Both the position numbers and the translations under genes were made by a program. The notes under the pieces are model-generated. The model did not search any database. It was not told the origin of the DNA and worked only from the letters and a program-made list of their open reading frames with translations. A stretch of DNA of 64,000 nt from the NCBI RefSeq assembly GCF_003334405.1, contig NZ_QOWM01000001.1; one strand, given 5' to 3'. Origin of the DNA: Escherichia coli (lineage in GTDB: Bacteria; Pseudomonadota; Gammaproteobacteria; Enterobacterales; Enterobacteriaceae). Below, piece after piece: positions 1 to 64,000 of the stretch (the stretch's first letter is position 1; each line of letters begins with the position of its first letter).

Positions 1-14300: not shown

Positions 14301-15054
14301 AGCGGGGCAACTGGCTCAACATGAAGACACTTCTACGGTGCAACTTAGCGGCGATCTGTTTAGCGGGCGCTGGGGCACGGATGGCGAGTGGATGCTTGGG
14401 ATTGTTGGTGGCTACAGCGATAACCAGGGCGACAGCCGCTCGAATATGACCGGAACTCGCGCCGATAACCAGAACCACGGTTATGCCGTTGGGCTGACAT
14501 CAAGCTGGTTTCAGCACGGTAATCAGAAGCAAGGGGCCTGGCTGGATAGCTGGCTGCAATACGCGTGGTTTAGCAATGATGTTTCCGAACAAGAAGATGG
14601 CACAGATCATTACCACTCGTCGGGGATTATCGCCTCGCTGGAGGCGGGGTATCAGTGGTTACCGGGGCGTGGTGTGGTGATTGAACCGCAGGCGCAGGTG
14701 ATTTATCAGGGCGTGCAGCAGGATGATTTTACCGCCGCTAACCGTGCGCGCGTGTCACAATCGCAGGGTGATGATATTCAGACGCGGCTGGGTTTACACA
14801 GCGAATGGCGTACCGCTGTTCATGTCATACCAACATTAGATCTGAATTATTATCACGATCCCCATTCGACGGAAATTGAAGAGGATGGCAGCACTATCAG
14901 TGACGATGCGGTGAAGCAACGGGGTGAAATAAAAGTGGGAGTCACGGGCAATATCAGTCAGCGAGTGTCCCTGCGCGGCAGCGTGGCGTGGCAGAAAGGG
15001 AGTGATGATTTTGCCCAGACGGCAGGGTTTTTGTCGATGACGGTGAAATGGTAA
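11302..15054 (+). CDS. yfaL: adhesin-like autotransporter (type Va) with Pro-rich linker and C-terminal beta-barrel
   Basis: 1250-aa ORF; Gly/Asn/Thr-rich passenger repeats, PDPTPDP linker, terminal aromatic residue (...MTVKW). Confidence 0.9.
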   Translation: MRIIFLRKEYLSLLPSMIASLFSANGVAAVTDSCQGYDVKASCQASRQSLSGITQDWSIADGQWLVFSDMTNNASGGAVFLQQGAEFSLLPENETGMTLFANNTVTGEYNNGGAIFAKENSTLNLTDVIFSGNVAGGYGGAIYSSGTNDTGAVDLRVTNAMFRNNIANDGKGGAIYTINNDVYLSDVIFDNNQAYTSTSYSDGDGGAIDVTDNNSDSKHPSGYTIVNNTAFTNNTAEGYGGAIYTNSVTAPYLIDISVDDSYSQNGGVLVDENNSAAGYGDGPSSAAGGFMYLGLSEVTFDIADGKTLVIGNTENDGAVDSIAGTGLITKTGSGDLVLNADNNDFTGEMQIENGEVTLGRSNSLMNVGDTHCQDDPQDCYGLTIGSIDQYQNQAELNVGSTQQTFVHALTGFQNGTLNIDAGGNVTVNQGSFAGIIEGAGQLTIAQNGSYVLAGAQSMALTGDIVVDDGAVLSLEGDAADLTALQDDPQSIVLNGGVLDLSDFSTWQSGTSYNDGLEVSGSSGTVIGSQDVVDLAGGDNLHIGGDGKDGVYVVVDASDGQVSLANNNSYLGTTQIASGTLMVSDNSQLGDTHYNRQVIFTDKQQESVMEITSDVDTRSDAAGHGRDIEMRADGEVAVDAGVDTQWGALMADSSGQHQDEGSTLTKTGAGTLELTASGTTQSAVRVEEGTLKGDVADILPYASSLWVGDGATFVTGADQDIQSIDAISSGTIDISDGTVLRLTGQDTSVALNASLFNGDGTLVNATDGVTLTGELNTNLETDSLTYLSNVTVNGNLTNTSGAVSLQNGVAGDTLTVNGDYTGGGTLLLDSELNGDDSVSDQLVMNGNTAGNTTVVVNSITGIGEPTSTGIKVVDFAADPTQFQNNAQFSLAGSGYVNMGAYDYTLVEDNNDWYLRSQEVTPPSPPDPDPTPDPDPTPDPDPTPDPEPTPAYQPVLNAKVGGYLNNLRAANQAFMMERRDHAGGDGQTLNLRVIGGDYHYTAAGQLAQHEDTSTVQLSGDLFSGRWGTDGEWMLGIVGGYSDNQGDSRSNMTGTRADNQNHGYAVGLTSSWFQHGNQKQGAWLDSWLQYAWFSNDVSEQEDGTDHYHSSGIIASLEAGYQWLPGRGVVIEPQAQVIYQGVQQDDFTAANRARVSQSQGDDIQTRLGLHSEWRTAVHVIPTLDLNYYHDPHSTEIEEDGSTISDDAVKQRGEIKVGVTGNISQRVSLRGSVAWQKGSDDFAQTAGFLSMTVKW

Positions 15055-15069
15055 TCACTGTCTAGTCGG

Positions 15070-15165
<96 letters not shown>

Positions 15166-15181
15166 CGGCCAAACATCAACC

Positions 15182-15904
15182 TCACTTATTCTGCGTGTGC
15201 AGCATATAGTTCACATCCACGCCGGGGCCGAGTTTAAAAGTATTAGTGATCGGGTTGTAATGCAGCCCAGTGATATGCCGCTCTTTTAAACTGGTCTGAT
15301 CCACCCAGCCCAGCAATTCTGCCGGTTTAATAAACTTCTTCACATCATGCGTGCCTTTGGGCACCATGCGCAAAATATATTCCGCACCAACCACCGCCAT
15401 CAGCCATGACTTGCCGTTGCGGTTAAGTGTCGAGAAAAAGACATCGCCGCCTGGTTTCACCAGTTGCGCACAGGCTCTGACCACTGACTGCGGATCGGGG
15501 ACGTGCTCCAGCATCTCCATGCAGGTCACCACATCATACTGCCCGGCATGTTTTGCCGCGTGCTCTTCCACGGTTTCCTGCACGTAATCCACCTGAATGC
15601 CGCTTTCCAGTGCGTGCAGTTTTGCCACCTGCAATGGCTCAAAGCCCATATCCAGACCGGTCACCGTCGCGCCTTCGCGCGCCATACTCTCGGCCAGAAT
15701 GCCGCCGCCACAACCGACATCGAGCACCTTTTTGCCAAATAAACCGCCAGCACGCTCGGCAATATAGCCCAGACGCAGCGGGTTAATGCGGTGCAGCGGT
15801 TTGAACTCACCTTCCAGATCCCACCAGCGGGAGGCGACGGCTTCAAATTTAGCGATCTCTTCGTGGTCTACGTTATGGTTTACCGGCGATTTTTCGGCAT
15901 TCAT
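15182..15904 (-). CDS. ubiG: bifunctional ubiquinone biosynthesis O-methyltransferase
   Basis: ORF track 256 aa; native start [11 protein letters not shown] at 15904 gives 240 aa; SAM-binding [11 protein letters not shown] motif. Confidence 0.93.
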
Positions 15905-16050
15905 TGGCACTTCTACTCCGTAATTGGCAAGACAAACGAGTATATCAGGCATTGGATGTGAATAAAGCGTATAGGTTTACCTCAAACTGCGCGGCTGTGT
16001 TATAATTTGCGACCTTTGAATCCGGGATACAGTAGAGGGATAGCGGTTAG

Positions 16051-18678
16051 ATGAGCGACCTTGCGAGAGAAATTACACCGGTCAACATTGAGGAAGAGCT
16101 GAAGAGCTCCTATCTGGATTATGCGATGTCGGTCATTGTTGGCCGTGCGCTGCCAGATGTCCGAGATGGCCTGAAGCCGGTACACCGTCGCGTACTTTAC
16201 GCCATGAACGTACTAGGCAATGACTGGAACAAAGCCTATAAAAAATCTGCCCGTGTCGTTGGTGACGTAATCGGTAAATACCATCCCCATGGTGACTCGG
16301 CGGTCTATGACACGATCGTCCGCATGGCGCAGCCATTCTCGCTGCGTTATATGCTGGTAGACGGTCAGGGTAACTTCGGTTCTATCGACGGCGACTCTGC
16401 GGCGGCAATGCGTTATACGGAAATCCGTCTGGCGAAAATTGCCCATGAACTGATGGCCGATCTCGAAAAAGAGACGGTCGATTTCGTTGATAACTATGAC
16501 GGCACGGAAAAAATTCCGGACGTCATGCCAACCAAAATTCCTAACCTGCTGGTGAACGGTTCTTCCGGTATCGCCGTAGGTATGGCAACCAACATCCCGC
16601 CGCACAACCTGACGGAAGTCATCAACGGTTGTCTGGCGTATATTGATGATGAAGACATCAGCATTGAAGGGCTGATGGAACACATCCCGGGGCCGGACTT
16701 CCCGACGGCGGCAATCATTAACGGTCGTCGCGGTATTGAAGAAGCTTACCGTACCGGTCGCGGCAAGGTGTATATCCGCGCTCGCGCAGAAGTGGAAGTT
16801 GACGCCAAAACCGGTCGTGAAACCATTATCGTCCACGAAATTCCGTATCAGGTAAACAAAGCGCGCCTGATCGAGAAGATTGCGGAACTGGTAAAAGAAA
16901 AACGCGTGGAAGGCATCAGCGCGCTGCGTGACGAGTCTGACAAAGACGGTATGCGCATCGTGATTGAAGTGAAACGCGATGCGGTCGGTGAAGTTGTGCT
17001 CAACAACCTCTACTCCCAGACCCAGTTGCAGGTTTCTTTCGGTATCAACATGGTGGCATTGCACCATGGTCAGCCGAAGATCATGAACCTGAAAGACATC
17101 ATCGCGGCGTTTGTTCGTCACCGCCGTGAAGTGGTGACCCGTCGTACTATTTTCGAACTGCGTAAAGCTCGCGATCGTGCTCATATCCTTGAAGCATTAG
17201 CCGTGGCGCTGGCGAACATCGACCCGATCATCGAACTGATCCGTCATGCGCCGACGCCTGCAGAAGCGAAAACTGCGCTGGTTGCTAATCCGTGGCAGCT
17301 GGGCAACGTTGCCGCGATGCTCGAACGTGCTGGCGACGATGCTGCGCGTCCGGAATGGCTGGAGCCAGAGTTCGGCGTGCGTGATGGTCTGTACTACCTG
17401 ACCGAACAGCAAGCTCAGGCGATTCTGGATCTGCGTTTGCAGAAACTGACCGGTCTTGAGCACGAAAAACTGCTCGACGAATACAAAGAGCTGCTGGATC
17501 AGATCGCGGAACTGTTGCGTATTCTTGGTAGCGCCGATCGTCTGATGGAAGTGATCCGTGAAGAGCTGGAGCTGGTTCGTGAACAGTTCGGTGACAAACG
17601 TCGTACTGAAATCACCGCCAACAGCGCAGACATCAACCTGGAAGATCTGATCACCCAGGAAGATGTGGTCGTGACGCTCTCTCACCAGGGCTACGTTAAG
17701 TATCAGCCGCTTTCTGAATACGAAGCGCAGCGTCGTGGCGGGAAAGGTAAATCTGCCGCACGTATTAAAGAAGAAGACTTTATCGACCGACTGCTGGTGG
17801 CGAACACTCACGACCATATTCTGTGCTTCTCCAGCCGTGGTCGCGTCTATTCGATGAAAGTTTATCAGTTGCCGGAAGCCACTCGTGGCGCGCGCGGTCG
17901 TCCGATCGTCAACCTGCTGCCGCTGGAGCAGGACGAACGTATCACTGCGATCCTGCCAGTGACCGAGTTTGAAGAAGGCGTGAAAGTCTTCATGGCGACC
18001 GCTAACGGTACCGTGAAGAAAACTGTCCTCACCGAGTTCAACCGTCTGCGTACCGCCGGTAAAGTGGCGATCAAACTGGTTGACGGCGATGAGCTGATCG
18101 GCGTTGACCTGACCAGCGGCGAAGACGAAGTAATGCTGTTCTCCGCTGAAGGTAAAGTGGTGCGCTTTAAAGAGTCTTCTGTCCGTGCGATGGGCTGCAA
18201 CACCACCGGTGTTCGCGGTATTCGCTTAGGTGAAGGCGATAAAGTCGTCTCTCTGATCGTGCCTCGTGGCGATGGCGCAATCCTCACCGCAACGCAAAAC
18301 GGTTACGGTAAACGTACCGCAGTGGCGGAATACCCAACCAAGTCGCGTGCGACGAAAGGGGTTATCTCCATCAAGGTTACCGAACGTAACGGTTTAGTTG
18401 TTGGCGCGGTACAGGTAGATGACTGCGACCAGATCATGATGATCACCGATGCCGGTACGCTGGTACGTACTCGCGTTTCGGAAATCAGCATCGTGGGCCG
18501 TAACACCCAGGGCGTGATCCTCATCCGTACTGCGGAAGATGAAAACGTAGTGGGTCTGCAACGTGTTGCTGAACCGGTTGACGAGGAAGATCTGGATACC
18601 ATCGACGGCAGTGCCGCGGAAGGGGACGATGAAATCGCTCCGGAAGTGGACGTTGACGACGAGCCAGAAGAAGAATAA
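16051..18678 (+). CDS. gyrA: DNA gyrase subunit A
   Basis: 875-aa ORF; [15 protein letters not shown] with Ser83/Asp87; active-site region AAMRYTEIR; acidic C-terminal tail. Confidence 0.97.
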
Positions 18679-18826
18679 TTTTACTTCTTCATGCCAAAAG
18701 GGAGCTATCTCCCTTGTTTGAATTGAAAAGTCCAGGCTGCAAAGTCTGGGCTTTTGTCGTATTAGGGCACGGTAAAGTTTGGCTGTGCCCGTAAAAAATG
18801 GCTGGCTATACACAAGGAATGTGGCA

Positions 18827-22478
<3,652 letters not shown>

Positions 22479-24128
22479 GTGAACTGGCGCAGAATCGTCT
22501 GGCTATTGGCGTTGGTTACTCTGCCAACACTTGCGGAGGAGACGCCGTTACAACTGGTGCTGCGCGGTGCGCAGCACGATCAACTGTATCAGCTGTCGTC
22601 ATCAGGCGTGACCAAAGTCTCAGCATTACCTGACTCGCTCACCACGCCGTTAGGGAGTTTGTGGAAACTGTATGTTTACGCCTGGCTGGAGGATACCCAT
22701 CAACCGGAGCAGCCCTACCAGTGTCGCGGAAACTCCCCGGAAGAGGTTTATTGTTGTCAGGCTGGGGAGAGCATAACGCGCGATACCGCGCTGGTACGTT
22801 CCTGTGGGCTCTATTTTGCGCCGCAGCGGTTGCATATTGGCGCAGATGTGTGGGGGCAATACTGGCAACAGCGTCAGGCACCTGCGTGGTTAGCGTCTCT
22901 GACTACGCTGAAGCCAGAAACCTCGGTAACGGTTAAATCGCTGCTTGATTCATTAGCGACGTTACCCGCGCAAAACAAAGCTCAGGAAGTCTTACTGGAT
23001 GTGGTGCTGGACGAGGCGAAAATCGGTGTCGCATCCATGCTCGGTAGTTGGGTACGGGTGAAAACCTGGAGCTGGTTTGCCGATGATAAACAGGAAATCC
23101 GTCAGGGTGGTTTTGCTGGCTGGTTAACCGATGGTACACCGCTGTGGGTTACTGGCAGTGGCACCAGCAAAACGGTACTAACCCGTTATGCGACGGTGCT
23201 TAATCGGGTTTTGCCAGTGCCGACGCAGGTTGCCAGTGGGCAATGTGTAGAGGTGGAGCTGTTTGCCCGCTATCCGCTGAAGAAAATCACAGCGGAAAAG
23301 AGTACGACGGCAGTAAATCCCGGCGTACTTAATGGGCGCTATCGTGTGACGTTTACTAATGGTAACCACATTACGTTTGTCAGCCACGGTGAGACGACCT
23401 TACTGAGCGAAAAGGGCAAACTGAAATTGCAGTCGCATCTCGATCGTGAAGAGTACGTTGCCAGAGTTCTGGATCGCGAGGCGAAAAGTACGCCCCCTGA
23501 GGCAGCGAAAGCCATGACCGTGGCGATTCGCACTTTTTTACAGCAAAACGCCAATCGGGAAGGCGATTGCCTGACCATCCCCGACAGCAGCGCCACGCAG
23601 CGTGTTTCTGCTTCGCCAGCGACCACGGGGGCGCGAACGATGACCGCCTGGACGCAGGATCTCATCTATGCAGGCGATCCGGTTCATTATCATGGCAGTC
23701 GCGCTACCGAAGGGACACTTTTCTGGCGGCAAGCCACGGCCCAGGCGGGGCAGGGAGAGCGTTACGATCAGATACTCGCGTTTGCTTATCCCGACAACAG
23801 TCTTAGCCGCTGGGGAGCGCCACGCTCAACCTGCCAGTTATTACCCAAAGCGAAAGCCTGGCTGGCGAAAAAAATGCCGCAGTGGCGGCGTATATTACAA
23901 GCTGAGACGGGGTACAACGAACCAGACGTGTTTGCGGTTTGCCGTTTAGTCTCAGGTTTCCCCTATACCGATCGGCAGCAGAAACGGCTGTTTATTCGTA
24001 ACTTCTTTACGCTTCAGGATCGGCTGGATTTAACCCATGAGTATCTGCACCTGGCCTTTGATGGTTATCCCACCGGGCTTGATGAGAACTATATCGAAAC
24101 GCTGACCCGACAATTATTAATGGACTAA
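22479..24128 (+). CDS. yfaQ: uncharacterised exported protein (DUF2300 family by memory)
   Basis: 549-aa ORF starting at GTG immediately after yfaS TAA; signal peptide MNWRRIVWLLALVTLPTLAEE. Confidence 0.85.
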   Translation: MNWRRIVWLLALVTLPTLAEETPLQLVLRGAQHDQLYQLSSSGVTKVSALPDSLTTPLGSLWKLYVYAWLEDTHQPEQPYQCRGNSPEEVYCCQAGESITRDTALVRSCGLYFAPQRLHIGADVWGQYWQQRQAPAWLASLTTLKPETSVTVKSLLDSLATLPAQNKAQEVLLDVVLDEAKIGVASMLGSWVRVKTWSWFADDKQEIRQGGFAGWLTDGTPLWVTGSGTSKTVLTRYATVLNRVLPVPTQVASGQCVEVELFARYPLKKITAEKSTTAVNPGVLNGRYRVTFTNGNHITFVSHGETTLLSEKGKLKLQSHLDREEYVARVLDREAKSTPPEAAKAMTVAIRTFLQQNANREGDCLTIPDSSATQRVSASPATTGARTMTAWTQDLIYAGDPVHYHGSRATEGTLFWRQATAQAGQGERYDQILAFAYPDNSLSRWGAPRSTCQLLPKAKAWLAKKMPQWRRILQAETGYNEPDVFAVCRLVSGFPYTDRQQKRLFIRNFFTLQDRLDLTHEYLHLAFDGYPTGLDENYIETLTRQLLMD

Positions 24129-24132
24129 TGCT

Positions 24133-24909
24133 ATGCGAAAGATTTTTCTTCCGTTGTTACTGGTGGCGCTTTCGCCTGTCGCTCACAGTGAAGGTGTGCA
24201 GGAAGTCGAGATTGATGCACCGCTCTCAGGCTGGCATCCGGCAGAGGGCGAAGATGCCAGTTTTTCACAATCGATCAATTACCCGGCGTCGTCCGTCAAC
24301 ATGGCAGATGATCAAAATATCTCAGCGCAGATCCGCGGCAAAATAAAGAATTATGCTGCGGCGGGTAAAGTTCAGCAGGGCCGGCTGGTGGTCAACGGTG
24401 CCAGTATGCCGCAGAGAATTGAATCCGATGGTTCATTTGCACGCCCTTATATTTTCACTGAAGGCAGCAACAGCGTGCAGGTCATCAGCCCGGATGGGCA
24501 AAGCCGACAAAAAATGCAGTTTTACTCAACGCCGGGTACAGGAACGATTCGTGCACGTTTACGGCTGGTTCTCTCGTGTGATACGGACAATACCGACCTC
24601 GACCTTCACGTTGTTACGCCCGATGGCGAACACGCCTGGTACGGTAACACCGTGCTGAAAAACAGTGGTGCACTGGATATGGATGTCACGACGGGGTACG
24701 GACCCGAGATTTTCGCCATGCCCGCGCCAATTCACGGGCGCTATCAGGTGTATATCAACTACTATGGTGGGCGCAGCGAAACGGAATTAACCACCGCCCA
24801 ACTGACGCTGATCACCGATGAAGGATCGGTCAATGAGAAACAGGAAACATTTATTGTACCGATGCGTAATGCTGGCGAGCTGACGCTGGTGAAAAGTTTT
24901 GACTGGTGA
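24133..24909 (+). CDS. yfaP: uncharacterised exported protein (DUF2135 family by memory)
   Basis: 258-aa ORF 4 nt after yfaQ stop; signal peptide MRKIFLPLLLVALSPVAHS. Confidence 0.85.
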   Translation: MRKIFLPLLLVALSPVAHSEGVQEVEIDAPLSGWHPAEGEDASFSQSINYPASSVNMADDQNISAQIRGKIKNYAAAGKVQQGRLVVNGASMPQRIESDGSFARPYIFTEGSNSVQVISPDGQSRQKMQFYSTPGTGTIRARLRLVLSCDTDNTDLDLHVVTPDGEHAWYGNTVLKNSGALDMDVTTGYGPEIFAMPAPIHGRYQVYINYYGGRSETELTTAQLTLITDEGSVNEKQETFIVPMRNAGELTLVKSFDW

Positions 24910-24982
24910 TTAATGGGGTTACCTTCGCCGTCGATGTTCAAGAAAACACCCGATAACTTTCGCTATCGGGTGTTTTTATTGA

Positions 24983-26167
24983 TTAATTCAACCGTTCAAT
25001 CACCATCGCAATTCCCTGACCGCCGCCAATGCACAGTGTTGCCAGCCCCAGCGTTTTATCGCGTGCCTGCATGGCATGTAATAGTGTGACCAGAATACGA
25101 GCACCACTGGCACCGATAGGATGCCCGAGCGCGATGGCCCCGCCGTTGACATTCACTTTCTCAGAATCAAAGCCCAGGTTTTTCCCAACGGCAAGGAACT
25201 GTGCAGCAAATGCTTCATTAGCCTCAATGAGATCAATATCCGCCAGTTGCAGCCCCGCCAGTTGTAACGCTTTTTGCGTGGCAGGTACTGGCCCCATACC
25301 CATCAATGCGGGGGGCACGCCACCGCTGGCATAACTTTTAATGCGAGCCAGGGGGGTAAGGCCTGCTGCCAGCGCCGCAGATTCTTCCATAATCACCAGA
25401 GCGGCAGCACCGTCGTTAATACCAGACGCGTTCCCAGCGGTGACTGTTCCTGCTTTATCGAAGGCCGGGCGCAATGCACCTAACGCTTCAGCCGTTGAAT
25501 TCGCTTTCGGGAATTCGTCTTGACTGAAGACGAAGGTTTTCTTTCGAGTGACAACATTTACCGGGACGATTTCGGCTGTAAAAGCACCGGACTCAATTGC
25601 GGCTGCCGCTTTACGCTGTGAATGTAGCGCCAGTTCATCCTGCATTTCACGGGTAATTCCGTACTCTTTAGCCACGTTTTCGGCGGTAATCCCCATATGA
25701 TAACCATGGGTGGCGCACATCAGGCCATCGCGCAGGATTACGTCATAAACCTGTCCGTCTCCAAGACGATAACCAGAGCGTGCTTTTGCATCGAGTAAGT
25801 AGGGGGCTAAACTCATATTTTCCATACCCCCCGCCACAATGCTCTGCGCCTGACCTGCCTGAATGGCCTGGGCGGCAAGCGCCACACTTTTAAGACCCGA
25901 ACCACATACTTTATTGACCGTGAATCCGCACACCGTTTCTGCCAGCCCGCTTTTTAACAGTGCCTGACGCGCCGGATTTTGCCCCAGCCCGGCTTGTAAC
26001 ACGTTACCCATAATCACTTCATCAACGTGTTGTGAATCGATTTTTGCACGTTCAATGGCGGCTTTAATTACTGTCGCCCCCAGGTCGATGGCGCTGGTGG
26101 AAGCGAGTGAACCGTTAAAACTACCGATAGCAGTACGTACCGCACTGACGATGACACAATTTTTCAT
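24983..26167 (-). CDS. atoB: acetyl-CoA acetyltransferase (thiolase II)
   Basis: 394-aa ORF; thiolase active-site context [10 protein letters not shown] and C-terminal CIGGGQGIA. Confidence 0.95.
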
Positions 26168-26197
26168 TTTATATTCCTTCTGTTTGTAGGGGTGCCG

Positions 26198-27520
26198 TCA
26201 GAACAGCGTTAAACCAATGACGAAAATGACACCGGAGAAGAGCAGGGCAGTGATGCAGTAGCCCATGATGTCGCGGACACCGAGTCCGGCGATTGCCAGT
26301 GCTGGCAGCGCCCAGAATGGTTGTGCCATGTTCATCCATTGCTCGCCGTAGGCGATCGCCATTACCGATTTACCGAGATCAGCGCCCAGCGCCTGGGCTG
26401 CGGGTATCACGAAAGGTCCCTGAATAACCCAGTGACCGCCGCCAGACGGAACGGCGAAGTTAATCAGTGCAGAACTAAAAAAGGTCATTACCGGGAAGGT
26501 GTCTTTGTTCGCAACATTGATGAAGAATTCGGTAATGAGTCCGCCCAGACCGGAATGCTCCATCATCAGTTGGATCCCAGCGTAGAAGGGGAATTGCACC
26601 AGAATACCGGCAGTACTGCGTGCTGCCGCGCTGATAGCACGCATATAAGCCATTGGCGTTTTATGTAGCAGCAGACCCGCAATCATAAACATCAGGTTGA
26701 CGGTATTGATGGTGATGTTGAAGCCATGTTCGCTGAAGTACATCGCAAGGTAAGCGATACCGAGTGCGCCGATGATCAACGTCAGAATGCGGCTTTCTTC
26801 CAGTCGCTCGGATGGTGGGGCATCTTTCGGTAGCTGCTTTTGAAAATCAGCCTCTTCCATGAGTAGTTTTGGATCGATACTCACCACGTCAGACGGTTTT
26901 GGCATCATCATGCGGGTGATAAATGGCATCACCACAATCAACGCCACAGTGATGAAAATGTTAAAACCACTGAACAGAGTATCGCCCACCGGGATCAGCC
27001 CGGCGATATGCTCAACCGGGTTGCCCGGTGTTGCAGCCAACAGAGGCATTGATCCAGAGAAGCCGCCACCCCAGGTGAGAAAACCAATGTAGGCGCAGGC
27101 AATGAGCAACGGATAATCAGAACCGGGGACTCGCCGGGCGACTTCACGGGCAAACATTGCGCCGACAACCAAACCAAATCCCCAGTTGATGACACAAGCG
27201 ACTGAACCGAAGAAAGTGACCAGCATGACGCCCTGTACGGGCGTCTTTGCGGCGGAGGCGGCAGTACGCAGCAAACTTTTCACCGGAGCAGAGCTGGCAA
27301 GGGCATGACCGGTAACGATGATAAGCGCCATCTGCATACCAAACGCCAGCAAGTTCCAGAAACCGTCACCCCACATTTTCACCATGCTGATCGGCGTTTG
27401 TGGTGTTAACCAAAGCGCGATCACGAATGTTAGCAATGTCAGCAACATGGCAAAGATCAGTGGATCGGGAAGCCACCGGCTGACAAAACGCGTCATAAAA
27501 CGCGATATGCGACCAATCAT
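26198..27520 (-). CDS. atoE: short-chain fatty acid transporter
   Basis: 440-aa polytopic membrane ORF between atoA and atoB. Confidence 0.9.
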   Translation of the reverse strand: MIGRISRFMTRFVSRWLPDPLIFAMLLTLLTFVIALWLTPQTPISMVKMWGDGFWNLLAFGMQMALIIVTGHALASSAPVKSLLRTAASAAKTPVQGVMLVTFFGSVACVINWGFGLVVGAMFAREVARRVPGSDYPLLIACAYIGFLTWGGGFSGSMPLLAATPGNPVEHIAGLIPVGDTLFSGFNIFITVALIVVMPFITRMMMPKPSDVVSIDPKLLMEEADFQKQLPKDAPPSERLEESRILTLIIGALGIAYLAMYFSEHGFNITINTVNLMFMIAGLLLHKTPMAYMRAISAAARSTAGILVQFPFYAGIQLMMEHSGLGGLITEFFINVANKDTFPVMTFFSSALINFAVPSGGGHWVIQGPFVIPAAQALGADLGKSVMAIAYGEQWMNMAQPFWALPALAIAGLGVRDIMGYCITALLFSGVIFVIGLTLF

Positions 27521-28167
27521 AAATCACCCCGTTGCGTATTCAGATCGGCGGCGACTTCAAACCGAGCTTCTGTTTTGGCACGCACGGTGGCTAAATCACA
27601 CCCGTCGGCAATTTCGGTGAGCCACATTTTGCCGTCAATAAAACGAAAGACAGCCAGTTCAGTAACCAGCATATGCACCGCATGTTGCGCAGTGAGTGGC
27701 ATGGTGCAGCGGCGCAAAATTTTTGCTGAACCATCTTTGGCGCAATGTTCCATGGCGATGATCACTTTGCGCGACCCGGTCACCAGATCCATCGCGCCAC
27801 CCATACCGGGCACCATTTTCCCAGGCACTACCCAGTTCGCGAGGTTTGCTTCTTCGTCTACTTGCAAACCGCCGAGCACGCAGGCATCAATATGACCGCC
27901 ACGGATTAGCGCAAATGACATGGCGCTATCAAACATGGCTGCACCGGGTAAAACACCGCACGGTTGCCCGCCAGCGTTCACCAGATCTGGATGCGCTGTC
28001 GTGACCGGGCCTAAACCGAGGAAGCCGTTTTCCGATTGCAGAGTGATATGAATACCCTCCGGTAAATAATTGGCGACCATTGTGGGTAAACCGATCCCTA
28101 AGTTAACGATGTCACCATCACGAAGCTCTTGCGCCACACGGCGCGCAATACGTTGTTTCGCATCCAT
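27517..28167 (-). CDS. atoA: acetate/acetoacetate CoA-transferase beta subunit
   Basis: 216-aa ORF; 4-nt overlap with atoE start. Confidence 0.93.
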   Translation of the reverse strand: MDAKQRIARRVAQELRDGDIVNLGIGLPTMVANYLPEGIHITLQSENGFLGLGPVTTAHPDLVNAGGQPCGVLPGAAMFDSAMSFALIRGGHIDACVLGGLQVDEEANLANWVVPGKMVPGMGGAMDLVTGSRKVIIAMEHCAKDGSAKILRRCTMPLTAQHAVHMLVTELAVFRFIDGKMWLTEIADGCDLATVRAKTEARFEVAADLNTQRGDL

Positions 28168-28829
28168 TATTTGCTCTCCTGTGAAACGATGATGTGGTCG
28201 ATAACGGCACCAGGGGTGACAATATGGTCAGGTTGCAGCTCGCCGGTTTCGACCAGTTCATCTGGCTCTACCAGCGTGATATCAGCCGCAAGGGCTATCA
28301 GGGGGTTAAAGTTGCGGGCGCTAAGTTGATAGGTCAGGTTGCCAAGTGTGTCGCAACGATGAGCGCGAATTAGCGCCAGGTCGGCGCGCAGTGGGCGTTC
28401 GAGCAGCCAGGTTTTACCGTCGAGTGTCAGTGTCTGTTTGCCTTCCTCTACGACGGTGCCGACACCCGTTGGGGTGAGAAAACCACCAAGTCCAGCTCCA
28501 CCACAGCGAATTTGCTCGATTAGCGTACCTTGCGGCACCAGAACGACGTCCATCTCACCAGATATCATGCGCCGACCTGTTTCCGGGTTGGTGCCGATAT
28601 GTGAAGCAATCACTTTGCGGACTCGACCATTGACGATGAGCGGACCGATGCCGGTATCAACAAACGCGGTATCATTGGCTATCAATGTCAGGTCGCGAAC
28701 ACCAGATTCCAGTAATGCTTCAACCAGGCGGGATGGAGTGCCAATCCCCATAAATCCGCCCACCATGATGGTCATGCCGTCACGAAAGAAGCCGGTGGCG
28801 TCTTGTAATGTCATCAATTTTGTTTTCAT
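28167..28829 (-). CDS. atoD: acetate/acetoacetate CoA-transferase alpha subunit
   Basis: 220-aa ORF; 1-nt overlap with atoA. Confidence 0.93.
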
Positions 28830-28874
28830 TTTTTATCCCTCTTGCATACACCGTTGTGGGTACAGTCAGGCAAT

Positions 28875-28890
28875 AGCAAGGGGAGTGCCA
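28875..28890 (-). promoter_or_regulatory. sigma54 (-24/-12) promoter of atoDAEB
   Basis: On minus strand TGGCAC-N5-TTGCT (plus strand agcaa-gggga-gtgcca), about 45 nt upstream of atoD ATG. Confidence 0.65.
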
Positions 28891-28972
28891 GAATGAGATT
28901 ATTGGATTTAGTTATTTAACTAATTGAATATGAAGGGATAAATTGGATGGGGATTTATAAGGAGAATGAGCG

Positions 28973-29013
28973 GCTATGCAGAAAATTGCGCACTGTGCAA
29001 ATTTCTGCATAGC
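28973..29013. promoter_or_regulatory. AtoC-type enhancer: perfect 12-bp inverted repeat GCTATGCAGAAA-N17-TTTCTGCATAGC
   Basis: Perfect inverted repeat about 100-140 bp upstream of the sigma54 promoter, in the atoC-atoD spacer. Confidence 0.6.
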
Positions 29014-29024
29014 AAGTTTTGGTG

Positions 29025-30410
29025 TTATACATCCGCCGGATCGATACCGTATTCCTGGAGTTTATACATCAATGCACGGCGACTGATGCCCAGCATTAAA
29101 GCAGTGCGGGTTCGGTTTCCTTCTTGTTGTTCCAGCACTTCCATAATGATGCGTTTTTCGACGCGTTTAATTTCCTCTTTTAAATTACGCTCACCGACAG
29201 GGGCTGTTTTTACCTCGCCAGCATTACAGACTGGCTGACGAATCTGTGGCGGAAGATCCTCAGAAAAAATGATCGGGCCTGAATTCATCACGACGGCGCG
29301 TTCAATAACGTTGGAAAGCTCTCGAATATTTCCCGGCCATGACCAGGCGGTAAGCAGTGACATTGCCATCGGATCGATGTCGATAATATCGCGCTGATTC
29401 TCACTACTGAATTTTTGCAAAAAGTGATTAGCTAACAGGGAAATATCTTCCCGGCGATCGCGCAGAGGCGGCAGTATTAAATGAATAACGTTAAGGCGAT
29501 AAAAGAGATCTTCACGGAAGGTGCCTTCTTTTACCATTGCCTGCAAGTCGCGGTTGGTGGCAGCAATGATGCGGATATCAACTTTTATGGTCTGATGGCC
29601 GCCAATCCGTTCAAATTCCCGTTCCTGTAGAATGCGTAGTAATTTGGCTTGTAGTACCAGCGGCATTTCGCCAATTTCGTCGAGGAGCAGAGTACCTTCG
29701 TTGGCTCGTTCAAATAATCCCTGACGCAAGGTTTGTGCACCAGTAAATGCACCTTTTTCATGACCAAACAATTCACTTTCGAGCAACGATTCCGGCAGCG
29801 CCGCGCAGTTGACTTTAATGAACGGCCCCTTTGCCCGCCGCGAATTGTAGTGAATCGCTCTGGCAATCAACTCTTTCCCGGTGCCGCTTTCACCGCTAAT
29901 CAAGACGCTGGCCTGAGAAAGGGCAATTTTGGCGGTGTCTTTGCAGATGTCCATCATCGCCGGGCTGTTGGTGAGAATGTGCCCCCATTGCCAGCTGGTG
30001 CTCAGTGCCTGGTGCAGATGACGGATCTCTTTTTTCATTGACTGGAGTTGTAAAGCGCGCTGAACGATTAAATTCAACTCATCGAGATCAAACGGTTTAA
30101 TAACATAGTCGAAGGCTCCGCAGCGTAGCGCTTCGACGGCGGTTTCCACTTCCGCATAGGCCGTCATCAGAATAACGGGTGTCCGGGTCTCATGGCTGCG
30201 CATCTCCTTTAGTGCCTTGATGCCGTCCATCTCTGGCATGCGGATATCCATCAACACCACATCAGGGTGAATATCGGCAAACAGGTGTAATGCTGTGCGT
30301 CCGTTGTTCGCACAATGTGTTTCGAATCCTTGTAGTGCAAAAGCGGTGCTCAGCATACGGCGAACATTATCTTCATCATCCACAATAAGGATGCGATTAA
30401 TAGCAGTCAT
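29025..30410 (-). CDS. atoC: sigma54-dependent response regulator
   Basis: 461-aa ORF; receiver domain, AAA+ Walker A GESGTGKE, GAFTGA motif, C-terminal HTH. Confidence 0.95.
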   Translation of the reverse strand: MTAINRILIVDDEDNVRRMLSTAFALQGFETHCANNGRTALHLFADIHPDVVLMDIRMPEMDGIKALKEMRSHETRTPVILMTAYAEVETAVEALRCGAFDYVIKPFDLDELNLIVQRALQLQSMKKEIRHLHQALSTSWQWGHILTNSPAMMDICKDTAKIALSQASVLISGESGTGKELIARAIHYNSRRAKGPFIKVNCAALPESLLESELFGHEKGAFTGAQTLRQGLFERANEGTLLLDEIGEMPLVLQAKLLRILQEREFERIGGHQTIKVDIRIIAATNRDLQAMVKEGTFREDLFYRLNVIHLILPPLRDRREDISLLANHFLQKFSSENQRDIIDIDPMAMSLLTAWSWPGNIRELSNVIERAVVMNSGPIIFSEDLPPQIRQPVCNAGEVKTAPVGERNLKEEIKRVEKRIIMEVLEQQEGNRTRTALMLGISRRALMYKLQEYGIDPADV

Positions 30411-32233
30411 ACAGTCTGATTTCCCTGCGGGTTGATCGGTAAAATAAGCGTGAAGGTTGCGCCGTAGCCCGGCAAACTGGCGACGCGAATATCACCCTGA
30501 TGGGCATTAATGATGCGTTGACTTAACGCCAGACCAAGCCCGGTTCCTGAGGCTTTGGTGGTGAAAAAGGGATCGAAGATCTTTTTTTGCAGCGAGAGAT
30601 CAATGCCACAGCCGTTGTCCTCTATCGAAATGGCCTGTTGTGAGTCGCTGTATTGCCAGGTTTGAATGCGAATTTTCCCTCGTGCGCTGATAGCCTGGAC
30701 GGCATTGATCAGGATATTCAGTAGTACCTGTTTGAGCAGTTCACGATCGGCGTTAATCGGGCTTAATTCATTATCCAGTTCGCTTATGAAGTCGACCCGC
30801 GCTTGTACGCCGGCGGTTTGTACCAGTACCAGAGTTTCTTCAACCAATGCATTGAGGCTGACTTGTTGCCATTGACTGTGGCGTGGACGTGAAAATTCGA
30901 GCAATTGCTGAATAACTTTGTTAATTGAATCGATTTCTTTGAGTACTACGGACAGATATTCCTGATGTATTGGGTCACTGGTTTGTTGGCGCAAGATCTG
31001 TACATAACCACGAATAGCCGTTAACGGATTACGTACTTCATGCGCGACGCCAGCCATCAGCTCACCCAGTGTGGCGAGGCGTTCTGCTTGCGCCATGCGG
31101 CGCTGGGTTTCTTTGCGGGCAGTTAAATCAGAGAAAATCACCAAAGCACCTATCATTTCACCGTGCGTGTTATGAATACGACTGGTAGTGACACTGAGTT
31201 CAATGGTGCGGTCACGACCTGGAAAACTGATCTCCAGCGCCACATGTTCGGTGCCATGTTCCAGCGTATCCAGTACTGGACTGTAGAACTGAGTATTGTC
31301 GAACAACATGGAGTAAGGCTGCCCTACCAGTTCATGGCGTTGATAGCCAGTGATAACTTCTGCTGCTGGGTTCATGGTGGTTACATCACCCTGGCGGTCA
31401 ATGGCAATGACGCCATCGGCAGCGTTTTCAATAATCAGATCGTTAAGTGTCCGCGTTTCACGCAGTGCCTGGGCGAGGTTATTAACACTCTGACTGATTT
31501 GCCCCATTTCACCGGGCAATTGTGGTAATCGAGTGGGAATATTTTGTGCCAGAGTCGAGAGGCCATCGGTGATGATATCAATATTGGCGCTCAGGCGACG
31601 GGAGAAAAGGACAATCAACAGCAGGCTTATCAGCAAACCAGCGGTGAGCACAATGATAATCCTCACATCCATTTTCCAGGCCTGGCGGCGAATATCTTCG
31701 GTTAATTCATTGGCCCAGATATAGCCGAGGATTTCACCATTACGCTCAATGGGGAGCATTGAATTCAAAATATCGCCGCGCACCTGCCTGCCTGAATAAA
31801 CTAAAGGGGTATTTGTACGCATCACTTCGCGACCAGGGTGATCTGCGGCAATGGTAACGCCGACATTATTCTGATATAGCGCTGAAGGCGCGTAGGTGAT
31901 TATCGCATCCAGCATTTTGTTGTAATAACCAGCACCGATGCCAGGGAAGGCGTGAGTGATATTTTCGGTAATGGGGGCAAGTTCTGCATTTAATGCGCGG
32001 ATACGCTCCTCACGTGGTAAGTCGATGTAGAGATCATAGCGATCGCCTAGTGCCTGATTAAGCAGGTTGACCACGGCAGAAAGTTTTTTCTCTTTTTCAG
32101 ATAAGACTGCTGAACGTCCTTCCGTTTCTACGATATAACCAATAGTAAGCGTTGGGACAATGACCATCAGGATTGCCATCAGGATCATTTGATTGCGTAA
32201 GCGGCGTGGATAAATCCACTTCATATAATGCAT
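30407..32233 (-). CDS. atoS: sensor histidine kinase of the AtoSC two-component system
   Basis: ORF track starts at 32245; probable native start MHYMKWIYPRR at 32233 (608 aa); H-box HEVRNPLTAI; 4-nt overlap with atoC. Confidence 0.92.
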   Translation of the reverse strand: MHYMKWIYPRRLRNQMILMAILMVIVPTLTIGYIVETEGRSAVLSEKEKKLSAVVNLLNQALGDRYDLYIDLPREERIRALNAELAPITENITHAFPGIGAGYYNKMLDAIITYAPSALYQNNVGVTIAADHPGREVMRTNTPLVYSGRQVRGDILNSMLPIERNGEILGYIWANELTEDIRRQAWKMDVRIIIVLTAGLLISLLLIVLFSRRLSANIDIITDGLSTLAQNIPTRLPQLPGEMGQISQSVNNLAQALRETRTLNDLIIENAADGVIAIDRQGDVTTMNPAAEVITGYQRHELVGQPYSMLFDNTQFYSPVLDTLEHGTEHVALEISFPGRDRTIELSVTTSRIHNTHGEMIGALVIFSDLTARKETQRRMAQAERLATLGELMAGVAHEVRNPLTAIRGYVQILRQQTSDPIHQEYLSVVLKEIDSINKVIQQLLEFSRPRHSQWQQVSLNALVEETLVLVQTAGVQARVDFISELDNELSPINADRELLKQVLLNILINAVQAISARGKIRIQTWQYSDSQQAISIEDNGCGIDLSLQKKIFDPFFTTKASGTGLGLALSQRIINAHQGDIRVASLPGYGATFTLILPINPQGNQTV

Positions 32234-32399
32234 GCTGAAATCCACTAGTCTTGTCCGGTATATGACGATTATCAGAGGTTAAGGTGATGATTTCTCGGCG
32301 GTGTATCATATTCCAGAGAAGAGAGAACATTGCGGTAACACGCTTTTACCGCTACCTTAACCACACTCCATCGGTCACCTGAGGCGGAGCTTCGCCCCT

Positions 32400-35249
32400 T
32401 TGAAATACCTTGCTTCTTTTCGTACAACCCTGAAAGCCTCGCGCTACATGTTCAGAGCATTGGCGTTAGTGCTCTGGCTGTTGATTGCTTTTTCATCCGT
32501 TTTTTACATCGTTAATGCGTTACATCAGCGAGAATCGGAAATTCGTCAGGAATTTAATCTGAGTTCCGATCAGGCTCAGCGCTTTATTCAACGCACCTCT
32601 GATGTGATGAAAGAGCTGAAGTACATCGCCGAAAATCGCTTATCGGCAGAAAACGGTGTGCTTTCCCCGCGTGGACGAGAAACGCAGGCGGATGTGCCTG
32701 CGTTTGAACCGCTGTTTGCCGACTCCGATTGTTCCGCAATGAGTAACACCTGGCGAGGTTCTCTGGAGTCATTGGCGTGGTTTATGCGCTACTGGCGCGA
32801 TAATTTTTCTGCGGCTTACGATCTAAACCGGGTATTTTTAATCGGCAGCGATAACCTCTGCATGGCCAATTTCGGTCTGCGTGATATGCCAGTGGAACGC
32901 GATACCGCGTTGAAAGCTTTGCATGAACGCATCAATAAATATCGAAATGCACCACAAGATGATAGCGGCAGTAACCTCTACTGGATCAGCGAAGGTCCGC
33001 GCCCTGGCGTCGGGTATTTTTACGCGTTGACGCCAGTTTATCTGGCGAACCGGTTGCAGGCGCTTTTGGGTGTCGAGCAGACCATCCGGATGGAGAACTT
33101 TTTCTTACCGGGTACGTTGCCGATGGGGGTTACCATTCTTGATGAAAATGGTCATACCCTGATTTCGCTTACCGGACCAGAAAGTAAAATTAAGGGCGAT
33201 CCTCGCTGGATGCAGGAACGCTCCTGGTTTGGCTATACGGAAGGGTTCCGGGAGCTGGTGCTGAAGAAAAATCTGCCACCCTCATCGCTAAGCATCGTGT
33301 ATTCGGTGCCGGTTGATAAGGTGCTGGAACGCATTCGCATGTTGATCCTTAACGCAATTTTGCTGAATGTGCTTGCCGGAGCTGCATTGTTTACTCTCGC
33401 ACGGATGTACGAGCGACGTATTTTCATTCCGGCGGAAAGCGACGCCCTGCGACTGGAAGAACATGAGCAGTTCAATCGCAAGATTGTCGCCTCCGCGCCA
33501 GTGGGTATCTGCATTTTGCGTACCGCTGATGGCGTCAATATTTTAAGTAACGAACTGGCGCATACCTATCTCAATATGCTTACGCATGAGGACCGCCAAC
33601 GACTGACGCAAATTATCTGTGGGCAGCAGGTCAATTTTGTTGATGTCCTGACCAGCAACAATACCAATCTGCAAATCAGCTTCGTCCATTCGCGCTATCG
33701 TAATGAAAACGTGGCCATTTGTGTGCTGGTGGATGTTTCTTCGCGCGTGAAGATGGAAGAGTCGTTGCAGGAGATGGCACAAGCAGCGGAACAGGCGAGC
33801 CAGTCAAAATCGATGTTCCTTGCCACCGTCAGTCATGAGCTGCGAACGCCGCTGTATGGCATTATCGGTAACCTGGATCTGTTGCAAACCAAAGAGTTAC
33901 CGAAAGGCGTCGATCGGCTGGTGACGGCAATGAACAACTCTTCCAGCCTGTTGTTGAAAATTATCAGCGATATTCTCGATTTCTCGAAGATTGAATCGGA
34001 ACAGTTGAAGATCGAACCGCGTGAGTTTTCACCGCGTGAAGTGATGAACCACATCACCGCCAACTATTTACCGCTGGTGGTACGCAAGCAGTTAGGCTTG
34101 TACTGCTTTATTGAACCGGATGTGCCAGTGGCCTTAAATGGCGACCCGATGCGTTTACAGCAGGTCATCTCCAACCTGTTGAGTAACGCCATAAAATTCA
34201 CCGATACCGGCTGTATAGTTTTGCATGTTCGCGCGGATGGCGATTATCTCTCTATCCGTGTTCGCGATACCGGCGTGGGGATACCGGCGAAAGAAGTGGT
34301 GCGCTTGTTTGATCCCTTCTTCCAGGTCGGAACGGGCGTACAGCGTAATTTCCAGGGGACCGGTCTGGGTCTGGCGATTTGTGAAAAACTGATCAGCATG
34401 ATGGACGGCGATATCTCGGTAGATTCAGAACCGGGAATGGGCAGCCAGTTTACCGTGCGTATTCCGTTGTACGGCGCTCAGTACCCGCAGAAAAAAGGCG
34501 TGGAAGGGTTGAGTGGTAAACGCTGCTGGCTGGCGGTCCGCAATGCGTCGCTCTGTCAGTTCCTGGAAACCAGTTTGCAGCGCAGCGGCATCGTCGTTAC
34601 AACATACGAAGGGCAGGAACCGACTCCCGAAGATGTGTTGATCACTGACGAGGTAGTGAGTAAAAAATGGCAGGGCAGAGCGGTAGTGACCTTCTGTCGT
34701 CGCCATATTGGTATTCCGCTGGAGAAAGCGCCAGGGGAGTGGGTACACAGTGTGGCTGCTCCGCATGAGCTACCGGCATTGTTGGCGCGTATTTATTTGA
34801 TCGAGATGGAGAGCGACGATCCTGCTAACGCTCTGCCGTCAACGGACAAAGCGGTCAGCGATAATGACGATATGATGATTCTGGTCGTGGATGATCATCC
34901 GATTAACCGGCGTTTGCTGGCAGATCAGTTGGGATCGTTGGGCTATCAATGTAAAACCGCGAATGATGGCGTCGATGCGCTTAATGTACTTAGCAAGAAT
35001 CATATTGATATCGTGCTTAGCGACGTCAACATGCCAAATATGGATGGTTACCGCTTGACGCAACGCATTCGTCAGTTGGGACTGACGTTGCCGGTAATCG
35101 GAGTAACTGCTAATGCGTTGGCTGAAGAGAAGCAGCGGTGTCTGGAGTCCGGTATGGACAGCTGCCTGTCGAAGCCGGTAACGCTGGATGTGATAAAACA
35201 GACGCTGACGTTATATGCCGAGAGGGTCAGGAAATCGCGGGATTCGTAG
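32400..35249 (+). CDS. rcsC: hybrid sensor histidine kinase of the Rcs phosphorelay
   Basis: 949-aa ORF; H-box SHELRTPL; C-terminal receiver domain (VVDDHPINRRLL...). Confidence 0.95.
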   Translation: MKYLASFRTTLKASRYMFRALALVLWLLIAFSSVFYIVNALHQRESEIRQEFNLSSDQAQRFIQRTSDVMKELKYIAENRLSAENGVLSPRGRETQADVPAFEPLFADSDCSAMSNTWRGSLESLAWFMRYWRDNFSAAYDLNRVFLIGSDNLCMANFGLRDMPVERDTALKALHERINKYRNAPQDDSGSNLYWISEGPRPGVGYFYALTPVYLANRLQALLGVEQTIRMENFFLPGTLPMGVTILDENGHTLISLTGPESKIKGDPRWMQERSWFGYTEGFRELVLKKNLPPSSLSIVYSVPVDKVLERIRMLILNAILLNVLAGAALFTLARMYERRIFIPAESDALRLEEHEQFNRKIVASAPVGICILRTADGVNILSNELAHTYLNMLTHEDRQRLTQIICGQQVNFVDVLTSNNTNLQISFVHSRYRNENVAICVLVDVSSRVKMEESLQEMAQAAEQASQSKSMFLATVSHELRTPLYGIIGNLDLLQTKELPKGVDRLVTAMNNSSSLLLKIISDILDFSKIESEQLKIEPREFSPREVMNHITANYLPLVVRKQLGLYCFIEPDVPVALNGDPMRLQQVISNLLSNAIKFTDTGCIVLHVRADGDYLSIRVRDTGVGIPAKEVVRLFDPFFQVGTGVQRNFQGTGLGLAICEKLISMMDGDISVDSEPGMGSQFTVRIPLYGAQYPQKKGVEGLSGKRCWLAVRNASLCQFLETSLQRSGIVVTTYEGQEPTPEDVLITDEVVSKKWQGRAVVTFCRRHIGIPLEKAPGEWVHSVAAPHELPALLARIYLIEMESDDPANALPSTDKAVSDNDDMMILVVDDHPINRRLLADQLGSLGYQCKTANDGVDALNVLSKNHIDIVLSDVNMPNMDGYRLTQRIRQLGLTLPVIGVTANALAEEKQRCLESGMDSCLSKPVTLDVIKQTLTLYAERVRKSRDS

Positions 35250-35251
35250 GA

Positions 35252-35445
<194 letters not shown>

Positions 35446-35448
35446 TGA

Positions 35449-36099
35449 TTAGTCTTTATCTGCCGGACTTAAGGTCACTGAAGAGAGATAATTCAGCAGG
35501 GCGATATCGTTCTCGACACCCAGCTTCATCATCGCAGATTTCTTCTGGCTACTGATGGTTTTAATACTGCGGTTCAGCTTTTTAGCGATCTCGGTCACCA
35601 GGAAGCCTTCCGCAAACAGGCGCAGAACTTCACTCTCTTTTGGCGAGAGACGCTTGTCACCGTAACCACCAGCACTGATTTTTTCCAACAGGCGAGAAAC
35701 GCTTTCCGGGGTAAATTTCTTCCCTTTCTGCAGCGCGGCGAGAGCTTTCGGCAGATCGGTCGGTGCACCTTGTTTCAGCACGATCCCTTCGATATCCAGA
35801 TCCAATACCGCACTAAGAATCGCCGGGTTGTTGTTCATAGTCAGAACAATGATCGACAGGCTTGGGAAATGGCGCTTGATGTACTTGATTAAGGTAATGC
35901 CATCGCCGTACTTATCGCCAGGCATGGAGAGATCGGTAATCAACACATGCGCATCCAGTTTCGGCAGGTTGTTGATCAGTGCTGTAGAGTCTTCAAATTC
36001 GCCGACAACATTCACCCACTCAATTTGCTCAAGTGATTTGCGAATACCGAACAAGACTATCGGATGGTCATCGGCAATAATTACGTTCATATTGTTCAT
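35449..36099 (-). CDS. rcsB: response regulator RcsB (LuxR/FixJ family)
   Basis: ORF track 231 aa; native start MNNMNVIIADDHPIVLFGIRK at 36099 gives 216 aa. Confidence 0.95.
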   Translation of the reverse strand: MNNMNVIIADDHPIVLFGIRKSLEQIEWVNVVGEFEDSTALINNLPKLDAHVLITDLSMPGDKYGDGITLIKYIKRHFPSLSIIVLTMNNNPAILSAVLDLDIEGIVLKQGAPTDLPKALAALQKGKKFTPESVSRLLEKISAGGYGDKRLSPKESEVLRLFAEGFLVTEIAKKLNRSIKTISSQKKSAMMKLGVENDIALLNYLSSVTLSPADKD

Positions 36100-36115
36100 G
36101 TAATAGGCTACCTTG

Positions 36116-38788
36116 CTACAGCAAGCTCTTGACATAACTGTCAATGTCGCTGATGTATTTTTCTATTCCTGGAACATCCTTCTCACGAATCAGATGTTCC
36201 AGCGTTTCACATAACTGCTTGCCGGGTACCAGATTTAGCATGGCAAATACGCCTTTAAGACGATGAGCCGTTTGGGCTAACGCAGCAAAGTCACTGGTTG
36301 CTGCTTCAGTATACAGCCTCTTAACATCATCCGGTACTGTGTCTACAAAGAGCGCATAATAGCCGCTGGCATGGAGTTGCGCATTTTCATCTCCGCCCAG
36401 AGGCGATTCTGTCACCTCTTCCTGCGCCAGTTGCACTTCAATTAATTGTAAGACCGCTTCCTGCATAGCGTTGCTCATATTGAAGTTGACGCACAATTGA
36501 CCAGGCCCAATTTCCCGTACGCCAGACTCATCATCGCTTAAAAGCAAGCCAGAGGCAGTAAGATTAGACGGATTATCCGTTAAAAAGATATCATAATCTT
36601 GACTAATTAATCTTTCATCGGGTGTGATACAGGTTGCACCCCAATTTTCTAACTGGCGAGTGACAATATTCCGAATTTCTGCCGAAGTAACATCCACCAT
36701 TACGCAGACATCATCCAGTAAACGCTCTTCTTCCTCTTCAACTTCCGGGTCAGCTGCGAGCATTTTGATATGCACAGAGTAGCGTGTACCAAGCCCATCC
36801 CGCGTTTTGATGTTTAAATGACCGCCCAGTTTACGTGCCAGTTGATCGCTCAGCCAGAATGCCAGCGGGTCCGCCTTGCCATAGCGATCGTTTTGGGTCT
36901 GGTTGATAAACGGGAAGTGCAAATTATCCATTTCATGAATACTTACGCCTTCTCCCGTGTCCAGAATGCGGAACGTCAGGCGGTCTTCGGAGGACTCATC
37001 CTGATCAACCTCAAGGGTGATTTTTCCCAATTGCGTTGAGGTCACGGCATATTGCATCAGTAGCAGCAAAATACGTCGTAAGGCATCGCGATCGCCGCGG
37101 CGCATATCGTGTGCTTTCAGATGATTGTTAATCAGCAGTTGCAGACCTTTACGCTTGATGGCAGGCAACACTGAAGGCACAACTTCATCAATTAAATCCT
37201 GCACGGAGAACAGCACCGTCTCACTTTTCCAGCTATCATCCGCAAGCATGTTCGCTAACTGTATTTCATCAACCAGCCGCACCAGCACATCTGCCTGATT
37301 CGCCAGTTGTTTGCTTTCCGGGGCGTTGAGTTTAGCCGCGCTCTCCGCCAGGGACTGTGCGGGTTCTTTCAGCGCATCGCCAATGTTTTTCATAAAGATC
37401 ATCCGCCCCTGCTGGTTTTTCTCATACAGACGCTGCGCCTGCTTGAGTTTCTTGTTTACCAGCACTTCGCGATCCTGATCGCGAATAATGAAAATTTGTG
37501 TGCGCGGCGCGACCTGGCTGCGGAACATGCGGATCTCATACAGCTCGTTATTGATCGTCGCCTGAATAATCCCCTGATGCTGTTCCGCCATGGTGGTGAT
37601 GTTTTGCAGATTCAAATGCGGCAGCAAATGATCGGCAATTTTGTTACTTATGACAGTGCGGTTCGATTCCTGATCGTGAACCAGCAGGCCGAGCGGCAGC
37701 AGTGAGACTATCTCTTCATTGATTGCCCGTAAAATGCGCAATTCGTTATTGACCGCCGTGCTGGGGACGTTTTCTGTACTGCGGCTGGAGAAATGGCGGA
37801 ATGTGGTATAGCCAAATAACGCCAGCGCCAGCAAACCGATGTTCAGCAGCAGTGGCAGCAGAATGTTTTGCAACGTATCCAGCAATAAGGTGCCATAAGG
37901 AACCTGCCAGACCAGGCGCATATCGGTAGAGTTGAGTGCCGAGGAGATTTCAATCTTCGTACTGTTAAAGTGGATACTGACGCTATCCGTCCCTTCTTTC
38001 TCATTATCATTGTTTCCCGTTGCCGTCGCGTCTGGCTCAAGGCGGAAACTGTCCAGCGGCATACCCGGTGGGATCAAATCATTAATCGGCAGATCAAAAG
38101 CCACGACCGTTGCCAGATGTCCTGGCTGGTTAAAGGTAGTACGCAATGTAAAGTAATGACCGTTCTGCCAGGCCAGGCGGCGCATGTTAGAAAAGCTTTC
38201 GCGTTCATCGAGGGCGTTGGCCTGTTGCAACATCTCTGCACGACGTGAATCAACAATGTCGCTGACGGTCGATTCTTTAAATCCGGAGGTGAGATCTTTA
38301 AGGGGTAGGGTTGAGATCAGCACCAGACTGTTATCCTGACCATTCAGGTAATACATCGACCACGGTACATTTTCTGCGCCCCACAATGTATCCAGATAAG
38401 TGGACATCCGCTGAGTCATCTCAAGCGTTGAGTTGTCGTGAGAGCCAAAGATTAACGCTTCCGTTTTGCGGCGTGGTTTCTCCAGATAGTAGACATCCTG
38501 TTTCAGGCGCGTCTCTTGTAAACCTTCGCCGGAGGAGGGGGAGGTCGTCGCGGCAATGTTGTCGTAGATCTGCCAGGTCACGTAACGCCAGTTATCGACG
38601 CGCTTTTGGATAGCATGGGTAATGTCGACAATCTGGTAACTTTTATCTTTCAGCCAGGCGTTAACGGCGCTTTGTACCATTACACCCATCGTCACCAGTA
38701 ACACAATGATCAACAGTAAAAAGAAGCGGGTAATGCTCCCCGGTAGGAGTGAAAAGCGGGTCGTGGCCGTTGTCTCTTTCTGACGCAT
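36116..38788 (-). CDS. rcsD: phosphotransfer intermediate protein RcsD (Hpt domain)
   Basis: 890-aa ORF 16 nt upstream of rcsB; N-terminal membrane anchor; C-terminal Hpt-like region. Confidence 0.93.
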   Translation of the reverse strand: MRQKETTATTRFSLLPGSITRFFLLLIIVLLVTMGVMVQSAVNAWLKDKSYQIVDITHAIQKRVDNWRYVTWQIYDNIAATTSPSSGEGLQETRLKQDVYYLEKPRRKTEALIFGSHDNSTLEMTQRMSTYLDTLWGAENVPWSMYYLNGQDNSLVLISTLPLKDLTSGFKESTVSDIVDSRRAEMLQQANALDERESFSNMRRLAWQNGHYFTLRTTFNQPGHLATVVAFDLPINDLIPPGMPLDSFRLEPDATATGNNDNEKEGTDSVSIHFNSTKIEISSALNSTDMRLVWQVPYGTLLLDTLQNILLPLLLNIGLLALALFGYTTFRHFSSRSTENVPSTAVNNELRILRAINEEIVSLLPLGLLVHDQESNRTVISNKIADHLLPHLNLQNITTMAEQHQGIIQATINNELYEIRMFRSQVAPRTQIFIIRDQDREVLVNKKLKQAQRLYEKNQQGRMIFMKNIGDALKEPAQSLAESAAKLNAPESKQLANQADVLVRLVDEIQLANMLADDSWKSETVLFSVQDLIDEVVPSVLPAIKRKGLQLLINNHLKAHDMRRGDRDALRRILLLLMQYAVTSTQLGKITLEVDQDESSEDRLTFRILDTGEGVSIHEMDNLHFPFINQTQNDRYGKADPLAFWLSDQLARKLGGHLNIKTRDGLGTRYSVHIKMLAADPEVEEEEERLLDDVCVMVDVTSAEIRNIVTRQLENWGATCITPDERLISQDYDIFLTDNPSNLTASGLLLSDDESGVREIGPGQLCVNFNMSNAMQEAVLQLIEVQLAQEEVTESPLGGDENAQLHASGYYALFVDTVPDDVKRLYTEAATSDFAALAQTAHRLKGVFAMLNLVPGKQLCETLEHLIREKDVPGIEKYISDIDSYVKSLL

Positions 38789-39099
38789 TCGTGTTTATGA
38801 CCTGTTAAAACTTCGCGAAGTGATAGGGCAGTATAAAGGGTACAGTGTGAAATTCCAGACTCTTACCTGATTGATGATTCTCTATTCTCCCGTGATATTT
38901 ATCATCCTGCATTGGGGGAAATAGATGTACAAGCGCCATTTTGCTGTACAAATAACCTACAAAAAGCCCAACAAAAATAATTGCAAATAAACAAAGATTG
39001 CTGGAAATTATGCGGATGTTAATTATTTGTGAAATAGTTAACAAGCGTTATAGTTTTTCTGTGGTAGCACAGAATAATGAAAAGTGTGTAAAGAAGGGT

Positions 39100-39192
39100 A
39101 AAAAAAACCGAATGCGAGGCATCCGGTTGAAATAGGGGTAAACAGACATTCAGAAATGAATGACGGTAATAAATAAAGTTAATGATGATAGC
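39100..39192 (-). ncRNA. micF: MicF antisense small RNA (divergent from ompC)
   Basis: 93-nt stretch whose reverse complement reads GCTATCATCATTAACTTTATTTATTACCGTCATTCATTTCTGAATGTCTGTTTACCCCTATTTCAACCGGATGCCTCGCATTCGG followed by T8 terminator. Confidence 0.9.
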
Positions 39193-39511
39193 GGGAGTTA
39201 TTCTAGTTGCGAGTGAAGGTTTTGTTTTGACATTCAGTGCTGTCAAATACTTAAGAATAAGTTATTGATTTTAACCTTGAATTATTATTGCTTGATGTTA
39301 GGTGCTTATTTCGCCATTCCGCAATAATCTTAAAAAGTTCCCTTGCATTTACATTTTGAAACATCTATAGCGATAAATGAAACATCTTAAAAGTTTTAGT
39401 ATCATATTCGTGTTGGATTATTCTGCATTTTTGGGGAGAATGGACTTGCCGACTGATTAATGAGGGTTAATCAGTATGCAGTGGCATAAAAAAGCAAATA
39501 AAGGCATATAA

Positions 39512-40630
<1,119 letters not shown>

Positions 40631-40651
40631 TCTCGATTGATATCGAACAAA

Positions 40652-40672
40652 GGGCCTGCGGGCCCTTTTTTC
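40652..40672 (+). terminator. rho-independent terminator of ompC
   Basis: GGGCC-tgcg-GGCCC hairpin followed by TTTTTT, 21 nt after ompC stop. Confidence 0.8.
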
Positions 40673-40741
40673 ATTGTTTTCAGCGTACAAACTCAGTTTT
40701 TTGGTGTACTCTTGCGACCGTTCGCATGAGGATAATCACGT

Positions 40742-64000: not shown

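Follow-up and report, generated by a model that had tools for sequence, protein, structure and literature searches.

A sigma-54 promoter and an AtoC enhancer dyad in the regulatory region of the Escherichia coli atoDAEB operon

In a stretch of 64,000 nucleotides of Escherichia coli DNA (the window), the segment between atoC and atoD is, with a probability that we put at about 0.95, the native regulatory region of the atoDAEB operon, formed by a sigma-54 promoter and an AtoC enhancer. None of the evidence contradicts this explanation. The atoC-atoD spacer (195 bp) is 100% identical to that of E. coli K-12 MG1655, and the wider segment 28780-29080 matches NC_000913.3 with 100% identity at about 2,323,200-2,323,500, between atoC (b2220) and atoD (b2221). 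This is the locus of the K-12 promoter Pato, whose AtoC palindrome was described by Pilalis et al. 2011 (BMC Genomics 12:238, PMC3118216). The window reads as the reverse complement of the K-12 numbering and shows no other difference: both 20-bp AtoC sites and the 17-mer of the sigma-54 promoter are letter-identical to those published. For the identical sequence, sigma-54 occupancy (PMC4591121), AtoC binding in vivo (PMC3118216), and dependence on AtoSC and acetoacetate (PMC7618054, PMC3118216) have been published. The feature itself is already fully known; what is mildly new is the pattern of conservation across genera and phyla, and the recognition that the inner part of the repeat, at first sight a spacer, is a conserved core.

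The genes were assigned from ORFs and NCBIfam models. The features of the locus, in the direction of transcription, are the following:

30407-32245, minus strand: atoS, sensor histidine kinase (AtoS equivalog, 997 bits against a cut-off of 646)
29025-30410, minus strand: atoC, sigma-54-dependent response regulator and enhancer-binding protein (AtoC equivalog, 1004 bits against a cut-off of 714)
28994-29013, minus strand: distal AtoC site GCTATGCAGAAATTTGCACA (atoD coding strand), outer arm of the enhancer, starting 12 nt past the atoC stop
28986-29000, minus strand: inner core TTTGCACA-G-TGCGCAA (TTGCACA-G-TGCGCAA), with two TGCRCA hexamers, the "spacer" of the initial annotation
28973-28992, plus strand: proximal AtoC site GCTATGCAGAAAATTGCGCA (read on the plus strand), inverted partner of the distal site and equal to the published site
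28917-28929, minus strand: IHF-like box ATTCAATTAGTTA, about -65 to -53, one mismatch to WATCAANNNNTTR, a weak consensus
28875-28891, minus strand: sigma-54 -24/-12 promoter CTGGCACTCCCCTTGCT, GG at 28889/28888 and GC at 28877/28876
28864-28867, minus strand: predicted transcription start, at 28864 by the motif-centre+19 rule and presumably at 28866-28867 by the footprint numbering
28830-28863, minus strand: atoD leader, with the Shine-Dalgarno sequence GAGGGA at 28841..28836 and a conserved GTACCCA block
28167-28829, minus strand: atoD (acetate CoA-transferase alpha equivalog, 445 bits against a cut-off of 315)
27517-28167, minus strand: atoA (only the broader family model TIGR02428 passed)
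26198-27520, minus strand: atoE (only the broader family model TIGR00366 passed)
24983-26167, minus strand: atoB (only the broader family model TIGR01930 passed)
24983-28829, minus strand: the atoD-atoA-atoE-atoB operon driven by the sigma-54 promoter

On the minus strand, the spacer thus reads as the 41-bp dyad, an AT-rich stretch, CTGGCACTCCCCTTGCT, and a 46-nt stretch ending with GAGGGA before the atoD ATG (28829). A GAFTGA-bearing AAA+ enhancer-binding protein is encoded adjacent to a sigma-54 promoter: by Pfam, AtoC consists of Response_reg, Sigma54_activat (E = 2e-75, AAA+ with lid) and HTH_8 (Fis-type) domains; GAFTGA is found at residue 220, and the aspartate D55 has its usual receiver surroundings. 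The atoS ORF as listed has 612 aa and a GTG start a few codons upstream of the point where the alignment to the AtoS model begins, and the gene may in truth start a few codons later. Overlaps between the atoS stop and the atoC start (4 nt, 30407-30410), between atoD and atoA (1 nt, 28167), and between atoA and atoE (4 nt, 27517-27520) suggest translational coupling. Seven nucleotides past the atoB stop, a perfect hairpin with 12-nt arms, AAAAACACCCGATAGCGAAAGTTATCGGGTGTTTT (24943-24976), is flanked by T/A runs on both sides and looks like an intrinsic terminator closing the operon. Two further perfect intergenic inverted repeats, GCCAGATAAGAC...GTCTTATCTGGC at 35407-35438, after an rcsC-sized ORF, and GCCACATCCGGCAT...ATGCCGGATGTGGC at 47174-47206, resemble REP-type extragenic palindromes.

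The initial annotation had described the enhancer as a perfect 12-bp inverted repeat, and this repeat is indeed present as GCTATGCAGAAA (28973-28984) and TTTCTGCATAGC (29002-29013) with 17 nt between. Its outer arms are perfect as described; the repeat finder, however, extends them inward to 28973-28992 and 28994-29013, 20 nt each, with 18/20 positions complementary and one central base. As the arms reach this far inward, the 17 nt are part of the element, and the true site is 20+1+20 bp. The repeat also lies upstream of the promoter, as had been claimed, but at 83-123 bp from the first base of TGGCAC rather than at about 100-140. The centre of the 41-bp dyad (28973-29013) is 105 bp upstream of the -24 GG, and the dyad spans about -109 to -149 relative to the start at 28864 predicted by the rule of the sigma-54 ChIP-seq paper.

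The inverted repeat is far above chance. Repeats with 20-nt arms, at least 18 matches, and a gap of at most 3 are expected 4e-4 times per 64 kb, occur once in the window, and were found in 0/100 first-order Markov simulations. The 20-mer half-site pattern, with 3 mismatches allowed, matches the two arms and nothing else in the window (0.01 matches expected). The dyad also agrees with what is known of AtoC binding. Counted from the atoD start codon, Table 5 of PMC3118216 puts the AtoC sites GCTATGCAGAAATTTGCACA at -184..-165 and GCTATGCAGAAAATTGCGCA at -163..-144, and these distances convert exactly to 29013..28994 and 28992..28973. Sequences and distances from the atoD start therefore agree with the published AtoC positions, and the assignment of the palindrome to AtoC holds, as both 20-mers are positive in AtoC ChIP in vivo in that study. 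Citing earlier work, the same paper also describes an experimentally verified 40-bp palindrome that governs inducibility and AtoC binding, and AtoC binding in vivo that is inducible by acetoacetate (PMC3118216).

A scan of species-representative genomes for AtoC gave a divergent Escherichia with 90% identity in AtoC and five species of Citrobacter with 83-86%, which together with E. coli formed a seven-sequence alignment of the spacer; the same scan gave two distant loci at 56% identity (L008 and L009). Conservation is distributed in blocks. Invariant columns among the seven taxa make up 76% of the dyad, 11% of spacer A, 29% of the IHF-like block (75% mean identity to E. coli), 5% of spacer B, 65% of the sigma-54 17-mer (11/17 positions), and 66% of the leader. 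Despite the scrambled spacers, every one of the seven keeps 105-108 bp between the dyad centre and the -24 GG, and 48 nt between GC and the ATG. Changes within the dyad can be symmetric: position 9 is G>A in both arms of the divergent Escherichia, and position 12 is A>T in both arms of Citrobacter. Conversely, the A/G difference between the arms at position 18 (CACA vs CGCA) is invariant in 7/7 taxa.

The same alignment overturns the view of the 17 nt as a spacer, as they hold the most conserved part of the AtoC site: apart from the central base, the inner core is invariant in all seven enterobacterial sequences (TTGCACA-s-TGCGCAA). The two distant loci, from metagenome-assembled genomes of Nitrospiraceae (L008) and Deltaproteobacteria (L009), carry atoS followed by atoC. 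Their AtoS proteins score above the cut-off, and their AtoC proteins reach 722 bits (L008) and 713 bits (L009) against a cut-off of 714. Downstream lie atoD-atoA in L008 and, in L009, an AtoE-like transporter that is below its cut-off. Just past the atoC stop, both loci have a dyad: TGCATA-GG-TGCGCA...TGCGCA in L008 (region 4376-4510) and AGCGCA...TGCGCA-GG-TGCGCA in L009 (region 4362-4535). A sigma-54 motif, TGGCATGTC[T/C][G/A]TTGC (TGGCAT-N5-TTGC), follows about 75 bp downstream in L008 and about 130 bp downstream in L009. By this shared layout, the cassette of regulator, enhancer, and promoter is old or mobile as a unit. The portion of the site common to the enterobacteria and to the two distant loci is the inner hexamer pair. 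It is conceivable, though we hold it only tentatively, that the AtoC site is defined by this conserved inner core, TGCRCA hexamers 7-8 bp apart with lineage-specific outer arms, and not by two identical 20-bp halves. If this is true, the core would be an AtoC box shared across phyla, with which AtoC regulons could be predicted.

The dyad could also be read at the level of RNA, with the inverted repeat working mainly or additionally as a 3'-terminal hairpin of the atoSC mRNA, in termination or stabilisation. The predicted hairpin is stable (-23.3 kcal/mol, z = -6.2 vs shuffles), the repeat begins 12 nt past the atoC stop, and the symmetric changes in the two arms preserve pairing. However, the hairpin has no U-tract and is not called by the terminator scan; its tail, CGCUCAUUCUCC, is pyrimidine-rich, lacks a U run, and is not conserved. 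Moreover, the A-C mismatch that results at arm position 18 is invariant in 7/7 taxa, which fits recognition by a sequence-specific protein and not selection for a stable stem, and the inner bases of the hairpin are the cross-phylum TGCRCA core. The published ChIP and mutagenesis (PMC3118216) also assign the site to AtoC. With no U-tract, no call by the scan, and an invariant A-C mismatch, a main role of the dyad as an intrinsic terminator is unlikely, and we rejected it; we consider the RNA reading as a whole improbable. A minor effect of the hairpin on the 3' end of the atoSC mRNA may exist, and a transcribed dyad that also shapes this end is a possibility alongside its role as the AtoC enhancer.

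The promoter element of the preferred reading, TGGCAC-N5-TTGCT, had been placed upstream of atoD on the coding strand, and it is found there at 28890..28875 of the minus strand; its 3' end lies 46 nt ahead of the first ATG base (28829), in good agreement with the claimed distance of about 45 nt. Within TGGCAC-N5-TTGCW, the GG and GC doublets are one helical turn apart, and the motif lies in the non-coding 195-bp atoC-atoD spacer, oriented towards atoD. The exact consensus TGGCAC-N5-TTGCW occurs once in the window, against 0.15 expected. A position weight matrix was built from the 41 other intergenic sense sites of the ChIP-seq study, with atoD left out, and the atoD site came out on top of the window at 14.2 bits, below the median of the known sites because of its C-rich spacer. 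Independent support is experimental. The sigma-54 ChIP-seq site OS21 of Bonocora et al. 2015 (PMC4591121) is CTGGCACTCCCCTTGCT, with atoD as the downstream gene and the EcoCyc status "C", experimentally confirmed, and Shimada et al. 2021 (PMC8743547) found a gSELEX peak of the RpoN holoenzyme in the atoC>atoD spacer. With a 17-mer that is letter-identical to OS21 and an RpoN peak in the same spacer, the identification as a sigma-54 promoter is well founded. A Pato-GFP reporter answers to acetoacetate and is silent in atoS, atoC, and atoSC mutants (PMC7618054).

Secondary matches to the matrix, at 12.1-12.6 bits, lie within coding sequence at 32772-32788, 30986-31002, and 8909-8925 (an rcsC-sized ORF with 12.6 bits, atoS in antisense with 12.3 bits, and one further ORF). 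We rejected them as promoters on account of their chance-level scores. The main text and tables of PMC4591121 mention neither rcsC nor atoS.

By itself, the promoter motif is not significant, because about 2.0 sites scoring at least 14.2 bits are expected by chance per 64 kb on both strands of random sequence of the same composition. TGGCAC-N5-TTGCT could then be a chance match, with transcription of atoDAEB coming from a different promoter or from atoSC read-through, some of which is conceivable as the terminator scan detected no terminator between atoC and atoD. It is position and strand that make the match significant: within the 195-bp spacer, counting the correct strand alone, about 0.003 such sites are expected. 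The ChIP-seq site is the same sequence and the gSELEX peak falls in the spacer (PMC4591121, PMC8743547), and GG and GC are invariant in seven taxa whereas just 5% of the adjoining spacer is. A scan for sigma-70-like promoters in 28600-29300 found none, and the idea of an alternative promoter was dropped on this ground; a chance match is very improbable. It is just as improbable that the dyad is the operator of a dimeric regulator other than AtoC, such as a repressor. Symmetry by itself does not name the binding protein, but AtoC ChIP on these 20-mers is acetoacetate-inducible in vivo (PMC3118216), the dyad lies directly past the atoC stop in every orthologous locus examined, two of them in other phyla, and its distance of about 105 bp from the sigma-54 promoter, on the upstream side, is what one expects of an enhancer and not of a repressor operator.

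The architecture of a sigma-54 promoter with an AtoC enhancer stands, although the initial annotation had omitted the IHF-like element between the two. In the atoC-atoD spacer, ATTCAATTAGTTA is the sole match to WATCAANNNNTTR with at most one mismatch. In 5/7 taxa its core, ATTCAAnnnnTTA, is kept amid scrambled flanks, with 64-65 bp to the dyad centre and 40-42 bp to the GG. Citrobacter R56 has a degenerate version, AATTAATATCTTA, at the same distance, and C. werkmanii has no box that can be recognised in the seven-taxon alignment. An earlier study of the K-12 atoDAEB promoter and the AtoC palindrome, Matta et al. 2007 (J Bacteriol 189:6324), reportedly describes in its abstract a DNase I footprint from -146 to -107 relative to the start, sigma-54 dependence, and a requirement for IHF. 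Conservation, taken together with this reported requirement, suggests that IHF acts at the box. A literature search for IHF at atoDAEB returned nothing relevant.

Transcription probably starts about 35-38 nt before the atoD ATG. The numbering of the footprint, which we take to run from -146 to -107, would put the start at 28866-28867, only 2-3 nt from where the ChIP-seq rule places it. By that rule, the predicted start of OS21 is 35 nt from atoD (PMC4591121), which in window coordinates corresponds to a motif centre at 28883 and a start at 28864. From this predicted start to the base before the ATG (28864..28830), 23/35 positions are invariant in the seven taxa, the GTACCCA block included. Across Escherichia and Citrobacter, the conservation of the leader equals that of the promoter itself. 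In K-12 sequences compared by eye, CTGTACCC (28865..28858) is perfectly complementary to GGGTACAG, nucleotides 4-11 of Spot 42, and 6/8 of its bases are kept in Citrobacter. PMC7618054, citing Beisel et al. 2012, lists atoD as a Spot 42 target. For full-length Spot 42 against the leader, the duplex energy was not better than that of shuffles, by a method that ignores intramolecular structure. Scanned against Rfam at E <= 1, the segment 28500-29400 yielded nothing but a sub-threshold, meaningless snoRNA match, and the spacer and leader are without known structured RNA.

The model best supported by these observations is the classical mechanism of enhancer-dependent activation. Sigma-54 RNA polymerase would wait as a closed complex at 28891..28875, on the -24/-12 element. 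AtoS would sense acetoacetate and phosphorylate AtoC at D55, and phospho-AtoC would bind the 41-bp dyad at 28973-29013 and oligomerise. The AT-rich DNA would then bend, with IHF at the conserved ATTCAAnnnnTTA box (about -65 to -53) as the most likely cause, and the AtoC ATPase would reach the promoter, where its GAFTGA loop would remodel sigma-54 with ATP hydrolysis so that the promoter opens. For the looping geometry and the position of the bend, we infer the arrangement from conservation and from the IHF requirement that has reportedly been described.

Within E. coli, the atoC-atoD region was found in 3,925 of 5,426 complete genomes and is missing from 1,501. In strain KH_005, the match is limited to 68 bases within atoC, and in strain C25 atoC is frameshifted. 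These absent or damaged copies show the locus to be variably present or decaying in the species. Among 3,924 matching genomes, the spacer is at least 99% identical in 1,989 and less than 95% identical in 795. Of the 3,924, 3,543 carry an identical 41-bp dyad, and the other 381 carry one with at least 95% identity (one or two differences). One dyad variant that was read, T>A at 28985, makes the arms more symmetric and equals the state of the divergent Escherichia. Over a 36-mer around the promoter, 1,998 genomes show no difference, 1,861 have 95-99% identity, and 63 have 90-95%; one allele with two mismatches was read, and its changes fall at non-consensus positions, 28881 (in the N5) and 28871 (after the -12 element).

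Three divergent spacer alleles were aligned, and they differ nearly exclusively in spacer A or B, with the dyad, the IHF-like box, and the 17-mer unchanged. The exceptions are G/C at 28871, in all three, and a single-base difference at 29023, past the atoC stop and ahead of the dyad. Position 28871 is G in K-12-type alleles and C in the other alleles read, in the divergent Escherichia, and in the five Citrobacter species. One copy of a short direct repeat lies in the promoter. The 9-bp sequence TGGCACTCC, the -24 element plus three bases (TGCACTCC with a G before it), occurs at 28882-28890 and again at 28735-28743, where the second copy lies inside atoD, 147 bp from the first. E. coli CUVM53 (L084 2636-2650) has a 147-bp deletion exactly between the two copies, which takes out the -12 element, the leader, and the first atoD codons, and atoD is annotated there as a pseudogene.

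This locus can serve as a positive control, as a textbook sigma-54 promoter with its enhancer was correctly recovered from raw sequence, and it leaves current understanding unchanged. Pato is used in acetoacetate biosensors (PMC7618054). For promoter engineering, the conserved inner TGCRCA core, the IHF-like box, the spacing of 105-108 bp, and the leader block could serve as a guide.

Finally, the region can be compared with other sigma-54 systems. The glnAp2/NtrC system of enteric bacteria is the paradigm of a sigma-54 promoter with upstream activator sites. The ato system resembles it in its regulator, with receiver, AAA+, and Fis-type HTH domains (AtoC scores 476 bits on the NtrC model), in the dyads more than 100 bp upstream of the -24/-12 element, and in activation by looping and ATP hydrolysis. 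It differs in the regulator itself, in the signal (acetoacetate), and in the sequence of the sites; moreover, the two AtoC sites abut as one 41-bp dyad, and an IHF-like box precedes the promoter. A metabolic parallel is prpBCDE/PrpR, likewise a short-chain acyl-CoA catabolic operon on a sigma-54 promoter, which in Salmonella is sigma-54- and IHF-dependent, a result cited in PMC2965739. The sigma-54 site of E. coli prpB, GTGGCACACCCCTTGCT, differs from the atoD site at just 2/17 positions. However, PrpR is not a two-component response regulator and its gene is divergently transcribed, whereas atoC is co-directional with its operon and the enhancer begins 12 nt past the atoC stop codon.

Follow-up and report, generated by a model that had tools for sequence, protein, structure and literature searches.

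The window, by which we mean the whole 64-kb stretch of Escherichia coli DNA analyzed here, was scanned against the covariance models of 4227 Rfam families, and its top match was to MicF (RF00033) at 39193..39100 (−), with a score of 114.4 bits in comparison to a gathering threshold of 79 and an E-value of 2.8e-17. The match covers all model positions (1–94 of 94) and is not truncated. We note that the Rfam model carries one extra 5′ base relative to the 93-nt gene, hence 39193 rather than 39192, and that the 93-nt interval 39100–39192 is therefore the gene as curated. This interval, the minus-strand sequence of which is GCUAUCAUCAUUAACUUUAUUUAUUACCGUCAUUCAUUUCUGAAUGUCUGUUUACCCCUAUUUCAACCGGAUGCCUCGCAUUCGGUUUUUUUU, corresponds exactly to the ncRNA micF of MG1655 (b4439, 2313084–2313176), and the two are 100% identical over a 181-nt alignment that includes the promoter and terminator flanks. 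A sequence-only reading of this DNA had already assigned a 93-nt minus-strand segment to the MicF RNA, naming the Rfam covariance model and an alignment to known micF sequences as checks; both bear the assignment out, the former through a full-length match well above the family threshold, and the latter through complete identity to the curated K-12 gene. The features of the locus are collected in Table 1.

Table 1. Coordinates of micF, its parts, its neighbors and the putative control elements in the window.
Feature	Position	Strand	Details and basis
micF, 93-nt MicF small regulatory RNA	39100..39192	−	+1 = 39192, 3′ end = 39100; Rfam match and identity to MG1655
ompC (porin OmpC), divergent neighbor	39527..40630	+	367-aa ORF; named ompC in matching genomes
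rcsD, downstream neighbor on the micF strand	36116..38788	−	890-aa ORF; annotated as rcsD
Putative micF −10 hexamer TAGAAT	39200..39205	−	−13..−8; read from sequence and conservation
mar-box-like site ACAGCACTGAATGTCAAAA, presumed MarA/SoxS/Rob site	39225..39243	−	−51..−33, overlaps the weak −35
Two TGAAACATCT direct repeats, 21 nt apart	39357..39387	+	Repeat search; shared micF–ompC control region
MicF nt 1–33, 5′ antisense region with the published 13-nt seed (nt 1–13)	39160..39192	−	Fold, ompF pairing and conservation
MicF stem-loop 1, nt 26–51	39142..39167	−	MFE fold; core nt 31–36 pair with nt 41–46
MicF stem-loop 2, Rho-independent terminator, nt 65–87	39106..39128	−	Terminator scan and fold; 10-pair stem, GC-rich
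MicF U8 tail, nt 86–93	39100..39107	−	Read from sequence; terminator tail, presumed Hfq-binding 3′ end

The ATG of ompC at 39527 (+) is separated from the micF +1 by 334 nt, in agreement with the distance of about 335 bp that the earlier reading had given for this divergent pair, and 311 nt lie between the 3′ end of micF and the ATG of rcsD at 38788 (−). We consider it virtually certain that 39100–39192 (−) is the micF gene, running leftward and divergently from ompC, and encoding a 93-nt non-coding RNA that acts in trans on ompF. The word “antisense”, as applied to micF, refers to this action in trans on the ompF mRNA, and not to a cis-antisense relationship with the neighboring ompC.

In the PGAP record that we examined in detail, rcsD and ompC are listed and micF is unlabelled, and no feature lies beneath the match in any of ten sampled PGAP E. 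coli genomes, as anticipated by the suggestion that ORF-based annotation would miss this gene; the label is present only in the curated MG1655 record. The further suggestion that micF is the main non-coding gene of the window also stands, in that the only Rfam matches besides it are eight to the REP-derived naRNA4, no tRNA or tmRNA gene is found in the 64-kb window, and MG1655 has no other RNA gene annotated in the equivalent span. The naRNA4 matches (REP/BIME-derived, at the gathering threshold) are located at 47209–47743 (−), 35249–35439 (+), and 8194–8264 (+), where five tandem copies at a period of ~113 nt separate eco from mqo, two lie in the gap from rcsC to rcsB, and a single copy separates nrdA from nrdB. 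The eco–mqo REP array (47.2–47.8 kb) appears to be longer than that of MG1655 by one 113-nt unit, since the alignment blocks that overlap there cover 563 nt in the window in comparison to 450 nt in MG1655.

There is no difference between the window and MG1655 within micF, and the differences that surround the gene leave it untouched. These differences include 12 scattered SNPs over about 59 kb, as well as an uninterrupted yejO at 62046–62049, where MG1655 carries IS5K and the alignments on either side overlap by 4 nt; a yejO free of this insertion is the common state, with 4997 genomes covering the junction. Together, the state of yejO and the 12 SNPs show that the window comes from a close relative of K-12 that is not MG1655 itself. 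In addition, yfaS (alpha-2-macroglobulin family) lacks 3195 nt (1065 codons, in frame) at window position 22193/22194, corresponding to MG1655 2330083–2333277. The junction shows 2 nt of microhomology (CA), and a 474-aa ORF at 21054..22478 (+) reads through it and stops just short of yfaQ. When 5426 complete E. coli genomes were searched with a 601-nt query centered on this junction, no genome spanned it, and all of them had its two halves ~3.2 kb apart; the missing segment could be a strain-specific deletion, an assembly artifact, or an edit.

The 93-nt RNA folds with a minimum free energy (MFE) of −18.5 kcal mol–1, in comparison to −7.2 ± 2.0 kcal mol–1 for dinucleotide shuffles (z = −5.56; none of 200 shuffles as good). 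Nucleotides 1–25 are unpaired in the MFE fold, and nucleotides 26–33 form the lower part of stem-loop 1. A terminator scan, which is independent of the fold, calls the same hairpin at 39128..39106, comprising a 10-pair stem followed by a T run, such that the 3′ hairpin and U-tract described from the sequence are recovered by both approaches.

To place the locus in a wider context, we assembled a cross-species set through a pattern search for GCTATCATCATTANNTTNATTTATTACC, taking one genome per species, which yielded at least 120 loci in other Enterobacteriaceae; the loci listed come from Escherichia, Salmonella, Citrobacter, Enterobacter, Klebsiella, Kosakonia, Cedecea, Atlantibacter, Mangrovibacter, and other genera, and the 120 listed contain 100 distinct 96-mers. 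The gene order is strikingly stable: among the matches listed, a divergent ompC-like porin lies upstream of micF in all 112 testable loci, with the porin start codon 321–344 nt (median 328) from the micF +1, and rcsD follows downstream on the micF strand in 105 of 106. In a 101-sequence alignment of these listed matches, positions 1–35 of MicF are invariant or nearly so. The search pattern GCTATCATCATTANNTTNATTTATTACC fixes 25 of the first 28 nucleotides and the invariance there is thus partly built in, but the near-invariance extends to positions that the pattern leaves free, namely, 14, 15, 18, and 29–35. Variation is seen in the loop of stem-loop 1, in the linker, and in the terminator, while the T run is kept in all homologues.

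This variation is structured by base pairing. Across the 101 sequences, 98.2% of the cells are paired for the MicF structure, in comparison to 20–38% when the partners are slid by 1–3 columns, and seven pairs show double-sided changes against 2.3 ± 1.2 in shuffles (none of 500 as high). In the terminator stem, where 97% of the cells are paired, six of the 10 pairs show compensatory changes, one of them from G-C to A-U in 32 sequences. Five of the six pairs in the core of stem-loop 1 are invariant, and the sixth alternates between AU, GU, and GC; as this stem-loop is nearly invariant, covariation speaks neither for nor against it.

Upstream of micF, the 19-nt mar-box-like site ACAGCACTGAATGTCAAAA has one mismatch to the consensus AYNGCACNNWNNRYYAAAY. 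A scan of the window with the mar-box pattern gave four matches where 1.4 were expected, and since five of 100 shuffles also gave at least four, the pattern alone is not distinctive. In 119 upstream sequences, however, the −10 element (as TAnAAT) and the mar-box (as GCAC and AAA) stand out as footprints, with a mean identity of 0.85 in comparison to 0.51–0.57 in the spacer, and the GCAC and AAA elements are at least 99% conserved. This footprint supports the presence of a micF promoter and an activator site beyond what the mar-box pattern alone establishes, with both sites being putative. A sigma-70 consensus scan called no minus-strand promoter upstream of micF, because the −35 position is a poor match; the missing call fits an activator-dependent promoter, and proves nothing. 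The direct repeats TGAAACATCT further upstream are ones that we take to resemble the OmpR boxes of the ompC promoter. Activation of micF by Rob, MarA, and SoxS, and its repression by H-NS and Lrp, have been described (PMC11676804).

We note two further repeats on the ompC side of this region. The ompC leader contains a 14-nt inverted repeat at 39447–39480, TGCCGACTGATTAA / TTAATCAGTATGCA, that is 86% complementary, as well as a direct repeat, GAGGGTTAAT, that occurs at 39462–39471 and again at 39514–39523 (+), where the second copy provides the ompC Shine-Dalgarno sequence. These repeats probably correspond to the predicted leader hairpin and the MicC target region.

MicF has been described as a 93-nt, Hfq-dependent repressor of OmpF with a 13-nt 5′ seed (PMC11676804). 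As ompF is absent from the window, its 5′ region was taken from MG1655, and pairing was tested with the 33-nt 5′ region of MicF in place of the full-length RNA. Nucleotides 1–33 form 25 base pairs with positions −17..+11 of the ompF mRNA at −27.1 kcal mol–1, in a duplex that spans both the AUG and the Shine-Dalgarno sequence GAGGG. In 1000 shuffles of this 33-nt region, this energy is never reached against ompF, with the shuffles averaging −12.4 kcal mol–1 and the best of them attaining −23.1 kcal mol–1. With full-length MicF and ompF −110..+60, the duplex energy is not significant (66 of 500 shuffles were as good), and this test is non-discriminating, since random sequences are scored too favorably through long interior loops.

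As a measure of the background within the window, three of 2556 100-nt tiles (both strands) match the ompF energy, two of which are the complement of micF itself. The third, at 45216..45172 (−), lies on the strand antisense to yojI, and at −29 kcal mol–1 is the best non-self pairing site for MicF in the window. We rejected this site as a MicF target, as it is antisense to yojI and requires a 10-nt interior loop, and judged the pairing to be due to chance.

The same seed has been described to act on the lrp, cpxR, phoE, oppA, obgE, and seqA mRNAs as well (PMC11676804). In the case of lrp, nucleotides 1–13 of MicF pair contiguously across the start codon, in agreement with the published 13-nt seed (PMC11676804). 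With lrp, the duplex energy of the seed region is not significantly better than that of shuffles (52 of 1000 were as good), which is a crude statistic, and one that cannot validate a short seed such as that of the MicF–lrp pair.

Turning to the population of E. coli itself, 5375 of 5426 complete genomes have the 93-nt micF at ≥95% identity, in every case on the chromosome, with no megablast match in the remaining 51. Most of a 1-kb rcsD–micF–ompC segment is missing from 58 of the complete genomes, as in strain LB19b, where this segment matches only the first 60 nt of ompC; the genomes without the micF/ompC region are natural losses or rearrangements. In the blood isolate 4848, IS1 is inserted in the ompC leader at a position equivalent to window 39469/39470 (left breakpoint), which leaves 58 nt between the insertion and the downstream ompC start codon and places it 277 nt upstream of the micF +1. 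While micF is intact in this clinical isolate, the insertion would probably silence or alter the expression of ompC.

Taking these observations into account, we propose that transcription of micF probably starts at a promoter whose −10 (TAGAAT) is good but whose −35 is poor, and that the latter would make the promoter activator-dependent, through the mar-box for MarA/SoxS/Rob and through OmpR sites that would be shared with ompC. Transcription would end at the intrinsic terminator, leaving a free 5′ end that is predicted to pair with the ribosome-binding site and start codon in the mRNA of ompF, a gene located elsewhere on the chromosome. Hfq, which according to the literature binds at the U-rich 3′ end of MicF (PMC11676804), would help this pairing, and the resulting block of ompF translation initiation would lower OmpF under high osmolarity, oxidative, antibiotic, and other stresses. 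Among these steps, the one that comes directly from our analysis is that MicF, through its free 5′ end, occludes the ompF ribosome-binding site, with the involvement of Hfq, the regulators, and the wider target set being taken from the literature. More broadly, our analysis demonstrates the identity, structure, complementarity, conservation, and synteny of micF, while its expression, Hfq dependence, regulators, and physiological role would follow from the literature on the identical K-12 RNA.

It could be argued that the segment acts mainly in cis on its neighbors, for instance as a terminator or leader with an insulating or tuning effect on rcsD transcription, or as part of the control DNA upstream of ompC. 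The location of rcsD on the same strand 311 nt downstream, in an order that is kept in 105 of 106 loci among the matches listed, would be compatible with such a role, and the tightly held micF–ompC spacing of 321–344 nt in these matches fits shared control DNA. However, a role in cis leaves unexplained the 25-pair complementarity to the ompF ribosome-binding site, the near-invariance of the unstructured 5′ 35 nucleotides of MicF, and the conserved −10 and activator site just upstream of the gene. Furthermore, the strong terminator with its U8 tail argues for a discrete short transcript, and the literature shows repression of OmpF in trans (PMC11676804). We therefore consider it very improbable that the segment is mainly cis-acting, although a contribution in cis could coexist with the trans role of micF.

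Two open reading frames overlap the gene, one of 75 aa at 39019..39246 (−) and one of 45 aa at 38998..39135 (+), raising the question of whether the segment belongs instead to a small protein gene, in particular the 75-aa frame, which begins with TTG. Both frames are purely mechanical, with TTG starts, and both were rejected on account of the 1- and 2-nt indels between species in the linker and loop (alignment columns 54, 56–57, 64–65, and 80–82), which break any frame. In addition, the substitutions track base pairing rather than codon periodicity, and no CDS is annotated at micF in either the MG1655 or the PGAP records, such that the chance of the 75-aa frame accounting for the segment is negligible. 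We assign a similarly minute probability to the segment resembling micF by chance, or being a relic of it that has decayed and lost its function; all that speaks for this reading is that a sequence, in general, is no proof of expression. This reading is effectively refuted by the full-length model match (E = 2.8e-17), the identity to the experimentally studied K-12 gene, the retention of the gene at ≥95% identity in 99% of the 5426 E. coli genomes, and the preservation of both its structure and its promoter footprints across genera. Jointly, the three alternatives (action only in cis, a small protein gene, and chance or decay) command just a sliver of the probability, with the trans-acting micF gene being the reading that we retain.

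The closest known system is the MicF of E. coli K-12 (b4439, RF00033), with which the RNA described here shares its length (93 nt), strand, position between ompC and rcsD, fold, and complementarity to ompF. According to the literature, MicC, MicA, RybB, and OmrA/B share with MicF the Hfq-dependent repression of porin mRNAs in trans through a free 5′ seed that pairs near the ribosome-binding site, and likewise end in a Rho-independent terminator whose U tail serves Hfq. They differ in belonging to other families, with other sequences, loci, and targets, with MicC repressing ompC and not ompF. Of these porin sRNA families, only MicF is found in the window at the Rfam gathering thresholds.

The micF locus described here is thus an already known gene, base for base, with no new biology. 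We have considered whether constraint beyond ompF repression may act on micF, in the form of an unrecognized conserved target or an obligatory bidirectional promoter that would couple the output of micF and ompC, since the invariance of the first 35 nucleotides across about 100 species, only partly built in by the search pattern, and the 321–344 nt spacing are not fully explained by the seed and the ompF duplex; we regard this as a long shot. The value of the finding lies in correct annotation only: protein-centered pipelines leave micF unlabelled, and a covariance-model pass is needed to recover it. MicF was one of the first chromosomally encoded antisense regulatory RNAs to be described, and is a standard example of post-transcriptional porin control tied to antibiotic and stress tolerance.
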